Sequence record: OZ196212.1
Reading direction: 5' to 3' (one strand)
Length of the DNA: 64,000 nt
In this document: piece by piece, positions 1-64,000 of the stretch
Layout: the number at the start of each line of letters is the position of its first letter
Position numbering within the stretch: position 1 is the stretch's first letter
Translations under genes and position numbers: made by a program
Notes under the pieces: model-generated
Database searches by the model: none
The model's input: the letters and a program-made list of their open reading frames with translations, nothing else
What the model was told of the DNA's origin: nothing

Positions 1-1800
<1,800 letters not shown>

Positions 1801-1801
1801 T

Positions 1802-1809
1802 TATAAATA
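1802..1809 (+). promoter_or_regulatory. T4-type late promoter TATAAATA (gp18)
   Basis: Exact TATAAATA 38 nt upstream of the gp18 start. Confidence 0.85.
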
Positions 1810-1846
1810 TCGTATGAACACATAACTTAAATGGTAAGGAAAAACA

Positions 1847-3862
1847 ATGACTCTTTTATCACCGGGTATCGAAAATAAAGAGATTAACCTTGCAAGTGCT
1901 ATTGGTCGTGCGGCTACGGGTCGTGCAGCAATGGTGGGGAAATTTGAGTGGGGTCCAGCTTATAAGATCACTCAAGTAACTTCAGAATCGGACTTGGTTA
2001 CTATTTTCGGTCGTCCAAACGACTATACCGCAGCATCATTCATGACTGCAAACAACTTTCTAAAGTATGGTAATGACTTGCGCTTAGTTCGTATCTGTGA
2101 CGAAGCAACGGCACAGAACGCAACGGCTCTTTACCATGCAATCGACTACACAATCAGCACGTCAAACGGCTGTGTTGTAGGCGATGAGATTACAATCAAC
2201 TACTCTGGTGTAGGTGAGCTTACAGCTAAAGGTAAAGTTCTAGAAGTAGACGCTGCGAACAACAACGCTGCATCGAAAATCTGGCTACCTAGTGCTGAAA
2301 TCATCGCTGCTGCGAAAGCAGATGGCAACTACCCAAGTGTAGCAACGTTGACAATCACGCCAACGCAGGGTGATATCACAATCACAGAAGTAAGCATTCT
2401 GACTAATGGCTCAGTATACTTCCCGAACATCGACACTGCAACCGATGCACTGACAGCAATCGAAACAGAGGGTGGCGATCTTGAGTACGCAGACCTGATC
2501 GAGAAGCAAGGTTTCAGTCGTTTCGCTGCACGTTACGTTGGTGACTTCGGTGACGCGATTTCAGTTGAAGTGATCAACTACGCTGATTACACGACTGCAT
2601 TTGCATTCGCTGCTGATCATACGCTAGGTGACGTAGAACTACCAATCTACCCAGATGGTGGCACTCGCGATATCAACTTGACAAGCTACTTCGCATTTGG
2701 TCCCGCTAATAGCAACCAATACGCAGTTGTTGTGCGCGTATCTGGCGTTGTTGAAGAAGCGTTCATCGTTTCGACAAGTCGCTCAGACAAAGATGTAAAC
2801 GGTCAATCAATTTTCATCGACGAGTTCTTTGAAAATGGCGGTTCTCAGTACATCACTGCAATTGCAGAGGGCTGGAACAGTGAGTCGGCAGCATACAACT
2901 TCGGTGGTGGCTACGACGCAAACGCAGGCGCAGATGACTGGATGTTCGGTCTAGATATGCTTGCAGACTCAGAAGTGCTTTACACGAACTTGGTAATCGC
3001 GGGTAACGCGGCTGCTGAAGAAGTGTCAATCGCATCAACAGTACAAAAATACGCTATCGACTCAGTTGGTAACGTACGTCAAGACTGTGTTGTTTTCGTT
3101 TCACCACCTGCTGCACACGTTATCAACAAGCGTGCAGATGTTGCAGTAGCAAACATTCAAGGTTGGAGAACGGGTACTAACCCAACAAACGGTCAAGCAG
3201 TGAGCGACAATCTGAACGTAAGCACAACTTACGCAGTGATTGATGGCAACTATAAGTATCAGTATGACAAGTATTCAGATCGCAACAGATGGGTGCCTCT
3301 CGCGGGTGACATCGCGGGTCTGTGTGCTTACACTGATCAAGTGTCTCAACCTTGGATGTCGCCAGCGGGCTTCAATCGTGGTCAAATTAAGGGCGTAAAC
3401 CGTCTAGCACTTGATCTACGTCGTGCGCACCGTGATACGCTGTATCAACTGGGTATCAACCCTGTAGTGGGCTTTGCAGGTCAAGGCTTTGTGCTATACG
3501 GTGATAAGACTGCTACACAGCAATCGAGCGCATTCGACCGCATCAACGTGCGTCGCTTGTTCAACTTGTTGAAAAAAGCAATCTCAGACTCGGCTAAGTA
3601 CCGTCTGTTCGAATTGAATGACGAGTTTACTCGTACATCGTTCAAGTCAGAAATCGACGCATACTTGACGAACATTCAAGATCTTGGTGGCATCTACGAC
3701 TTCCGCGTAGTTTGTGATGAGACGAACAACCCAGGTTCAATTGTAGACCGCAACGAGTTTGTGGCGAGCATTTACGTGAAACCTGCGCGTTCAATCAACT
3801 TCATCACGCTTAACTTCGTTGCAACGTCTACGGACGCTGATTTCGACGAGATTATCGGCTAA
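1847..3862 (+). CDS. gp18: Tail sheath protein
   Basis: MTLLSPGIENKEIN start, F.WGP, RLVR, WMSPAGFNRG, FDRINVRRLF, YVKPARSINFITLNF motifs of T4 gp18. Confidence 0.97.
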   Translation: MTLLSPGIENKEINLASAIGRAATGRAAMVGKFEWGPAYKITQVTSESDLVTIFGRPNDYTAASFMTANNFLKYGNDLRLVRICDEATAQNATALYHAIDYTISTSNGCVVGDEITINYSGVGELTAKGKVLEVDAANNNAASKIWLPSAEIIAAAKADGNYPSVATLTITPTQGDITITEVSILTNGSVYFPNIDTATDALTAIETEGGDLEYADLIEKQGFSRFAARYVGDFGDAISVEVINYADYTTAFAFAADHTLGDVELPIYPDGGTRDINLTSYFAFGPANSNQYAVVVRVSGVVEEAFIVSTSRSDKDVNGQSIFIDEFFENGGSQYITAIAEGWNSESAAYNFGGGYDANAGADDWMFGLDMLADSEVLYTNLVIAGNAAAEEVSIASTVQKYAIDSVGNVRQDCVVFVSPPAAHVINKRADVAVANIQGWRTGTNPTNGQAVSDNLNVSTTYAVIDGNYKYQYDKYSDRNRWVPLAGDIAGLCAYTDQVSQPWMSPAGFNRGQIKGVNRLALDLRRAHRDTLYQLGINPVVGFAGQGFVLYGDKTATQQSSAFDRINVRRLFNLLKKAISDSAKYRLFELNDEFTRTSFKSEIDAYLTNIQDLGGIYDFRVVCDETNNPGSIVDRNEFVASIYVKPARSINFITLNFVATSTDADFDEIIG

Positions 3863-3872
3863 GAGCAATCAC

Positions 3873-3900
3873 GAGGGGCGTTTTTTAGCCCCTCTAAATA
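3873..3900 (+). promoter_or_regulatory. Stem-loop GAGGGGC/GCCCCTC overlapping a late-promoter variant TCTAAATA (gp19)
   Basis: Inverted repeat 3873-3894; TCTAAATA at 3893-3900, 16 nt before the gp19 ATG. Confidence 0.65.
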
Positions 3901-3916
3901 ATAAGGTATAGAGAAA

Positions 3917-4417
3917 ATGGCACTTAATGTAGACAGCATTAAAAGAGCTTTCGGTAACGGTGATTTCGCTCGTCCAAACTTGTTCGAAGTTGAGATTCCG
4001 TATCTGGGACAGAACTTTAAATTCCAATGTCGCGCTTCAGCAATGCCACCGGGTAGTGTTGAGAAGCTAGAAGTTTCTTATCAAAATCGCAAGTACAACA
4101 TTGCAGGTGATCGAACGTTCGATGACTGGAATGTGACAGTGTACAACGATGAGACGCACGACATTCGCAAAGCTATTTTAGCATGGCAATCGCGTGCAGT
4201 TGGCTTAGGCAAAGATGTGACTGGTGAAACGCCAGACCAATACAAGCGTACTGGTACGATTACTCAACTTGATCGTAACGGCGAACCAACAACATCAGCT
4301 ACAGTATACGGGATTTTCCCGACTATGGTTGGCGAAGTTGCTCTTGATTGGGATTCAAACAATGAAATCCAAACGTTTGAAGTAACATTCAGCTTAGACT
4401 ACTTCACAGTAGAATAA
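3917..4417 (+). CDS. gp19: Tail tube protein
   Basis: GDFARPNLFEVEI, AGDRTFDDWNVTVYND, LDWDSNNEIQTFEVTF motifs; between 18 and 20. Confidence 0.96.
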   Translation: MALNVDSIKRAFGNGDFARPNLFEVEIPYLGQNFKFQCRASAMPPGSVEKLEVSYQNRKYNIAGDRTFDDWNVTVYNDETHDIRKAILAWQSRAVGLGKDVTGETPDQYKRTGTITQLDRNGEPTTSATVYGIFPTMVGEVALDWDSNNEIQTFEVTFSLDYFTVE

Positions 4418-4422
4418 TGATG

Positions 4423-4444
4423 AGGGGCGTACGCCCCTTTTATT
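4423..4444 (+). terminator. Rho-independent terminator
   Basis: AGGGGCG-TA-CGCCCCT followed by a T-run. Confidence 0.7.
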
Positions 4445-4455
4445 GAGGTAAAATA

Positions 4456-6003
4456 ATGTTAGAATTTATGAAATTCTGGACGAAAGAAGAAGAACAAGAA
4501 GTATCTGACATTCAGAAGAATCCAGTTCGTTCGTTTTCAGCGCCAGATAACGTAGATGGTGCTAAAGATATTCATACTAACTTACTAGCGCCTCAGATGG
4601 GTAACCAGTTCATTCCGAGTGATATGAACCAAGAGGGCACAGTTCCGATTAAAGAACTGATCTCAGGCTACCGAGCATTAGCAGAATATCATGAAGTCGA
4701 TGATGCGATTCAAGAAATCGTCGATGAAGCTATCGTTTACGAAAACGATAAAGAAGTTGTGTGGTTGAACCTAGACAACACAGATTTTTCAGAAAATATC
4801 AAGACTCGAATCAACGAAGAATTTGACACTGTAGTTTCGTTGCTACATATGCGTAAGCACGGTTATAAGTGGTTCCGTAAATGGTATGTCGATTCACGCA
4901 TTTACTTTCACAAGATTCTTGATAAAGAAGACAATATCATTGAGCTGCGCCCATTAGACCCTATGAAAATGGAGCTAGTGCGTGAGGTTCAAAAGGAAAC
5001 AGTCGATGGCGTTGAAATCGTTAAAGGCACACTAGAATACTACGTGTACCGTCAAGCAGATTACAAGATGCCGAGTTGGATGGACACAAGTTCACGCTCA
5101 CAGACTGCATTCAGAATTCCAAAAGAAGCGATTGTTTTCGCTCATAGTGGTCTTATTCGTGGTTGTTCTGAGACTCAGACAATCATCGGGTATCTAGATC
5201 GCGCTATAAAGCCCGCTAATCAACTTAAAATGCTAGAAGATGCACTTGTTATCTATCGTCTAGCACGTGCCCCTGAGCGTCGCGTATTCTACGTAGACGT
5301 AGGTAACTTGCCTACTCAGAAAGCACAGCAATATGTTAACGGCATCATGCAAAACGTCAAGAACCGTCTTGTATACGACACTAACACGGGTTCAGTGAAG
5401 AACACGACTAACGCTATGTCAATGCTTGAGGACTACTATCTACCGCGTAGAGAGGGTTCAAAAGGTACTGAAGTTAGTACGCTTCCCGGTGGTCAGTCAT
5501 TAGGCGATATTGAAGACGTAATGTACTTCAACCGTAAATTGTACAAAGCAATGCGAATTCCGACTTCACGCGCAGCGTCTGAAGATCAATCGGGTGGTAT
5601 TAACTTTGGTGGTGGTGCAGAAATTTCGCGTGATGAGCTTAAATTCACCAAATTCGTTAAGCGTTTGCAGACTCGTTTCGAAACTGTAATCACTGATCCG
5701 CTTAAACATCAGTTGATCGTTAATAACGTCATCACTGAAGAAGAGTGGGACGCGAATCATGAAAAAATTTATGTTGTATTCAACCAAGATTCGTACTTCG
5801 AAGAATCGAAAGAATTGGAGATTCTAAATAGTCGTATGAACGCAATGCGTGACGTGTCGGAATATGCCGGCAAATATTACAGTCATAAATACATTCAGAA
5901 AAACATTTTACGATTGTCTGACGACCAAATTGAAGCGATGCAAGCAGAGATTGACGAAGAAGACACTAATCCACGATTCCAAGCAGACGACCACGGCTTT
6001 TAG
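4456..6003 (+). CDS. gp20: Portal vertex protein
   Basis: WYVDSRIYFHK, YLDRAIKPANQLKMLEDALVIYRLARAPERRVFYVDVGNLP, EDYYLPRREG, RDELKF motifs. Confidence 0.97.
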   Translation: MLEFMKFWTKEEEQEVSDIQKNPVRSFSAPDNVDGAKDIHTNLLAPQMGNQFIPSDMNQEGTVPIKELISGYRALAEYHEVDDAIQEIVDEAIVYENDKEVVWLNLDNTDFSENIKTRINEEFDTVVSLLHMRKHGYKWFRKWYVDSRIYFHKILDKEDNIIELRPLDPMKMELVREVQKETVDGVEIVKGTLEYYVYRQADYKMPSWMDTSSRSQTAFRIPKEAIVFAHSGLIRGCSETQTIIGYLDRAIKPANQLKMLEDALVIYRLARAPERRVFYVDVGNLPTQKAQQYVNGIMQNVKNRLVYDTNTGSVKNTTNAMSMLEDYYLPRREGSKGTEVSTLPGGQSLGDIEDVMYFNRKLYKAMRIPTSRAASEDQSGGINFGGGAEISRDELKFTKFVKRLQTRFETVITDPLKHQLIVNNVITEEEWDANHEKIYVVFNQDSYFEESKELEILNSRMNAMRDVSEYAGKYYSHKYIQKNILRLSDDQIEAMQAEIDEEDTNPRFQADDHGF

Positions 6004-6017
6004 AGAGGTAACATAAC

Positions 6018-6185
6018 ATGAGCTTAGAAAATATGATCGCAGCATCGCGTGACGGCAAACTTGCAGATTTTGAACAACACTTCAAGCAAGAGATCGGTCA
6101 GCGTGTAGCAGCACGAATTGATGATATGAAGCAAGAACTAGGTCGCTCAATCCAAGTAGATGGGGAAGTTCCCAAGGAGAGCTAA
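6018..6185 (+). CDS. gp67: Prohead core protein (55 aa), missing from the ORF track
   Basis: Hand translation MSLENMIAASRDGKLADFEQHFKQEIGQRVAARIDDMKQELGRSIQVDGEVPKES*; SD GAGG; sits between 20 and 68 as in T4. Confidence 0.8.
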   Translation: MSLENMIAASRDGKLADFEQHFKQEIGQRVAARIDDMKQELGRSIQVDGEVPKES

Positions 6186-6677
6186 ATGAAGTTCATTACA
6201 GAAGATGCGCAAGCGCAGATTGTTGATGACTTAGCTGAAGCAGTAATAGACGGCGTGATTGAACGTTCGTCTGTGCCCGCGACAATCAAAGCATTCAGTG
6301 AAGCTAACGAAATTGCTATTCAAGACATTGACGAAATGGTCGAAGAAGTTGACGCAGTTATTGGCGTAGTTGAAGCTATTGAACGCGGTCTCACCGTTGA
6401 AGACGCGTGTGTTGAGCTGAAATTATCAGAAAAAATGGTTAAAAAGGTATCAGTTGCAGACCGCAAAGCGGGTGGTAGCTTGATTTCTAAAAAGAAAGAC
6501 CGAAAAACTCGTGCGCGAAAAGCTTCGCAAACTACGGGTCTAAGTAAGTCTAAGAGACAAAAGACAGCACGCAAAGCAGCGAAAACGCGCAAGCGCCAGA
6601 AAGGCACTAGCACAGATCGCAAAGCTAAAAAGACTCGTGCTAAGTCTATGAAGAAACGCAAACAAATGGGGCTTTGA
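6186..6677 (+). CDS. gp68: Prohead core protein
   Basis: Acidic N-half, very basic C-half (RKASQTTGLSKSKRQKTARKAAKTRK...SMKKRKQMGL), T4 synteny. Confidence 0.88.
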   Translation: MKFITEDAQAQIVDDLAEAVIDGVIERSSVPATIKAFSEANEIAIQDIDEMVEEVDAVIGVVEAIERGLTVEDACVELKLSEKMVKKVSVADRKAGGSLISKKKDRKTRARKASQTTGLSKSKRQKTARKAAKTRKRQKGTSTDRKAKKTRAKSMKKRKQMGL

Positions 6678-6679
6678 TT

Positions 6680-7315
6680 ATGGAATTATTAATCGAAACT
6701 TGGGGTGTATCTAGCGGTCTCGCTGAATCCCTTGGTGAAAAGCCTCTTGTTGAAGCGAAGCTACCTGCGACGAAAGGTGGCGACTTGTACATCGAGGGCA
6801 TTTTCATGCAATCGAATGTCGTAAACCGTAACGGACGTCGATACCCGAAAAAAGTTATGGAAAATGCTGTATCTAAATACATGCAAGAACAAGTCAACAC
6901 GAATCAAGCGTTGGGCGAATTGAATCACCCTAGCCGTTCGAATGTCGATCCTGCTGAAGCTGCAATTAGAATTACTGAGTTGTGGTGGGATGGTGACAAC
7001 GTAATGGGTAAAGCTATCGTACTAAATACACCGAAGGGACAAATTGTTCGTGGTCTAATCGAAGGCGGTTGGGTACCGGGCGTGAGTTCAAGAGGTCTTG
7101 GTTCAGTTAAGCAAGTTGACGGCATTAACGAAGTGACAGACTTTCGTCTGACAGTTGGAGTTGATGTAGTATGGGGCCCTAGTGCACCAAGTGCTTACGT
7201 TAAACCAGTAACTGAGTCAAATGAAGCTGCTAAAGATGTAAAAACAGAAGAAATTACCGAAAGTAATGACGCTGAATTTGCGAAACTAGCGGAAACGTTA
7301 AAAACTCTCTTATAA
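6680..7315 (+). CDS. gp21: Prohead protease
   Basis: LYIEGIFMQSNVVNRNGRRYPK, LGELNHP, GVSSRGLGS, VDVVWGPSAPSAYV; ATG 6680 preferred over TTG 6674. Confidence 0.96.
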   Translation: MELLIETWGVSSGLAESLGEKPLVEAKLPATKGGDLYIEGIFMQSNVVNRNGRRYPKKVMENAVSKYMQEQVNTNQALGELNHPSRSNVDPAEAAIRITELWWDGDNVMGKAIVLNTPKGQIVRGLIEGGWVPGVSSRGLGSVKQVDGINEVTDFRLTVGVDVVWGPSAPSAYVKPVTESNEAAKDVKTEEITESNDAEFAKLAETLKTLL

Positions 7316-7318
7316 ATA
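7311..7318 (+). promoter_or_regulatory. Late promoter TATAAATA (gp22)
   Basis: Exact motif upstream of gp22. Confidence 0.85.
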
Positions 7319-7347
7319 TTAAAAACATATTTAAGGAATTGAAGAAG

Positions 7348-8190
7348 ATGCAAATCAAAGAGCAACTACTTGAAGCGGTATCGCACGACGATACTAAAAT
7401 CACTACTGCTTTGGACGGCATTTTTGAATCAGTTGAACTTTCCGAAGATGTTCGTAATAAGTTCAGCACTGTTTTCGAAAGTGTTATCAAGACAAAAGCC
7501 GTTGAGCTTGCAGAAGCGCACATCGCTGAAGCTGCTACAAAAGCGGAAGCAGTTATCACAGCACACAAAGAAGAGCTAAACGAAGCCGCTGAAAAATACG
7601 GTGAACATTTAGCTGAATCAATGCAAAACAAACTTGATTCATACCTAGACCACGTTGTTGAAGCTTGGATGAGCGAAAACAAACTAGCGGTTGAAAATGG
7701 TCTGAAAGTATCAATGTTTGACGGTTTGATGGAAGGCATGAAAAATGTTTTCGTTGAAAACAACGTACACTGCCCAGACGAAAAGATTGATATGATCGAA
7801 TCTCTTGAAGAGAACATCACTGATCTTGAATCTCGTCTTGATGTAGTGGTAGTTGAGAACCGTAAGCACAAAGAATACGCTAACTACGTAGAGAAAAACA
7901 TCATCATTGAACGCGTGACAAAAGGCATGGCTGAATCTCAGAAAGAACAAGTTTCTGACCTGGCTGAGTCAATTCGCTTCGATGAGAACTTTGAAGACAA
8001 TCTAAATAGTGTTATCAAGTTCGCTTCTGGTATCAAACTTGCTGAAAAAGAAGATGACGAAGAAGACGACAAAAAACCAGCTCCGAAGAAAGACGAAGAT
8101 GGTGACGACGACGCTGAGAAGAAAGACGACAAAGATATCAATGAATCTGTAACGCCATCAATGGCTGCATATTTGAAAGCTGTCTCGTAA
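7348..8190 (+). CDS. gp22: Prohead core scaffold protein
   Basis: Acidic helical protein with YLDHVVEAWMSENKLAVENG, MAAYLKA end; between 21 and 23; ATG 7348 has the better SD spacing. Confidence 0.92.
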   Translation: MQIKEQLLEAVSHDDTKITTALDGIFESVELSEDVRNKFSTVFESVIKTKAVELAEAHIAEAATKAEAVITAHKEELNEAAEKYGEHLAESMQNKLDSYLDHVVEAWMSENKLAVENGLKVSMFDGLMEGMKNVFVENNVHCPDEKIDMIESLEENITDLESRLDVVVVENRKHKEYANYVEKNIIIERVTKGMAESQKEQVSDLAESIRFDENFEDNLNSVIKFASGIKLAEKEDDEEDDKKPAPKKDEDGDDDAEKKDDKDINESVTPSMAAYLKAVS

Positions 8191-8226
8191 TATTCGATAA
8201 GCAAATAAAAACGTAAAATTACGTTA

Positions 8227-8234
8227 TATAAATA
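8227..8234 (+). promoter_or_regulatory. Late promoter TATAAATA (gp23)
   Basis: Exact motif upstream of gp23. Confidence 0.88.
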
Positions 8235-8273
8235 CTTTTGTAAATTTTAGAACATATTAAAGGAATCATTCAA

Positions 8274-9815
8274 ATGAACCTAACTGAAAAATGGAAAGAC
8301 TTGCTTGAGGCAGACGGCGCGGAAATGCCAGAGATTGCAACTGCAACTAAGCAAAAAATCATGTCGAAAATCTTTGAAAACCAAGATCGTGACATCAACC
8401 AAGATCCAATGTATCGTGATCCACAACTTGTAGAAGCTTTCAACGCTGGTCTTAACGAAGCAGTAGTAGATGGCGACCACGGTTCTGTAGCGAACATCGC
8501 AAGCGGTCAAACAACTGGTGCTGTAACAAACATCGGTCCTACTGTAATGGGTATGGTTCGTCGTGCAATCCCTCAACTTATCGCTTTCGATATTGCGGGT
8601 GTTCAACCGATGACTGGTCCAACTAGCCAAGTGTTCACACTTCGTTCAGTTTACGGTAAAGATCCTCTTACTGGTAAAGAAGCATTCCACCCTGTTCATC
8701 AGGCTGACAGCTCTTTCTCTGGTCAAGGTGCTGCATCAACAATCGCTGATCTTCCAACAGACGCGACAGTAGTTTCTACTCCGTACAAAGCGACTGTTAC
8801 AACAGATGGCGGTACTGACGACCTACGTCACTTCCTAGCTCTAACTACAGACGCTGTAGTAGCAAGCTCAGGTGTGATGACTGCTGCTGAATACCAAGCA
8901 CTTGTAATCGGTGGTAAACTGGTTGAAGTTGACGCTGGTATGGCAACAAGCCAAGCAGAACTACAAGAGAACTTCAACGGTTCAAGCGGTAACGAATGGA
9001 ACGAAATGTCATTCCGTATCGACAAGCAAGTTGTTGAAGCGAAATCTCGTCAATTGAAAGCTCAATACTCTATCGAGCTTGCTCAAGATTTACGTGCTGT
9101 ACACGGTCTTGATGCTGACGCTGAACTAAGCGGCATTCTTGCTAACGAAGTTATGGTTGAGCTTAACCGCGAAATCGTTAACCTAGTTAACTCTCAAGCG
9201 CAAATCGGTAAGTCTGGTTGGACTAAAGGTGCAGGCGCTGCGGGTGTATTCGATTTCAGCGATGCAACAGACGTTAAAGGCGCTCGTTGGGCTGGTGAAG
9301 CTTACAAAGCTCTATTGATCCAAATCGAAAAAGAAGCAAACGAAATCGGTCGTCAAACTGGTCGTGGTAACGGTAACTTCATCATTGCATCACGCAACGT
9401 AGTTTCTGCACTTTCAATGACTGATACTCTAGTTGGCCCTGCTGCGCAAGGTCTACAAGATGGCTCTATGAATACTGAAACAAATCAAACTGTTTTCGCG
9501 GGTATTCTAGGCGGTCGCTTCAAAGTGTACATTGACCAGTACGCAGTGAATGACTACTTCACAGTAGGCTTCAAAGGCGGTACTGAAATGGACGCGGGTG
9601 TGTTCTACTCACCGTACGTACCTCTGACTCCACTACGTGGTTCAGACAGCAAAAACTTCCAACCTGTAATTGGTTTCAAAACTCGTTACGGCGTTCAAGT
9701 TAACCCGTTTGCTGATCCAGATGCGACAGTAGACAAAATTGGTTCAGGTGCTCCAGTAGCTGCATCAATGGGTAAAAACTCTTACTTCCGTCGCGTATTC
9801 GTGAGCGGTCTGTAA
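8274..9815 (+). CDS. gp23: Major capsid protein
   Basis: GMVRRAIPQLIAFDIAGVQPMTGPT, EAKSRQLKAQYSIELAQDLRAVHG, FYSPYVPL, KTRYG; gp21 cleavage site LNE|AVVDGDHG. Confidence 0.98.
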   Translation: MNLTEKWKDLLEADGAEMPEIATATKQKIMSKIFENQDRDINQDPMYRDPQLVEAFNAGLNEAVVDGDHGSVANIASGQTTGAVTNIGPTVMGMVRRAIPQLIAFDIAGVQPMTGPTSQVFTLRSVYGKDPLTGKEAFHPVHQADSSFSGQGAASTIADLPTDATVVSTPYKATVTTDGGTDDLRHFLALTTDAVVASSGVMTAAEYQALVIGGKLVEVDAGMATSQAELQENFNGSSGNEWNEMSFRIDKQVVEAKSRQLKAQYSIELAQDLRAVHGLDADAELSGILANEVMVELNREIVNLVNSQAQIGKSGWTKGAGAAGVFDFSDATDVKGARWAGEAYKALLIQIEKEANEIGRQTGRGNGNFIIASRNVVSALSMTDTLVGPAAQGLQDGSMNTETNQTVFAGILGGRFKVYIDQYAVNDYFTVGFKGGTEMDAGVFYSPYVPLTPLRGSDSKNFQPVIGFKTRYGVQVNPFADPDATVDKIGSGAPVAASMGKNSYFRRVFVSGL

Positions 9816-9827
9816 GACTAAAGCTTT

Positions 9828-9855
9828 AAAAGGGACTCTTCGGAGTCCCTTTTTG
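9828..9855. terminator. Bidirectional terminator with UUCG loop
   Basis: AAAAGGGACTC-TTCG-GAGTCCCTTTTT between convergent gp23 and cca. Confidence 0.9.
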
Positions 9856-9858
9856 CGT

Positions 9859-10968
9859 TTATGCGCAATGCAAAATGTTTTCAGCAATCAACATGCGTTT
9901 CTCTAGTTGAGCAGCACCGTACTGCGGTCCCGGTTCAACGTCAACACGCACAATCATCGTTTTCGCGATGATCTCTCTCAATGTGCTTTGTTTCGTCACG
10001 TCGTTCATTTGCGATAGCGCGACTTCAAACTCACGACCATTCTTATAAGCACCCAATTGCTGCAACGCAATGACTACAGACGAGTCGTAAACGTGTAATA
10101 CGTTCAACTGCATTAAGATTTCAGAAGTCTTCTGAAAACGCTTTGTAGCCCCGAATTTAGACGTGTAACGATTTCGATGATCGAACGCAGCCCATTTGCC
10201 GATGAGTTGAGTCTCTTCGCCTTGAAACTTCATGTGATTGTAATGCTTCAATGACATTAACTCAGCCGCACGTGGTTGCGAACAGAACCCGATTTGACCT
10301 AAGAACGAAAAGTACATGTGAGCATTCTTCTCAGATAGTGCTTTCATCGTCTCTAACCACACGCGCTCCTGCGGTAAGTGATCAAGCATACCGTCGGCAA
10401 CCATCTTCTCACACAGCTCACGTGTCTCTTTAGCAACAGTGAACCCGAGACTATGATAACGAGCATAGAAACGCGCTACGCGCAGCACACGAAGCGGATC
10501 TTCTGCAAATGCATCAGTCGTATGACGAAGCACGCGATCTTGTAGATCACGTAGACCATTATACGGGTCGATTACAGGTTCAGTTGATGTAAACATGAAG
10601 AATGCTTGTTCGTCAACTCGACGTACAGCCATTGCATTGATAGTCAAGTCGCGTCGAGAAAGGTCATCTTCTAGTGTAACACCATCAGTCGTGAACGTGA
10701 AATCTGTTGTCTTGTCACCGATGCTGCGTTCAACACGAGCAAGTGCGACTTCGTTCCCTTTCTCATCTAGCCATACGGGAAAATCTGCACCGATAGGTTC
10801 ACCATACAACTCACGCATTTCGGCATCAGATGTATTGATCATTAAATAATCTATATCCTTAGGAAATATCGCGTAGTCGCATCGCATGTTCAAGATTGTG
10901 TCGCGCACAGCCCCACCCACGACAAATTGTTTCGATTCTGTAGCCGCAGCTAGTGAATTATTTTGCAT
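9859..10968 (-). CDS. cca: tRNA nucleotidyltransferase (class II CCA-adding enzyme)
   Basis: VGGAVRD..KDIDY, EVALAR, DLSRRDLTINAMA, IDPYNGLRDL, FAEDPLRVLRVARF motifs. Confidence 0.93.
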   Translation of the reverse strand: MQNNSLAAATESKQFVVGGAVRDTILNMRCDYAIFPKDIDYLMINTSDAEMRELYGEPIGADFPVWLDEKGNEVALARVERSIGDKTTDFTFTTDGVTLEDDLSRRDLTINAMAVRRVDEQAFFMFTSTEPVIDPYNGLRDLQDRVLRHTTDAFAEDPLRVLRVARFYARYHSLGFTVAKETRELCEKMVADGMLDHLPQERVWLETMKALSEKNAHMYFSFLGQIGFCSQPRAAELMSLKHYNHMKFQGEETQLIGKWAAFDHRNRYTSKFGATKRFQKTSEILMQLNVLHVYDSSVVIALQQLGAYKNGREFEVALSQMNDVTKQSTLREIIAKTMIVRVDVEPGPQYGAAQLEKRMLIAENILHCA

Positions 10969-10999
10969 TTGTTAAAACTCCAATAACATGATTTCAATT

Positions 11000-11028
11000 A
11001 TTATAAATAAATGTATTGAGTATGTCAA
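11000..11028 (-). promoter_or_regulatory. Consensus sigma70 promoter for cca (TTGACA-17-TATAAT)
   Basis: Minus strand: TTGACA at 11023-11028, 17-nt spacer, TATAAT at 11000-11005. Confidence 0.85.
11002..11009 (+). promoter_or_regulatory. Late promoter TATAAATA for the 11050-14417 operon
   Basis: Exact motif 40 nt before ORF 11050. Confidence 0.8.
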
Positions 11029-11049
11029 CTGAATTTACAGGAATCATTA

Positions 11050-11358
11050 ATGATTGAATTAAAACCTGGTAGAAGTCTCGTTACACAAGGCGTTCCGCTG
11101 ACAGATACCGAGTCCACTACAGTTCTGTTCAAGACAAGTAACTATGGGCTTGACAGTTCTTATTGTGCGATCTTGAACGATGCTGAAACATCAGTCGAGA
11201 TTGCATTCGGTGGCGTAGAAGATGGTGACCCTGATCCTGCTTACCCAGAAGATTACTTCACTATACACACGAACGGCAACTACGAAATCCCACCGAGCGC
11301 GTTTGCGCGTAAAATCAAAGTATGGTTGCGAGGGGAGCGCGTTGTCATAATCTATTAA
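11050..11358 (+). CDS. Hypothetical late protein (102 aa), probably structural
   Basis: ORF with SD, first gene after a late promoter; beta-rich composition. Confidence 0.75.
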   Translation: MIELKPGRSLVTQGVPLTDTESTTVLFKTSNYGLDSSYCAILNDAETSVEIAFGGVEDGDPDPAYPEDYFTIHTNGNYEIPPSAFARKIKVWLRGERVVIIY

Positions 11359-11367
11359 GGAGATGCA

Positions 11368-11661
11368 ATGCCAATTTCGCAAGGAAGTGTGAATCTCGGT
11401 AATTTAGTTACTCGTTCAGAAATGAATGATGAAATTGAACGTCGAGTTGCACCATTCAATTTGTCTGAATTCAAGTGCAAGGAATTTGAACTCGTTAATG
11501 TCGTTGACATTACGATTGATCATGAGCGCGGCTATATCCCCGATTATCAACTAAGAGATTCGGATGGGTGTCGCATATCAATAGCGGCTCGTCATATTGA
11601 CGACCAAACATTAACAATTTCAAGTGTCTTGCCTATAACAGGCACACTATACGTTTACTAG
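11368..11661 (+). CDS. Hypothetical virion-type protein (97 aa) with I.H..G..P..Q+.D..G beta domain
   Basis: SD AGGAG; C-terminal ITIDHERGYIPDYQLRDSDG...TLTISSVLPITGTLYVY resembles the end of the next ORF. Confidence 0.75.
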   Translation: MPISQGSVNLGNLVTRSEMNDEIERRVAPFNLSEFKCKEFELVNVVDITIDHERGYIPDYQLRDSDGCRISIAARHIDDQTLTISSVLPITGTLYVY

Positions 11662-11673
11662 GAGAATACTCAC

Positions 11674-13533
11674 ATGAGTAGCACTGACAAAACAGATCTA
11701 GTGTATCGTCATTTAGACTTTGCCGATACATCAAAAATCTTGAACCTACCTGACGCTACGTTAGATGGTTCACCGTTGCCGAAGTCGCAAATCGAAGCAC
11801 TACTGGCAGCAAAACAAAACTCACTAAGCGACGAGAATGGTATCGTTATCGATGGTGCAAACATCGCTATCGATCTATTGCTTTCTGACCCATCACTATC
11901 GCTTTCAGGTACGTGGAATTATTACTCACGCAACTCGACTGGTTCAGCGGGTGATTTCGACGTAGCAGGCTATGTTGACATGGGTGTGGGTGAAATTGCA
12001 TCATTCGGTTCAAGCTCACCTTACAACTTCCAAGTAACTTCCACATCATCTAACTCATACCACTGGTATCGTAGAGACAACGGTGATGGTACTTACATGG
12101 TACTGGGTTTCTACTTGCCGGGTGGTCAGTACACAATCGCTAAAGTAACTGGCGACCCTGCTGATTTCACAAACGTTGTTGTTGAATACAAAGCATCGCC
12201 ACCTACAACAGGTCATAAAGAAATTGATGGTGAACGTTACGCTGACTCAGATCACGCAGGCATTACTCTAGCTGCGGGTGGTAACATTTCGTACGCTAAG
12301 TTCCAAAGCGGTCAACTAGCAGTAAACGTCGCTCATTCTGAGGGTGAAGCTACAACTGGTAAAGTGTTCGATGCGAAAGTAGCGAAAGACTTGATCAACG
12401 AAAAAACAGATGAAGCGAAAATCGCGGCTAACACGACGTTTGATAACACAAGCGCGTCTTACCCACAAGCACCTACTGACGTACAATCAATGGGTGAGGC
12501 TGCTAAAGAGCAGATTGACATCGCGAAATCGACAGCCGATGGCGCTGTGACAGTGAACACGACTCAGAACACGAACATTGCGGCACACTCAACTGTGCTA
12601 GGCGTGTCTAACGGTGCAACTCATCTAGGTGGCTTTACTAACGATCTTCTTGATGACAACGCAGACGTGAAAACTGTGTTTGAAAGCATCGCAACTGAAA
12701 TGGACTCGCGTGCTGCGTCAACTCAAGCTCTATTGGGTGTGACTCTTGGCGATACGGGCATGGGCGACATGACATCTACCATCTACACGGATGATACAGA
12801 TGTTAAATCTCTGCTAGACGAAGCGGGTTCTGCAATCGAATCGTTACAAGTTGGTGCAGGCGCGTTCTGGACTGCTGTAGATTATCACCACCACGAAGAT
12901 TCTCACGCACTTCCTGCGGGATTCGGTGATGGTTCGACTGACGTTGGTACGCTAGTAATCGACCCGACTGGTTCGAACTTGACAGTTGCAGAACTTGAAA
13001 CGGGTGACCGTATTCTTGTAATCGGTGACGGTACAGATCCAGTAACTGGTATCTACGTTGTAAATGCTGATAACTCGACTCAACGTGCAACTGACGCGCA
13101 AGCAAGTGGAGATTTCACAACAAACAAAACTGTGAACATCATCAACGGTGGCTCACACGCAGGTGCGACTTACGCATATGTTGGTGCTTCTGATCCTACA
13201 ATAGGCTCTGACGCTCTACCGTTCGAGTTCAAGCAAGGTACAAACGTCGGTGATACAACAATCACTGAAGCTAAACTTGCTATCGTTCTTGCTCAGAAAG
13301 TGAATGACAAGACTGACAAAGAGACTGCTACATTCGATATAAATACATCAGATGGAAACGGTGGCTTTACTGAAACAATTGCACATACGCTAGGCGAAGA
13401 TTACATCGCTCAAGTGGCAGATGCTGCAACTGGTGAAGTACGCACCAATTTCGAAGTTGTTAAATCGGACAACCAAGTAGTGGTTAACTCAAACATTTCT
13501 GTTACTGGTTTGAAGATTGTAATTATTGGTTAA
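11674..13533 (+). CDS. Putative fibre/decoration structural protein (619 aa)
   Basis: G/T/A/D-rich; two LGV...G.T.lG...D..DVK repeats; GDRILV..G...GIYVV...RATD module common in phage structural proteins; late operon. Confidence 0.7.
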   Translation: MSSTDKTDLVYRHLDFADTSKILNLPDATLDGSPLPKSQIEALLAAKQNSLSDENGIVIDGANIAIDLLLSDPSLSLSGTWNYYSRNSTGSAGDFDVAGYVDMGVGEIASFGSSSPYNFQVTSTSSNSYHWYRRDNGDGTYMVLGFYLPGGQYTIAKVTGDPADFTNVVVEYKASPPTTGHKEIDGERYADSDHAGITLAAGGNISYAKFQSGQLAVNVAHSEGEATTGKVFDAKVAKDLINEKTDEAKIAANTTFDNTSASYPQAPTDVQSMGEAAKEQIDIAKSTADGAVTVNTTQNTNIAAHSTVLGVSNGATHLGGFTNDLLDDNADVKTVFESIATEMDSRAASTQALLGVTLGDTGMGDMTSTIYTDDTDVKSLLDEAGSAIESLQVGAGAFWTAVDYHHHEDSHALPAGFGDGSTDVGTLVIDPTGSNLTVAELETGDRILVIGDGTDPVTGIYVVNADNSTQRATDAQASGDFTTNKTVNIINGGSHAGATYAYVGASDPTIGSDALPFEFKQGTNVGDTTITEAKLAIVLAQKVNDKTDKETATFDINTSDGNGGFTETIAHTLGEDYIAQVADAATGEVRTNFEVVKSDNQVVVNSNISVTGLKIVIIG

Positions 13534-13551
13534 TTATAAAGGGGGTTGGAC

Positions 13552-14073
13552 GTGAGTCAACTTACTAAACATGCAGATACATTGACGAAAGGCGAGCTGG
13601 ATGCATTCGCAAAAGAATACTACGGTCTAGATCTAGACCGTCGTAAATCAAAAGGCGCGATGACGAAAGCACTTGTCGAGCACGATCAGACAAATGCGCC
13701 TGTTAAACCGTTACCTTGGGAAGAGCTTTTAGTTGAAACGCCAGCCGAAGAAACTGAAGTAACCGAAGAAGTGGCAGAAGCGAAAGCTCCTGCTGCTCCG
13801 GTTGAAGCTGAACAAGAAACAAAAGTTGTTGAGACGAAAGTCGATGCATCATTTGTACCCGCACGCTTGCCATTCAAGCGCGACGGTGTACCGTTCATGA
13901 CTGCTTCAGCATCGGTAGTTGATTTTGTCGCTGAATTGAAATCAGGCAAGGTTAGCTTAGAGCAATGTCCACGCAGCGATGAGAAAGCAGTTAAATCTAT
14001 TCTGTTTTACATCGAACGTGACGGTAAGGTGCTTGTACGCGAAACGCGTAACAGTCGCTTTATCGAACTATAA
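13552..14073 (+). CDS. inh: Inh-like protein (inhibitor of prohead protease / minor capsid protein)
   Basis: N-terminal LDAFAKEYYGLDLDRRKSK, acidic linker, C-terminal ILFYIERDGKVLVRETRNSRFIEL as in T4 Inh; GTG 13552 has an SD. Confidence 0.82.
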   Translation: MSQLTKHADTLTKGELDAFAKEYYGLDLDRRKSKGAMTKALVEHDQTNAPVKPLPWEELLVETPAEETEVTEEVAEAKAPAAPVEAEQETKVVETKVDASFVPARLPFKRDGVPFMTASASVVDFVAELKSGKVSLEQCPRSDEKAVKSILFYIERDGKVLVRETRNSRFIEL

Positions 14074-14084
14074 GGGGTTTTAAC

Positions 14085-14417
14085 ATGACAGCACCAATTG
14101 GTGGTATCTATGGTATCTTGGATATCGACGTAACAGTATCTGACGCGGTCGTTGCACTAGCAGATGCTGCAAAGTCAATCTATGATGATGTAGACGCGTC
14201 GAATTTTCACAATGCCGGCGAGAAGTACGTAATAATCGAACAAACACACGCAGAGCTTGATTCACAGTTGGCGGACGGTCTTGTAGACTTGTCTGGGTTG
14301 ACTCAAGAATCAATCGACGTAATCGCGAACGCGGTTGATGGCGAAACTACGCTATGTCGTGAGACTGCAAACAGCCGATTCTTCCGAATCAACTGGACAG
14401 TTACAGTAACACCATAA
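14085..14417 (+). CDS. Hypothetical protein with an Inh-like C-terminal motif (110 aa)
   Basis: SD GGGG; ends LCRETANSRFFRI, aligning with the preceding Inh C-terminus. Confidence 0.7.
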   Translation: MTAPIGGIYGILDIDVTVSDAVVALADAAKSIYDDVDASNFHNAGEKYVIIEQTHAELDSQLADGLVDLSGLTQESIDVIANAVDGETTLCRETANSRFFRINWTVTVTP

Positions 14418-14419
14418 AC

Positions 14420-14446
14420 AAAAGCCCGCGTTTAGCGGGCTTTTTT
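14420..14446. terminator. Bidirectional terminator
   Basis: AAAAGCCCGC-GTTTA-GCGGGCTTTTTT between convergent genes. Confidence 0.85.
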
Positions 14447-14462
14447 GTGTCTGTAAGCGATT

Positions 14463-15629
14463 CTAAGCAACGAATGCTACACGCTGTACCAATGTTTGTT
14501 TTTCACCCTTAAACTCTTCGTGAGTCTTTACAGTAGCTTTTACAGTGGCTTTCTCGCCCTCTGCTACGTACTCATCTTCTTTGTTCTCAAGACGCTTAGA
14601 GCCAAACCATACAACTAAGTTGTTTTGCTCGTCACGGAAGCGGTGAATGTACGTGTCGCCGTAGTAGCCGTCAAGTACGATTACTTTCTCAAGTGTTAGC
14701 GTGAATGTTTCGCGCTTCTTAACAGTACCGATGTACTCAGATTCGCCAAGCTCTTCAACTTTCTTCGCTTTAGCTTTCATGATTTCTTCTTTCTCTACGC
14801 CTTTGCTGTATGCAACAACTGACGCAGCTAAGAAACCTGCCTGCTTGTACTCGATGTAATCTGGCTTACATGAAGCGATAACGTTGCTCATGAAGTCGTT
14901 AGTTGCTTCTTGCTCACCAACCCATTTGCGAATTGTTTCTGCACGCTCAGTCATCTTGTCGAAGTCAACTTTAGCTAGAAGCTCATCGCGGTCATTGCGT
15001 GCTTCTTTAGTGCCAGCGTTAAGAAGACGCATTGCTTCGAACTTAGTTTCGCCACCTGCGATGTAACGACCGTCGCGCTCAACTACCATGCATACCCACG
15101 TAAGAAGCTCGATTGTAGTGTAGCAAGGCTTCGCAGAACCACCACCAACGAATTCGTCACCGAAAGATTCAACTGCTTCGAAGAAAGAAGCTAGAGAGTT
15201 AACCGATTTAGTCGGGATGTAGTATTTCAAGCAAGAGCCGCCAACACGCATTTCAGTGTCTTCGTTTTTGATAACGTAAGTTACGTTACGAGCGCGGTTC
15301 GTGTTGCAGTGATCACACGTTGTATCACCAAGAAGATGACGATGATTAGTCTCACCGTGAGAGCGAACAAGACCCGTTTCGTGGTCAAGTTGAGTTACGA
15401 AATCCCAGCCGTTGAACTGTGGGTATTCGCCCGTGATAGTCACGTCGTTGTAGTACACTTTGTACCAGCCGTTTACGCCTAGCACGTTTTCGTACGTCTC
15501 TTTACCAACTTCAAGAGTAAGCGCATCAACGCCAATTTTCTTAGCAATCTTGTTAGCAGCATCAACGCGTGCTGTAAGTTCAGTGATGTGACGAGCGCGA
15601 ATTCTGTAAGTTGAGTTGATAGCAGTCAT
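14463..15629 (-). CDS. Early hypothetical protein (388 aa), CxxC motif and probable C-terminal OB-fold
   Basis: Long ORF with SD GAGAG; CDHC...GGSC cysteines; C-terminal IGTVKKRETFTLT...ATVKATVKTHEEFKGEKQTLVQRV is OB-like. Confidence 0.75.
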   Translation of the reverse strand: MTAINSTYRIRARHITELTARVDAANKIAKKIGVDALTLEVGKETYENVLGVNGWYKVYYNDVTITGEYPQFNGWDFVTQLDHETGLVRSHGETNHRHLLGDTTCDHCNTNRARNVTYVIKNEDTEMRVGGSCLKYYIPTKSVNSLASFFEAVESFGDEFVGGGSAKPCYTTIELLTWVCMVVERDGRYIAGGETKFEAMRLLNAGTKEARNDRDELLAKVDFDKMTERAETIRKWVGEQEATNDFMSNVIASCKPDYIEYKQAGFLAASVVAYSKGVEKEEIMKAKAKKVEELGESEYIGTVKKRETFTLTLEKVIVLDGYYGDTYIHRFRDEQNNLVVWFGSKRLENKEDEYVAEGEKATVKATVKTHEEFKGEKQTLVQRVAFVA

Positions 15630-15673
15630 AATGTTCTCTCTATGTAAATGGACGATTTGTTTCGTTGATAGAG

Positions 15674-15702
15674 ATATTACTGCTTTTTGGTGAAAGCGTC
15701 AA
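15674..15702 (-). promoter_or_regulatory. Early sigma70-type promoter TTGACG-17-TAATAT
   Basis: Upstream of ORF 15629; leader ends GAGAGAACATTATG. Confidence 0.8.
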
Positions 15703-15712
15703 CCGCAAACCT

Positions 15713-15738
15713 AAAAAAAAGCGCAAATTAATGCGCTT
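15713..15738 (-). terminator. Rho-independent terminator
   Basis: AAGCGCA/TGCGCTT stem with an 8-T tail on the minus strand, just after the ORF ending at 15742. Confidence 0.75.
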
Positions 15739-15741
15739 AGT

Positions 15742-16719
15742 TTATTTTTCTAGTTCGTAGAAGACTGTATCACCACTCGACATAGAAGTAACTGAGAGAT
15801 TGTAACCCTCTTGTGCTCCAAGCTTGCGCATGATTCTAGTGTATAGAGATTTACGCTTCTCATTACCATCGCCAGTAGCTGTAACAACTTTACGGCAGTT
15901 GTATTGATGAGCAAACGTAATTGCTTCTTGTGCAACTGTAGCGAATACCGTAAATGCGTTTTCAGAATCAGTGATATCGTAAGTCCATTTGCCGTTCACA
16001 GACGCGTGGAAGTGAATCTCGACTGTATCAACCGTTATGTTATCTTCCCAACCAAAGTCAATATCGTCTGAGTCTTCGTGCTGAATACCATGAGGTACTA
16101 GAACGATTTGATACATTTGATTACCGACTTCAAACAACCCGAATATTGGCTTGCGGTCTTTCGTTGGCGTATTGCCTTTCGGGTATGTTACTTTAGCTGC
16201 TCGGTCAAGTGACTCAGTAAGATTGACAGATGAAAGCCAGTCTTGCCAGTTCTTACGACTACCGATTTTTGTAAATGGGATGTCGTCGTGGTCGAGCCAC
16301 TGAATCGAACGGTCGTATGATTGCGACACGTTAAATCCGTTGTAGTCGTCACCGACCCATAGCCATTTGTGATGCCAGATTTGATTGACTTGTCGTGGCT
16401 TCGCGACTTTGCGTTCTGCAACGTCAACGACAATCATCTTACCAGCCGCAGGTTCTTGTACGTGATCGAACTCAGTTGATTCGTAGAAAGCAATCGTAGA
16501 CTTCTTGTAATCGATTCTAACGACGTTCGGGCAGAAAGTCGGGTTCTCAATCGAAAGAAGTGTGCGTGCTTCTGCTACGCGCTCTTTGAACTCTTCAGGT
16601 ACGTAATTGATGTGTAAGTATAATGCACCGCCGATATCTTTACCCACGCCCCATTTGCTTCGTTTAACTGCTGAACCTTTTCGCGTCTTCAGCGTTGCGC
16701 GTTCAAAGATTAGATTCAT
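15742..16719 (-). CDS. Two-domain late hypothetical protein (325 aa), possible internal head protein
   Basis: Long ORF in a late operon; starts MNLIFE; second half shares VFATV...R..LY.R with ORF 60291. Confidence 0.8.
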   Translation of the reverse strand: MNLIFERATLKTRKGSAVKRSKWGVGKDIGGALYLHINYVPEEFKERVAEARTLLSIENPTFCPNVVRIDYKKSTIAFYESTEFDHVQEPAAGKMIVVDVAERKVAKPRQVNQIWHHKWLWVGDDYNGFNVSQSYDRSIQWLDHDDIPFTKIGSRKNWQDWLSSVNLTESLDRAAKVTYPKGNTPTKDRKPIFGLFEVGNQMYQIVLVPHGIQHEDSDDIDFGWEDNITVDTVEIHFHASVNGKWTYDITDSENAFTVFATVAQEAITFAHQYNCRKVVTATGDGNEKRKSLYTRIMRKLGAQEGYNLSVTSMSSGDTVFYELEK

Positions 16720-17315
16720 TATCGTCTCGATTGGTCGTTTATAATGTGACGCATCAAGTTAACTGCGTAATCCGTTTGACCGGTCATAGCAGCCGATGCA
16801 GCTTTATCGACGTAGAACGTACTGTCTTCGATCATGTTCAGATGCTTATAGATCTCTCTGAAGTCGTGACGGTCGTATTCTTTATCAGACCAACGCAAAG
16901 CACCTGCTTTTTTGTCGTCGTCGTGAACACGCTTGTACTCATCGATAACACGAATCATTTCCGAAGCTTGCTTCTTCATCATCATGTTGTCCATCTTCAG
17001 ACGTTTCGCAGCCTTTGCCACTTCGTCTTGAGGACGGTCGTGCTGTATAGCGTCCATTAGAATGTTCATGCTATGCAGAGTATCAATACCTGCCTTTTCC
17101 ATAGCTTGTTGTTGTCGCTGAAGCGTAGAATTGTGCTTACCTAACTCACCCGATGCTGTAGCACTCGCGATAAGACCAGAAAATACACTCCACCAACCGC
17201 CTTTCTTCTGTATACGCTTCTTAACTTCACCTTTCGAACCGCTAGTAAAGTCTTTGAATTGCGCCCACTTACCAGAAAGTGTTGCTTTTTCACGTTCAGT
17301 CAAAAATTCAATCAT
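16719..17315 (-). CDS. Late hypothetical protein (198 aa), possible internal head protein
   Basis: SD AGGGG; TCTAAATA upstream; starts MIEFLTE; helical and charged. Confidence 0.78.
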   Translation of the reverse strand: MIEFLTEREKATLSGKWAQFKDFTSGSKGEVKKRIQKKGGWWSVFSGLIASATASGELGKHNSTLQRQQQAMEKAGIDTLHSMNILMDAIQHDRPQDEVAKAAKRLKMDNMMMKKQASEMIRVIDEYKRVHDDDKKAGALRWSDKEYDRHDFREIYKHLNMIEDSTFYVDKAASAAMTGQTDYAVNLMRHIINDQSRR

Positions 17316-17341
17316 GATTTTAACCCCTTATTTGTTTCTTA

Positions 17342-17349
17342 TATTTAGA
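17342..17349 (-). promoter_or_regulatory. Late-promoter variant TCTAAATA
   Basis: 26 nt upstream of ORF 17315, directly after a terminator. Confidence 0.65.
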
Positions 17350-17357
17350 CACAAACG

Positions 17358-17383
17358 AAAAAAGGTAGCCGAAGCTACCTTTT
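17358..17383 (-). terminator. Terminator with UUCG loop
   Basis: Minus strand AAAAGGTAGC-TTCG-GCTACCTTTTTT. Confidence 0.85.
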
Positions 17384-17396
17384 GGGATATCTGATA

Positions 17397-18026
17397 TTAA
17401 CCGTAGATTTTTTTGATTACGTTGTCGAAGAACTCATGACGTTCATTAACTTTCGCAATGACGTAACGTGCATTCGAACGCAGTGCGTTTTCAACCGCCC
17501 ATTTAGGTGACGATACACTAAAGCCCGATTTTGTGAAGATTTCAAGCAATTCTTCACGTCGAGAAGTCTTAGCAAGACTCATGATGTATCGAACTTGTTT
17601 CTTAACTGGTAGTGCTTTGAACTCGTCGATAGCACACACGCCCATAGCTTGAACAGACTGACCTAGACCGTCGTTTAGAACTTCGGTTAGAATCTTCTCA
17701 AGACCAAGAAGCGGCGAGCGTGTTAACGTGTAGCTGTCAACTTCGATAATTCGCTTCGCTTTCACGTTAGCAGTCAGTGTATATGTACGACGACCGCTTG
17801 CAGTGTCTTGTGAAATACAAGCAAATTGCTCATTTCGCGCTAAAACACCATGCACTTTACGACGTAGAGTTTCGTCAAACTTACCGTCATTCAGTGAATA
17901 CACGATATCGTAGATAGTCAGCTCACGAAGCTCAAGCAGCTCTTCGAGTGCGTTCTGGAATACGTTGCGACGCTTACATACGCCAGTTTCAGCTAGATCT
18001 TTACGCACTTCGATTACATTTTTCAT
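17397..18026 (-). CDS. Early hypothetical protein (209 aa), possible N-terminal winged helix
   Basis: SD GAGAG; LTIYDIV...LRRKVHGVLARN..F...GRRTYTL pattern. Confidence 0.7.
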   Translation of the reverse strand: MKNVIEVRKDLAETGVCKRRNVFQNALEELLELRELTIYDIVYSLNDGKFDETLRRKVHGVLARNEQFACISQDTASGRRTYTLTANVKAKRIIEVDSYTLTRSPLLGLEKILTEVLNDGLGQSVQAMGVCAIDEFKALPVKKQVRYIMSLAKTSRREELLEIFTKSGFSVSSPKWAVENALRSNARYVIAKVNERHEFFDNVIKKIYG

Positions 18027-18049
18027 AATATATTTCTCTCTAAAATCAG

Positions 18050-18346
18050 TTATTGTACTTGTTTGTCACCTAGTCGCACTTCGACTGGTGATTGAATTTC
18101 TTCAAATTCTGTGCCTGTGTAAGCAACATATGCTTCGTGGAAGCTATCTTCACCTGACTCAACGACAATATCAGTTTCATTATTGAACGTGTACATCACA
18201 TGATCGTACAGTTCTGTACCTAAATTGTACATCGGTTCAGTTGTGAAAGGAACACCACATGGAGTCGTCAACAACACTAGTTCTGTGTTGACAGCGACGC
18301 GGTCGATATCAGGGAACTGATTGAATTGCTGTTCGAGTATGTTCAT
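18050..18346 (-). CDS. Early hypothetical protein (98 aa)
   Basis: SD GAGAG; first gene after the early promoter at 18379-18407. Confidence 0.72.
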   Translation of the reverse strand: MNILEQQFNQFPDIDRVAVNTELVLLTTPCGVPFTTEPMYNLGTELYDHVMYTFNNETDIVVESGEDSFHEAYVAYTGTEFEEIQSPVEVRLGDKQVQ

Positions 18347-18378
18347 AGTGTTTCTCTCATTTGTTGTCTACGAGACGA

Positions 18379-18407
18379 ATAATACGGCTATTTTTCATAG
18401 CCGTCAA
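18379..18407 (-). promoter_or_regulatory. Early promoter TTGACG-17-TATTAT with a palindromic spacer
   Basis: ACGGCTAT (18384-18391) / ATAGCCGT (18397-18404) inverted repeat inside the promoter. Confidence 0.75.
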
Positions 18408-18410
18408 CCG

Positions 18411-18896
18411 TTATTTGCGCCATTTTGCAAGTTTTTCATCATATTCGCTGTGTTTCCACAAATCAAACACGATTGTCCCGCTCTGAAACCACCACACAAG
18501 TGAGATTGTATCGTTAAGTTTCGGATCTTTCGGGTTCTTACCCACGTACAGTTCAGTGCTAGGGTGCGAGTGGTAAATCGCTTTCTTCACTTGAAACTTG
18601 TAACCACTCTCTGGCTTACCGATTTCTTTTGGCGGGTGTATGTTGCCTTTGTACGCGACTTCATACACTGTGTTCTTAAACACGATACGACTAGAGTCGA
18701 TATTAAATAGCAAGTTTTGGTACTGCACTGCATTCGGGTGCAAACGCCATTTGTGTTTCGGTGTTGCGTTCAGTAGCTGATCAATCTCTGGCTCTTGTAT
18801 CATCTTGCCTAGATTGTGATTGCCCCACTCTTCGTCAAGCGAGATAGCAAGGTCTACCGTGAACACTTCATTTTCGTATTCGCTAAATTTAAACAT
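18411..18896 (-). CDS. Hypothetical protein (161 aa)
   Basis: ORF with SD GGGG, tightly coupled to the upstream Inh-like gene; starts MFKFSEYENE. Confidence 0.72.
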   Translation of the reverse strand: MFKFSEYENEVFTVDLAISLDEEWGNHNLGKMIQEPEIDQLLNATPKHKWRLHPNAVQYQNLLFNIDSSRIVFKNTVYEVAYKGNIHPPKEIGKPESGYKFQVKKAIYHSHPSTELYVGKNPKDPKLNDTISLVWWFQSGTIVFDLWKHSEYDEKLAKWRK

Positions 18897-18898
18897 GA

Positions 18899-19414
18899 CT
18901 ACCCCAGAACTACGAATGAATTGGATAGATTGTCACGAACAAGCAGTTCGCCGCGCAGTGCAACCCAATATGCGATTGTCTGCAACTCGTGAGTATCGCG
19001 ATTGCCGATTAAGTACGCGTGAATGTCATCGTGCTTAACAACTTGGAACAATTCACCCTCATGGCGATACGAGGGCGTCCATTTCGGCTTGAATTCATCT
19101 TTGATGACGATTTCCACGTCGATTGACTCTACGGGATTGCTGATAACCACCTTTAAATCAACGTCAGTCGCTTCTAGAGTTGTTTCAACGATTGGCGCGT
19201 CTGATTCATCGACTAAATCACATGTCGTCTCTGAGCTGATTACAGACGTGTCTAGATAATCATCAGGAAAGCTAGTGATCTTATCGACGTTAGCCATGAT
19301 CAATCGAATCGCTGCTGATTTGGTTAGCGTCTTGTCGTATTCGATGTCAGTATGTTCAAGCTGAAACTCGATGACTTCGCGCTTCGTCTTGCCTTTCAAG
19401 TATTCTTCGTTCAT
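18899..19414 (-). CDS. inh: Second Inh-like protein
   Basis: N-terminal IEYDKTLTK, acidic middle, C-terminal TIAYWVALRGELLVRDNLSNSFVVL; divergent from uvsW like T4 inh. Confidence 0.68.
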   Translation of the reverse strand: MNEEYLKGKTKREVIEFQLEHTDIEYDKTLTKSAAIRLIMANVDKITSFPDDYLDTSVISSETTCDLVDESDAPIVETTLEATDVDLKVVISNPVESIDVEIVIKDEFKPKWTPSYRHEGELFQVVKHDDIHAYLIGNRDTHELQTIAYWVALRGELLVRDNLSNSFVVLG

Positions 19415-19644
19415 TTTGTTGCCTCATCATATTCAACTGTAATCCAGTTGTTTGTATTACAGTCAAAGAATGTAATTTGTGTAGTGTCAGTATAATTCTT
19501 TCGCATTTCTGCTTTGTTGCTATCAAGACGTGGTAAATACGAAGGGTCTAATGTTGCGTTGTATTCGATACCATGCAGTGTGAATTTATGCAATCCTTTT
19601 GCAAGTGCTTCGATTTTCTTGTCTCGCTTCGAGCGTAATTTCAT
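19411..19644 (-). CDS. Hypothetical protein (77 aa), possible SH3/WYL-like fold
   Basis: NATLDPSYLP...TFFDCNTNNW pattern; ATG 19644. Confidence 0.65.
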   Translation of the reverse strand: MKLRSKRDKKIEALAKGLHKFTLHGIEYNATLDPSYLPRLDSNKAEMRKNYTDTTQITFFDCNTNNWITVEYDEATK

Positions 19645-19658
19645 TGATTTCAAACCTC

Positions 19659-19685
19659 TATAAATACAGTTATAACATATTTAGA
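19659..19685. promoter_or_regulatory. Opposed late promoters: TATAAATA (+, uvsW) and TCTAAATA (-, inh operon)
   Basis: TATAAATA at 19659-19666; minus-strand TCTAAATA at 19678-19685. Confidence 0.7.
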
Positions 19686-19709
19686 CGAAACTCGCATAGA
19701 GAGAAAATC

Positions 19710-21233
19710 ATGAGCGACATTAAAATTGAGTATTTCGACGAAAGTTATGTGCGAATCGTTGCCGAGCCGAGCATAATGCATGAAATGATAGATTACTTTT
19801 CATTTCTAACCGACGGATACAAATTCAACCCTAAATTCAAAATGGGTATTTGGGATGGTAAAATTCGACTAATGACTTATCAAGGTCATTTGCCATACGG
19901 CTTAGTCGGACAAGCGCGTGCATTCGCATCTAACATGATGTACAGCATCGAATCAGATGAACGCCTTGAGCCAAAACAGAAGATTACACGTGAAGACTTC
20001 GACGCGTGGATTGCTTCACTAGACATTTACGCAGGTGACACGAAAATTGAACCATACTGGTATCAGTTAGACTCAGTTTTTCATGGCATCAACAATCAGC
20101 ACGCATTGCTTAATCTTCCAACATCAGCGGGTAAATCATTGATTCAGTCTTTGATCACTCGATGGTTCTTAGAGAACATGGAAGAAGATCAGAAAGTTCT
20201 AGTTATCGTTCCGACGACTGCACTAGTTCAGCAAATGCGCGATGACTTCTTAGACTATCGATTGTTCTCTCACGAAGACATCTATCAGATTCGTGGTGGC
20301 GTTGATAGAGACGCGATTGGTAACGCAAGCATTGTTGTTTCAACGTGGCAATCGGCAGTTAAACAGCCCAAAGAATGGTTCGATCAATTCGGAATGCTGC
20401 TAGTCGATGAGTGTCACTTAGCAACTGGTAAATCGCTTGACGGCATAATCAAGAAGATGACTTACTGTACGTTCAAGCTAGGTCTTACTGGCTCGTTACG
20501 TGACGGTAAAGCAAACGTATTGCAATACGTTGGTTCATTCGGTGACATTTTCAGACCAGTTTCTACAGCACAGCTAATGGAAGAGGGTCAAGTAACAGAC
20601 TTGAAAATCAACTGTCTAATGCTTGAGTACCCACAGCCGCTGCGCGATGAAATGAAAGGTTGTTCGTATCAAGAAGAAATGAAATTCATTCTTGAGAACA
20701 AACACCGAAATCGATACTTGATTAAGCTTGCTTATAATCTGAGTGCGAAGAAAGGCGAAAACACGCTGCTATTGTTCAAGAACATCAAGCATGGTAAGTT
20801 GCTGTACGAAGCGTTGAAAACTATCTACGACCCAGAGAAAGTGTTTTACGTATCTGGTGAGACGAAGACAGATGACCGTACACACGTCAAGAAGATTGCT
20901 GAAGACATCGATGGTGCTATCATCGTCGCGTCGTATGGCGTATTCTCGACTGGTATCTCAATCAAGAAACTGCACAACGTTATCTTTGCACATCCAACGA
21001 AGTCGAAGATCATCAACTTGCAGTCAATCGGTCGTATTCTGCGTAAGCACGGTTCAAAAGTGACTGCGAAGCTGTTCGATATCATCGACAACTTAGCTAT
21101 CAAGCCGAAGCGCAAGAACGCGAAGAAGCCGTATACTCACGTCAACTATACCATGAAGCATGGGATGGCGAGAATCGAGCTGTACAATCAAGAAGAGTTC
21201 AGATACGCAGTGCGTAAAGTTGACTTAGAATAG
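19710..21233 (+). CDS. uvsW: UvsW SF2 DNA helicase
   Basis: WDGKIRL, PTSAGKS, VPTTALVQQM, VDECH, GLTGS, STGISIKKLHN, QSIGRILR; real start ATG 19710 (SD GAGAG). Confidence 0.96.
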   Translation: MSDIKIEYFDESYVRIVAEPSIMHEMIDYFSFLTDGYKFNPKFKMGIWDGKIRLMTYQGHLPYGLVGQARAFASNMMYSIESDERLEPKQKITREDFDAWIASLDIYAGDTKIEPYWYQLDSVFHGINNQHALLNLPTSAGKSLIQSLITRWFLENMEEDQKVLVIVPTTALVQQMRDDFLDYRLFSHEDIYQIRGGVDRDAIGNASIVVSTWQSAVKQPKEWFDQFGMLLVDECHLATGKSLDGIIKKMTYCTFKLGLTGSLRDGKANVLQYVGSFGDIFRPVSTAQLMEEGQVTDLKINCLMLEYPQPLRDEMKGCSYQEEMKFILENKHRNRYLIKLAYNLSAKKGENTLLLFKNIKHGKLLYEALKTIYDPEKVFYVSGETKTDDRTHVKKIAEDIDGAIIVASYGVFSTGISIKKLHNVIFAHPTKSKIINLQSIGRILRKHGSKVTAKLFDIIDNLAIKPKRKNAKKPYTHVNYTMKHGMARIELYNQEEFRYAVRKVDLE

Positions 21234-21239
21234 ACCTCA

Positions 21240-21268
21240 AAAAAGGGAGCATTTAGCTCCCTTTTTTA
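21240..21268. terminator. Bidirectional terminator
   Basis: AAAAAGGGAGC-ATTTA-GCTCCCTTTTTT. Confidence 0.85.
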
Positions 21269-21376
21269 TTAGTCGAATAAACCACCGAGAATCGCGAATA
21301 AAACTTCGAAAAATATCTCAAATGGGTACCACAGCCATCCGAAGAAGCCGCGGTCTTTCTTATTGCGATTGCTCAT
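21269..21376 (-). CDS. Small membrane peptide (35 aa), missing from the ORF track
   Basis: Hand translation MSNRNKKDRGFFGWLWYPFEIFFEVLFAILGGLFD*; fills the gap between uvsY.-2 and the terminator. Confidence 0.6.
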   Translation of the reverse strand: MSNRNKKDRGFFGWLWYPFEIFFEVLFAILGGLFD

Positions 21377-21381
21377 ATCAT

Positions 21382-21552
21382 TTACCCGTTAAGTAATTGC
21401 GTTTCTTGCAATTGCTGTTCACCGTTAGACTCAGTAACCGCCATTTCAGATAAATGCGTTTGACATTGACCTGTATGAACTACACCCTGAGGTGTATTGA
21501 TTGTTACGTCACCATCATTAATCGGTTGTTTGCACACTACACACTGTGTCAT
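21382..21552 (-). CDS. uvsY.-2: UvsY.-2-like protein (56 aa), missing from the ORF track
   Basis: Hand translation MTQCVVCKQPINDGDVTINTPQGVVHTGQCQTHLSEMAVTESNGEQQLQETQLLNG*, matching T4 UvsY.-2 (CVVCK.PI...VH.G.C...ETQLL). Confidence 0.82.
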   Translation of the reverse strand: MTQCVVCKQPINDGDVTINTPQGVVHTGQCQTHLSEMAVTESNGEQQLQETQLLNG

Positions 21553-21718
21553 TGACAAGTTCCTGTTTAATCATTGGTTGAAAGAAGTGAGACGGGTTGC
21601 TATACGCACTACCCGCTAATTCCCACTGGTCGTTAAGCAATGCAGACACTTTTTCATCGAGTGATTCGAGATTGTGATGCATTACTGTTTTGTATTTGTA
21701 TTTAATGTCGAGATTCAT
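21518..21718 (-). CDS. Hypothetical protein (66 aa, DUF1737-like)
   Basis: L.EKVSALLNDQWELAGS...FFQPMIK pattern; coupled to the upstream gene. Confidence 0.6.
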   Translation of the reverse strand: MNLDIKYKYKTVMHHNLESLDEKVSALLNDQWELAGSAYSNPSHFFQPMIKQELVNDTVCSVQTTD

Positions 21719-22132
21719 CTACATACCTATTGCGTTTTTAAACATAGCAGAAGCACGACCCATATCAACCACTTTACCAGTAGCTTGCAGAGCTGTACGA
21801 AGTTGACCCATGAAGCGCATGTGATTTGCACCGTTATCGATAACAAATTCAGTCACGAAAGCTTCTAGTTCGTGTTCGCCCATGCGTTCAGGTAGCAGCA
21901 ACTCAAGTGTTTTGTTTTCAATCACAAGAATGTCAGCATGGTCGCCTTTGGCGTGCTCAAGTGCCAGTTTGTTGTTATCAAGCGCAGCCGAAATCACCTT
22001 GATACATGCTTCGTCAGAATGATCTTGTTTACGGTCAAGTTCTGCGATAATCACAGCCAGGACAGATGCTACTGGTGCGATGCGTTTCTTACGTGCTTTA
22101 AGGCGACGTTCTTTAATTTTGTCAATAATCAT
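21719..22132 (-). CDS. GatB/YqeY-like protein
   Basis: I.ERRLKARK, VLAVIIAELDRK, E.KTLE.LLPERM, MGQL...VDMGRASAMFK pattern of YqeY. Confidence 0.72.
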   Translation of the reverse strand: MIIDKIKERRLKARKKRIAPVASVLAVIIAELDRKQDHSDEACIKVISAALDNNKLALEHAKGDHADILVIENKTLELLLPERMGEHELEAFVTEFVIDNGANHMRFMGQLRTALQATGKVVDMGRASAMFKNAIGM

Positions 22133-22542
22133 ACTATTCCACTCTCAATTTTTCTATTATCAATTACATGTTTAATCGTGAAGCCCATTTGACTAATGCC
22201 TTTCAGTGCTTCTTCGATATACGATAACACATCTTTCATGTGTTGAAAAGTAGCAGTTGCAAGTTGTAGTAACTCATCACCCGCCAATGCGTATTTCATT
22301 TCACTTTTCTCAACGATAAAGTCACAAACTTCATCATCATGTTTGCCGCTGTAATATAACCAACGGTCTTTGCGACACTTTTCCATTTTAAGTTCTGCTT
22401 TAAGCAGCATTTGACGTGCGTCTGCGCGATACCCTAACCATTTAGAGTGCAGTACGGGAATTCGTATTGCTGCTGATTCAAGCATGGTCGTGTCGATTTT
22501 CACGTCTTCGTGATACTCGGCTTTCAATTGTTTTAAGTTCAT
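22129..22542 (-). CDS. uvsY: Recombination mediator UvsY
   Basis: LKQLKAEYHEDVKIDTTMLE, LHSKWL, YYSGK, GFTIKHVIDNRKIESG as in T4 UvsY. Confidence 0.93.
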   Translation of the reverse strand: MNLKQLKAEYHEDVKIDTTMLESAAIRIPVLHSKWLGYRADARQMLLKAELKMEKCRKDRWLYYSGKHDDEVCDFIVEKSEMKYALAGDELLQLATATFQHMKDVLSYIEEALKGISQMGFTIKHVIDNRKIESGIV

Positions 22543-22560
22543 ATGTCCCTCGCTTCGATC

Positions 22561-22591
22561 ATTATATATACACGCCGGGTTTTGTTAAACA
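22561..22591 (-). promoter_or_regulatory. TGTTTAAC-N17-TATAAT promoter (uvsY)
   Basis: Box at 22584-22591, -10 at 22561-22566; same box before dsbA, 61 and the ligase cluster. Confidence 0.72.
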
Positions 22592-22645
22592 CTAATCGTT
22601 CTAATATCTCTAATACCACTAAATCTACTAATTCTACTAAGATGA
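22592..22645. repeat. Six degenerate 9-bp units each starting CTAA
   Basis: CTAA at 22592, 22601, 22610, 22619, 22628, 22637 in a non-coding gap. Confidence 0.75.
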
Positions 22646-22672
22646 GACGGTTTTTTTCCGCTTCGCGCATAC

Positions 22673-22694
22673 AAAAAAAGCCCCGAAGGGCTTT
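22673..22694 (-). terminator. Terminator after gp35
   Basis: Minus strand AAAGCCC-TTCG-GGGCTTTTTTT. Confidence 0.85.
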
Positions 22695-22696
22695 AA

Positions 22697-25369
22697 TCAT
22701 TTAAGTGCTACGTCAACTGCTCGTACATTGTTTTCAAAGAAGCTTGCCACTTTGACTTCAGATGCGATTGGCATACACCATTGCGTTGTACTAGGACTCA
22801 CTGACCCTTCATCGCGACAACGAAGCATCAATATTGACGAGTCATTTTTCCACTGGAAGAACTTTCTCATCGACGAGTTGTAAACACCGACGCCTTTAGA
22901 AACCAATTTATCTGGTACATCTTCTGGGTTGACAACGCCAAAGTAGTTTCTGAATTTATCAGCAAATTCTTCGACTTGTTGTTGTGTCCAATTATGCGGT
23001 AGTATGAATGAATCATACAAAACCCAATCATCGTTGATATCATCCCACTCGCCGTTATCTAACGCGATGTAAGTTGATGTCTCAGTTCCTGTGTAGTCAA
23101 TAAGCGTATCTTGTATCCCGCTTGTGTTTCTCACACGTGCGCTGAAGTAGATATGACCGGCATCTTTACCAGATGCTTGAGCCCACATTGACACGTAATA
23201 CGGTCTAGTCGGATCGATTGTAACGTAATCAAACTCAATTAAGTCTTGAGTTCCGCTTGACACTGTGATCATCTTCGATCTGTCAGATAACGTATGACCG
23301 CCCCATTGAACATCGCCTGCTTCTTTGATTGGCATTTCATATTCGTCATACAGATTTGAGTCTGAACGATAAGCTGAAATCCAACTATCCTGATCCATCG
23401 GATCACCTGCAATAGGCGAATGTGCGAATCGAGAAGCAGCTAGACCATTCAGTGACGATTGAACTGGTGCATCAAAATTAGGTGTTTCGAATCCCGACTT
23501 ATACACTTGAATGTAATCAACGTGGTCGTCAGATTCGATATCAGTCCATATTCCGATTGTGTGCGCGCCTGCTGGAACTTGAACATAAAATTCATGCGTT
23601 TCATACATACCACCACCGAGTAATGGGCCGTTTTGTCGTCCGACTTCAGTATTCGTTGAGTTGTAAAATCGCAGATTGAACGTTGCTGCCGCGTCGTCAT
23701 TGTCTTGTTTAGCACGGAATTTGTATATCAGATATTGCCCCTCAACAACGCCATGATCGCCTAACACAAATCGAGTGTCCGTAATCTTGTTCGTTGTCTC
23801 GATGATAGGGCTACCGAATCCATTCACACCAATTGTCAATCGCGATTCAAAGTTCACATCGATTTCAGCATCGCCATCACTCGGGTGGTCGAAAATGCAT
23901 CGGTCTGAAATGAAACCAAGTTGAGCACTACCAAAACCCGTGTAGCTGTAGCTATACTTGTCAAAGTAACTCGCACCGCGCCATTCTACCGGATTAAAGC
24001 GACTCAGAGCAGCGTCAACGTCTGCATTTGAATAACATGACCCATTAGACACTAAAGCGAAATACTCGTCTGTGAGCGCGTTCATAGCGTTTATGAAGTT
24101 GCCGCGTTCAGCCGTGTTGTTCAAGCGATACGAGTTGTTGATTGCAGGTTCGCCTTCTGCGGTAAACGTAAACAAGTGCATTTTGCCTGTTTCTTTCGCT
24201 TCTGGCGCGAGTAAGTGCGATTCATTGATCACGCCTTCTGCAATTTCAGAACTGCCGTCAGCGACACCACGAGCATATAAACGAACTGTGTTCGATGCAC
24301 CCTCATTTAAGTGACGCGTTTCAAGACAGTTTTCAGCGATGCGAATGCCGACTGGTGCGTATACCCACAGCTCAGTGATGTTAACGTCAACACCGGGACC
24401 GGGTTGTCCACTGCCGTTTGCTCGTTGAGCGCCAATAACAAACCACCAACTGGTTGAACCGACTGATCCATCACCGATTGATTGTGTGCCTGTGTTGTAT
24501 TCAAGACCGCCCCATGTGCTGTATGTTGAATCTTCTCGAATTGCTTCGTAATCACGCACGCCACCAGACGTAGCATCATAATCACCTGGGTAGTTCTTGA
24601 TGATCGGTCTGTCAGTGATAATCGGGTTTGCGATGTATTGCTTGCCCGTCGGAGTTGGCGATGCACTTCCGTACGTCATGTACCAAAACATGTTTGCTGT
24701 GTTCAGCGTACTAGGCGTAGTGAAACGATAGTATCGACGAACCCATCGCTTACCATCGACTACAATATCGTTGCCTGACGATTCGAAAATTTCCCCTGCT
24801 GCTGCTGGTGATGCTATGGGAGTTCCTGACCCGTCATACCAACGAGCATGAAAAAGAGGGCAGTCGAGATCGTGATCGCTTTCATTCTCATACGCAACCC
24901 AACAAGACATTGTATACGTCGTATTCGTTCGCAAACGAGTTTGAGGCGTGTCAAATCTATATTGATCTGTAGCGCCTGTAGTGCTACGTTGTAGAATATA
25001 ATTCGAAGAACCGGGATTCGCCATTTCGACGATATCCCATGTTCCGACTATGTTGCCAACGTTCTCTGGTCGAGAGCCGTTAGCAAAGTTAGTGCCGCGC
25101 AGAAATTGACCAACGTCATGCGCAGCAAAGTTATTAGATTGACGCCAGATGTTCGTGACGTTTCTCTCAGGGTAGTGTAATTTGAACTGAAAACGTCCAT
25201 CTTCACGACGAAAGTCATCAAGCCCATTTAGCGCACTGAATTTAGCTTCAATGTCGGGATCAGTCCCGACACTACGCGATTCAGCGTCTGAAGTAAACCA
25301 GACGCCTCCAGTTGAATCATGGCGAAAAATCAGAAGATAATCGCCATCACGTTTAAGTCTTTCGTACAT
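22697..25369 (-). CDS. gp35: Long tail fibre hinge connector, extended multidomain form (890 aa)
   Basis: Directly downstream of gp34; beta-rich domains incl. a fibrinogen-like-type N-terminal module; call rests mainly on synteny. Confidence 0.72.
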   Translation of the reverse strand: MYERLKRDGDYLLIFRHDSTGGVWFTSDAESRSVGTDPDIEAKFSALNGLDDFRREDGRFQFKLHYPERNVTNIWRQSNNFAAHDVGQFLRGTNFANGSRPENVGNIVGTWDIVEMANPGSSNYILQRSTTGATDQYRFDTPQTRLRTNTTYTMSCWVAYENESDHDLDCPLFHARWYDGSGTPIASPAAAGEIFESSGNDIVVDGKRWVRRYYRFTTPSTLNTANMFWYMTYGSASPTPTGKQYIANPIITDRPIIKNYPGDYDATSGGVRDYEAIREDSTYSTWGGLEYNTGTQSIGDGSVGSTSWWFVIGAQRANGSGQPGPGVDVNITELWVYAPVGIRIAENCLETRHLNEGASNTVRLYARGVADGSSEIAEGVINESHLLAPEAKETGKMHLFTFTAEGEPAINNSYRLNNTAERGNFINAMNALTDEYFALVSNGSCYSNADVDAALSRFNPVEWRGASYFDKYSYSYTGFGSAQLGFISDRCIFDHPSDGDAEIDVNFESRLTIGVNGFGSPIIETTNKITDTRFVLGDHGVVEGQYLIYKFRAKQDNDDAAATFNLRFYNSTNTEVGRQNGPLLGGGMYETHEFYVQVPAGAHTIGIWTDIESDDHVDYIQVYKSGFETPNFDAPVQSSLNGLAASRFAHSPIAGDPMDQDSWISAYRSDSNLYDEYEMPIKEAGDVQWGGHTLSDRSKMITVSSGTQDLIEFDYVTIDPTRPYYVSMWAQASGKDAGHIYFSARVRNTSGIQDTLIDYTGTETSTYIALDNGEWDDINDDWVLYDSFILPHNWTQQQVEEFADKFRNYFGVVNPEDVPDKLVSKGVGVYNSSMRKFFQWKNDSSILMLRCRDEGSVSPSTTQWCMPIASEVKVASFFENNVRAVDVALK

Positions 25370-25377
25370 AAGTCACC

Positions 25378-28300
25378 TTAAATTGCGTGACCGAAAGTAA
25401 ATTCCATCACGCCTTGATTAGTCGTTGACATTCTTACAGAGCCAACTTGAATGTAGTCTCTGTATTTAACACTCTCACCAGTACCGCCATCAGGCGTGAA
25501 CAAGTCGATGCGTTCAGATAGAGTTTTACCTGCACCCGCTGACAACGCAGTATGTTCCGCTGAAGTTGAGCTTGGGTCCGCAGTACGAACGTCGCTTGTT
25601 ACTTGAACGATACCTTTGTTTGTGCGACTTGCTTTATTCAAGCGGTCGTTGCTCACAGTGCCAGATGTGATGTTCTCACCTGAGTGTGCGTGACTGTTGT
25701 TGTTCACTTGTACGCTTGCAGTAACATTGCTGCTACCGTCGAAGCTAACTGAACCCGTCAAATCACCGCTGAATGTAACAGTACGAGCAGTTTCCCACTT
25801 CGCAGCCGTCGCAGCCATGTTGTCAATACCCAAGTATTTCGTACGTAGTGTACCAGTACCCGGTGAACGACCATTTGCAGAACTTTCATTCTCATAAATT
25901 GATGAGCCGAAAGAACCCGCCCCGTCAACTTCAAGACCACCGTACACGTTAGTGTAGCCGTTTCGTGCTACTTTAAGCTGCCAGTTGTTTTCAACATCAG
26001 TAAAACCGATATCACCCGACTGATAGTAAATCTCACGTGTGCTGTTGTTGTCCGTTGTATCTTTGAACTCGATACGCGGGTTAGCACCCTGAATCTTGAT
26101 TTCATTGTCGGTGAACGTGTATGTCCCTGCAATGAAATCGTCAACATCAGAACGTGCATACTGCGTGCTGTTCAAGCCGTCTAGCAATTCTGAATCATCA
26201 GCTTTTGCGTTCAATGGCAAGTAGTTTTGCAATGCGTAGTGCAAGCCGTATGGGCTTACTGCATATTGATGACGATTATATGCTGTGTACGCTTGTGATG
26301 AACCGTTAGTGCTATCACCGACGAACGTTTCACTTGCAGTCGCGCTTCGAGTTGTACCGTAGCGTGATTCACTTGAGCGTGAGTTTGCCGCAGTGCGTGT
26401 CCAGTAAGTCAAGTCACTTGGTGTTAACACGATTTCATTTGACGCTGAACCGCTAGCCACTTCAGTTGAAGTTGCAAGGCGAACGATACCAGCCAAAGAT
26501 TCAGTCGCACGACGCGAGTTCAGTTTCTTCGGTGTTAGCATTACAGTATCAAGTGGGCTCGACTGGCTATCAGCTTCAGCTTGCGTTGCAACTTGCAGCG
26601 TACCGCGTTGTGTTTCAGTCGCAGATGCGATTGAGAACGTTACATCGTCCCAAATTGTACCCGTATGCGATAAGCCGTCTGTTCCTGCTGTAACGAAGTG
26701 ATCACGGTCAAGCCATGTCTTCAGTTTAAGAGGGACGATCATTCGTGTACTATCAGTACCAGTATCAACTTCAGTCTGAGTTGCGATTTCAGCAACACCG
26801 CGACGCGATTCTGTAGCAGTACGGTCGTTTAGTGTGCTTGGCGTAATGAATACGCGATCCCATGCTTCGCCTGAACCCGATGTCGCTCTAGCTTCAGCTA
26901 GTGTAGCAACGCGAGAAATACCACGAATTGTTGAACTTGCTGTCCACGCTGCGAATTTCTTAGGCGTGATGATAGCGTCATCAACTTGAGAATCGTTAAT
27001 ACGAAGCTCAGTGCTCTTAGCAACCCATAGTGTACCCGGTTGATTTTCAGTCGCACGATACTCATCAAGCATTTTCGCTGTTACGAAACGAAGATGATCA
27101 GTTTTATCGTAAACTGTGTTGTCAGTGCCATTTAGTGTACGGTCTGAACGCATGTTTGCAGTCGATTCGACTGTACCATCAGCATTGATGTTATCAGACG
27201 CTTTTACAAGTTTACCAACACCCGTTAGATCTTCTTCAGCTTGAGCAGCGTGAAATTTACGTGGCGTGATTACTTGCGTGTCGTTTGTAGTGCTGCGAGT
27301 TTCATTCTGCGTAGCAATCTCAACAACACCGCGACGATTTTCAAGAGCTGTACGCGCATTGAATGAGCGAGGCGTAATGAAAATATCATGACGGAACGCT
27401 GAATCAGCATAACGACTTGTTTCGTTGCCGTTCGTGATAACACGCGACATTTCAAGTGCTTCATCAGTTGTCAATAGAGCTACACGAGCGATACCGACTT
27501 GATCTTCTGCTGCACGACGTGCGTCTAGCGTTTCAACTGTGATCACGTGATCTTTCAGTGGGTTTTGATTCGCCCATGAACTACCAGTATCTTCAGCGTG
27601 CGCGTAGTCGATGCCATGTGCAAGTGCTTCAGTCGGTGATGCTAGTTTAGCAAGACCCGGACGCTTACGGTGATTCTCATCAACGATATCGATACGAGAC
27701 GAGATATCAGCAAAATCCCACACTTTGCGAGTTGCATCGTAGAACAATATGAATGAGTAACCGCGATCTTCGTCATTGATAGTAAAGCTATCGTTGAACG
27801 TATCTACAGTCGCTGCGAATTCACTGTACTTAACCATTCTGTATTCGTCAAGCGAACGAACGATTTTGTATTCGTTTGCACCATGACCGACATCATCATC
27901 ACCGAACTGAGGGTGAACTTGAACAGTTACTTCTTTACCCGGTGTTTTAACGTTTGACAACTCAATCCAGTCACCATCAACTGGCGATTGCGGAAGCGTT
28001 ATTGTCATCGCTGCAACTGCACTATTAATGTTGATGTCGTAACGACGATTCACGATCAATTGCTCAGTGCTTGATGCGCCTAGATGCTGCCACGGTTGAG
28101 CTTCGTGGGAGATCACGATTACCCATGTGTTGTTATCACCGCCAACGTACATCAGTTCAGCATGACCGATATTGTCTAGCGTGATTGTTTCAGCTCCTAC
28201 ACCGCTAATTGGGTGAATGATTTGCTGATCATCAAGCGTCGGGTGAATGCCGATTTGAATTCGAGTTTGTGTGATGTTCGTTGAAACGTCGCGCAGACGC

Positions 28301-29049
28301 ACTACATCGCCCGGTACTGCGTGCAGTGGCAATGAGATAGCGATTGTTTTATCAGCCGCTTGAATCGCGATTGTTTCTTCACACGTAGCAACATAACCAC
28401 CATTTGCAAGGTGACCTGATTGCTGTGTCGGGTGAGCTGCGTCAATGTAAGTGTAGTACGGGTCGTGGTCGATTTGATACGTCCATGCGATACCGTTATA
28501 CACGAAATAAACTGTGCTAGACGGGCGATTCATCAACATTGTTTCGTCAGATGTTAGCGCGCCACCGATGCCGTATGATTGAATTGTCAATCCGCCAGCC
28601 GCGGCTACTGTAGTTGGGTACGCTGAAAGTACGCCTTTGCCGTCTTTGATTGTTACTGTATCGCCTGTTAGAGGCGTTTCAGGTAGTGTGATTGTAATCG
28701 ACGAACTTGCCGTCAAGAACAAGAAGTCACCTACGTTAGCACCGATAGACGAATCTACTTCTTCCCACTCTGGGTCATTACGCATTTTTTTCCATTTAAG
28801 TGCATTAAACGGTTCTGCGGTAGTGATCGGGATAATGTTTTTGTATAGACGTTGATTAAACTCAACGATGAAATCTTCGTTATAGCGTTCACGTGTTGGG
28901 TCATATTCTTGAACTGTGTTTTCGTCGATGAAATAACCTAAGTTAAGACCATCTAAGATTTCACCGATACGCGGGTGTGCTACGTTTACAACGTTGCTAC
29001 CACTCGCATCAAGACCTGACGCACGAAATGCTTTGCGGAATTCTGACAT
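25378..29049 (-). CDS. gp34: Long tail fibre proximal subunit (1223 aa)
   Basis: MSEFRKAFRASGLDASG..ENTVQEYDPTR N-terminus as T4 gp34; repeated AT....GI..+AT..E units; YALQNYLPLNAKADDSELLDGLNSTQYARSD; start ATG 29049 (SD GGAG). Confidence 0.93.
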   Translation of the reverse strand: MSEFRKAFRASGLDASGSNVVNVAHPRIGEILDGLNLGYFIDENTVQEYDPTRERYNEDFIVEFNQRLYKNIIPITTAEPFNALKWKKMRNDPEWEEVDSSIGANVGDFLFLTASSSITITLPETPLTGDTVTIKDGKGVLSAYPTTVAAAGGLTIQSYGIGGALTSDETMLMNRPSSTVYFVYNGIAWTYQIDHDPYYTYIDAAHPTQQSGHLANGGYVATCEETIAIQAADKTIAISLPLHAVPGDVVRLRDVSTNITQTRIQIGIHPTLDDQQIIHPISGVGAETITLDNIGHAELMYVGGDNNTWVIVISHEAQPWQHLGASSTEQLIVNRRYDININSAVAAMTITLPQSPVDGDWIELSNVKTPGKEVTVQVHPQFGDDDVGHGANEYKIVRSLDEYRMVKYSEFAATVDTFNDSFTINDEDRGYSFILFYDATRKVWDFADISSRIDIVDENHRKRPGLAKLASPTEALAHGIDYAHAEDTGSSWANQNPLKDHVITVETLDARRAAEDQVGIARVALLTTDEALEMSRVITNGNETSRYADSAFRHDIFITPRSFNARTALENRRGVVEIATQNETRSTTNDTQVITPRKFHAAQAEEDLTGVGKLVKASDNINADGTVESTANMRSDRTLNGTDNTVYDKTDHLRFVTAKMLDEYRATENQPGTLWVAKSTELRINDSQVDDAIITPKKFAAWTASSTIRGISRVATLAEARATSGSGEAWDRVFITPSTLNDRTATESRRGVAEIATQTEVDTGTDSTRMIVPLKLKTWLDRDHFVTAGTDGLSHTGTIWDDVTFSIASATETQRGTLQVATQAEADSQSSPLDTVMLTPKKLNSRRATESLAGIVRLATSTEVASGSASNEIVLTPSDLTYWTRTAANSRSSESRYGTTRSATASETFVGDSTNGSSQAYTAYNRHQYAVSPYGLHYALQNYLPLNAKADDSELLDGLNSTQYARSDVDDFIAGTYTFTDNEIKIQGANPRIEFKDTTDNNSTREIYYQSGDIGFTDVENNWQLKVARNGYTNVYGGLEVDGAGSFGSSIYENESSANGRSPGTGTLRTKYLGIDNMAATAAKWETARTVTFSGDLTGSVSFDGSSNVTASVQVNNNSHAHSGENITSGTVSNDRLNKASRTNKGIVQVTSDVRTADPSSTSAEHTALSAGAGKTLSERIDLFTPDGGTGESVKYRDYIQVGSVRMSTTNQGVMEFTFGHAI

Positions 29050-29089
29050 TTCATTGCTCCTTTGTTTAGATATGCAATTCTTTATAGTA

Positions 29090-29097
29090 TATTTAGA
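29090..29097 (-). promoter_or_regulatory. Late-promoter variant TCTAAATA (gp34)
   Basis: 40 nt upstream of the gp34 ATG. Confidence 0.7.
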
Positions 29098-29127
29098 CTC
29101 ACGATATACACATAGGAATAGACACAC

Positions 29128-30060
29128 ATGAGTTTAGAAGGGTTTTTTAAACGAAAGACTAAAACATTTGACGGTGAGCCTGAGGGCGTCAACTTAGTTG
29201 ACTTCAGTCAAATTGTCTTGAGTTCAATCATGGCTACATATAAGCCGACTGATTTACTGACGACTGACTTAATTCGTCACATCGTTCTTAACACGCTGCG
29301 CAGCAACGTACTAAAGAACAAAATCAAATATCCGCGCATTATTCTTTGTATAGATAATGGTCATGGCGGCTACTGGCGCAAGAAGAAGGCTTGGTATTAC
29401 AAGTTCAAACGTAGTTCGCAGCGTGACGAGTCGGGTTGGGATTTCGATATGATCTTTAATTCGATGGCTCTCATCAAAGAAGAGATTCGTCAGAACATGC
29501 CTTACTATGTTCTTGACATCGAGGGCGTTGAAGCCGATGACCATATCGGTGTTTTGACGAAATACTACGTGAACAAAAACGTTCCAGTATTGATTACGTC
29601 TTCAGATGGTGACTTTACGCAATTGCACACGAGCAAGCTTGTTCGTCAGTGGTCACCGATTCAGAAGAAGTGGGTAAAACCGAAGCATGGTTCGCCAGAA
29701 ATGGACATCATGTACAAGTGCATCAAGGGCGATAAGAAAGATGGCATCGCGCCTATGAAAGTGCCGAACGATCACTATACACACGGTGATGGTCGTCGCG
29801 CTCCACCGATTCGTGCAGAAGAGCTTCGAACGTTGATGACTTCTACTAAAGAAGAGCTGAAAACGTTACTTACCGATGAGCAATGGGTACGTTATGAAGA
29901 GAACAGAGAAATGCTTGATTTCGAGTTTATCCCGCAAGATATACATGATAGCATCATTTCTCAATTCGAAGAACAACGCCCTGCGCCGCGCAGTAAGTTG
30001 ATGATGTATTTTGCATCGAAAAAACTAGATAAACTCTTGGAAAATATGAGCGAATTCTAG
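29128..30060 (+). CDS. rnh: RNase H / 5'-3' flap exonuclease
   Basis: DFSQI, YWRKKKAWYYKFKR, EADDHIG, SSDGDFTQLH, KGDKKDGI motifs of T4 RNase H. Confidence 0.95.
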   Translation: MSLEGFFKRKTKTFDGEPEGVNLVDFSQIVLSSIMATYKPTDLLTTDLIRHIVLNTLRSNVLKNKIKYPRIILCIDNGHGGYWRKKKAWYYKFKRSSQRDESGWDFDMIFNSMALIKEEIRQNMPYYVLDIEGVEADDHIGVLTKYYVNKNVPVLITSSDGDFTQLHTSKLVRQWSPIQKKWVKPKHGSPEMDIMYKCIKGDKKDGIAPMKVPNDHYTHGDGRRAPPIRAEELRTLMTSTKEELKTLLTDEQWVRYEENREMLDFEFIPQDIHDSIISQFEEQRPAPRSKLMMYFASKKLDKLLENMSEF

Positions 30061-30070
30061 TTCAAAAACT

Positions 30071-30100
30071 TGTTTAACACGCTTCATGCTGCTGTATAAT
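30071..30100 (+). promoter_or_regulatory. TGTTTAAC-N16-TATAAT promoter (dsbA-33-59-32)
   Basis: Box 30071-30078, TATAAT 30095-30100. Confidence 0.75.
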
Positions 30101-30146
30101 TAGCAGCATGAACACAAACACTGACTAAAACATAATTGAGGCATCA

Positions 30147-30419
30147 ATGGAAAACATCGAATACGAAACAATCTCTACTCCGCAAGACAAGCAAGAAGTT
30201 ATCAACATGATCAAAGAAGCTGCTGCGTCGCTTTTACGCGCAGACTCTGAAGCTGATCTTCGTAAAGATATTGCAGCACGTGCGAAAGAAGAGTTCCAAA
30301 TTCCTGCTGCTGAGTTTAACAAACTGACGCGTTGGTATCATAAACAAAACCGTGCTGAAGAGCAAGCGAAGCACGAGAAAGTTGACACACTATACGAGAA
30401 GCTATTTGACGATGAATAA
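30147..30419 (+). CDS. dsbA: dsDNA-binding protein DsbA
   Basis: MIKEAA...RKDI..RAKEE....FNKL...YHKQ; between rnh and 33. Confidence 0.88.
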   Translation: MENIEYETISTPQDKQEVINMIKEAAASLLRADSEADLRKDIAARAKEEFQIPAAEFNKLTRWYHKQNRAEEQAKHEKVDTLYEKLFDDE

Positions 30420-30705
30420 AGATGACTATGTTCTCAAAGAAGAGCTTGGAAATCTAGTTCCGCCTATCAAAGGCAGCTTGAGACAGCAAATATCTCTTGA
30501 AATCGAAGAGATCTACAATAGCTGTCCTGCTACAACTTACCTAGAAGCGTGCTTGTTTTTCATTGAGCGATACGATTACGACATTAGTCGATTCCCGTAT
30601 CTGATCAATCAGACGCTGAAAGACAAAATTGAGACTGAGGCGATAAATGAAAAGACTATTAGAAGTCGATTTGGTTCTGCCTCGGACTTGGGTAAATGGG
30701 TTTAG
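30412..30705 (+). CDS. gp33: Late transcription co-activator
   Basis: SLEIE...TTYLEAC..FIE...LI.QTLKDKIETEAI.E; T4 synteny; ATG 30412. Confidence 0.85.
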   Translation: MNKDDYVLKEELGNLVPPIKGSLRQQISLEIEEIYNSCPATTYLEACLFFIERYDYDISRFPYLINQTLKDKIETEAINEKTIRSRFGSASDLGKWV

Positions 30706-31297
30706 CATATTTCGAGTCTATTGCGCGGTAAAAGCGCATATGGGTGGGAAGTACGATATTTCCAAGTACAAACTCGGTATGAAAACACCGCAGTCTGCGT
30801 TTGAAAAGCGTTCAGACAAGGTGTTTTTCGAGCGACTAGCCAAGCGGCTAACACTGAATGATTGCTATCAGTTACTGGTGAGTAACTTGGCAGCTAATCC
30901 AAACGCGATTTCATATGAGATTGCGGGTGCTGACGCGCATGAATTCTGGTTGAAACATACCGGATTTATGGAAATTTACAGTCAGCATTACAAAAATGAG
31001 CTACTTACGATTTTTACTCTTATAAATAAAGAGCAAAAGAAATTCAAAGACTTGTTTAGAGGTGAGGGGCATCCAGTTATAATGCAACTCGTGTTACGAA
31101 ATACAATCTCAATCGAGACGTTCGTAATTCTGAATAGACTTTTGAATTTTGTCCCTGTAATCGACAAAGATTACGGTGACGACATTTTTTGGCACGAGTT
31201 TAAGACGAGAGCTTTAGCATACGATAAGTTGCTGAAAATCGACGAAAAACTTGCAAAAGAAATGTTTATTCAAGTAAAAAATCAAAGTAAAATATAA
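30647..31297 (+). CDS. gp59: Helicase loader
   Basis: VY..VKAHMGGKYDISKY, FEKRSDKVFFERL, ISIETFVIL motifs; precedes 32. Confidence 0.9.
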   Translation: MKRLLEVDLVLPRTWVNGFSIFRVYCAVKAHMGGKYDISKYKLGMKTPQSAFEKRSDKVFFERLAKRLTLNDCYQLLVSNLAANPNAISYEIAGADAHEFWLKHTGFMEIYSQHYKNELLTIFTLINKEQKKFKDLFRGEGHPVIMQLVLRNTISIETFVILNRLLNFVPVIDKDYGDDIFWHEFKTRALAYDKLLKIDEKLAKEMFIQVKNQSKI

Positions 31298-31350
31298 AAC
31301 ACACTATACGATACTATATCAAACAATAAAATACAATAAGGTAATACAAC

Positions 31351-32259
31351 ATGACTATGTTTAAGCGCAAATCACCAGCAAAACTTCAAGAAAAACTTGA
31401 GCAAATGAGCACCAAAAAGTCTTACGACAACGCTGACGAGTGGAAACTTTCTACTGATAAGCTTGGTAACGGCTCTGCTGTGATTCGCTTCCTTCCTGCT
31501 AAAGGCGAAGACGACCTACCATTCGTAAAAATCTTCACTCACGGTTTCAAAGAAAACGGCAACTGGTTCATCGAAGCTTGTCCAAGCACTATCGATCTTC
31601 CATGTCCATGCTGTGCAGCTAACGGCGAGCTTTGGAAAACTGAGAACGAAGACAATCAAAACATTGCACGTAAGCGCAAGCGTACTCTTTCTTACTGGGC
31701 AAACGTATACATCATCAAAGATGAAGCGAACCCAGAAAACGAAGGCAAGACATTCAAATACCGCTTCGGTAAGAAAATTCTTGACAAGATCACTCAAGCA
31801 GCTCAAGCAGACGACGACCTAGGTGTACCTGGTATGGACGTAACTTGTGTGTTTGACGGTGCTAACTTCTCTCTAAAAGCGAAGAAAGTATCTGGTTTCC
31901 CTAACTACGACGACTCTAAATTTGGTCCAAGCACTGAGCTTTGCGGCGGTGACGAAACTAAACTTGGCGAAATCTGGGAAGCGATGCACGATCTAAACGC
32001 TATCATCGCTCCATCAGCGTTCAAATCTGAAGCTGATTTGCAAAAACGCTTCTTACAAGTGACTGGTGCTCAGACTCCAAAAGCGTCTGCTGCTCAAAAT
32101 CTTGAAGCGCAAATCAACACTTCAGCGCCTGCTCAAGCTAACGCTCAAAAGCCGGCAACTCAATCTGCTCCAGCGAAAGTTGAAGTTGACGAGCCGCTGA
32201 AAGACTCAAGCGACGACGAACTAGACGCATTACTTGCGGATCTAGAACTAGACGGCTAG
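31351..32259 (+). CDS. gp32: Single-stranded DNA-binding protein
   Basis: GNGSAVIRFLP, HGFKENGNWFIEACP..CPCC zinc site, YWANVYIIKD, FKYRFGKKI, YDDSKF, acidic tail. Confidence 0.97.
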   Translation: MTMFKRKSPAKLQEKLEQMSTKKSYDNADEWKLSTDKLGNGSAVIRFLPAKGEDDLPFVKIFTHGFKENGNWFIEACPSTIDLPCPCCAANGELWKTENEDNQNIARKRKRTLSYWANVYIIKDEANPENEGKTFKYRFGKKILDKITQAAQADDDLGVPGMDVTCVFDGANFSLKAKKVSGFPNYDDSKFGPSTELCGGDETKLGEIWEAMHDLNAIIAPSAFKSEADLQKRFLQVTGAQTPKASAAQNLEAQINTSAPAQANAQKPATQSAPAKVEVDEPLKDSSDDELDALLADLELDG

Positions 32260-32269
32260 AACGAATGAG

Positions 32270-32288
32270 AGGGGCTTTCGAGCCCCTT
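32270..32288 (+). terminator. Stem-loop after gene 32 (weak U-tract)
   Basis: AGGGGCT-TTCG-AGCCCCT. Confidence 0.55.
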
Positions 32289-32306
32289 GGTTCTCTAGGA
32301 GAGTCT

Positions 32307-32846
32307 ATGAAAGTTCAAATCGTTTTTGCTCACGCTATGAGTAAATCGCAACACGCTCCATTCGGCAACAAAAACTCACTCCCATGGAAACACAACAAAG
32401 AAGATCTATCTTTCTTCAAACGAATCACCGCTAATAGCGTTCTTGTAATGGGTTCTAACACGTTTGAATCTTTACCCGGTAAACTGGTCGGACGTCCTCA
32501 TATAGTGCGCTCACGCTCTAATACAGCTACGGCACGCAATGGCGACCGCGCAGACTTTTATACTTCAATGCATTTTACAGATCTTATCGAAGATTTGACG
32601 AATGAATACGGTGAAGACTACGACACAATAAGCGTAATTGGTGGACCAGAGGTTATATTTTCAGCACTGCGATATGCAGACTGCATATATAAAACTACGA
32701 TAGCTGAAAAAATCGAAGCGTACGACGTTACGATTGATTTGACTAAAGTATTTTGCTCTTTTCCACAATCGGAAAAACTAGAAATAACAGAGTGCGAAAA
32801 CGGCTCGGTTATTTTCATTGAGAAGTTAACAAAAGGTGATATATGA
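32307..32846 (+). CDS. frd: Dihydrofolate reductase
   Basis: FGNKNSLPWKHNKEDLSFFK, VMGSNTFESLPGKLVGRPH, VIGG; ATG 32307 with SD GGAG. Confidence 0.92.
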   Translation: MKVQIVFAHAMSKSQHAPFGNKNSLPWKHNKEDLSFFKRITANSVLVMGSNTFESLPGKLVGRPHIVRSRSNTATARNGDRADFYTSMHFTDLIEDLTNEYGEDYDTISVIGGPEVIFSALRYADCIYKTTIAEKIEAYDVTIDLTKVFCSFPQSEKLEITECENGSVIFIEKLTKGDI

Positions 32847-33580
32847 TTTTTAAAAGTAATGTTGGTTGGTTTGCAGGCGCGGGTTCTGTTCGTCACGATT
32901 TTTACATCAACGGGCCAATCGAAGAGCCAAATGATTACGAAGAAATGCTTCAGATTCTGCATACAGCTTCTGAAACAGACGCAATCTATTTGCACTTGAA
33001 CACACCCGGTGGTAACTTCGCGGCAGCATGTCAAATCTGTGATGCGATTATGCAATCAAAGGCAGGTGCAGTAATTGCATGTGCTGAAGGGGATGTTTGC
33101 AGTGCAGGCACAATGATTTTCCTAGCTTGTAATGGCTGGCACGTGAGTCCGTTTAGTACGTTCATGTTCCATACTTCAAGCGGCGGTCAAATCGGTAAAA
33201 TGCCTGACACGTTGAAGCAAGCGAAAGCGCACGAAGAACACTTGAATCGCGTAGCAGGTTTGCTATACGACCCGTTCTTCAGCGAAGACGAAATCGATCA
33301 AATCATCAACTACAACCAAGACGTTTGGTTGACGCCTGAAGAAGTAACTGAGCGTCTAACTGAAATGTCGAAGCGTTTCGAAGCTGAACTAAAAGAAGCT
33401 GAAGAACAAATTGCAGGTGATTTGGAATCTCAACTTGAAGAACAGATCGCAGAACGAGTAGAAGCGGGCGTGAAAGCTGCGCTAGAAGCTCTGAAGCCAG
33501 TCGAAGTTCAAGAAGCTGTTGAAGCTATTGAGCCAGAAGAAGTTCCGTACGAACCTCGTGAAGTGGCAGAAGACGAGTAA
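32843..33580 (+). CDS. ClpP-like serine protease subunit with acidic tail
   Basis: IYLHLNTPGG, CSAGTMIFLA (Ser), FMFH (His), QDVWLTPEE (Asp). Confidence 0.85.
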   Translation: MIFKSNVGWFAGAGSVRHDFYINGPIEEPNDYEEMLQILHTASETDAIYLHLNTPGGNFAAACQICDAIMQSKAGAVIACAEGDVCSAGTMIFLACNGWHVSPFSTFMFHTSSGGQIGKMPDTLKQAKAHEEHLNRVAGLLYDPFFSEDEIDQIINYNQDVWLTPEEVTERLTEMSKRFEAELKEAEEQIAGDLESQLEEQIAERVEAGVKAALEALKPVEVQEAVEAIEPEEVPYEPREVAEDE

Positions 33581-33639
33581 TCAAATTGAGAATAAGGGGT
33601 GGCTTTTGTCGCTCCTTTTGTTTTTAGAAAAGGTAAAAT

Positions 33640-34740
33640 ATGTCAGATTTAATGAAATCGATGAAGAAATCAAGCACTTCTGGTTACGCTCACGTACTGT
33701 CTGAGAGTAACTTCATGTTTGAAAAAGATCACACTCGAACGTACGTTCCTGCGATTAACATCGCGTTTAGTGGTGAAGTAGATGGTGGCTTAACGTCGGG
33801 ACTTACAGTTCTAGCGGGTCCGTCAAAGCACTTCAAGTCGAATCTAGGTCTAGTTGGCGTTGCTGCATACTTGAAGAAGTACCCTGAAGCTGTTTGTGTG
33901 TTCATCGATACTGAATTCGGTATCACACCCGCTTACTTGAAATCACAAGGCGTTGATCCTGATCGTGTGCTGCACATTCAATGTGAGTCAGTTGAACGAA
34001 TGAAGTTCGAAATGGCGAATCAGCTTAAAGATCTTGCTGAACGTAAACGTGCGATGAAAAAAGGCGATGAGCCAGACCGTGTTGTGTTCTTCATTGACTC
34101 GGTTGGTAACGTAGCATCAGCGAAAGAAATCGAAGACGCGCAGAACGAATCTAGCAAAGCAGATATGACGCGTGCAAAACAACTTAAATCACTGTTCCGT
34201 ATTGTAACACCGTACTTCACGATGCTTGACATTCCGTGTATTGCGATTAACCATACGTATCAGACTCAAGAAATGTATGCAAAAACTGTCATGAGTGGCG
34301 GTACGGGTATCATGTACTCTGCTGATACAGTAATCATCTTGGGTAAACAGCAAGAAAAAGACGGCAAAGAAATTGTCGGCTATCACTTCATCATGAATAT
34401 CGAGAAGTCTCGATTCGTTAAAGAGAAGATGAAAATTCCGTTGACAGTAACGTACGAAGATGGTATCGACCCGTTCAGTGGTCTACTAGATATCGCGTTG
34501 CAGACTGGACACGTTGTCAAACCGTCAAACGGTTGGTATCAGCGTTCATTTGTCGATTTGGAAACAGGCGAGCAAACGGTAGAAGAAAAGAAATATCGTG
34601 CTAAAGAGACGCAAGCAGCGTCATTCTGGAAGCCTATCATCAATGACGAGTCATTCAAAGATGGCGTTAAGCGTCTTTACTGTCTTGGTCAAATGAACGA
34701 AGACGATATCATGGAAGAAGTGGAAAGCTTGTTCGAATAA
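33640..34740 (+). CDS. uvsX: RecA-like recombinase UvsX
   Basis: INIAFSG, AGPSKHFKS Walker A, DTEFG, FIDSVGN, DMTRAKQLKSLFRIVTP, SGGTG. Confidence 0.97.
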   Translation: MSDLMKSMKKSSTSGYAHVLSESNFMFEKDHTRTYVPAINIAFSGEVDGGLTSGLTVLAGPSKHFKSNLGLVGVAAYLKKYPEAVCVFIDTEFGITPAYLKSQGVDPDRVLHIQCESVERMKFEMANQLKDLAERKRAMKKGDEPDRVVFFIDSVGNVASAKEIEDAQNESSKADMTRAKQLKSLFRIVTPYFTMLDIPCIAINHTYQTQEMYAKTVMSGGTGIMYSADTVIILGKQQEKDGKEIVGYHFIMNIEKSRFVKEKMKIPLTVTYEDGIDPFSGLLDIALQTGHVVKPSNGWYQRSFVDLETGEQTVEEKKYRAKETQAASFWKPIINDESFKDGVKRLYCLGQMNEDDIMEEVESLFE

Positions 34741-34744
34741 TCAA

Positions 34745-34769
34745 GAAGCCGCTTTTAGCGGCTTTTTTT
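34745..34769 (+). terminator. Rho-independent terminator
   Basis: AAGCCGC-TTTTA-GCGGCTT followed by a T-run. Confidence 0.75.
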
Positions 34770-34782
34770 ATAGGTAAAATAT

Positions 34783-35082
34783 ATGACTCCGAATGAAGTA
34801 AGCGAAATTCTGACTGGAATTAACGAACACGTTAAATTTAGTATCTTAATTGATGATGTTGAAGTTTATGTGACAGGGATTATCGTTGATAATAGCGGTA
34901 GACTTAAAGTTGAGTTTGTTACTCAACACCCCGAGCGTGAAGACGAAGTTCGTCCACACGTAGAGGCATGTATTATGAAACTTATTAGTGAAGAACAGAA
35001 AAAAAGTGAGGCGACGCAATGCAAATCGAACAGTCGATTTTCTCGAATCTTATCGAAAATCAAGAATATTATGCAACGGTAA
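34783..35082 (+). CDS. gp40: Head vertex assembly chaperone
   Basis: VYVTGI...LKVEF.T...L.PHVEACI pattern; uvsX-40-41 synteny. Confidence 0.75.
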   Translation: MTPNEVSEILTGINEHVKFSILIDDVEVYVTGIIVDNSGRLKVEFVTQHPEREDEVRPHVEACIMKLISEEQKKSEATQCKSNSRFSRILSKIKNIMQR

Positions 35083-36422
35083 TACCGCATCTTAAAAAAG
35101 AGTATTTTCCGTCAGTAGCATATCAGCATGTATTCTCGATGATTAAGAATCACGGTGACGAGTATAAGCGACGTGCAACGCTCGAAGTATTAAAGGTTGG
35201 TCTAGAATCACTAAACGGTATCAGTGAATACGATTACGCTGAGATTCAGCAAATTATCTCGAATCTTGAACCACATCCGACGCACGACTTGCGTTGGTTA
35301 GTGGACGAAACAGAAAAATACTGCATTGAGCAAAGCACGTTCAATGCACTAAGTGAAGCACTTGCAATTCAAGAAAACGCAGCAAAACCATTTGATCAGC
35401 AAAACAAGAAAATGAAAACAATCGGGGCGATTCCCGATATGATGCGCGAAGCATTATCAGTCTGTTTTGATACATCAGTGGGTCATGATTACTTTGCTGA
35501 TTGGGAACCGCGCTACAAATCATACATTGAGAAAGCAGCAAAGCTCCCGTTCAAGCTAAACATCTTGAACAAAATTACACAAGGTGGCATCGAGCGAAGC
35601 ACGTTGAATCTTCTTCTAGCGGGTTCTAACGTCGGTAAATCGCTTGCACTATGTCACTTAGCAACTGAATACTTACTACAAGGCTACAACGTTCTGTACA
35701 TCAGTATGGAAATGAGTGAAGCGGCAGTGTCTAAACGTATCGATGCGAACTTGATGGACGTCAGTATGGACGACTTCGACACGATTACCGAAAAGACATA
35801 CGGCAATAAGATTCAGAATCTTGAGAAGAAAACTCAAGGCAAGTTATTCATTAAACAGTTCCCGACTGCGGGTGCGAACGTTACTCACTTCAATACATTG
35901 ATGAATGAGCTTCGTACGAAGAAAGACGTTGTTCCCGACATTGTTATTATCGATTATCTTGGTATCTGTGCGTCGTCACGTGTAGCAAGCTCAGAAAACA
36001 CATACGTTCATGTTAAAGCAATCGCTGAAGAGATTCGTGGTTTTGCTGTTGAACACAACGTCGGTGTATGGTCTGCTGCTCAGACAACGCGTTCAGCATG
36101 GGATGCGTCTGATATGGGAATGGGAGACATTGCAGAATCTGCGGGTCTAGCTCACACGGCTGACTTGATTCTCGGTGTCATGGAAACTGAAGAAACGGTT
36201 GCACTCGGACAGCAACGTGTCAAACAAATCAAGTCACGTTATGCAGATCGAAATCAAGATCAAACGTTCATGATTGCAGTTAACAAGGGCAAACAAAGAT
36301 GGGGTGATGTAGATGGAACAGCAAATTACGCTGCGCCTGCGTCGATACAAGCGAAATCGGCGTCTCCTTTTAATCAGAAAAAAGAGCAAACGTCTGAGAA
36401 GACAGAGGCGGTAAATTGGTAG
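35019..36422 (+). CDS. gp41: Replicative DNA helicase
   Basis: FDTSVGHDYF, AGSNVGKSL, YISMEM, IIDYLGIC, AEEIRGFAVE, WSAAQTTR, ESAGLAHTAD, KSRY. Confidence 0.97.
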   Translation: MQIEQSIFSNLIENQEYYATVIPHLKKEYFPSVAYQHVFSMIKNHGDEYKRRATLEVLKVGLESLNGISEYDYAEIQQIISNLEPHPTHDLRWLVDETEKYCIEQSTFNALSEALAIQENAAKPFDQQNKKMKTIGAIPDMMREALSVCFDTSVGHDYFADWEPRYKSYIEKAAKLPFKLNILNKITQGGIERSTLNLLLAGSNVGKSLALCHLATEYLLQGYNVLYISMEMSEAAVSKRIDANLMDVSMDDFDTITEKTYGNKIQNLEKKTQGKLFIKQFPTAGANVTHFNTLMNELRTKKDVVPDIVIIDYLGICASSRVASSENTYVHVKAIAEEIRGFAVEHNVGVWSAAQTTRSAWDASDMGMGDIAESAGLAHTADLILGVMETEETVALGQQRVKQIKSRYADRNQDQTFMIAVNKGKQRWGDVDGTANYAAPASIQAKSASPFNQKKEQTSEKTEAVNW

Positions 36423-36664
36423 AGATCATTGGGTCGAAGTATTGCATGGCTTGTTATCAAGTTCGCAAGACACTAGACAGGCGAAACATAGAGTACGCAT
36501 TTCACGATGCGTACGACGAATCTGAACGCTATAAAGTCTTGCAGAAGATTGGCGAAGATGATGGGTATATTCACCACCCTGTTGGGTTTATCAACGGGGA
36601 GTGTATTGGTAGTGGCGGTGCTAGTATTCTTAATAGCATCGACAAGTTTTTAGAAGAGGAATAG
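36416..36664 (+). CDS. Glutaredoxin-like protein
   Basis: GSKYCMAC CxxC, HPVGFINGECIG; directly upstream of nrdD. Confidence 0.82.
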   Translation: MVEIIGSKYCMACYQVRKTLDRRNIEYAFHDAYDESERYKVLQKIGEDDGYIHHPVGFINGECIGSGGASILNSIDKFLEEE

Positions 36665-38497
36665 ATGAAAGACGAAATTTTAGATATTGTTAGTGGTTCT
36701 GGTAACAACAAAGAAAACGCAAACAAAGATTCAAAAGTGATCCCAACAATGCGTGACTTGGTAGCAGGTACAGTATCGAAGCAATATGCACTTGAAGACA
36801 TATTGCCGAAAGAGATTGCCGACGCTCATATCAGCGGTGACATTCACTTTCACGATTTAGATTACAGTCCGCTGTTCCCGCAATTCAACTGCATGATCAT
36901 CGATATCAAAGGCATGTTTGAACATGGTTTTAAAATGGGTAACGCTGAAATCACAGAGCCGAATAGCATTTCGACTGCTGCGACTATCGTAACTCAGATT
37001 ATTCAACAAGTGTCTAGTCACATCTATGGCGGTAACACGATTAACCGCATTGATGAAGTGCTTGCACCGTATGTTCGCAAATCGTACTACAAATGGCTTG
37101 AAATCGGTCGCGAAGAACATCCCGACTCTGATTCGAAAGCTGCTATCTTCGCCCGCAAGCGCGTAGAGAAAGAAACGTACGACGCGTTCCAGACGTTTGA
37201 GTATCAAGTTAACACTATGCAGACATCGAATGGTCAAACGCCATTCACGACTATCAACTTCGGTCTTGGTACATCATGGGAAGAGAAGCTAATTCAAAAA
37301 AGCATTCTTCAGAATCGTATCGATGGTCTAGGTAAGACGCGCAAGACTGCGATTTTCCCTAAGCTTGTGTTCACGCTGCGCGATGGTGTCAATCTGAAAC
37401 AAGGTGACCCGTGTTACGGCATCAAGAAGCTTGCTCTTGAATGTGCGAGTAAACGCATGTATCCCGACGTTCTGAACTACGACCGATTAGTCGAAACGAC
37501 TGGTGGCTTTAAAGCACCAATGGGTTGTCGCTCGTTCTTAGGCGAATACGAAGAAAACGGTGAAGTGATTCACGATGGTCGAAACAATCTTGGCGTTGTG
37601 TCAGTGAACGTTCCGCGTATCGCGATTGAAGCAAGTGGCGACTTGGAAAGATTCTTTGAAATCTTACATGACCGCTGCACGATTGCGTTTGATGCTCTAA
37701 TGCTGCGTATAAAGCGTTTTGACGACGTTAAAGCGTCAGTTGCACCGATTCTATACACAGAAGGCGCGATGGGCGTACGATTGAATCCAGACGACAATGT
37801 AAGCGAAGTGTTCAAGAACGGTCGAGCAAGTATCTCACTTGGTTACATCGGGTTGCACGAAGCTGTTACGCTATTGTCTCATGACAAAGAATCGCATACG
37901 TTCAATTCGCATCACAAACAGTTCTTAGCTGAGAAGATCGTCGAGACGTTGCGCAAGTACACTGATATGTGGAAAGAAGCAACTGGTTACGGTTTCAGCT
38001 TGTACAGCACACCGAGCGAATCATTGTGTGATCGTTTCTGTCGTCTTGATCAAGAGAAATACGGTGTTATTCAAGGCATCAATGACAAAGACTACTACAC
38101 GAACTCGTTCCACTTAGATGTGTTCAAGAAAGTAAATCCGTTTGAGAAGATTGACTTCGAATCGCGATACCCTCAACACGCAAGTGGCGGTTTCATCGTT
38201 TACGCTGAGTTCCCGAACATGCGTGACAACTTGAAAGGTCTTGAGCGCGTATGGGATTACTCGTACACTCGCGTGCCGTACTTCGGTACTAACACGCCGA
38301 TTGATCAGTGTACGTGTGGTTGGTCTGGTGAAGCACATGCAGATTCGGATGGGTTCAGTTGTCCTACGTGTGGCGAACGCGACCCTGAGAAACTTCACGT
38401 GACTCGTCGAGTCTGTGGCTATCTCGGTAACCCGGGTGCTCGTGGTTGGAATCACGGCAAGACAGTTGAAATGAAAAATCGAGTTAAACACCAATAA
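36665..38497 (+). CDS. nrdD: Anaerobic ribonucleoside-triphosphate reductase
   Basis: ENANKDS, GDIHFHDLDY, NCM, QTPFTT, MGCRSFL, GRNNLGVVS, TPSESLC, zinc CTC..CPTC, RRVCGYLG glycyl-radical motif; no ATP cone or intron. Confidence 0.97.
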   Translation: MKDEILDIVSGSGNNKENANKDSKVIPTMRDLVAGTVSKQYALEDILPKEIADAHISGDIHFHDLDYSPLFPQFNCMIIDIKGMFEHGFKMGNAEITEPNSISTAATIVTQIIQQVSSHIYGGNTINRIDEVLAPYVRKSYYKWLEIGREEHPDSDSKAAIFARKRVEKETYDAFQTFEYQVNTMQTSNGQTPFTTINFGLGTSWEEKLIQKSILQNRIDGLGKTRKTAIFPKLVFTLRDGVNLKQGDPCYGIKKLALECASKRMYPDVLNYDRLVETTGGFKAPMGCRSFLGEYEENGEVIHDGRNNLGVVSVNVPRIAIEASGDLERFFEILHDRCTIAFDALMLRIKRFDDVKASVAPILYTEGAMGVRLNPDDNVSEVFKNGRASISLGYIGLHEAVTLLSHDKESHTFNSHHKQFLAEKIVETLRKYTDMWKEATGYGFSLYSTPSESLCDRFCRLDQEKYGVIQGINDKDYYTNSFHLDVFKKVNPFEKIDFESRYPQHASGGFIVYAEFPNMRDNLKGLERVWDYSYTRVPYFGTNTPIDQCTCGWSGEAHADSDGFSCPTCGERDPEKLHVTRRVCGYLGNPGARGWNHGKTVEMKNRVKHQ

Positions 38498-38522
38498 GAA
38501 AAGCGCCTTCGGGCGCTTTTTT
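38498..38522 (+). terminator. Terminator with UUCG loop
   Basis: AAAAGCGCC-TTCG-GGCGCTTTTTT. Confidence 0.88.
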
Positions 38523-38542
38523 CGTTTTTATTGAAAAAGTGG

Positions 38543-38571
38543 TTGCACTGAAAATCAAATGAGCCTAATAT
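38543..38571 (+). promoter_or_regulatory. Early promoter TTGCAC-17-TAATAT
   Basis: Preceded by an A-tract; leader carries an 18-nt sequence repeated at 49182. Confidence 0.75.
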
Positions 38572-38616
38572 TACTTCATCGCAACGACGCGACCACTTAC
38601 AAAGAGAGATTACATT

Positions 38617-39024
38617 ATGCTATACATTAACTTGACTACTTGCTCTGTACTAACTTCTGAAGAAGCTCACAACGACCGTATGCAAGGTCACGATGTTCAA
38701 TCTCGTTGGGATTGGTCAACACTTGCGCAAGTAACTGACGTTTGTAACATGCTTGATCAAGAGAAGTACATGGTTGTTGAAACAAACGCACTGCCGAAGT
38801 ACGATATCATTGAGAAGCCGCGAGTTGGTGACGATGTTAGCTACTCATTCAACGGTGATTCTCGCCCTGACGGTCAAATCAAAAGCATTTCAAAAACAAT
38901 GAAGATCATCACTACTACGACTGGTAACAAATACTATCGTCGCGGTCAGTCTGCAACGTGGAAACGTAGCGGTACTTGGACTCTAGTTGGCGGTCATCAC
39001 AACAAAACAAACATGGAGTTTTAA
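38617..39024 (+). CDS. Early hypothetical protein (135 aa)
   Basis: SD GAGAG; first gene after the early promoter. Confidence 0.75.
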   Translation: MLYINLTTCSVLTSEEAHNDRMQGHDVQSRWDWSTLAQVTDVCNMLDQEKYMVVETNALPKYDIIEKPRVGDDVSYSFNGDSRPDGQIKSISKTMKIITTTTGNKYYRRGQSATWKRSGTWTLVGGHHNKTNMEF

Positions 39025-39025
39025 T

Positions 39026-39298
39026 ATGGTTCGTGTATTTCTTCCTGTGGCGGTAGTGTTACTATCGTCGCTGTTCTATCTCGCTCTTGATGGCGAAGCT
39101 AAAAAACATTCTGAAGCGTTTGAATTTGACGCGATGCAAATCGAACACCCAACGAAAGCATATGTGTACGATAAAGTATGCATGGACGGAATCGAATATT
39201 ACAGAATGGGGCGCGGCGCTGCACCTGTTGTAGACAAAGAAACACTAACATTTAAACGATGCTCGGAGACTAATGATGTACTTTCCCAAACGAATTAA
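39026..39298 (+). CDS. Hypothetical membrane-anchored protein (90 aa)
   Basis: SD GGAG; N-terminal hydrophobic helix; Cys pair. Confidence 0.7.
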   Translation: MVRVFLPVAVVLLSSLFYLALDGEAKKHSEAFEFDAMQIEHPTKAYVYDKVCMDGIEYYRMGRGAAPVVDKETLTFKRCSETNDVLSQTN

Positions 39299-39860
39299 AA
39301 CACCAACTACGAAGAACGTTCCGCTTAAAGTCGGCACTAAGCTGTCAGTGGATTGGAAGTATGTGAACTCGCTAGTGCAAAACGATGTTAATCTTGAACT
39401 CATCTATGAGTCTGACACGCAATACATCTTCTTAGATCTAGATAGCAACCTCGGCGCGACATTCTCGATGTCAAGAATCACCGGTGATGTTCATCGTACA
39501 TCAGACCGACGTGCGATATTCAACACATTTCAAACTGACACGGGCGAACCTATTGTAGTTGAGCGCGGTCAGCTTTGCGTGGCTGTTGATTGTGTATCTG
39601 AAGAGAAAATGCAATACACGCCAATCAAGCGCGGTGATACGCTGAGAACGCATCACTATGGCTCGCTTGAGCGTTCGACTGCTGTCGTGTTATTCGTAAC
39701 GCCTGAGTTCATCACTGTAGAAAGCAATAATGCACCGTTTACGTTCAGTCGAAGCGAAATCATTCGACGCGAATATTCGTACATCGCATCTAATCGCGGC
39801 TGTAAGATCGATACTGAAATCTTCTGTGGTATCCCTGAAAAGGATTCGATTGCACAATGA
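39273..39860 (+). CDS. Hypothetical protein (195 aa) with an internal duplication
   Basis: SD GGAG; PLKVGTKL.. and PIKRGDTL.. halves. Confidence 0.7.
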   Translation: MMYFPKRIKTPTTKNVPLKVGTKLSVDWKYVNSLVQNDVNLELIYESDTQYIFLDLDSNLGATFSMSRITGDVHRTSDRRAIFNTFQTDTGEPIVVERGQLCVAVDCVSEEKMQYTPIKRGDTLRTHHYGSLERSTAVVLFVTPEFITVESNNAPFTFSRSEIIRREYSYIASNRGCKIDTEIFCGIPEKDSIAQ

Positions 39861-40324
39861 AGTATCAAGCCATAAACGAGTTTGACTTTGCAAACGGCGA
39901 GGGTGTTCGATTGAGCATCTTCGTTTCTGGTTGTATTCATCGCTGTGCGGGCTGCTACAACGAATCGACGTGGGATGTGAACGATGGTATCGAATTCACT
40001 GACGAAACGTTTAGAAGCGTTCTGAGCGCATTAGAGCATCACGACGGTCTGAGTCTATCGGGCGGTGATCCGCTTCATGAAGACAATCGCAAAGTGATAC
40101 TTGATATCTGCCGAGCTGCAAAAGAGCTGTATCCCGACAAAGACATTTGGCTATGGAGCGGCTACAAATATAATTCTGTTTATCATCTTGAAATTATGAA
40201 TTATATTGATGTCTTCATAGACGGGAAATATAAACGTCATCAGCCGACTACGAAAGCGTGGCGCGGTTCTGATAATCAAATCATGTACGTTCGCGTAGAT
40301 GATAAACTAATCAATAAGGGATAA
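39857..40324 (+). CDS. nrdG: Anaerobic RNR activating enzyme (radical SAM)
   Basis: NGEGVRLSIFVSGCIHRCAGCYN, LSGGDPL, WLWSGY, DVFIDGKY, WRGSDNQ. Confidence 0.96.
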   Translation: MKYQAINEFDFANGEGVRLSIFVSGCIHRCAGCYNESTWDVNDGIEFTDETFRSVLSALEHHDGLSLSGGDPLHEDNRKVILDICRAAKELYPDKDIWLWSGYKYNSVYHLEIMNYIDVFIDGKYKRHQPTTKAWRGSDNQIMYVRVDDKLINKG

Positions 40325-40325
40325 T

Positions 40326-40850
40326 ATGAGTTGCGTTTGGATTACAAGTGACCTGCATATTGGTCACAAAAACATCGGGAAGTTTCGCGACGGTATCGAA
40401 GATACTCAAGCAAACACCGATTGGATTGTTGACTTCTGGCTGAAGAACGTGCGCAAGCGCGATACAGTAATCATGTTGGGTGATACTGCGTTCACCGAAG
40501 AAGCAATCGGCATTTTAGCGGGCTTACCGGGTCGCAAAGTGCAATACGGTGGGAATCACGATGATTTGCCAGTCACAAGCTACATGCGTGCGTTTGACGT
40601 AATTCGTGGCTGTGAGAAGTTCAAGAAACTTGGTTGGCTAAGTCATTTCCCACTTCACCCCGACGAGCTGCGCGGTCATTTCAGCATTCACGGTCACGTG
40701 CATTATGCAACGATTGATGATTATCGTTACGTCAACGTGTGCTGCGACAACTTACAGCGCAATATTGGTCAGCCGATGATTCGCTTGACTGATCTTCGTC
40801 AATTGCTCGACAAACGTCGTGAATCAAAAGAGGTCTCTTACGACTTCTAA
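40326..40850 (+). CDS. Calcineurin-like metallophosphoesterase
   Basis: SDLHIGH, LGD, GNHD, SHFP, IHGHVH motifs. Confidence 0.88.
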   Translation: MSCVWITSDLHIGHKNIGKFRDGIEDTQANTDWIVDFWLKNVRKRDTVIMLGDTAFTEEAIGILAGLPGRKVQYGGNHDDLPVTSYMRAFDVIRGCEKFKKLGWLSHFPLHPDELRGHFSIHGHVHYATIDDYRYVNVCCDNLQRNIGQPMIRLTDLRQLLDKRRESKEVSYDF

Positions 40851-40863
40851 TCCGTAGTCTATC

Positions 40864-40911
40864 TGCATGAACATCTAAATACAGGCATGTATTAAAAATG
40901 GTGTTCATGCA
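40864..40911 (+). promoter_or_regulatory. Late promoter TCTAAATA inside an RBS-sequestering hairpin
   Basis: TGCATGAACATC (40864-40875) pairs with GGTGTTCATGCA (40900-40911); inner AATACA/TGTATT stem with GGCA loop; TCTAAATA at 40874-40881. Confidence 0.72.
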
Positions 40912-40913
40912 CT

Positions 40914-41759
40914 ATGATAGATGTTTTATTGAGATATAACGTCAAGATACTCAATAGTCGAAAGCTTGTTATCTACACAGATGAGAATCGCTTGAAGCTA
41001 ATTGTGGACTTGGCTAAAGAACTCGATGGCGAATACGTTAAGTGTGACCCGGGCAGTTCAATTGGTTGTATACAGATGGATAAATGCAGAATATACGTCA
41101 AACCAATATCTAATCCTGGCATCGAGAATGAACGCAATTTCTATACTATTGTAAAGCAACATATTGATTCTGGCTGCAAGCGAATTAAGATTGGTCGACG
41201 CGTGATCACGAATGTACTGTCAATTGAAATGACGGGGCATGACACGAAGAACAACAAAAAAGCCGATATGGTGATTCATACCAGTAGCGGTGAAGTTCCG
41301 ATCTCTATCAAAAAATCAAATGCTGAACGTTGGGCAAGCACTGACGTTATTCATGGCGTTGAAGCACGCAAGCTACTAGATCAAATGGTTCACGATGACA
41401 CAGTAAAACTTTCGGATTATTCGGACTGTGGCAAGATCAAGCGATTAAGTCAACCGATTGCTCGTCGTCTCAAAGAGGCTGAGATCAATCAAGTAGTATT
41501 CGGCTCTGATATCTTGAACAATGGCGTGGTTATCGTCAATAGCTTTACATTAGATGATTTTGTTTTCAATAACGATACACTACATATTAGCGGTGAAGTG
41601 CTTTATTCGTCTGCTGACGTTAAAGACACGATTTACCACCCGTATATGATGATTAGAAATGACGCTTGTCGCCGTAGTAAGGCATTGCCTTATGGTGTAC
41701 GAGTCGAAGTTGTATTCGAGTCACGAATTACGAAAAACACGATTGTTTACGAGGAGTAA
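40914..41759 (+). CDS. Putative PD-(D/E)XK-fold endonuclease (281 aa)
   Basis: GIENERNF (helix Glu), KKADMVI (Asp), PISIKK (S-x-K) arrangement. Confidence 0.6.
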   Translation: MIDVLLRYNVKILNSRKLVIYTDENRLKLIVDLAKELDGEYVKCDPGSSIGCIQMDKCRIYVKPISNPGIENERNFYTIVKQHIDSGCKRIKIGRRVITNVLSIEMTGHDTKNNKKADMVIHTSSGEVPISIKKSNAERWASTDVIHGVEARKLLDQMVHDDTVKLSDYSDCGKIKRLSQPIARRLKEAEINQVVFGSDILNNGVVIVNSFTLDDFVFNNDTLHISGEVLYSSADVKDTIYHPYMMIRNDACRRSKALPYGVRVEVVFESRITKNTIVYEE

Positions 41760-41762
41760 CCA

Positions 41763-42584
41763 TTGAACATTAAAGATAGAATAGAAGAGCTAATCGGCTC
41801 GGTTCACAACTGCACTACCAAAGATGGTGTATGTGAAATCGAAAAGCTGTACGCTCAGAAGAAAAAAGAACTAGGTGCGAACATTACTCCTATGATGGAC
41901 ATCCGCGTGCGCGATGCAATTCGTGGTAAGTGCGATATGTTCGACGCTGAAGCTGCTGAACGCGAAGAAGCAAAGCAAGTGAAAGAAACTGAAGCTGCGG
42001 CTGCTGCAATTGCGGGTAAATTCGACGAGGGTTTGCATCACACGACCGAGAAAGAGTTTTTCTTGCACGAGACTGTGATTGATGAATCAGCGATTGATGC
42101 AATGTGTATCATGGACGTTGACGGCAGTATCCCAACGAACGGACACAAAGAGCTGAGTAAATCGCTTGCTGAGGCGTGTGATCACGTTAACGCGCAAGGT
42201 CGAATCTTTGTACCAGAAGAAGCAAACAAGCTGTTGAGCATTAACGAGCGCGTTGAAATCATCGAATCGTTCTCTGACGTTGACGTTGTTCCGAAAGGCG
42301 TGATGTTTGCTGAAGTTGAACAGTTGATCGAGCGCGACATTACTCGCGTGTTTGCATTCGTTGAATCTGACAAAGTAGCTGAATATCGTCGTCTGGGTAA
42401 ACACTTCTTGCGTTCTGGTGGTCGTCGCTTCGAGATCGTTGAAATCAAGAACAAAGTACCATCGAACATCGTTGAGAATTTGATTCGCGATGACAGTCTA
42501 GAAGAGTTTTTCGAGCAGATGCCGATGCCAATGAACGAAGCTGAGAAGATCTTTGATCGTCAGCTTGAACGTCTATTGGGGTAA
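41763..42584 (+). CDS. Hypothetical protein (273 aa)
   Basis: Long ORF with SD GAGGAG, TTG start, coupled in the same operon. Confidence 0.75.
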   Translation: MNIKDRIEELIGSVHNCTTKDGVCEIEKLYAQKKKELGANITPMMDIRVRDAIRGKCDMFDAEAAEREEAKQVKETEAAAAAIAGKFDEGLHHTTEKEFFLHETVIDESAIDAMCIMDVDGSIPTNGHKELSKSLAEACDHVNAQGRIFVPEEANKLLSINERVEIIESFSDVDVVPKGVMFAEVEQLIERDITRVFAFVESDKVAEYRRLGKHFLRSGGRRFEIVEIKNKVPSNIVENLIRDDSLEEFFEQMPMPMNEAEKIFDRQLERLLG

Positions 42585-42587
42585 TCT

Positions 42588-43073
42588 ATGGCAGACACAG
42601 CTAAACGAGGCGCAGACGGCTTTTATGCACTGCGTTTGTCTACTCTGTTACACATGCCGTTTCAGAAATGGGACGCGTATAAGCGTGGTATCATTGATAA
42701 AGATGGTAAAAAGCTGCGTGACGCTGAATCTAGCGAGAAAGGTTCGTGGACTATGTTTCACGTGACTGTAGCTAACATCAAGAAAATGGTGAACATGCTA
42801 CCGGGTGGTCGTACTGCATTAGATTACGGTGCGTCATATCTGTTGATGATTGAAATCAAAGATCACTACAATTTAAGTGACGAGTTCATTAATGAACTGC
42901 GTTCGCTTGAAGAATCAATGGTCGCGGGTGATGCAGGTGATGGAAGTGGCTCGGCAGAGTCGATTGCGACTGGTGAAACTACTGGTGCAATCACGAACGC
43001 AGGTGCGGGAGCAACTGCAAAGCCGAAGAAGAAAAAGAAGAAAAAGCTGAAGAAATTCAGACATTTCGACTAA
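42588..43073 (+). CDS. 61.1: gp61.1-like protein (161 aa)
   Basis: PF.KWDAYK.GIIDKDG domain of T4-like phages plus tail MVAGDAG..IATGETTGAITN.G..KKKK like T4 61.1; just upstream of gene 61. Confidence 0.72.
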   Translation: MADTAKRGADGFYALRLSTLLHMPFQKWDAYKRGIIDKDGKKLRDAESSEKGSWTMFHVTVANIKKMVNMLPGGRTALDYGASYLLMIEIKDHYNLSDEFINELRSLEESMVAGDAGDGSGSAESIATGETTGAITNAGAGATAKPKKKKKKKLKKFRHFD

Positions 43074-43076
43074 AAT

Positions 43077-43098
43077 AGGGGCGTTTTCGCCCCTTTTT
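43077..43098 (+). terminator. Rho-independent terminator
   Basis: AGGGGCG-TTTT-CGCCCCT-TTTT. Confidence 0.85.
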
Positions 43099-43100
43099 AA

Positions 43101-43131
43101 TGTTTAACGTTCGTGAAACTCGTGTGATAAT
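43101..43131 (+). promoter_or_regulatory. TGTTTAAC-N17-GATAAT promoter (primase)
   Basis: Box 43101-43108, TG-extended GATAAT at 43126-43131. Confidence 0.7.
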
Positions 43132-43150
43132 GCTCACAAGAGGATATATT

Positions 43151-44218
43151 ATGCAAATACTGATTGATATACAATACGCAAAAATGCTACAGCACCGATT
43201 GTTATTACCAAAAGTACATAGTAATCGTCCCTTCAAAATAAATGCTCGTTGTCCCGTATGCGGTGACTCGAAAAAGAACAAATACAAGACTCGTTTTTGG
43301 ATCAATGAAGTGAAGACAAAATCTGGTGAAGTTCATCTTCGCTGTAGTTGTTGGAACTGTGATTTGAATGTGTCGTTGTTTCAGTTTCTGAAAGATCACG
43401 AGCCGTCATTATTCTCACAATATCGTGTTGATCTGTTCAAAGAGAGGAATTCCCGTGAAAGAAAGGAAAGACCGCCTGAACCTGTTAAAGAGAATGCAGC
43501 AAATGCAGCGCCTGTTGTCGTTGAGAAAGAGCAAGAAGAGCAGCTTTTCCACAACATCACCGCGCTAAAAGAAGGTCACGTACTGCACAAGTATCTAGAC
43601 TCGCGCAAAATCCCACATGATAAATGGCATCTACTCGGCTTTACTCGTGGGTGGTCACAGATGGCGAAGACATTACGCCCCGATTTATATGAAGGCGAGA
43701 TTCGTCAAGATCACCCGCGGCTGGTAATACCGATATACAACAAAGATGGGTTGGTAGCAGTGCAAGGTCGTGCTTTGACTAACAAGCACGCGCAGCGTTA
43801 CATGACCATCAAAATCGACGACGATTTCAACAAAATCTACGGTACTGAGCGAATCAATGAAGACGACGACGTTATTTTCGTTGAGGGCCCAATTGATAGT
43901 TTATTTCTATACAATTGTTGTGCTATCGTAGGGGGACAAGTAAGTCCGCAGAACGCACCATACGCGGGACATCGCATATGGGCACTTGATAATGAACCGC
44001 GACATCCCGATGTAGTGAAGCGTATGCAGTCACTTATCAAAGCAGGTGAGCGCGTAGTTATCTGGGATAAACTCCCGCCTGTAATTGCAGGCAAGAAAGA
44101 TATTAACGACTTCGTGAAAGCGGGCGTTAATGCTGAGTTCATTCAGCAATACATTTATGACAACGCAGTAAGCGGCTTGATCGCTACTAATAGATTAAAC
44201 AGATGGAAGAAAATTTAA
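43151..44218 (+). CDS. gp61: DNA primase
   Basis: RCPVCGDS...CWNC zinc finger, RLVIP, QGRAL, VEGPIDSLF TOPRIM, LDNEPR, KDIND; ATG 43151 (SD GAGG). Confidence 0.96.
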   Translation: MQILIDIQYAKMLQHRLLLPKVHSNRPFKINARCPVCGDSKKNKYKTRFWINEVKTKSGEVHLRCSCWNCDLNVSLFQFLKDHEPSLFSQYRVDLFKERNSRERKERPPEPVKENAANAAPVVVEKEQEEQLFHNITALKEGHVLHKYLDSRKIPHDKWHLLGFTRGWSQMAKTLRPDLYEGEIRQDHPRLVIPIYNKDGLVAVQGRALTNKHAQRYMTIKIDDDFNKIYGTERINEDDDVIFVEGPIDSLFLYNCCAIVGGQVSPQNAPYAGHRIWALDNEPRHPDVVKRMQSLIKAGERVVIWDKLPPVIAGKKDINDFVKAGVNAEFIQQYIYDNAVSGLIATNRLNRWKKI

Positions 44219-44715
44219 TGAAGATTGTATACCTACCGCACTACAAAGCAAACGAAGAACTTGGTCTTGAGGCAATCGAGCCGCTTAAAGTAACAGACCC
44301 AGACAATGCAGGTGTCGATATGCGTGCAGCAATCACAGACCGTATTGAGCTTGCTCCGGGTGAAGACGCAGTTATCCCGACTGGCGTTAAGATTCACATT
44401 GGTTCACATCATCTTCATTCGTCATTCACAGATGCGGGTGTTTATGGTATGGCAGCACCGCGTTCAGGAATGGGCTTCAAATACTACGTTCGACTAGCAA
44501 ACACGCTTGGCATCATCGACGCGAACTATCAAGGCGAGATTATGATCAAGATGCGTAACGAGGGTGACCATACAGTTACAATCGAGCGCGGTGACCGTTT
44601 CTGTCAGCTCATCTTCCAACTGTACGTAAAAGGCGTTGAGTTTGAAGCTGTTGACGAGTTCGACGAAGAAACTGAACGTGGTGATGGTGGTTTTGGTAAA
44701 AGTGGGGTGAAATAA
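44218..44715 (+). CDS. dut: Trimeric dUTPase
   Basis: AGVDMRA, PRSGMG, GIIDANYQGEI, GDRFCQL, RGDGGFGKSG motifs 1-5. Confidence 0.93.
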   Translation: MKIVYLPHYKANEELGLEAIEPLKVTDPDNAGVDMRAAITDRIELAPGEDAVIPTGVKIHIGSHHLHSSFTDAGVYGMAAPRSGMGFKYYVRLANTLGIIDANYQGEIMIKMRNEGDHTVTIERGDRFCQLIFQLYVKGVEFEAVDEFDEETERGDGGFGKSGVK

Positions 44716-44957
44716 TGGACGAAGCAGAAATTCTAGAAAGCTTTGAAGTGTACGATCTGATTGAGCTAATCACTGACCCAGATCTCGAAGAAGCATTGCG
44801 ACTTGATATCGCTCGTGAGGGTGAGCACAAGACAAAAATGGTCAACAATCGAAAATGGACTCTTGGTCAGATCTCTGATCAAGATAAGAAAATCGAGCGT
44901 AAACTTGCAGTGTTACATAAAATCTTAGACGTGAAAAAGGTGGTCGACGGTGAGTAA
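44715..44957 (+). CDS. Hypothetical protein (80 aa)
   Basis: Coupled ORF between dut and dexA. Confidence 0.7.
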   Translation: MDEAEILESFEVYDLIELITDPDLEEALRLDIAREGEHKTKMVNNRKWTLGQISDQDKKIERKLAVLHKILDVKKVVDGE

Positions 44958-45642
44958 TGACAAACCAGTATACGACGTGCTGATAGATTATGAGGGATTC
45001 GACACGACTCCCGAAGCAGCGGTCATCGAATTGGGTGCAGTTGTGTTTGAACACGACTTCACTAAAGTGCCAGACTACAATGAACTTGTGAAGAACTCGT
45101 TCCGTTGTAAGTTTGAAATCAAATCTCAGAAAGGCAAGCGCAGCATCAACAAAGCTACGGTTCAGTGGTGGTCTGAGCAGACGAAAGAAGCTAAAGAGAT
45201 TCTAATCCCTAGCATTCACGACGTTAGCGTAGAAGAGGGTCACAAGCTGTTCATCGAGTGGATTGAAAGTGAAACGAAGTACGATGGTCGTTCTCATTTC
45301 TACTGTCGTGGTAATAACTACGATATTCCGCTAATGGCTGACTGTTTCCGTTATTCAGGTCTGCGACACGCAATTATCGACCGTTTCTGGAAGTTCCGTG
45401 ACGTTCGTACGCGTATCGAAGCACTAATGCTGCAACGTGATATGTGTAAAGTGCCGATTAAGCGCGATGCAATGCCTGGGTTCATTCACCACAATGGCGT
45501 ACACGATTGCGCGAAAGACGTGATGATGCTAATCATGGCAGCACGTTATGCACTTGACCTTGAAGAACTTCCAGAGAAAATGGAATGTCACGAAGTGTCA
45601 GTTAATTTCACCGACGAAGAAAAAGAGGAACTTGGTCTATGA
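44950..45642 (+). CDS. dexA: 3'-5' exonuclease DexA
   Basis: LIDYEGFDT (DxE), TVQWW, YCRGNNYDIP, RDVRT, HNGVHDC DEDDh motifs. Confidence 0.9.
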   Translation: MSNDKPVYDVLIDYEGFDTTPEAAVIELGAVVFEHDFTKVPDYNELVKNSFRCKFEIKSQKGKRSINKATVQWWSEQTKEAKEILIPSIHDVSVEEGHKLFIEWIESETKYDGRSHFYCRGNNYDIPLMADCFRYSGLRHAIIDRFWKFRDVRTRIEALMLQRDMCKVPIKRDAMPGFIHHNGVHDCAKDVMMLIMAARYALDLEELPEKMECHEVSVNFTDEEKEELGL

Positions 45643-45800
45643 TCATCGCTGTACATTTGCTTTCACAAGCAAAGCCAGTAACACACGAGCACGTTAAGAA
45701 CGCGTATACGAAAGACGGCTTGTATTGTGTGATGCTGAAAAGCGGTACGATTTATAAGTACCCGCTAGTGAATATTTTCCGAATCACAGAAAATATGTAA
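45639..45800 (+). CDS. Small hypothetical protein (53 aa), missing from the ORF track
   Basis: Hand translation MIIAVHLLSQAKPVTHEHVKNAYTKDGLYCVMLKSGTIYKYPLVNIFRITENM*; SD GAGG; ATGA overlap with the dexA stop. Confidence 0.68.
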   Translation: MIIAVHLLSQAKPVTHEHVKNAYTKDGLYCVMLKSGTIYKYPLVNIFRITENM

Positions 45801-45806
45801 AAACGG

Positions 45807-45835
45807 TTGCGTTGTTTGTTTCACTCGATTATATT
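45807..45835 (+). promoter_or_regulatory. Early promoter TTGCGT-17-TATATT
   Basis: Leader ends AAAGAGAACATTATG. Confidence 0.72.
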
Positions 45836-45870
45836 AGTGTCTCAAACAACGCAACTACAAAGAGAACATT

Positions 45871-46395
45871 ATGAAGCACACATTTACATTTCAGCATATT
45901 TGGTTCAATGTCACGATTAAAGATCGCAAAGTAACTGCTTTTGAAGAGCACGACCACTATGCGGGCGGTATGTTACTAATTCCGAAAGATGTAGTTCCTG
46001 AGCATTGGGTGTACGCTAATATTGCGAATCGCATTGCAGAGCCGAATGCGCTCATATCAGTGCAACGCTTTTTAACGCTGCACACTGACAACGGTTGGCG
46101 CCCGAAAACTGAGTATCGTCCATTAGTGAATGAATATGAGGGTCAAGCGTACTCTTTATTCATTGCAGGTACTACAGTCATTGTGCGTGCTCGTGCTGTG
46201 ATGTGTGAGCCGTCAGTTAATGAATTTTTTGAAGATGATTTGTGTGATCTGAATCGCGAAGGCACTGCGTTACAGTTAATTTTGATGCACAATCAAGGTA
46301 TCATTGATGTCGAAGTTCTATCTGAAGAGAAGACTTTCAACGATATCATGAATGAAGTTTTACCATATGTGCCAGAGGAACCGCACGATGTCTAG
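45871..46395 (+). CDS. Early hypothetical protein (174 aa)
   Basis: ORF after the early promoter with SD. Confidence 0.72.
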   Translation: MKHTFTFQHIWFNVTIKDRKVTAFEEHDHYAGGMLLIPKDVVPEHWVYANIANRIAEPNALISVQRFLTLHTDNGWRPKTEYRPLVNEYEGQAYSLFIAGTTVIVRARAVMCEPSVNEFFEDDLCDLNREGTALQLILMHNQGIIDVEVLSEEKTFNDIMNEVLPYVPEEPHDV

Positions 46396-46624
46396 AATTA
46401 GACTTGGCGACTTCATCACATTAGTTGAGAAAATCGACGATGACGAATTTTTCGGTCAGTTTATCGAGATCTTCGTCTGTGAATGGGGTGGTTATTTTAT
46501 GCGCCTTGTTGATGATTGCGGCAATGATGTCACGATTCACAGCGGTAATGTGAAGACAATCAACGGGGTTTATGTGAGCAATTTATCATACGACAAGTAT
46601 GGTCTGAAAATAGAGGTATTATAG
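46388..46624 (+). CDS. Hypothetical protein (78 aa)
   Basis: SD GAGG, ATG 46388. Confidence 0.65.
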   Translation: MSRIRLGDFITLVEKIDDDEFFGQFIEIFVCEWGGYFMRLVDDCGNDVTIHSGNVKTINGVYVSNLSYDKYGLKIEVL

Positions 46625-47070
46625 TGAAAGGTTACGTATTCGTAAATCGCTACTGCAAGGGAATTCAAGCGGGAATTCAAGGTGCTCATGCACTGCTACG
46701 ACTGTCCGGTTCAGAAAATCGAGAAGAATTCGATAAGTGGTTGCAAAAGTATGAAACTATCTGTATTCTGTCTGCTGCTAGTTCTACTCACTTAGCTGAA
46801 ATCTCAGTTGAGCTTGAAGATATGGACAATGCAGTCGAAGACGTTGCAGTTTTCAAAGAAGAAGGGCTGAACGACGCGATCACTGCTGTTGCTTTCATCG
46901 GTACTGAACTGTTAATTCAAGTTCAAGCTGAAATGAAAGAATGGCGCGACCTGCGCAAAATCGGTGAGGGTCCCAATCGTCGCATATTCGATTCTGACAT
47001 GCACTACAAATATGGTCAGACTTACCAACTTGCAAAATTTTTAGAAGGATTCAGATCTCATGACGGCTAA
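46624..47070 (+). CDS. Putative PTH2 (peptidyl-tRNA hydrolase II)-fold protein
   Basis: YVFVN..GIQAGIQGAHA, W..KYETICIL, VFKEEGLNDAITAVAF pattern. Confidence 0.55.
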   Translation: MKGYVFVNRYCKGIQAGIQGAHALLRLSGSENREEFDKWLQKYETICILSAASSTHLAEISVELEDMDNAVEDVAVFKEEGLNDAITAVAFIGTELLIQVQAEMKEWRDLRKIGEGPNRRIFDSDMHYKYGQTYQLAKFLEGFRSHDG

Positions 47071-47287
47071 TCTAACACTAACTACTGCTACACGTTTCAA
47101 CGATATTATGTCACGTAATGACGTTGATGTTAAATGCACAGTAATCGGTTCTGAGTACATCACATCGGTGTATAAAGATGGCGCGATTCTTGCCGAGCGC
47201 ATTATTGAAATGAAATCGGCTGAACACTTCGAAGTCACGCTCCCTGAGCCTGTACGCGAAGCACGTAAAACAAGCAAACTACCGTAA
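47060..47287 (+). CDS. Hypothetical protein (75 aa)
   Basis: Coupled ORF with SD. Confidence 0.65.
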   Translation: MTANLTLTTATRFNDIMSRNDVDVKCTVIGSEYITSVYKDGAILAERIIEMKSAEHFEVTLPEPVREARKTSKLP

Positions 47288-47297
47288 GGGGTGTGAC

Positions 47298-47495
47298 ATG
47301 AAACGCAATAAAGGGTTTACTCTCATTGAAATTATCGTTCTCGTTATCATCATCGGCATTGCATCAAGCATCGGTCTAGGATTGATATCTGGTGATCAAG
47401 CGACGTTGTACCCGAATCAATCTGATACGATCATCGAGATCAATGGTCAAACCATGCAATGCACCCCTATTATTAATCTCGACGACGATTTCTAG
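47298..47495 (+). CDS. Prepilin-type N-terminal cleavage/methylation motif protein (65 aa)
   Basis: MKRNKG|FTLIE followed by a hydrophobic helix; SD AGGGG. Confidence 0.8.
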   Translation: MKRNKGFTLIEIIVLVIIIGIASSIGLGLISGDQATLYPNQSDTIIEINGQTMQCTPIINLDDDF

Positions 47496-47503
47496 GGAAA
47501 TTA

Positions 47504-48403
47504 ATGGAAAATTACTTAAATTTGTGTCAAGACATTCTTGACAATGGTGACGAACTAGAGAATCGCACGGGCACGAAAACGCTCAGTGTGATTTCTCGTG
47601 AGCTTCGATGGGACTTGAGTAAAGGTTTCCCTTTGCTGACAACTAAGAAAATGGCAACTAAAGCTATTATCGGTGAGTTGTTGTGGTTCTTGAAAGGATC
47701 AGGTTCAATTGCTGAACTACGCAAATACACGAATCTGACCGACGAACAGTTCTGTATCTGGCAGCAAAATCTAGATGAGCTGAACGAACGTGCGAAGAAA
47801 GCAGGTATTGTGCGTAACGAAGACGACCTTGGCTACGTTTACGGTAAAGTTTGGCGCAAACGCTTGTCTGTGAATGCAGATAAAGAAGTCGTTGAGTTCG
47901 ACCAGATTCATCAACTACTGTGTGATATCGCAGACGTTAAAGCTGATCCAGCGAAGTCTGCACAGCGTCGTATGCTAGTAGAAGCATGGGACCCGCACTT
48001 CCATACTGAAGAGAATTCGCTTGATGTTGCACTGCCACCGTGTCATTACGGCTTTCAAGTGTTCGTACGCAACGGCAGAATCTCTCTAAAGTGGAATCAG
48101 CGTTCAGTTGATACATTCTTGGGCTTGCCGTTCAACATCGCGTCATACGCGCTTCTAGTGCATATTCTAGCGCAGTTGACTGGTCTTAAAGTCGGTGAGT
48201 TGATTTTCAGTGGCGGTGATGTGCATCTTTACGAAGATCACGTGCTGCAAGTTCTGAAACAGCTACGACGTGAGCCACGCACGCTACCGCAAATTCAGTT
48301 ACCTGAGTTTGACACGCTTAATCAGTTGTTGACAAAGACCGCGAAAGACTTTGTTATCTACGACTACAACCCATACCCAGCATTGAAAGGTAAGATGTCA
48401 TGA
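47504..48403 (+). CDS. td: Thymidylate synthase
   Basis: NRTGT, GFPLLTTKK, ELLWFLKG, LGYVYG, ALPPCH, QRSVDTFLGLPFNIASY, GDVHLYEDH; no intron. Confidence 0.97.
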   Translation: MENYLNLCQDILDNGDELENRTGTKTLSVISRELRWDLSKGFPLLTTKKMATKAIIGELLWFLKGSGSIAELRKYTNLTDEQFCIWQQNLDELNERAKKAGIVRNEDDLGYVYGKVWRKRLSVNADKEVVEFDQIHQLLCDIADVKADPAKSAQRRMLVEAWDPHFHTEENSLDVALPPCHYGFQVFVRNGRISLKWNQRSVDTFLGLPFNIASYALLVHILAQLTGLKVGELIFSGGDVHLYEDHVLQVLKQLRREPRTLPQIQLPEFDTLNQLLTKTAKDFVIYDYNPYPALKGKMS

Positions 48404-48690
48404 GTTTAGCAGTATATGCAGAAGTAGACACGAACGACGGTGACTACGTTGGTGATTTGAAAGCTCTCACGTCAGAAGAAGTTGAGCGACTTGAAGAACT
48501 CGTTCATCGTTCAGGTGATAGCCTAGCAAGTTGGACAGAGGGCGAATGTCAAACGCGCTCGAATCATCTAGTATACCCGTGTTTCAACGACGAAGAGCTT
48601 GCATTCATTAGTGAATGTCTTCCGAATCCAGAATACGGCTTTCACACAGTCGAAACAATCAAAATCGTCAAAATTCTAAACACGCTATAA
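48400..48690 (+). CDS. Hypothetical protein (96 aa)
   Basis: ATGA overlap with the td stop. Confidence 0.68.
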   Translation: MSLAVYAEVDTNDGDYVGDLKALTSEEVERLEELVHRSGDSLASWTEGECQTRSNHLVYPCFNDEELAFISECLPNPEYGFHTVETIKIVKILNTL

Positions 48691-48712
48691 GCGTAAACAT
48701 GAGAAACACATT

Positions 48713-48916
48713 ATGAAAAGCACAGTTAATTACTTCGATCTTAAAGTCGGTACTGAAGTTCTAGTCATCAATCGCGTTGACGAGTATGACGGTGAGAAAC
48801 TACCACTTGCATATAGCGAGTGCGTAGCGAAAGACGACTATCGCATTCAGAACGGTGAGCCGCTAACAAACGGTAAGATTCACTACATGTACGACTTTGA
48901 ACTGAGTGGTGAATAG
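48713..48916 (+). CDS. Hypothetical protein (67 aa)
   Basis: Leader GAGAAACACATTATG. Confidence 0.65.
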   Translation: MKSTVNYFDLKVGTEVLVINRVDEYDGEKLPLAYSECVAKDDYRIQNGEPLTNGKIHYMYDFELSGE

Positions 48917-49120
48917 ATGACCGGTAAGTTCTTCGATGCACTTGTCGTTGGTATCTTGCTAATTGTCGCGCTTACTGCACTCAGTGGGTTGCTCGGCATT
49001 GGTCTAATCGCGTTTGGTATCTTTCTAGTGTCAATTGGCTGGATGTATACGGGTGCCTTTCTGTCAATCGTGGGAGTTTTCTTACTTCTATTGATGGTGC
49101 TATTACGGCAAGATCTGTAA
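48917..49120 (+). CDS. Small membrane protein (67 aa, two hydrophobic helices)
   Basis: Almost entirely hydrophobic; abuts the previous stop. Confidence 0.65.
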   Translation: MTGKFFDALVVGILLIVALTALSGLLGIGLIAFGIFLVSIGWMYTGAFLSIVGVFLLLLMVLLRQDL

Positions 49121-49138
49121 AAACGAAAATAATTGAAA

Positions 49139-49175
49139 AAAAGGGTTGCTTCGGCAGCCCTTTTCGCGTTATATT
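49139..49175 (+). promoter_or_regulatory. Terminator hairpin fused with an early promoter (TTGCTT-18-TATATT)
   Basis: AAAAGGGTTGC-TTCG-GCAGCCCTTTT contains the -35 hexamer. Confidence 0.7.
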
Positions 49176-49218
49176 AGCTCTATCGCAACGACGCGACCAA
49201 AAACAAAGAGAGAACATT

Positions 49219-49545
49219 ATGACTGACCTAACTAAATTCGACATCACATTCGCAACTCTTAAAGTAGTTTACTCTGACGTTGACCACCAGAAAGTAGCAA
49301 TGCGCCTTGAAGATGGTACTATCTTAATGCACGACACGCTGTTCACTGACCTAAAAGGTACTTACTGCGTTACTAGCACTCTTCCAAGCACTAAGCGCGA
49401 AATGAAGTGCCAGTGGGCAGGTCACGAATCAGCTAAACTAATCGACGCTATCAACGCTCAAGGTACTGTAAATCTACACTACTGGAATCAAGCTGACGAA
49501 GCAGATTACGAGCTTTTCCAACTAATCCCAGCATTCGAGGGTTAA
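49219..49545 (+). CDS. Early hypothetical protein (108 aa)
   Basis: Leader GAGAGAACATTATG; highly expressed-type codon usage. Confidence 0.78.
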   Translation: MTDLTKFDITFATLKVVYSDVDHQKVAMRLEDGTILMHDTLFTDLKGTYCVTSTLPSTKREMKCQWAGHESAKLIDAINAQGTVNLHYWNQADEADYELFQLIPAFEG

Positions 49546-49547
49546 TC

Positions 49548-49940
49548 ATGAGCGTAATCTTCTGGGAAATGAAAATCGAGAAACTGGCGCACATGGTGCG
49601 TCAAGTTCGAAATCTTGGCGAGTTCGCTTCGATGTCAAACGGTACGATGTCTCTCAGCACGTCTCTAACGCGTTCTACGCTCAATCGCGAAGTTAAGCAT
49701 GAATGTGCTGACTACAACGACAAAGACGCTGACACTGACTTACAGCTCGATCAGCTAGTGTATTTGGGTCTGCGTGAGCGTGCTTACGAATACAAATGTA
49801 CTTTGATGCGTCGCAACAACGAAATTTCACTTGACGATAAGCGTAAACTATGCGATTTTATTCGTTCAGCGTTTGACATCAAAGCGCACACCGACGAAGA
49901 ATGGTCTGACGTACTACAACAATTCAATATCGAGGAATAA
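49548..49940 (+). CDS. Hypothetical protein (130 aa)
   Basis: SD GAGG; coupled ORF. Confidence 0.7.
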   Translation: MSVIFWEMKIEKLAHMVRQVRNLGEFASMSNGTMSLSTSLTRSTLNREVKHECADYNDKDADTDLQLDQLVYLGLRERAYEYKCTLMRRNNEISLDDKRKLCDFIRSAFDIKAHTDEEWSDVLQQFNIEE

Positions 49941-49943
49941 ATT

Positions 49944-50660
49944 ATGTCTAGCTTCAACACCAAAAAAGCAGAATGTGAAAAACGCGGTATCGCTTTCAAC
50001 TTCACGAAAGATCAGTGGAACGAGCTGCAAGCTATGAAGAGTGGCGGCAAATGTGCTTACACTGGTCAGGGTTTTCAAACGAAAGGTAAACTTCTAGCGA
50101 CTGTTGAACGCATCGACGAGAACAAGCCGTACGAGCCAACGAACTGTGTTCTAGTAACTTCACATGCAAATGGTGTGAAATGTCGTTACATTGAGCAGAA
50201 GCAATCACAAGCGTCAATCACACCAGAAGACAAACACACGCTTAAAACGATTAAGAACGCTCTTTCTGATGAAAAAAGCATGGAGAAGAAGCTGCAAACT
50301 TATTTGAATGCGTACTCTGGCGATGTTACTGCGACTGACAGCGGTCTGTGTGACTTAGACGTTACTGAGCTTTACGTAGAATATGCACGCAAAGCAATGC
50401 GTACGGGTAAAGGGTTTGACATCACCATCAACGATTTCAAGCGCACATTGTCGCGCAAACGTTGTGAAGTGAGCAAGATCTTGCTACCGAACATGAAACA
50501 ACGTGTGATTCGTGTAATCGACGAAGACAAACCAGTGTCGAAAGACAATATTCAAGTAACATCACAGCAAGTAAGCGACATCATCGATTCAATCTTGGCA
50601 TTGAACATGACTACTGCGCAGAAGAAAGCAATGATCGCAAACATGGGAGAAGCGAAATGA
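49944..50660 (+). CDS. srd: Srd-like protein (T4 srd family)
   Basis: KRGIAFNF...KCAYTGQGF...TVERIDENKPY..N..LV resembles the T4 Srd N-terminus; a degenerate second copy follows. Confidence 0.65.
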   Translation: MSSFNTKKAECEKRGIAFNFTKDQWNELQAMKSGGKCAYTGQGFQTKGKLLATVERIDENKPYEPTNCVLVTSHANGVKCRYIEQKQSQASITPEDKHTLKTIKNALSDEKSMEKKLQTYLNAYSGDVTATDSGLCDLDVTELYVEYARKAMRTGKGFDITINDFKRTLSRKRCEVSKILLPNMKQRVIRVIDEDKPVSKDNIQVTSQQVSDIIDSILALNMTTAQKKAMIANMGEAK

Positions 50661-50914
50661 GCACATTGTTAAACATGGGAAAAGGCGTTTACACTGTGGT
50701 AAACGTCAGTGGCATCCCGCTCGTCATCGACCACGAAATCGAGTATGTGACTGTTGATAAGAATGGTGAAGTGCATGGTTGGTCAGAAGCGCGTCCGTAT
50801 TACGACGAAGACGAACAAACTTGGTCGACGTTCGAGCTGTATGGCGACAAATGGCATTTAGCTACAATCACTGACCCACAAGACTGTGGTGAACTAATCG
50901 AGGTGTACCCGTGA
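50657..50914 (+). CDS. Hypothetical protein (85 aa)
   Basis: ATGA overlap; YVTVDKNGEVHGWSEARP pattern. Confidence 0.68.
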   Translation: MSTLLNMGKGVYTVVNVSGIPLVIDHEIEYVTVDKNGEVHGWSEARPYYDEDEQTWSTFELYGDKWHLATITDPQDCGELIEVYP

Positions 50915-51267
50915 CCCCAACTAAGCAAGAAATTTTAGAACTGATTCAGCGTGAATATACGAGTCGTGACGAATACGACCCGAAATTCACAATGGGTTTC
51001 TTTGTAATTCCCATGATTCGAATCAAAGCCGATATGAAGAATTGCATAGCAGCGATGACAGCACAAGTGCTCGAAACGGTGCAAGAAATGACTGGCATGA
51101 CACCCGAAGAGACTGCATACTGGTTTTATAACCACGCAGAAACGAAGCAATTCGCGGGTGAAACTCATGACACAGTTGATGGTGATATGGTTGCATATTA
51201 CTTTGGCGTGCATGTTCCTTATAACTTGCACAAAGACTACGACCCGAAATTCGAGACGATTCACTAA
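50911..51267 (+). CDS. Hypothetical protein (118 aa), paralog of the next gene
   Basis: SD GAGG, GTG start. Confidence 0.7.
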   Translation: MTPTKQEILELIQREYTSRDEYDPKFTMGFFVIPMIRIKADMKNCIAAMTAQVLETVQEMTGMTPEETAYWFYNHAETKQFAGETHDTVDGDMVAYYFGVHVPYNLHKDYDPKFETIH

Positions 51268-51620
51268 TGAATATGCAATTACACATGCAGCGTCTAGCGC
51301 GTGAATATCGCAATAGCGACAATAACATCCCTGGTATGCATCTTGATATCTTCGCGATTCCAGACGATGATGGCGGTATCGACCACACTTACGTTCAGCG
51401 TGTCATTGATCTTGTTGTTGATGAGATCATGAAGCACACTGGTTGGAATCGAACTGAAGCACGTGAATGGTTTCGCGATTCAGATATCGACACATGGTTC
51501 GGTGAATCGTTTGAATTCGACGACGAGTTGCAGCACACGTTTTATGTGCGCTACGATTTGCCATCTAAACTTAAAGAATACCAACAAGGTATGAAAACAA
51601 CAATGGAAGTAAAATATTGA
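51267..51620 (+). CDS. Hypothetical protein (117 aa), paralog of the previous gene
   Basis: TAATG overlap. Confidence 0.7.
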   Translation: MNMQLHMQRLAREYRNSDNNIPGMHLDIFAIPDDDGGIDHTYVQRVIDLVVDEIMKHTGWNRTEAREWFRDSDIDTWFGESFEFDDELQHTFYVRYDLPSKLKEYQQGMKTTMEVKY

Positions 51621-52390
51621 GAATTTTTATCTTTAGCGGTGCGGGGCTTGATGCCGAATCTGGGATTAGCACGTTCCGAGACGCAAACGGGTTGTGGGAA
51701 AATCACGACATCATGGAAGTTTGCAACATTCGCACATTCGCGAACAACTACGATACGACGCATCGTTTCTACAATCAGCGACGCGTAGACCTAGCGAACG
51801 TTGAGCCGAATTCTGCTCACTTCAAGATTGCAGAGCTATGCAAGAAATTCGACGTGGACAACTACACTGCGAACGTATCTGACTTGCTTGAGCGTGCGGG
51901 CTGTGAAGACGTGAAGCACATTCATGGGTTCTTACCCGAAATCGTGCTTGATTACGGCAGTCCAGAGCCAGAGATCGTGAATATCGGTTATACTGAGCAC
52001 AAACTACGCAAAGGTCGCAAAGACAAGCCGAACGTTGTTTTCTTTGGCGAAGGCGCACCGATGTATACTCAGTTCTGGGGCGACATTGACACGCTATTGC
52101 CGACTGACATCGTGATCATTGTCGGTAGTACGCTTGAGATCAACCCGATTCATTGGGATATTCCCTCGACTGGTGCGAAATTCATCTTAATCAACCCAAC
52201 TGGTATAGATACTGAAAAGCACACTTCACTAAACGAAGCGATTCGTATGTGTGACGTGTTCATTCAGAAACCTGCCACAGAGGCGTTCGATGAAATTGAC
52301 CAACATATTAATGAGCATATTGATCTTCATTACCCAGATGGTTTACCTGATCGTTTTATCCGTGACCGTAGTGGGTATTTCGACTACTAG
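51617..52390 (+). CDS. Sir2/CobB-family NAD+-dependent deacylase
   Basis: SGAGLDAESGISTFRD, EPN.AH, NV.DLLERAG, HIHG, KPNVVFFGE, IVGSTLEI, INP motifs. Confidence 0.92.
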   Translation: MRIFIFSGAGLDAESGISTFRDANGLWENHDIMEVCNIRTFANNYDTTHRFYNQRRVDLANVEPNSAHFKIAELCKKFDVDNYTANVSDLLERAGCEDVKHIHGFLPEIVLDYGSPEPEIVNIGYTEHKLRKGRKDKPNVVFFGEGAPMYTQFWGDIDTLLPTDIVIIVGSTLEINPIHWDIPSTGAKFILINPTGIDTEKHTSLNEAIRMCDVFIQKPATEAFDEIDQHINEHIDLHYPDGLPDRFIRDRSGYFDY

Positions 52391-52514
52391 TGTGTTCTTA
52401 CTGATAAGTGCATTTTTACTGTTTCTAGATAAGATGTATATTATGTCGCTACTGTGTTGTATAGTAGCGGCATTGTTATTGATAATCTATGTGAAAATTA
52501 GTGAGGTAAATTAA
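52338..52514 (+). CDS. Small membrane protein (start uncertain)
   Basis: Hydrophobic ORF filling the gap between the sirtuin and topoisomerase genes. Confidence 0.45.
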   Translation: MVYLIVLSVTVVGISTTSVFLLISAFLLFLDKMYIMSLLCCIVAALLLIIYVKISEVN

Positions 52515-54346
52515 TGGATTTGACTAAATTCGGCGCATCGGAAGAACCTGAAGCAAAAGACAACTTTCAGATTGTAACTGATAAAGAACACGTACTCATG
52601 CGACCGGGCATGTATGTGGGTTCGGTTGATAAAGAAGCGCACAGTCGATTCGTGTCTGGTGAATATCGCTCGATTGAATACGTACCGGGGTTGGTGAAAA
52701 TCATCAACGAAGTAATCGATAACTGTATCGATGAAGCGATTCGTACCGAGTTCAAGTTCGCGAATCTCGTTGAAGTTAAAATCGATGGCAATCGCGTAAT
52801 CGTTGCTGATAACGGTCGCGGTATTCCGCAACATGAAGTCACAGACCCGCATGGCAAAAAGCTGCTTCAACCAGAAGCTGCATGGACCCGCACAAAAGCA
52901 GGTAGTAACTTCTCAGATGATCGTACGACTGTGGGTATGAATGGCGTTGGTGCTGCACTGACAAACTTCTTCAGTCATTCGTTCAAAGGCGTTACATGTG
53001 ACGGTAAGAACACAGTACACGTGACTTGCTCAAACAACGCTGACCGAATCTTTGTTCGCAAAGTGAAAGGCGGCAAGCAAGGTACTTCTGTTGAGTTCAT
53101 CCCCGACTTCAATCGTTTCGGTGTGTTCGGCATTTCGCCAGAAGACGTATCAATCATCAAAGACCGTATTGAATCGCTGTCAGTAGCTTATCCCGAGATC
53201 ACGTTCAAGTTTAACGGCAAGAAACTGAGTCCGACACTGAAACAATATGCAAAGCAGTTCAATACTGAAGTTGCGTTCGAGTTTGAAGATGTCGCGTGCT
53301 TCATTGCGAAGTCACCGGCTGAAGAGTTCAAGCAGAACAGTTTCGTGAATGGTGTTCAGACAGTAAATGGCGGTACACACGTTGATTACTTTATGAACAA
53401 GCTTGCAGACGAAATCATTCCGATGGTTAAGCGCAAGCACAAAGTCGCTGTTCCAAAGCCGCAACTGAAGAACGGCTTGACGTGTGGCTTGTTCATTCGT
53501 GGGTTTGTTGACCCGAAGTTCGATAGTCAGACTAAAGAGCGTCTAACGTCAGCACAGAGCGCAGTGTCACCGTACTTGAAAGATCTTGACTACGATAAGA
53601 TTGCCAAGAAAGTGTTAGCTGATGACGATATCGTATTGCCGATTATCGAAGCACTGATCGCGAAGCAGAACGCAGCGGAAGCGCGTGAGTTAGCAAAGCA
53701 GCAAAAGAAAGCAGCTAATGCGAAAGTAGCTGATCACATCAAAGCATCCCAACCCGGTGGAACGTTGTTCTTGACGGAAGGTAAGTCAGCGATTGGTTAT
53801 CTACTGAAAGTACGCGATAGCAAGCTTCACGGTGGTATGCCGTTGCGCGGTAAGGTACTGAGCACGTGGGGCAAGAAGCCCGCAGCAATAATGGCTAACA
53901 AAGAGCTACGCGATATCATGAATGTGTTGAACATTCGTCTAGGCGATGATAACATACGTGATATGTACTACAAAGATATCGGTATTCTAGTTGATGCTGA
54001 TGTCGATGGTAAAGGCAGTATCTTCCCGTTGCTACTTGCATTCTTCTATCAATGGCCCGAGCTGTATAAGCAGCGTCGAATCAAATTCGTTCGTACGCCA
54101 GTGGTAATTGCTGCAAAAGGCAAAGAAGTTAAGTGGTTCTACACGATTGACGACTATCGTCGTGCTAAATTGACGAAAACATGGAAGATTCGATACATCA
54201 AAGGGCTTGGTTCACTCACTGAGAAAGAATACAAGCGCGTAATCAATGAACCAGTGTATGACGAAATCGTAATCGATGACCCTAGTTGCTTCGAATTGCT
54301 GTTCGGTGATGACACTGATAAACGTAAGGAATGGATGACTGGATGA
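52514..54346 (+). CDS. 39+60: DNA topoisomerase II large (GyrB-like) subunit, gp39 and gp60 fused
   Basis: HVLMRPGMYVG, EVIDNCIDE, DNGRGIP, GMNGVGA GHKL motifs; LTEGKSA, PLRGK, DADVDG TOPRIM; RYIKGLGS. Confidence 0.96.
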   Translation: MDLTKFGASEEPEAKDNFQIVTDKEHVLMRPGMYVGSVDKEAHSRFVSGEYRSIEYVPGLVKIINEVIDNCIDEAIRTEFKFANLVEVKIDGNRVIVADNGRGIPQHEVTDPHGKKLLQPEAAWTRTKAGSNFSDDRTTVGMNGVGAALTNFFSHSFKGVTCDGKNTVHVTCSNNADRIFVRKVKGGKQGTSVEFIPDFNRFGVFGISPEDVSIIKDRIESLSVAYPEITFKFNGKKLSPTLKQYAKQFNTEVAFEFEDVACFIAKSPAEEFKQNSFVNGVQTVNGGTHVDYFMNKLADEIIPMVKRKHKVAVPKPQLKNGLTCGLFIRGFVDPKFDSQTKERLTSAQSAVSPYLKDLDYDKIAKKVLADDDIVLPIIEALIAKQNAAEARELAKQQKKAANAKVADHIKASQPGGTLFLTEGKSAIGYLLKVRDSKLHGGMPLRGKVLSTWGKKPAAIMANKELRDIMNVLNIRLGDDNIRDMYYKDIGILVDADVDGKGSIFPLLLAFFYQWPELYKQRRIKFVRTPVVIAAKGKEVKWFYTIDDYRRAKLTKTWKIRYIKGLGSLTEKEYKRVINEPVYDEIVIDDPSCFELLFGDDTDKRKEWMTG

Positions 54347-54573
54347 TTTCAGCAAAAGAAGCAAAAGCTAGATTGAAGACTGAACCTCAAGCTGTCACGG
54401 CAGCTTTAGAGGAGCTTGATTTAGCTGTTCAAATCGCGTCAGCAACGAAGACACGCGTTGACTATCGTACTGACAAACTAACTGAATCAGAGCGCGGGAT
54501 TCTTCGTAACAAGCTTATCAGCTTAGGTTACGATGCGTTCATCGCTGGTGAAAAGCTAGAGGTAATGTGGTAA
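54343..54573 (+). CDS. Hypothetical protein (76 aa)
   Basis: ATGA overlap with the topoisomerase stop; ends LGY...LEV.W like two downstream ORFs. Confidence 0.7.
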   Translation: MISAKEAKARLKTEPQAVTAALEELDLAVQIASATKTRVDYRTDKLTESERGILRNKLISLGYDAFIAGEKLEVMW

Positions 54574-54782
54574 TGAGAGAAGTCTTAGATAGCTATACCA
54601 AGGTGTGTGCTGATTATCGCACCGACCTGAACGAAATTTCTGTATCACAATCCGATTACTATATCGTGCAACTGTATGCGATTCTAGTTACACTCGGGTT
54701 CGCAGTCGAGACAATCATTTTCTGGTTGTTCGTTGCAATCGTGTATGCACCAATCGCGCTAATTGGCGGGTGGGTTAAATAA
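54573..54782 (+). CDS. Hypothetical membrane protein
   Basis: TAATG overlap; C-terminal hydrophobic stretch. Confidence 0.62.
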   Translation: MREVLDSYTKVCADYRTDLNEISVSQSDYYIVQLYAILVTLGFAVETIIFWLFVAIVYAPIALIGGWVK

Positions 54783-54791
54783 GAGACGGAG

Positions 54792-55070
54792 GTGGCAATT
54801 ATGCTCAAGTCTTTTATAGAACACGATAGATTCACAGAAATGACGTACCAAGAGTTGCGTGATCTCACGATCAATGAGATTCACGCGCTCGTTCGCAAGC
54901 TGAAGAAACAGCTTCCGAAGAAGTACAAAGATATTATCGACGAAATCGAAGTCGATATGTATGAAGATCTTATCGCGGAAATCGCTTATAACGGTGGTTT
55001 GCGAGGTAAGAAATTCACAAACATGGCAATTCCTAAGAAAATCTTAGACAGGTATGCCGATTATTACTAA
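54792..55070 (+). CDS. Hypothetical protein (92 aa)
   Basis: SD GGAGG region; coupled ORF. Confidence 0.68.
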   Translation: MAIMLKSFIEHDRFTEMTYQELRDLTINEIHALVRKLKKQLPKKYKDIIDEIEVDMYEDLIAEIAYNGGLRGKKFTNMAIPKKILDRYADYY

Positions 55071-55084
55071 GTGAGAACCATATT

Positions 55085-55489
55085 ATGTATGATGCTGCAT
55101 CAATGAGAGCACGTTTTCAACCAAAAGAAGACAAGACGATAACCGAAGCACGTGAACTGTTGCAAAGCCACTTGTACGATACGATGCAATTGGTCGAATC
55201 AGTAAGTCATGACTCGCTTGAACTCAAATACGCGCTCCCTGCGTTTCTGTACGAGGCGTATTCGGAAGAGTTGCGCAATCTTGGTTACAACGTGTATGTG
55301 ATCAAAGATACGATTGTGACCAATCCGCACCCAATTGATTTTCGAGCACCTGCTTTCCCTCGTCCGGGTTTCATCGACGTGCGATGCGTAGACGAAAAAG
55401 AAGCGATGACTCACGTTAACACGATCATGAAGCTACATGGTATCAAACATACAATTGCTTTAGAAATCAACTGGAGACGCAAATCATGA
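55085..55489 (+). CDS. Hypothetical protein (134 aa)
   Basis: SD GAGA; LRNLGY...LEINW end. Confidence 0.7.
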   Translation: MYDAASMRARFQPKEDKTITEARELLQSHLYDTMQLVESVSHDSLELKYALPAFLYEAYSEELRNLGYNVYVIKDTIVTNPHPIDFRAPAFPRPGFIDVRCVDEKEAMTHVNTIMKLHGIKHTIALEINWRRKS

Positions 55490-55746
55490 TTGATGCAACA
55501 AAAGCACGCGTAGATGCAATCCGCGCAATAGAGAAACAGATTGATGCTGAAGATCTTGATTGGCTCGACGATGAAATTCGAGCAGCATCGAAAGCCGGAC
55601 GCTTTTTCATAAACGTTCACCTAGCTGATCAGCTACCAAACACTACAGGCAATCGTCACTTGCGAACGCTGCTTGAGTATTTGAAACTGAAAGGCTACAA
55701 CGCGTATTTCGTCGGTACTAACTTGGAGATTAAATGGCAGATTTAA
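55486..55746 (+). CDS. Hypothetical protein (86 aa)
   Basis: ATGA overlap; LKLKGY...LEIKW end. Confidence 0.7.
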   Translation: MIDATKARVDAIRAIEKQIDAEDLDWLDDEIRAASKAGRFFINVHLADQLPNTTGNRHLRTLLEYLKLKGYNAYFVGTNLEIKWQI

Positions 55747-56462
55747 AGGTTTACTATTGTAGCGACGTTCACAATGACTATCACACTGAGAACGCGCTAG
55801 AACGCATCACGGGCGACAAAACGGCTGTACTGGTAGTAGCGGGCGACATTAACAGCAAAGGGCGCACAGTGCGCGATTTAGAAGCTGTAGCCGACCGTTG
55901 GCGTGCAGTCATCGCAGTACCTGGCAATCACGACTGGTGGGGTTTAGCTCTTCATGAGCGACATAAATTCGATTCAGAGGTTGACAATGTACACGTATTG
56001 CTTGAAAATACAGTTCAGATAGACGACGTTACATTCTGTGGCACTACACTATGGCACGCTATTCCAGATTGGTTTGCGGGTCAGAAGTGGAAAGACACTA
56101 TGAACGACCGCAAGAAGATTCGTGGACGCTTGTATAAGCGACTTTACGGTGAAGAAATTCACTCAACGCATCTTGATTGTGTCAAGTTCATAACAGATTG
56201 TACGAAAATATCAGGTAAGAAAGTGCTGATCACGCATCACGCGATGTCGCCTCAGTCAATTTCAACCGAGTATGCGGGTTCGTCTACTAATATTTTTTAC
56301 TACACGCCATTAGAGCATTTGTTGAAGCATTTCAACTACCACATTCATGGTCATATACATCAAGAAAAAGATTACATGGTTGGTTTGTGTAACGTTGTAT
56401 GTAATCCGCGAGCCTATGGTACTGAAAATGATGAATACGGAATAAGGATTCTGGACATATGA
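55734..56462 (+). CDS. Calcineurin-like metallophosphoesterase
   Basis: SDVH, AGDI, PGNHD, ITHH, IHGHIH motifs. Confidence 0.9.
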   Translation: MADLKVYYCSDVHNDYHTENALERITGDKTAVLVVAGDINSKGRTVRDLEAVADRWRAVIAVPGNHDWWGLALHERHKFDSEVDNVHVLLENTVQIDDVTFCGTTLWHAIPDWFAGQKWKDTMNDRKKIRGRLYKRLYGEEIHSTHLDCVKFITDCTKISGKKVLITHHAMSPQSISTEYAGSSTNIFYYTPLEHLLKHFNYHIHGHIHQEKDYMVGLCNVVCNPRAYGTENDEYGIRILDI

Positions 56463-56668
56463 TGATTTTACTTTACATTCTATTGGGCTTTCTACTAACT
56501 GCACTCGTTGGCGACACTGTGCGCAGTCGTTACGTACTACAAGCAGAATCGATGGGCAAGACGCCACTACCGATGAATTTCTTCATTATTACGTGTGTTT
56601 TGATTCTGCCAATCTGTCTATTGCTGCTTGGCATCAAGAAAGTGCTACAATTCTTCAAATTTATGTAG
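56459..56668 (+). CDS. Membrane protein (69 aa)
   Basis: Two hydrophobic segments; ATGA overlap. Confidence 0.62.
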   Translation: MMILLYILLGFLLTALVGDTVRSRYVLQAESMGKTPLPMNFFIITCVLILPICLLLLGIKKVLQFFKFM

Positions 56669-56676
56669 TTTAAATA
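56669..56676 (+). promoter_or_regulatory. Possible late-promoter variant TTTAAATA
   Basis: One mismatch to TATAAATA, 34 nt before ORF 56711. Confidence 0.45.
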
Positions 56677-56710
56677 CGTGCGTCTAATAATAAAACTTAA
56701 AAGGTAAAAT

Positions 56711-56956
56711 ATGACGCACGATTTTAATATGCTCCTTGAGCAGTACAACCTAGCAAACTTTGAATGCGATGGTGACTTCGAGGACTATTACTGGTCAGTA
56801 GCCGAATGGATCGGTCAAACGATTTTCAGTCACGGTACGCTTCGAAAAACTGACTTTCTTGAACTATTGTGTGATTTGCTTGAAATCACTGAAGATGAAA
56901 TCAACGTCGATGAAGTCGATGATTTCTTGAACGAAGTATATGAACTAAACGAATAG
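56711..56956 (+). CDS. Highly acidic hypothetical protein (81 aa)
   Basis: SD AAGG; 22 D/E against 2 K/R. Confidence 0.75.
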   Translation: MTHDFNMLLEQYNLANFECDGDFEDYYWSVAEWIGQTIFSHGTLRKTDFLELLCDLLEITEDEINVDEVDDFLNEVYELNE

Positions 56957-57023
56957 GTGACATATGAAAAAGTATCATCGTAAGGAGCTATTTCACTGAG
57001 TAATTTAACTTGGAGAAATAGCA

Positions 57024-57536
57024 ATGACAGAACCAAAACTGTACAAAGGCGTGAAGCGCAAAGACCTACCGAAATACGACCGCGAGACAATGGGCTACAA
57101 GTACATTTTCAAGCTTGACGAGGGACCAAACTATCCTGAGTGGGCGCGTGTCTACGTTCAGTACAATAACTGGTGGAATCCCTGCACAACTGGCGTGGGT
57201 TACTATCTAGTCGATGGTGCAAGTAAGCGTTTCAACTTGATTCGCAACGCTGAGTACCTAGCGCGACATAAAGGTGCATACGTGTACCGTTACACTCCGC
57301 TACCAAACGGTGGTGGTTGGAAAAACTCGATTCATTCAGTGCGTGCAAAAGGCGCAATGGCTGAACACAAGCATGACGAAATGTGCAAAGCTGAACTTGA
57401 GGCTGAATACGGTCGCATTGTTCGACACAAACGCGCATACGTTACCAAAATGAATGCAACTGATTGGGATCATCCCCACGGTTACAATTCACAACGTGGC
57501 TGGAAGCGTTCTAAAAAGCGCAAACAGTGGATGTAA
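57024..57536 (+). CDS. Basic hypothetical protein (170 aa)
   Basis: SD GGAG; C-terminal DW...RGWKRSKKRKQW. Confidence 0.75.
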   Translation: MTEPKLYKGVKRKDLPKYDRETMGYKYIFKLDEGPNYPEWARVYVQYNNWWNPCTTGVGYYLVDGASKRFNLIRNAEYLARHKGAYVYRYTPLPNGGGWKNSIHSVRAKGAMAEHKHDEMCKAELEAEYGRIVRHKRAYVTKMNATDWDHPHGYNSQRGWKRSKKRKQWM

Positions 57537-57537
57537 T

Positions 57538-57573
57538 AAAAGGGTTGCATTGTGCAGCCCTTTTTAGTATCAT
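57538..57573 (+). promoter_or_regulatory. Terminator hairpin fused with an early promoter (TTGCAT-17-TATCAT)
   Basis: AAAAGGGTTGCA-TTG-TGCAGCCCTTTTT contains the -35 hexamer. Confidence 0.68.
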
Positions 57574-57597
57574 GAGCATTCAATTCAAGGAGTGCTT

Positions 57598-57810
57598 ATG
57601 TCTATTTTATTAACTGCGCTTGGCGCAACTCTGGGTGTTATCGTGATTGTGTTATCTGCATACCCGTTATGTCGAACACTCGACAACATTTTTGAAGATC
57701 GTTTTAGTAGTGATGCAGCGGCAATGACATGCTTTGTGCTTGCACTTTCTATTTTCATCTTCGCCTTTATGCTAGTCGTTTTGGCTGGTGCAGAATACTT
57801 TCCATTGTGA
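57598..57810 (+). CDS. Membrane protein (70 aa)
   Basis: SD GGAG; two hydrophobic helices. Confidence 0.65.
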   Translation: MSILLTALGATLGVIVIVLSAYPLCRTLDNIFEDRFSSDAAAMTCFVLALSIFIFAFMLVVLAGAEYFPL

Positions 57811-57818
57811 GGAATACT

Positions 57819-58400
57819 ATGAAAAAGACAATTATTTTTGATGTAGATGGCGTACTAATCGATTGGGCAAGCCAACTACCGTTATTCTGCAAGCGATGCG
57901 GTATCGACCCCGTGCTTGCACTGAAACACTTCACAGCTAAAGAGCACGTTGACGTTCGCGACCTATTCGGCATCGAGCAGAAATACATCGCGTTCGAGCT
58001 ACTAGACAAATACAATCTAGAGCACGGTAAGTACATGACTGCTTTCCCAGATGCTGTAGACCACATTCACAAGCTTGCGAAAGAGTACAACTTGATTGCA
58101 CTGACGAAGTTCGGTGATACAACTGAGCACTGGTTAACTCGCAAGTTCAATCTTGAGACGTTCTTCCCTGGGTTGTTCAGTGAGCTGATCACAATTCGCG
58201 GTGACGAATCGAAGATTGGTTACGTTGCTGCAATTCAAGCAGAACATGACGTGGTAGCATTCGTCGATGACCAACTTGAGAACATCGAAGCAATCAAACG
58301 AGCAAATGGTGTGCTGACCGTCCACATGAATCGATATGATGAACGTGCAGACGTTAAACACATGAGCGATATGATGTCTTTCATTGAAAACAATGTTTAA
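57819..58400 (+). CDS. 30.2: HAD-superfamily hydrolase, T4 gp30.2-like
   Basis: MKKTIIFDVDGVLIDWASQLP.F as T4 30.2; ALTKFG, FVDDQLEN; upstream of ligase. Confidence 0.82.
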   Translation: MKKTIIFDVDGVLIDWASQLPLFCKRCGIDPVLALKHFTAKEHVDVRDLFGIEQKYIAFELLDKYNLEHGKYMTAFPDAVDHIHKLAKEYNLIALTKFGDTTEHWLTRKFNLETFFPGLFSELITIRGDESKIGYVAAIQAEHDVVAFVDDQLENIEAIKRANGVLTVHMNRYDERADVKHMSDMMSFIENNV

Positions 58401-58424
58401 CACATAGCGATTCGATTATATAAT
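58394..58424 (+). promoter_or_regulatory. TGTTTAAC-N17-TATAAT promoter (ligase cluster)
   Basis: Box 58394-58401, TATAAT 58419-58424. Confidence 0.68.
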
Positions 58425-58458
58425 AAGCTCCTAACGGGGCTTTTTTTATGGGTGATAA

Positions 58459-58758
58459 ATGATAAAACGAGCATATATTATTCACGCTGACAGCGCGATT
58501 GCTAAACGAGCAGTTGTGTTAGATCGACGTGAGTCAAAGGGTAAGCCGAGATTCTCCAAGAAAGGGGAATGGGAAGCTGAAATGCTTACTGACTGGCAAG
58601 AATGGAACAAAGAAGCATGTGACTACATTGTTCACATCTATGGCGATTTAATCGCAGGTAAACCATTCAACGTCACGATTGTAAACGGCAACGTATATTT
58701 CGAGGAAAATGATGTTTGCTATACTAATGAAAAGCAACCACGAGGTGGCGATTATTGA
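58459..58758 (+). CDS. Hypothetical protein (99 aa)
   Basis: ORF with SD GGGTG. Confidence 0.65.
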   Translation: MIKRAYIIHADSAIAKRAVVLDRRESKGKPRFSKKGEWEAEMLTDWQEWNKEACDYIVHIYGDLIAGKPFNVTIVNGNVYFEENDVCYTNEKQPRGGDY

Positions 58759-58933
58759 TCTCGGAGACGTTACAATGCCCGCATTGTACGTCAAAGAAGA
58801 AGACGCCAACAAAGTTTTGTACAAGAACGACTTGAACACGCACTGCTATGTAGCACCTGTTCGAGCTGATTTTTTTATTTTGGGAAATACTAATGATTCT
58901 GCAAATTCTACACCAACTAGCGGCAACGACTAA
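58709..58933 (+). CDS. Hypothetical protein (74 aa)
   Basis: SD GAGG; overlaps both neighbours. Confidence 0.5.
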   Translation: MMFAILMKSNHEVAIIDLGDVTMPALYVKEEDANKVLYKNDLNTHCYVAPVRADFFILGNTNDSANSTPTSGND

Positions 58934-60227
58934 ACGAACTGAGAAAGAGAAAATCCTCAAAGGCGAAGTAGACAACGAGTTGCTTAAACGCGTATTCGAA
59001 CTCGCGTACTCACCGAATGTTCTGTTCAACATGAAGAAAGTGCCTGAAGTGATGCGTCAAGGCGTTGAGCCGGAAGAATTCGAGCCACTCAACATCGCGT
59101 TAGAACGCGTGTATCAAGCACTAGCAGTCGAACAGCTTCGCGGTAAAGCAGCACAAACGTTCGTTGAACACGTGCTTTACGAACTGAATGAAGACGATGC
59201 AGACGTACTACGTCGCGTTATCTTGAAAGATCTACGCACTGGCTGTACTGGCGGTACTGCGGATAAGGTGTGGAAGAAGCTGATTCCAGAGCAACCGCAA
59301 ATGCTTGCATCGCCATACAAAGAAAAACTAGGCGATGCTATTCTGAAGAACATGGCGTATGCAGAGCTTAAAGCAGATGGCGCACGTTGTTTCGCTCACG
59401 TCGATGCAGATAACAACGTAACGTTTACGTCACGCAACGGCAAACAGTACACTGGCTTGCTGAAGATTGAGCGTGCGATTCAAAGCATGGAATCACAGCG
59501 TTTTGTAATCGATGGTGAACTTGTATACGCACCGAACGGTCTTGACGCAGTTGAAGATCGCTCAACGGGTAACGGCATTGTCAACAAAGCAAGCAAAGGC
59601 ACGATTTCACTTGCAGAACAAGCAGACATTGTTTTCCAAGTATGGGACATCATCCCTGAAGACGTGTATTTCGGTGTTTCGGATGAATTGAACATGCCGT
59701 ATCGTTTACGTAAGCAAGTTCTTGCAGATCGTGCGATGGGTGTCGAGGGCATTGAGCCGATTCCGTGGGATACTGTTCACACGAAAGAAGAAGCAAGCGC
59801 GATCTACAATCGCTATGTAGCGATGGATCTTGAAGGCATCATTCTGAAAAACCCTGAAGCACTGTGGGAAAACAAGCGAAGCAAATCGCTAGTCAAATAC
59901 AAAGAAGTGCATGATGGTGATTTAGAAGTCATCGAAGTGATTGAAGGCGACAAGAAGAACAAAGGCAAGATGGGTGCATTATTGCTACGTTCAGCATGTG
60001 GTCGTTTGATTACGAAAGTTGGTAGTGGCTTTAGTGACAAGCAGCGCGAAGATATCTGGGAGCGTCGTGACGAAGTTATCGGTATGATTGTTGAGATCAA
60101 CTATAACGCGATTACGAAAGCACGCAACAAAGAGACATGGTCGTGTTTCTTACCAATCTTTGTGCAGTTCCGCGACGATAAAGACGTGGCAAACACGCTA
60201 GAAGAAATGAGCGGCTTCAAAGGCTAA
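58893..60227 (+). CDS. gp30: ATP-dependent DNA ligase
   Basis: PQMLA, ELKADGAR (KxDG), SRNG, IDGEL, QVWDII, EGIILK, YKE motifs, C-terminal OB. Confidence 0.96.
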   Translation: MILQILHQLAATTKRTEKEKILKGEVDNELLKRVFELAYSPNVLFNMKKVPEVMRQGVEPEEFEPLNIALERVYQALAVEQLRGKAAQTFVEHVLYELNEDDADVLRRVILKDLRTGCTGGTADKVWKKLIPEQPQMLASPYKEKLGDAILKNMAYAELKADGARCFAHVDADNNVTFTSRNGKQYTGLLKIERAIQSMESQRFVIDGELVYAPNGLDAVEDRSTGNGIVNKASKGTISLAEQADIVFQVWDIIPEDVYFGVSDELNMPYRLRKQVLADRAMGVEGIEPIPWDTVHTKEEASAIYNRYVAMDLEGIILKNPEALWENKRSKSLVKYKEVHDGDLEVIEVIEGDKKNKGKMGALLLRSACGRLITKVGSGFSDKQREDIWERRDEVIGMIVEINYNAITKARNKETWSCFLPIFVQFRDDKDVANTLEEMSGFKG

Positions 60228-60229
60228 AC

Positions 60230-60268
60230 AAAAGGGTTGACTTCGGTCAGCCCTTTTTCATATAAATA
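60230..60268 (+). promoter_or_regulatory. Terminator hairpin (UUCG) followed by late promoter TATAAATA
   Basis: AAAAGGGTTGAC-TTCG-GTCAGCCCTTTTT at 60230-60258; TATAAATA at 60261-60268. Confidence 0.8.
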
Positions 60269-60290
60269 CTTTCATTTAGAGAGAACGAAC

Positions 60291-61151
60291 ATGATTATTT
60301 TCGAGGCATTTTCGCGCCCTGTGCCTTATAAATGGGTCAGACCGAGCGAAATTGAATTCACAGTAAACGGTACGAAGTATCGAGCAACGTACAATATCAC
60401 GTACAGAGACGGCAGCTCACAAATGTACATCGACTTCCAATGGAATGACGGTGGGCAATGGTCGTACAAGCTGAAGAAGGGCGGAGACCCGAAAGACGCA
60501 ATGGCTGTATTTGCGACTGTACTCGCAGCGGGTGAAGAGAAAGCAAATCAAGAGAAGCCGGATTTCATTACGTTTAGCGCGTTCTCAGATGAAGATGATG
60601 CAGACGCACACAAACGATTCAGACTGTACAAACGCATGGCTGATCGCTACGCTAAACAACTTGGCTACACGATGCATGTTGACGGTCGCAATTTCATCTT
60701 GAAGAACAACAACCCATCGACGGTGAGACGTATACCGAATGACGGCATCATGATTGATGACGAACTGACGTACGTTGAAATGCCACGCACGAACGAATTC
60801 ACATGGGCTACAATGTTCGAGTGTACTCGTCCGGGTGATTTTGAAATGGTGCGTTTTAAGAATGGCTTTGCTACAATCAAGCGTCAGACTGAAGATAAAG
60901 TCGAGATCATGGTTAAAGCAGGTGGTCAAACGTATGACAATTTAGATTCGCCAGAAGTGTGGGACAAGTTGAACGGCGAGTTGTTTGTTACAGCGTCATG
61001 GCGCCCAGATGAACCACAACCGATGTCAGAGAAAGCATCATTGCTTGAGAATGGTTGGATGATTTTGACTGAGACATCCACCGTGTACAAAGTAGAAAGT
61101 GTTGCAGACTTCGAAGCGATTTGGGGTTACAAATTAGAGTCTATTAGATAG
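60291..61151 (+). CDS. Late hypothetical protein (286 aa), possible internal head protein
   Basis: SD GAGAG; starts MIIFE; N-half shares VFATV...R..LY.RM with ORF 15742. Confidence 0.78.
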   Translation: MIIFEAFSRPVPYKWVRPSEIEFTVNGTKYRATYNITYRDGSSQMYIDFQWNDGGQWSYKLKKGGDPKDAMAVFATVLAAGEEKANQEKPDFITFSAFSDEDDADAHKRFRLYKRMADRYAKQLGYTMHVDGRNFILKNNNPSTVRRIPNDGIMIDDELTYVEMPRTNEFTWATMFECTRPGDFEMVRFKNGFATIKRQTEDKVEIMVKAGGQTYDNLDSPEVWDKLNGELFVTASWRPDEPQPMSEKASLLENGWMILTETSTVYKVESVADFEAIWGYKLESIR

Positions 61152-61152
61152 T

Positions 61153-61181
61153 AAAAAGGGAGCCAATCGGCTCCCTTTTTT
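61153..61181. terminator. Bidirectional terminator
   Basis: AAAAAGGGAGCC-AATC-GGCTCCCTTTTTT. Confidence 0.88.
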
Positions 61182-62874
61182 ATTGTGCTGCAATTGATTT
61201 GCTGAATTTCTCACGCGTCGTCGCGGGTAGTTCAGGGTTATCTGTACCAAGAAGTAGAATCGCGATGTCTTCAAGTTCAGCCATGCGTTCTTGCTTCATG
61301 TGAACACCAATAACGCTTTCATTGTAAGCGCCTTTGTCGCGCACTGAAAGACGAATGACAGCATGTGAGCCTACGTGATCCATAGTCACAACGTCAGCGT
61401 CAAACACAGTATTACGATTGATCATGAACTCATTTTCACCTTGTTGACCGTTTCTGCCAGGGATGTAAACTGGAAGACCGTCACTTTCGATGATGAATAC
61501 AACTTTCATATTCATAGTACCGAATCCAAGCGTATCAAGCATTTCTTGTTTGCTTGAGTCACGTGATGTCATCACATCAAGCACATTAGCTTCAGCGAAT
61601 TCAACGGCAATCATCGGGTCAGTCGATGCGCTCATGTAAGCAGTCGATGCAAACAAGCCAGTCTTCAGAATGCTTCTAACGACGTTAGACGTACATTCCA
61701 TGCCACGATATAGCAGAGGAGTAGGTTGAATGTTATGACCCATAACGCCAGCCTCTTCGAATGCAGAGTCGATGTCGTCGATAATTTTAGCTGTTTTCTC
61801 TGTGCCTTTACCCGTCAATAGATGCTGATTCACGTTCCAGTATTGTGCGCCAGTATAACGAGCAATAGAGCCTTGAACTTCAGGCGAAACGCCAGACCAT
61901 GTTGGGTCTTGTTGAAGCTGAACTGCTAGTGTGTTGTACTGAGATTCGAATTCACGTGACTTCACAGAAAGCATGTTTCTGACAATCTCGCTAACAGTTC
62001 CCTGATCTTGATGCTTAGTGTTGCGCATAGCAGGTGCCATACGACTAGCAATAGTTTGCAAGTCAATTGGGATATCTAATGTACCAAGTGCGATACGAGC
62101 AACGTCTGCCACTTCAGGCACACTATGATTCGCTGCGCCTTGCAAGCGTTCACGATATACACCGCGAGTTGCCGGGGTTAGAGCAGGCATCACCATTGGC
62201 GTGTTCGGAACACGTTTCGCTGGTTTGTCTTCGATCCATTCAGCTTTCACTTCGTCGTGAAACTCTTCAAATCCCGGTACCATATCAGCCGTAACGATAA
62301 TCGAGCGTGCAGTCGCGATGTCTGGTTCTTTAGACATTTGAGCAGCTAGAATATTGATAGTCTTTTCTTCAGACTCAAGTAGCTTATCGGTATTGTATCC
62401 CGGTTTGTTGATAACGAAGAAGCTGAAATCTTCAGCCATTTCATGATCGCCAACGTTTAGAATCTTAGTTGTTTCACAGCCGTAGCGTAGTTTCTTGAAT
62501 AGCGTTTTGATACGCATATCGAACATCTTGCCACTGCCTTTCTTTTGTACGCGCATTGATACAGCGTTTGCACGAACTTTCAGCATGAATTCTTGAACAA
62601 GTTTAACCAACGTTTCTTGGAACTTTTGTTGATCACCCATATCACGAATAGTTAATCCGCCTTTTTTACCGCGCATTGCAGTAACAGTACAGAACCAAGC
62701 GCGTTTAGTACGGTCGCCTAGCCCCGATTTTGTTTTACTTGTAAACGTGACAACGACATCTTTGGTCTCACCAGCCATATCGATGACAAAGTAACGATTG
62801 ACTTTGGTCGAGCGAGCCGGGTAGTAGTTATAAGTTGAAGTTGCTGTCTCATTTAATTCTTGAAATCCAATCAT
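61180..62874 (-). CDS. alt: Alt-like ADP-ribosyltransferase
   Basis: C-terminal VIP2-type ART: YTGAQYWNVN..L, LYRG (Arg), YMSAS (S-x-S), ENE (ExE); N-terminus aligns by eye with T4 Alt. Confidence 0.85.
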   Translation of the reverse strand: MIGFQELNETATSTYNYYPARSTKVNRYFVIDMAGETKDVVVTFTSKTKSGLGDRTKRAWFCTVTAMRGKKGGLTIRDMGDQQKFQETLVKLVQEFMLKVRANAVSMRVQKKGSGKMFDMRIKTLFKKLRYGCETTKILNVGDHEMAEDFSFFVINKPGYNTDKLLESEEKTINILAAQMSKEPDIATARSIIVTADMVPGFEEFHDEVKAEWIEDKPAKRVPNTPMVMPALTPATRGVYRERLQGAANHSVPEVADVARIALGTLDIPIDLQTIASRMAPAMRNTKHQDQGTVSEIVRNMLSVKSREFESQYNTLAVQLQQDPTWSGVSPEVQGSIARYTGAQYWNVNQHLLTGKGTEKTAKIIDDIDSAFEEAGVMGHNIQPTPLLYRGMECTSNVVRSILKTGLFASTAYMSASTDPMIAVEFAEANVLDVMTSRDSSKQEMLDTLGFGTMNMKVVFIIESDGLPVYIPGRNGQQGENEFMINRNTVFDADVVTMDHVGSHAVIRLSVRDKGAYNESVIGVHMKQERMAELEDIAILLLGTDNPELPATTREKFSKSIAAQ

Positions 62875-62906
62875 TTTTTAGACTCGCCTTATTGAAAATA
62901 TACCTG

Positions 62907-62914
62907 TATTTATG
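62907..62914 (-). promoter_or_regulatory. Late-promoter variant CATAAATA (alt)
   Basis: 32 nt upstream of the alt ATG. Confidence 0.6.
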
Positions 62915-62966
62915 AGAGTGCATTAACACCCATCTAGAACTATTTAAACTTTTTTTACGAAAGTGG

Positions 62967-62995
62967 TTGCGTCGAATTCAAAATACGCCTAATAT
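62967..62995 (+). promoter_or_regulatory. Early promoter TTGCGT-17-TAATAT
   Basis: Preceded by AAAGTGG; leader ends GAGAGAAAATTATG. Confidence 0.75.
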
Positions 62996-63038
62996 CTCTA
63001 CATCGAAACGAAACACACTAATCACAAGAGAGAAAATT

Positions 63039-63557
63039 ATGACTAAACTTAACGATCAGACTGCTACTAACGCTCAAATCGCTGAATTCTACGGTATGAC
63101 TCTTGACCCATCGGGTATGCCTTACGCACTTGACGCGAAATCACGTCGTCATTACATCACTGATTTGCGTTCAAAGTTTCGTAAAGAAGCAGCTAAGAAG
63201 ACTTCACGCAAAGTAGCTACTGCGACTCGTAAAATTGAATTACCAAGCGCAGAAGAGCATTTAGCGATGCTGAACACTGATTTCACTGAACATCAATGGT
63301 TCATTCGCGAATCTCAGCCGGGTCTTGATATCTCAGAACTTGGTTTACGCTTCTACTTCATCGGTGGTGCTAACATTCATCAACTGAACATTCGCACAAA
63401 ACACTTCTCAAACAAAGAGTTAGAGAATTTCTATGCGAACAAGAAGATTCTGAAAGGTCACAAGGGTACTGGTTCAGTCACAATTGGCTCTCTTTCATAC
63501 GAAGAAGTTGTTCAAATCGCACAAGATATGATTGAAAAGTCAGAAAGTGTGATTTAA
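63039..63557 (+). CDS. Early protein (172 aa) with basic linker and possible double-wing (MotCF/DUF5655-like) C-domain
   Basis: ATG 63039 with SD GAGAG; KKTSRKVATATRK linker; GHKGTGSVTIGSLSYEEV end. Confidence 0.72.
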   Translation: MTKLNDQTATNAQIAEFYGMTLDPSGMPYALDAKSRRHYITDLRSKFRKEAAKKTSRKVATATRKIELPSAEEHLAMLNTDFTEHQWFIRESQPGLDISELGLRFYFIGGANIHQLNIRTKHFSNKELENFYANKKILKGHKGTGSVTIGSLSYEEVVQIAQDMIEKSESVI

Positions 63558-63576
63558 GTCACGAAAAAGTAGTGTT

Positions 63577-63611
63577 CGGGTATTGACAGTAACATCGAAA
63601 TACCCGATAAT
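63577..63611 (+). promoter_or_regulatory. Early promoter TTGACA-17-GATAAT flanked by an inverted repeat
   Basis: CGGGTATT (63577-63584) / AATACCCG (63599-63606). Confidence 0.75.
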
Positions 63612-63656
63612 AAACACATCAAGACGACATAGACAACTACTTAAAGAGAGAACATT

Positions 63657-64000
63657 ATGACTATCACTAAAATTCAAATCGAAACTATCGCACAAGACTT
63701 AATGAGCGGCAACAACGCAATGGGACGCGACCTTATTTCTGAAGGTTGGACATTCGGTTGGTCAACTCGTAAAGCTGCACTTGGTGATTGTTCTTACCGT
63801 GACCGTCATATTCGTCTTTCTTCAGTGTTTCTAAATGCACGTACGCTAGATGAGCAAATCAACACAATCACACACGAAATGGCTCACGCTATCGCATGGA
63901 CTGATTTCAACGAGCGTGGTCACGGTGCAACTTGGAAACGTGTTCATCGTCAACTAGGTGGTACTGCGGAACGTTGTTCTTCAGTTTCTAACCCTGACGC
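63657..64000 (+). CDS. SprT-like zinc metalloprotease (runs off the window), missing from the ORF track
   Basis: Hand translation ...LGDCSYRDRHIRLS...TITHEMAHA...GHGATWKRVHRQLGG; leader GAGAGAACATTATG. Confidence 0.85.
   Translation, partial: MTITKIQIETIAQDLMSGNNAMGRDLISEGWTFGWSTRKAALGDCSYRDRHIRLSSVFLNARTLDEQINTITHEMAHAIAWTDFNERGHGATWKRVHRQLGGTAERCSSVSNPD

Follow-up and report, generated by a model that had tools for sequence, protein, structure and literature searches.

Head assembly in bacteriophage T4 is among the best-studied assembly pathways, yet gene 61.1, which lies directly upstream of primase gene 61, is still described as 'hypothetical'. In the literature searched, 'gp61.1' was found in gene lists only, and no link of 61.1 to a targeting leader or to the N-fist of the major capsid protein gp23 was found. 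Besides T4 gp61.1 itself, the closest described systems are the internal proteins of the head and the N-terminal region of gp23. The internal-protein leader is a capsid targeting sequence, in which positions 4 and 7 matter most by mutagenesis (PMC9026906). IPI, IPII and IPIII all carry such a leader, ending in I/V-x-E, and follow a common route: they load on the core, are cut by the prohead protease gp21 and stay with the DNA as basic, folded products. In T4 gp23, the N-fist comprises residues 66-91 (PMC7136217). The N-terminal region of gp23 up to residue 105 lies inside the unexpanded prohead, where it is disordered and probably contacts the gp22 core; it is also where the head-length mutations A66D, A94V and G97S are located (PMC9546572). 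During expansion, this region swings outward to become the N-arm and N-fist and helps form the Soc site (PMC9546572, PMC9958956, PMC7136217). Each T4 N-fist touches four subunits; gp24 has a formed N-arm and no N-fist, and the N-fists of five portal-distal gp23 subunits are disordered (PMC9958956, PMC7136217).

The window analysed here, a stretch of 64,000 nt (OZ196212.1), matches Vibrio phage D484 (OZ195935.1), a KVP40-like relative of T4. The features discussed below are the following; coordinates are those of the window except in the last line.

42588-43073, plus strand: long-form gp61.1 gene, an open frame of 161 aa plus stop
42588-42902, plus strand: N-domain, residues 1 to about 105, helical (AF2 model, phrog_18642)
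42906-42914, plus strand: L107-E108-E109, predicted gp21-type L/I-x-E prohead-protease site, with the cut expected after E109
42915-43004, plus strand: N-fist-like core, residues 110-139, paralogue of gp23 residues 63-88 (BLASTP, hhalign)
43020-43055, plus strand: oligo-lysine run K145-K156, read from the sequence, standing where gp23 has M-V-R-R
43077-43094, plus strand: terminator-like hairpin directly after the gene, 7 pairs (6 of them G-C) followed by a T run
8274-9815: gp23 gene of this phage, 513 aa
8451-8537, plus strand: original segment in gp23, residues 60-88, comprising the L-N-E maturation site and the N-fist (BLASTP)
L005:3967-4131, minus strand: T4 gp61.1 (NP_049649, 'hypothetical protein', phrog_1823), 54 aa

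The product of the frame at 42588-43073 is 100% identical to the annotated CDS VPHD484_0053 of Vibrio phage D484. It matches phrog_2086 over residues 3-154 (E 2.9e-44); residues 108-153 match phrog_1823, the 54-aa T4-type family (E 4.6e-12), and the N-domain matches phrog_18642 over residues 6-103 (E 1.4e-18). A Pfam scan of the 161-aa product returned no family at E<=0.1, PF07068 (Gp23) included. The primase gene (43100-44218) stands directly downstream of the end of the frame on the same strand, an order identical to that in T4, and a gene with a UvsW.1 domain lies upstream, separated by a gap of 3 bases. The hairpin at 43077-43094 is terminator-like and probably acts as a strong terminator that closes the transcription unit after the 61.1-type gene. 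Right after it, at 43101-43131 and ahead of the primase gene, TGTTTAAC is followed by an extended -10 element (TG-n-GATAAT), an arrangement that is promoter-like.

The C-terminal part of the D484 protein resembles the start of mature gp23. Residues 107-139 align with residues 60-88 of the phage's own gp23 at 17 identical positions of 33 (BLASTP, E 5e-6), and a profile comparison of tails with gp23 N-termini from 15 T4-type genomes gave a probability of 98.5% and E 3.8e-15 over 35 columns (hhalign), with an alignment that starts at the L-x-E triplet and stops at G-P-x-V-x-G. At the DNA level, a degenerate pattern encoding I-A-x-G-x-T-T-G-A has two hits in the window, with 0.00 expected; a looser core pattern has exactly two hits in the complete D484 record and two in T4, and in both genomes one falls in gene 23 and the other in 61.1. 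In each of the 15 T4-type tails, the conserved core is preceded at a constant register by a triplet of the form [LIVMF]-x-E, and a G-D pair at +5,+6 in the tails matches gp23. Downstream of the shared stretch, gp23 continues with M-V-R-R-A-I-P, whereas the tails turn into a lysine/arginine run, oligo-lysine in D484. Such a basic run follows the motif in every T4-type tail sampled (26/26), the median length past the cut site being 52 aa. The residue after the predicted cut is variable in the tails (S, A, D, E or M) and is Ala at all T4 internal-protein sites. The two D484 copies, in the tail and in gp23, have 63% DNA identity and share the third codon base at 8 of the 17 identical residues; because synonymous sites are scrambled to this extent, the likeness is old and is kept by selection on the protein rather than being the result of recent copying.

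These alignments make the tail a genuine paralogue of the N-terminal end of mature gp23, and from a gp21-type L-x-E site onwards the two keep a common register. In terms of the known structure, it is homologous to the gp23 N-fist/N-arm (PDB 6UZC, PMC9958956) from L-x-E through G-P-x-V-x-G and has the same predicted N-terminus; unlike gp23, it is not joined to an HK97-fold body, and the N-fist segment by the maturation site is the only part that the D484 protein shares with gp23. In T4 numbering, the copied segment corresponds to gp23 residues 63 to about 97, that is, the Glu65/Ala66 site, the N-fist and the first N-arm residues. Mimicry of the Gol/Lit region of gp23 was considered and set aside, since that region presumably lies downstream of the point where the likeness stops. 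When PDB sequences were searched with the whole product by phmmer, all matches were noise and gp23 was not among them. A start inside the frame at Met111, which would give the tail alone, was considered and rejected, since close relatives have Val there and gp23 has Ile/Val. The preliminary description had called the protein gp61.1-like and had read its tail, with a poly-Lys end, as a mimic of the mature N-arm of the capsid protein. The identity agrees with the PHROG match and with the position adjoining the primase gene, the resemblance to gp23 is confirmed by both alignments with the sequences as quoted there, and the lysines are those of K145-K156. What needs narrowing is the extent of the mimicry: an N-terminal segment of gp23 is indeed copied, consisting of the N-fist and the first N-arm residues and not of the whole N-arm.

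T4 gp61.1 has the same peptide as the D484 protein, with M-V-A-G-D, the I-A/S-x-G-x-T-x-G-A core, G-P and a lysine run after the cut site, and the two differ in what precedes it. In T4, this is a 10-residue internal-protein-type leader, MKTFKEFIKE, ending in I-K-E, whereas D484 has a 105-residue folded domain that begins M-A-D-T-A-K-R and does not fit the leader pattern M-K-T-Y/F-Q/K-E-F. In the T4 genome, that pattern is found only in ipI, ipII, ipIII and 61.1; 61.1 and ipI agree in all of their first 22 nt, and leader residues 4 and 7 are both kept in 61.1. Klebsiella phage PKO111 (Jiaodavirus) likewise has a 54-residue short form, whose leader equals its own IPII leader at 9/10 residues, and the short form of a Krischvirus carries a different leader. 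Short forms, in which the tail is kept and the N-domain lost, thus occur in Tequatrovirus, Jiaodavirus and Krischvirus, and long forms in Mosigvirus (ST0), Pseudotevenvirus, RB43, and Acinetobacter, Aeromonas and Vibrio phages. The T4 61.1 peptide matches 1,389 phage records, long forms included. Across these architectures, the peptide is, on sequence comparison, the constant part, to which the N-domain and the targeting leader provide alternative N-termini. With this, 61.1 emerges as the fourth T4 gene with a head-targeting leader, and one that copies the capsid segment where head-length mutations map; because the T4 peptide follows an internal-protein loading leader, the 61.1 product is probably an overlooked small head-internal peptide. 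The statement in the preliminary description that T4 61.1 is this peptide alone behind a capsid-targeting leader proved correct, since the product has 54 aa and shares its leader with ipI-III, and the conservation of the motif among homologues, on which that description had made its reading depend, is evident from the 1,389 matching records.

To compare tails with capsid proteins more broadly, every tail was scored against every gp23 N-terminus from 27 genomes in a matrix of alignment scores. The mean score of T4-type tails is 76.6 with T4-type gp23 and falls to 22.8 with the short 'cyano-type' gp23 N-termini. For the tails of D484, Aeh1 and phiM12, which represent three divergent lineages, the phage's own gp23 is the best-scoring match. 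The tail of phiM12 gives the clearest example: it has T-N-T-G-N-I and P-V-L in common with its own divergent gp23, scoring 46 against it compared with 30 or less elsewhere. The tail of Stenotrophomonas phage DLP_6 has A-P-T-N in common with its own gp23. Own-versus-other permutation gave p values of 0.004 (T4-type) and 0.02 (cyano-type), neither of them corrected for shared ancestry. The marine 'cyano-type' tails, taken as a group, do not score significantly better against their gp23 (mean local score 22.5, compared with 22.8-23.5 across types), and their likeness to gp23 is confined to a short A-P-x-N stretch; the claim of covariation is therefore limited to the lineages named. Within that limit, the scores are suggestive of coupled evolution of tail and gp23.

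The D484 gene is best explained as encoding a pro-protein of two modules that represents the ancestral long form of T4 gp61.1. The first module, residues 1 to about 105, is modelled as a compact helical domain; the second, residues 110-161, is paralogous to the initial ~35 residues of mature gp23 and runs into an oligo-lysine tail. An L-x-E site in the register of the gp23 maturation site joins the two. We hold with moderate confidence that its product is a prohead-loaded, gp21-released basic peptide paralogous to the gp23 N-fist. Under this proposal, the pro-protein would be taken up by the assembling prohead, gp21 would cut it after Glu109, and a basic peptide of ~52 residues would be left within the head. 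The N-fist-like part may bind whatever partner the still-internal gp23 N-termini have, either the scaffold core or the inner shell, the lysine tail may bind packaged DNA in the manner of the T4 internal proteins, and the N-domain would do the targeting job of T4's 10-residue leader. This is in essence the route of IPI, IPII and IPIII, with the differences that these have the leader that D484 lacks and that their mature products are folded, whereas the D484 product is predicted to be a short disordered copy of a capsid segment. The main reason for thinking prohead entry and gp21 cleavage likely is that the constant peptide has the N-domain and the targeting leader as alternative N-termini. If correct, the proposal names a function for a tail module present in over a thousand phage genomes.

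Several observations count against a prohead-loaded, gp21-released peptide: D484 is without an internal-protein-type leader, the residue after the predicted cut is variable, and an exact late promoter is absent upstream. No virion mass-spectrometry match for a gp61.1 product was found in the literature, and the virion table of Morganella phage MP1 contains no identifiable 61.1 homologue. The tail is also dispensable, because it is missing from some phages whose gp23 bears an N-fist, such as Pseudomonas phage Milchi, which has the N-domain alone. With regard to timing, no exact TATAAATA late promoter is present within 11 kb upstream of the D484 gene, although a TCTAAATA variant occurs near 40866-40912, and the gene sits among an early replication-type cluster. 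No exact late promoter is found near T4 61.1, nor directly upstream of ipI. T4 omics tables assign the RNA class 'early' to 61.1, ipI, ipII and ipIII alike, and the gp61.1 protein was not quantified in that study (PMC9697503 supplement). Since the RNAs of the three internal proteins are also 'early', early transcription is no obstacle to reading 61.1 as a head peptide.

The same transcription data bear on a different reading, which we regard as unlikely, namely that the protein is a non-structural early one, with an N-domain acting in replication or takeover and a tail that mimics the gp23 N-terminus in the cytoplasm. Possible targets of such a tail include, for example, gp21, the GroEL/gp31 folding route or a host sensor of capsid protein. 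The N-terminus of gp23 plays a role in the GroEL/gp31 folding route. The gene does lie beside or a few genes from the primase gene in D484, T4, RB43, MIZ3, phiM12, DLP_6 and Milchi, but this synteny is weak evidence because gene order in the replication modules of T4-like phages is conserved generally. The early RNA class in T4 and the absence of a nearby late promoter would also fit, but the internal-protein genes are likewise 'early' at the RNA level. A non-structural role leaves unexplained both why the short forms bear the head-targeting leader found on the internal proteins of the phage they belong to and why every tail has an in-register protease-type site.

Within a head-based framework, the freed N-fist copy might act in trans on the capsid, filling N-fist docking sites at the gp24 and portal vertices or competing with gp23 N-termini for the scaffold core, which is quite unlikely in our assessment; under this reading, competition for the core would help set head length or the timing of expansion. 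If true, this would add a class of capsid accessory that had gone unrecognised, in which a peptide is paralogous to one arm of the major capsid protein and evolves in step with that protein, and any action of the peptide on lattice or scaffold would bear on the control of prolate head length and expansion. The more specific form, which was the main idea of the preliminary description and in which the freed copy docks on the expanded shell at gp24 pentons or the portal and stabilises the junctions there, we consider very unlikely. It would account for a predicted peptide start that is exactly equivalent to the mature gp23 N-terminus and for some tracking of own gp23 by the tails, and vacant positions are available where gp24 is without an N-fist and where five portal-distal N-fists are disordered (PMC9958956, PMC7136217). 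However, in the mature shell the N-fist is on the outside, which it reaches while tethered to gp23, whereas a free, internal, lysine-tailed peptide would have to exit the head and find its site, and unassigned density was not found reported in papers on the high-resolution T4 maps. Action as a protease decoy and tethering of DNA to the shell, both raised in the preliminary description, are likewise hypothetical roles.

To a reading in which the tail is an address label we give a slim chance. Here the tail would bind the scaffold core and bring the N-domain into the head as cargo, and gp21 would then free the N-domain. That the N-domain is the most conserved and widespread part of the family agrees with such a role (2,320 cluster representatives at E<=0.001 in a profile search, often with other C-termini), as does the view that the N-terminal region of gp23 touches the core (PMC9546572). 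The short forms of Tequatrovirus, Jiaodavirus and Krischvirus, however, keep the tail without the N-domain, so that in T4 and PKO111 one label would carry another with nothing to deliver, and still the short form is found repeatedly in these genera. Finally, that the tail is a functionless fossil, a captured and drifting fragment of gene 23, would suit its predicted disorder and its absence from some lineages but is close to refuted by conservation of the protein over Vibrio, Aeromonas, Acinetobacter and enterobacterial phages despite scrambled synonymous sites, and by the cut-site register and basic run kept in all 26 T4-type tails sampled.

The N-domain belongs to a large phage family with no known fold and is a target of interest in itself. 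An AF2 model built with 60 sequences has pLDDT above 90 over residues 10-70 and places helices at residues 2-22, 56-70, 74-94 and 98-114, whereas the N-fist-like stretch is disordered, with pLDDT below 50. No usable match to the N-domain came from fold searches (Foldseek on the PDB, E above 3; peak Z of 4.5 in the VIA wide search), a BFVD search returned uncharacterised family members only, and the ESM Atlas gave nothing but unnamed viral clusters, with a score of 0.84. The tail is carried by at least 65 of the 167 family members sampled, counted by a strict pattern. In Pelagibacter phage HTVC008M, Melnitz and many marine contigs, the N-domain is combined with an unrelated C-terminal domain of ~95 residues, and other layouts of the family include inserts ahead of the tail and further domains past it. 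Pfam scans of ten longer family members identified no informative fusion partner except DUF5824.

Homologues of the D484 protein are named '(putative) major capsid protein' or 'capsid protein' in Acinetobacter phage Minot, Citrobacter phage Maroon and Erwinia phage Cronus, in Klebsiella phages Miro and KaAlpha, and in the UniRef and NCBI names for the family members P0006 and P0009. This naming is a recurring mis-annotation that evidently stems from the N-fist-like stretch. It is contradicted by the negative results for fold and Pfam families: the AF2 model consists of a helical domain and a disordered tail with no HK97-type fold, and no capsid protein was among the fold matches. The present analysis corrects it.

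Some family members continue beyond the tail. In P0149 (587 aa), the tail is followed by ~400 more residues, including a D-G-H-H-R-W stretch, in P0038 (342 aa) by DUF5824, and in P0036/P0155 (about 250 aa) by an uncharacterised domain of ~100 residues. In some phages, then, cargo can be attached to the cut product. P0018 (121 aa), from an 820-nt metagenome contig, has an Acinetobacter-phage-type tail after V-Y-E on an unrelated N-terminus, which may represent a domain swap or an assembly chimera.

Further observations concern the neighbourhood of the gene and the record as a whole. The upstream gene (41763-42584), named 'DNA helicase' in public records, encodes a fusion in which a UvsW.1 domain (PF11637, E 1.5e-28, residues 14-69) is followed by some 200 C-terminal residues that match UPF0102 weakly (E 0.0016). 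The gp23 motif (8496-8521) has the same coordinate in the window and in OZ195935.1, and the 61.1 motif (42963-42988) is shifted by 65 bases. The two sequences are thus not co-linear throughout, which points either to a near-identical isolate or to a 65-base indel between the gp23 and 61.1 genes. A second PF07068 match in OZ195935.1, at 65026-65892 (L003/L004) just past the end of the window, presumably marks the gp24 vertex protein; it comprises two PF07068 hits in a 303-aa frame, compared with 420-437 aa in other T4-like phages.
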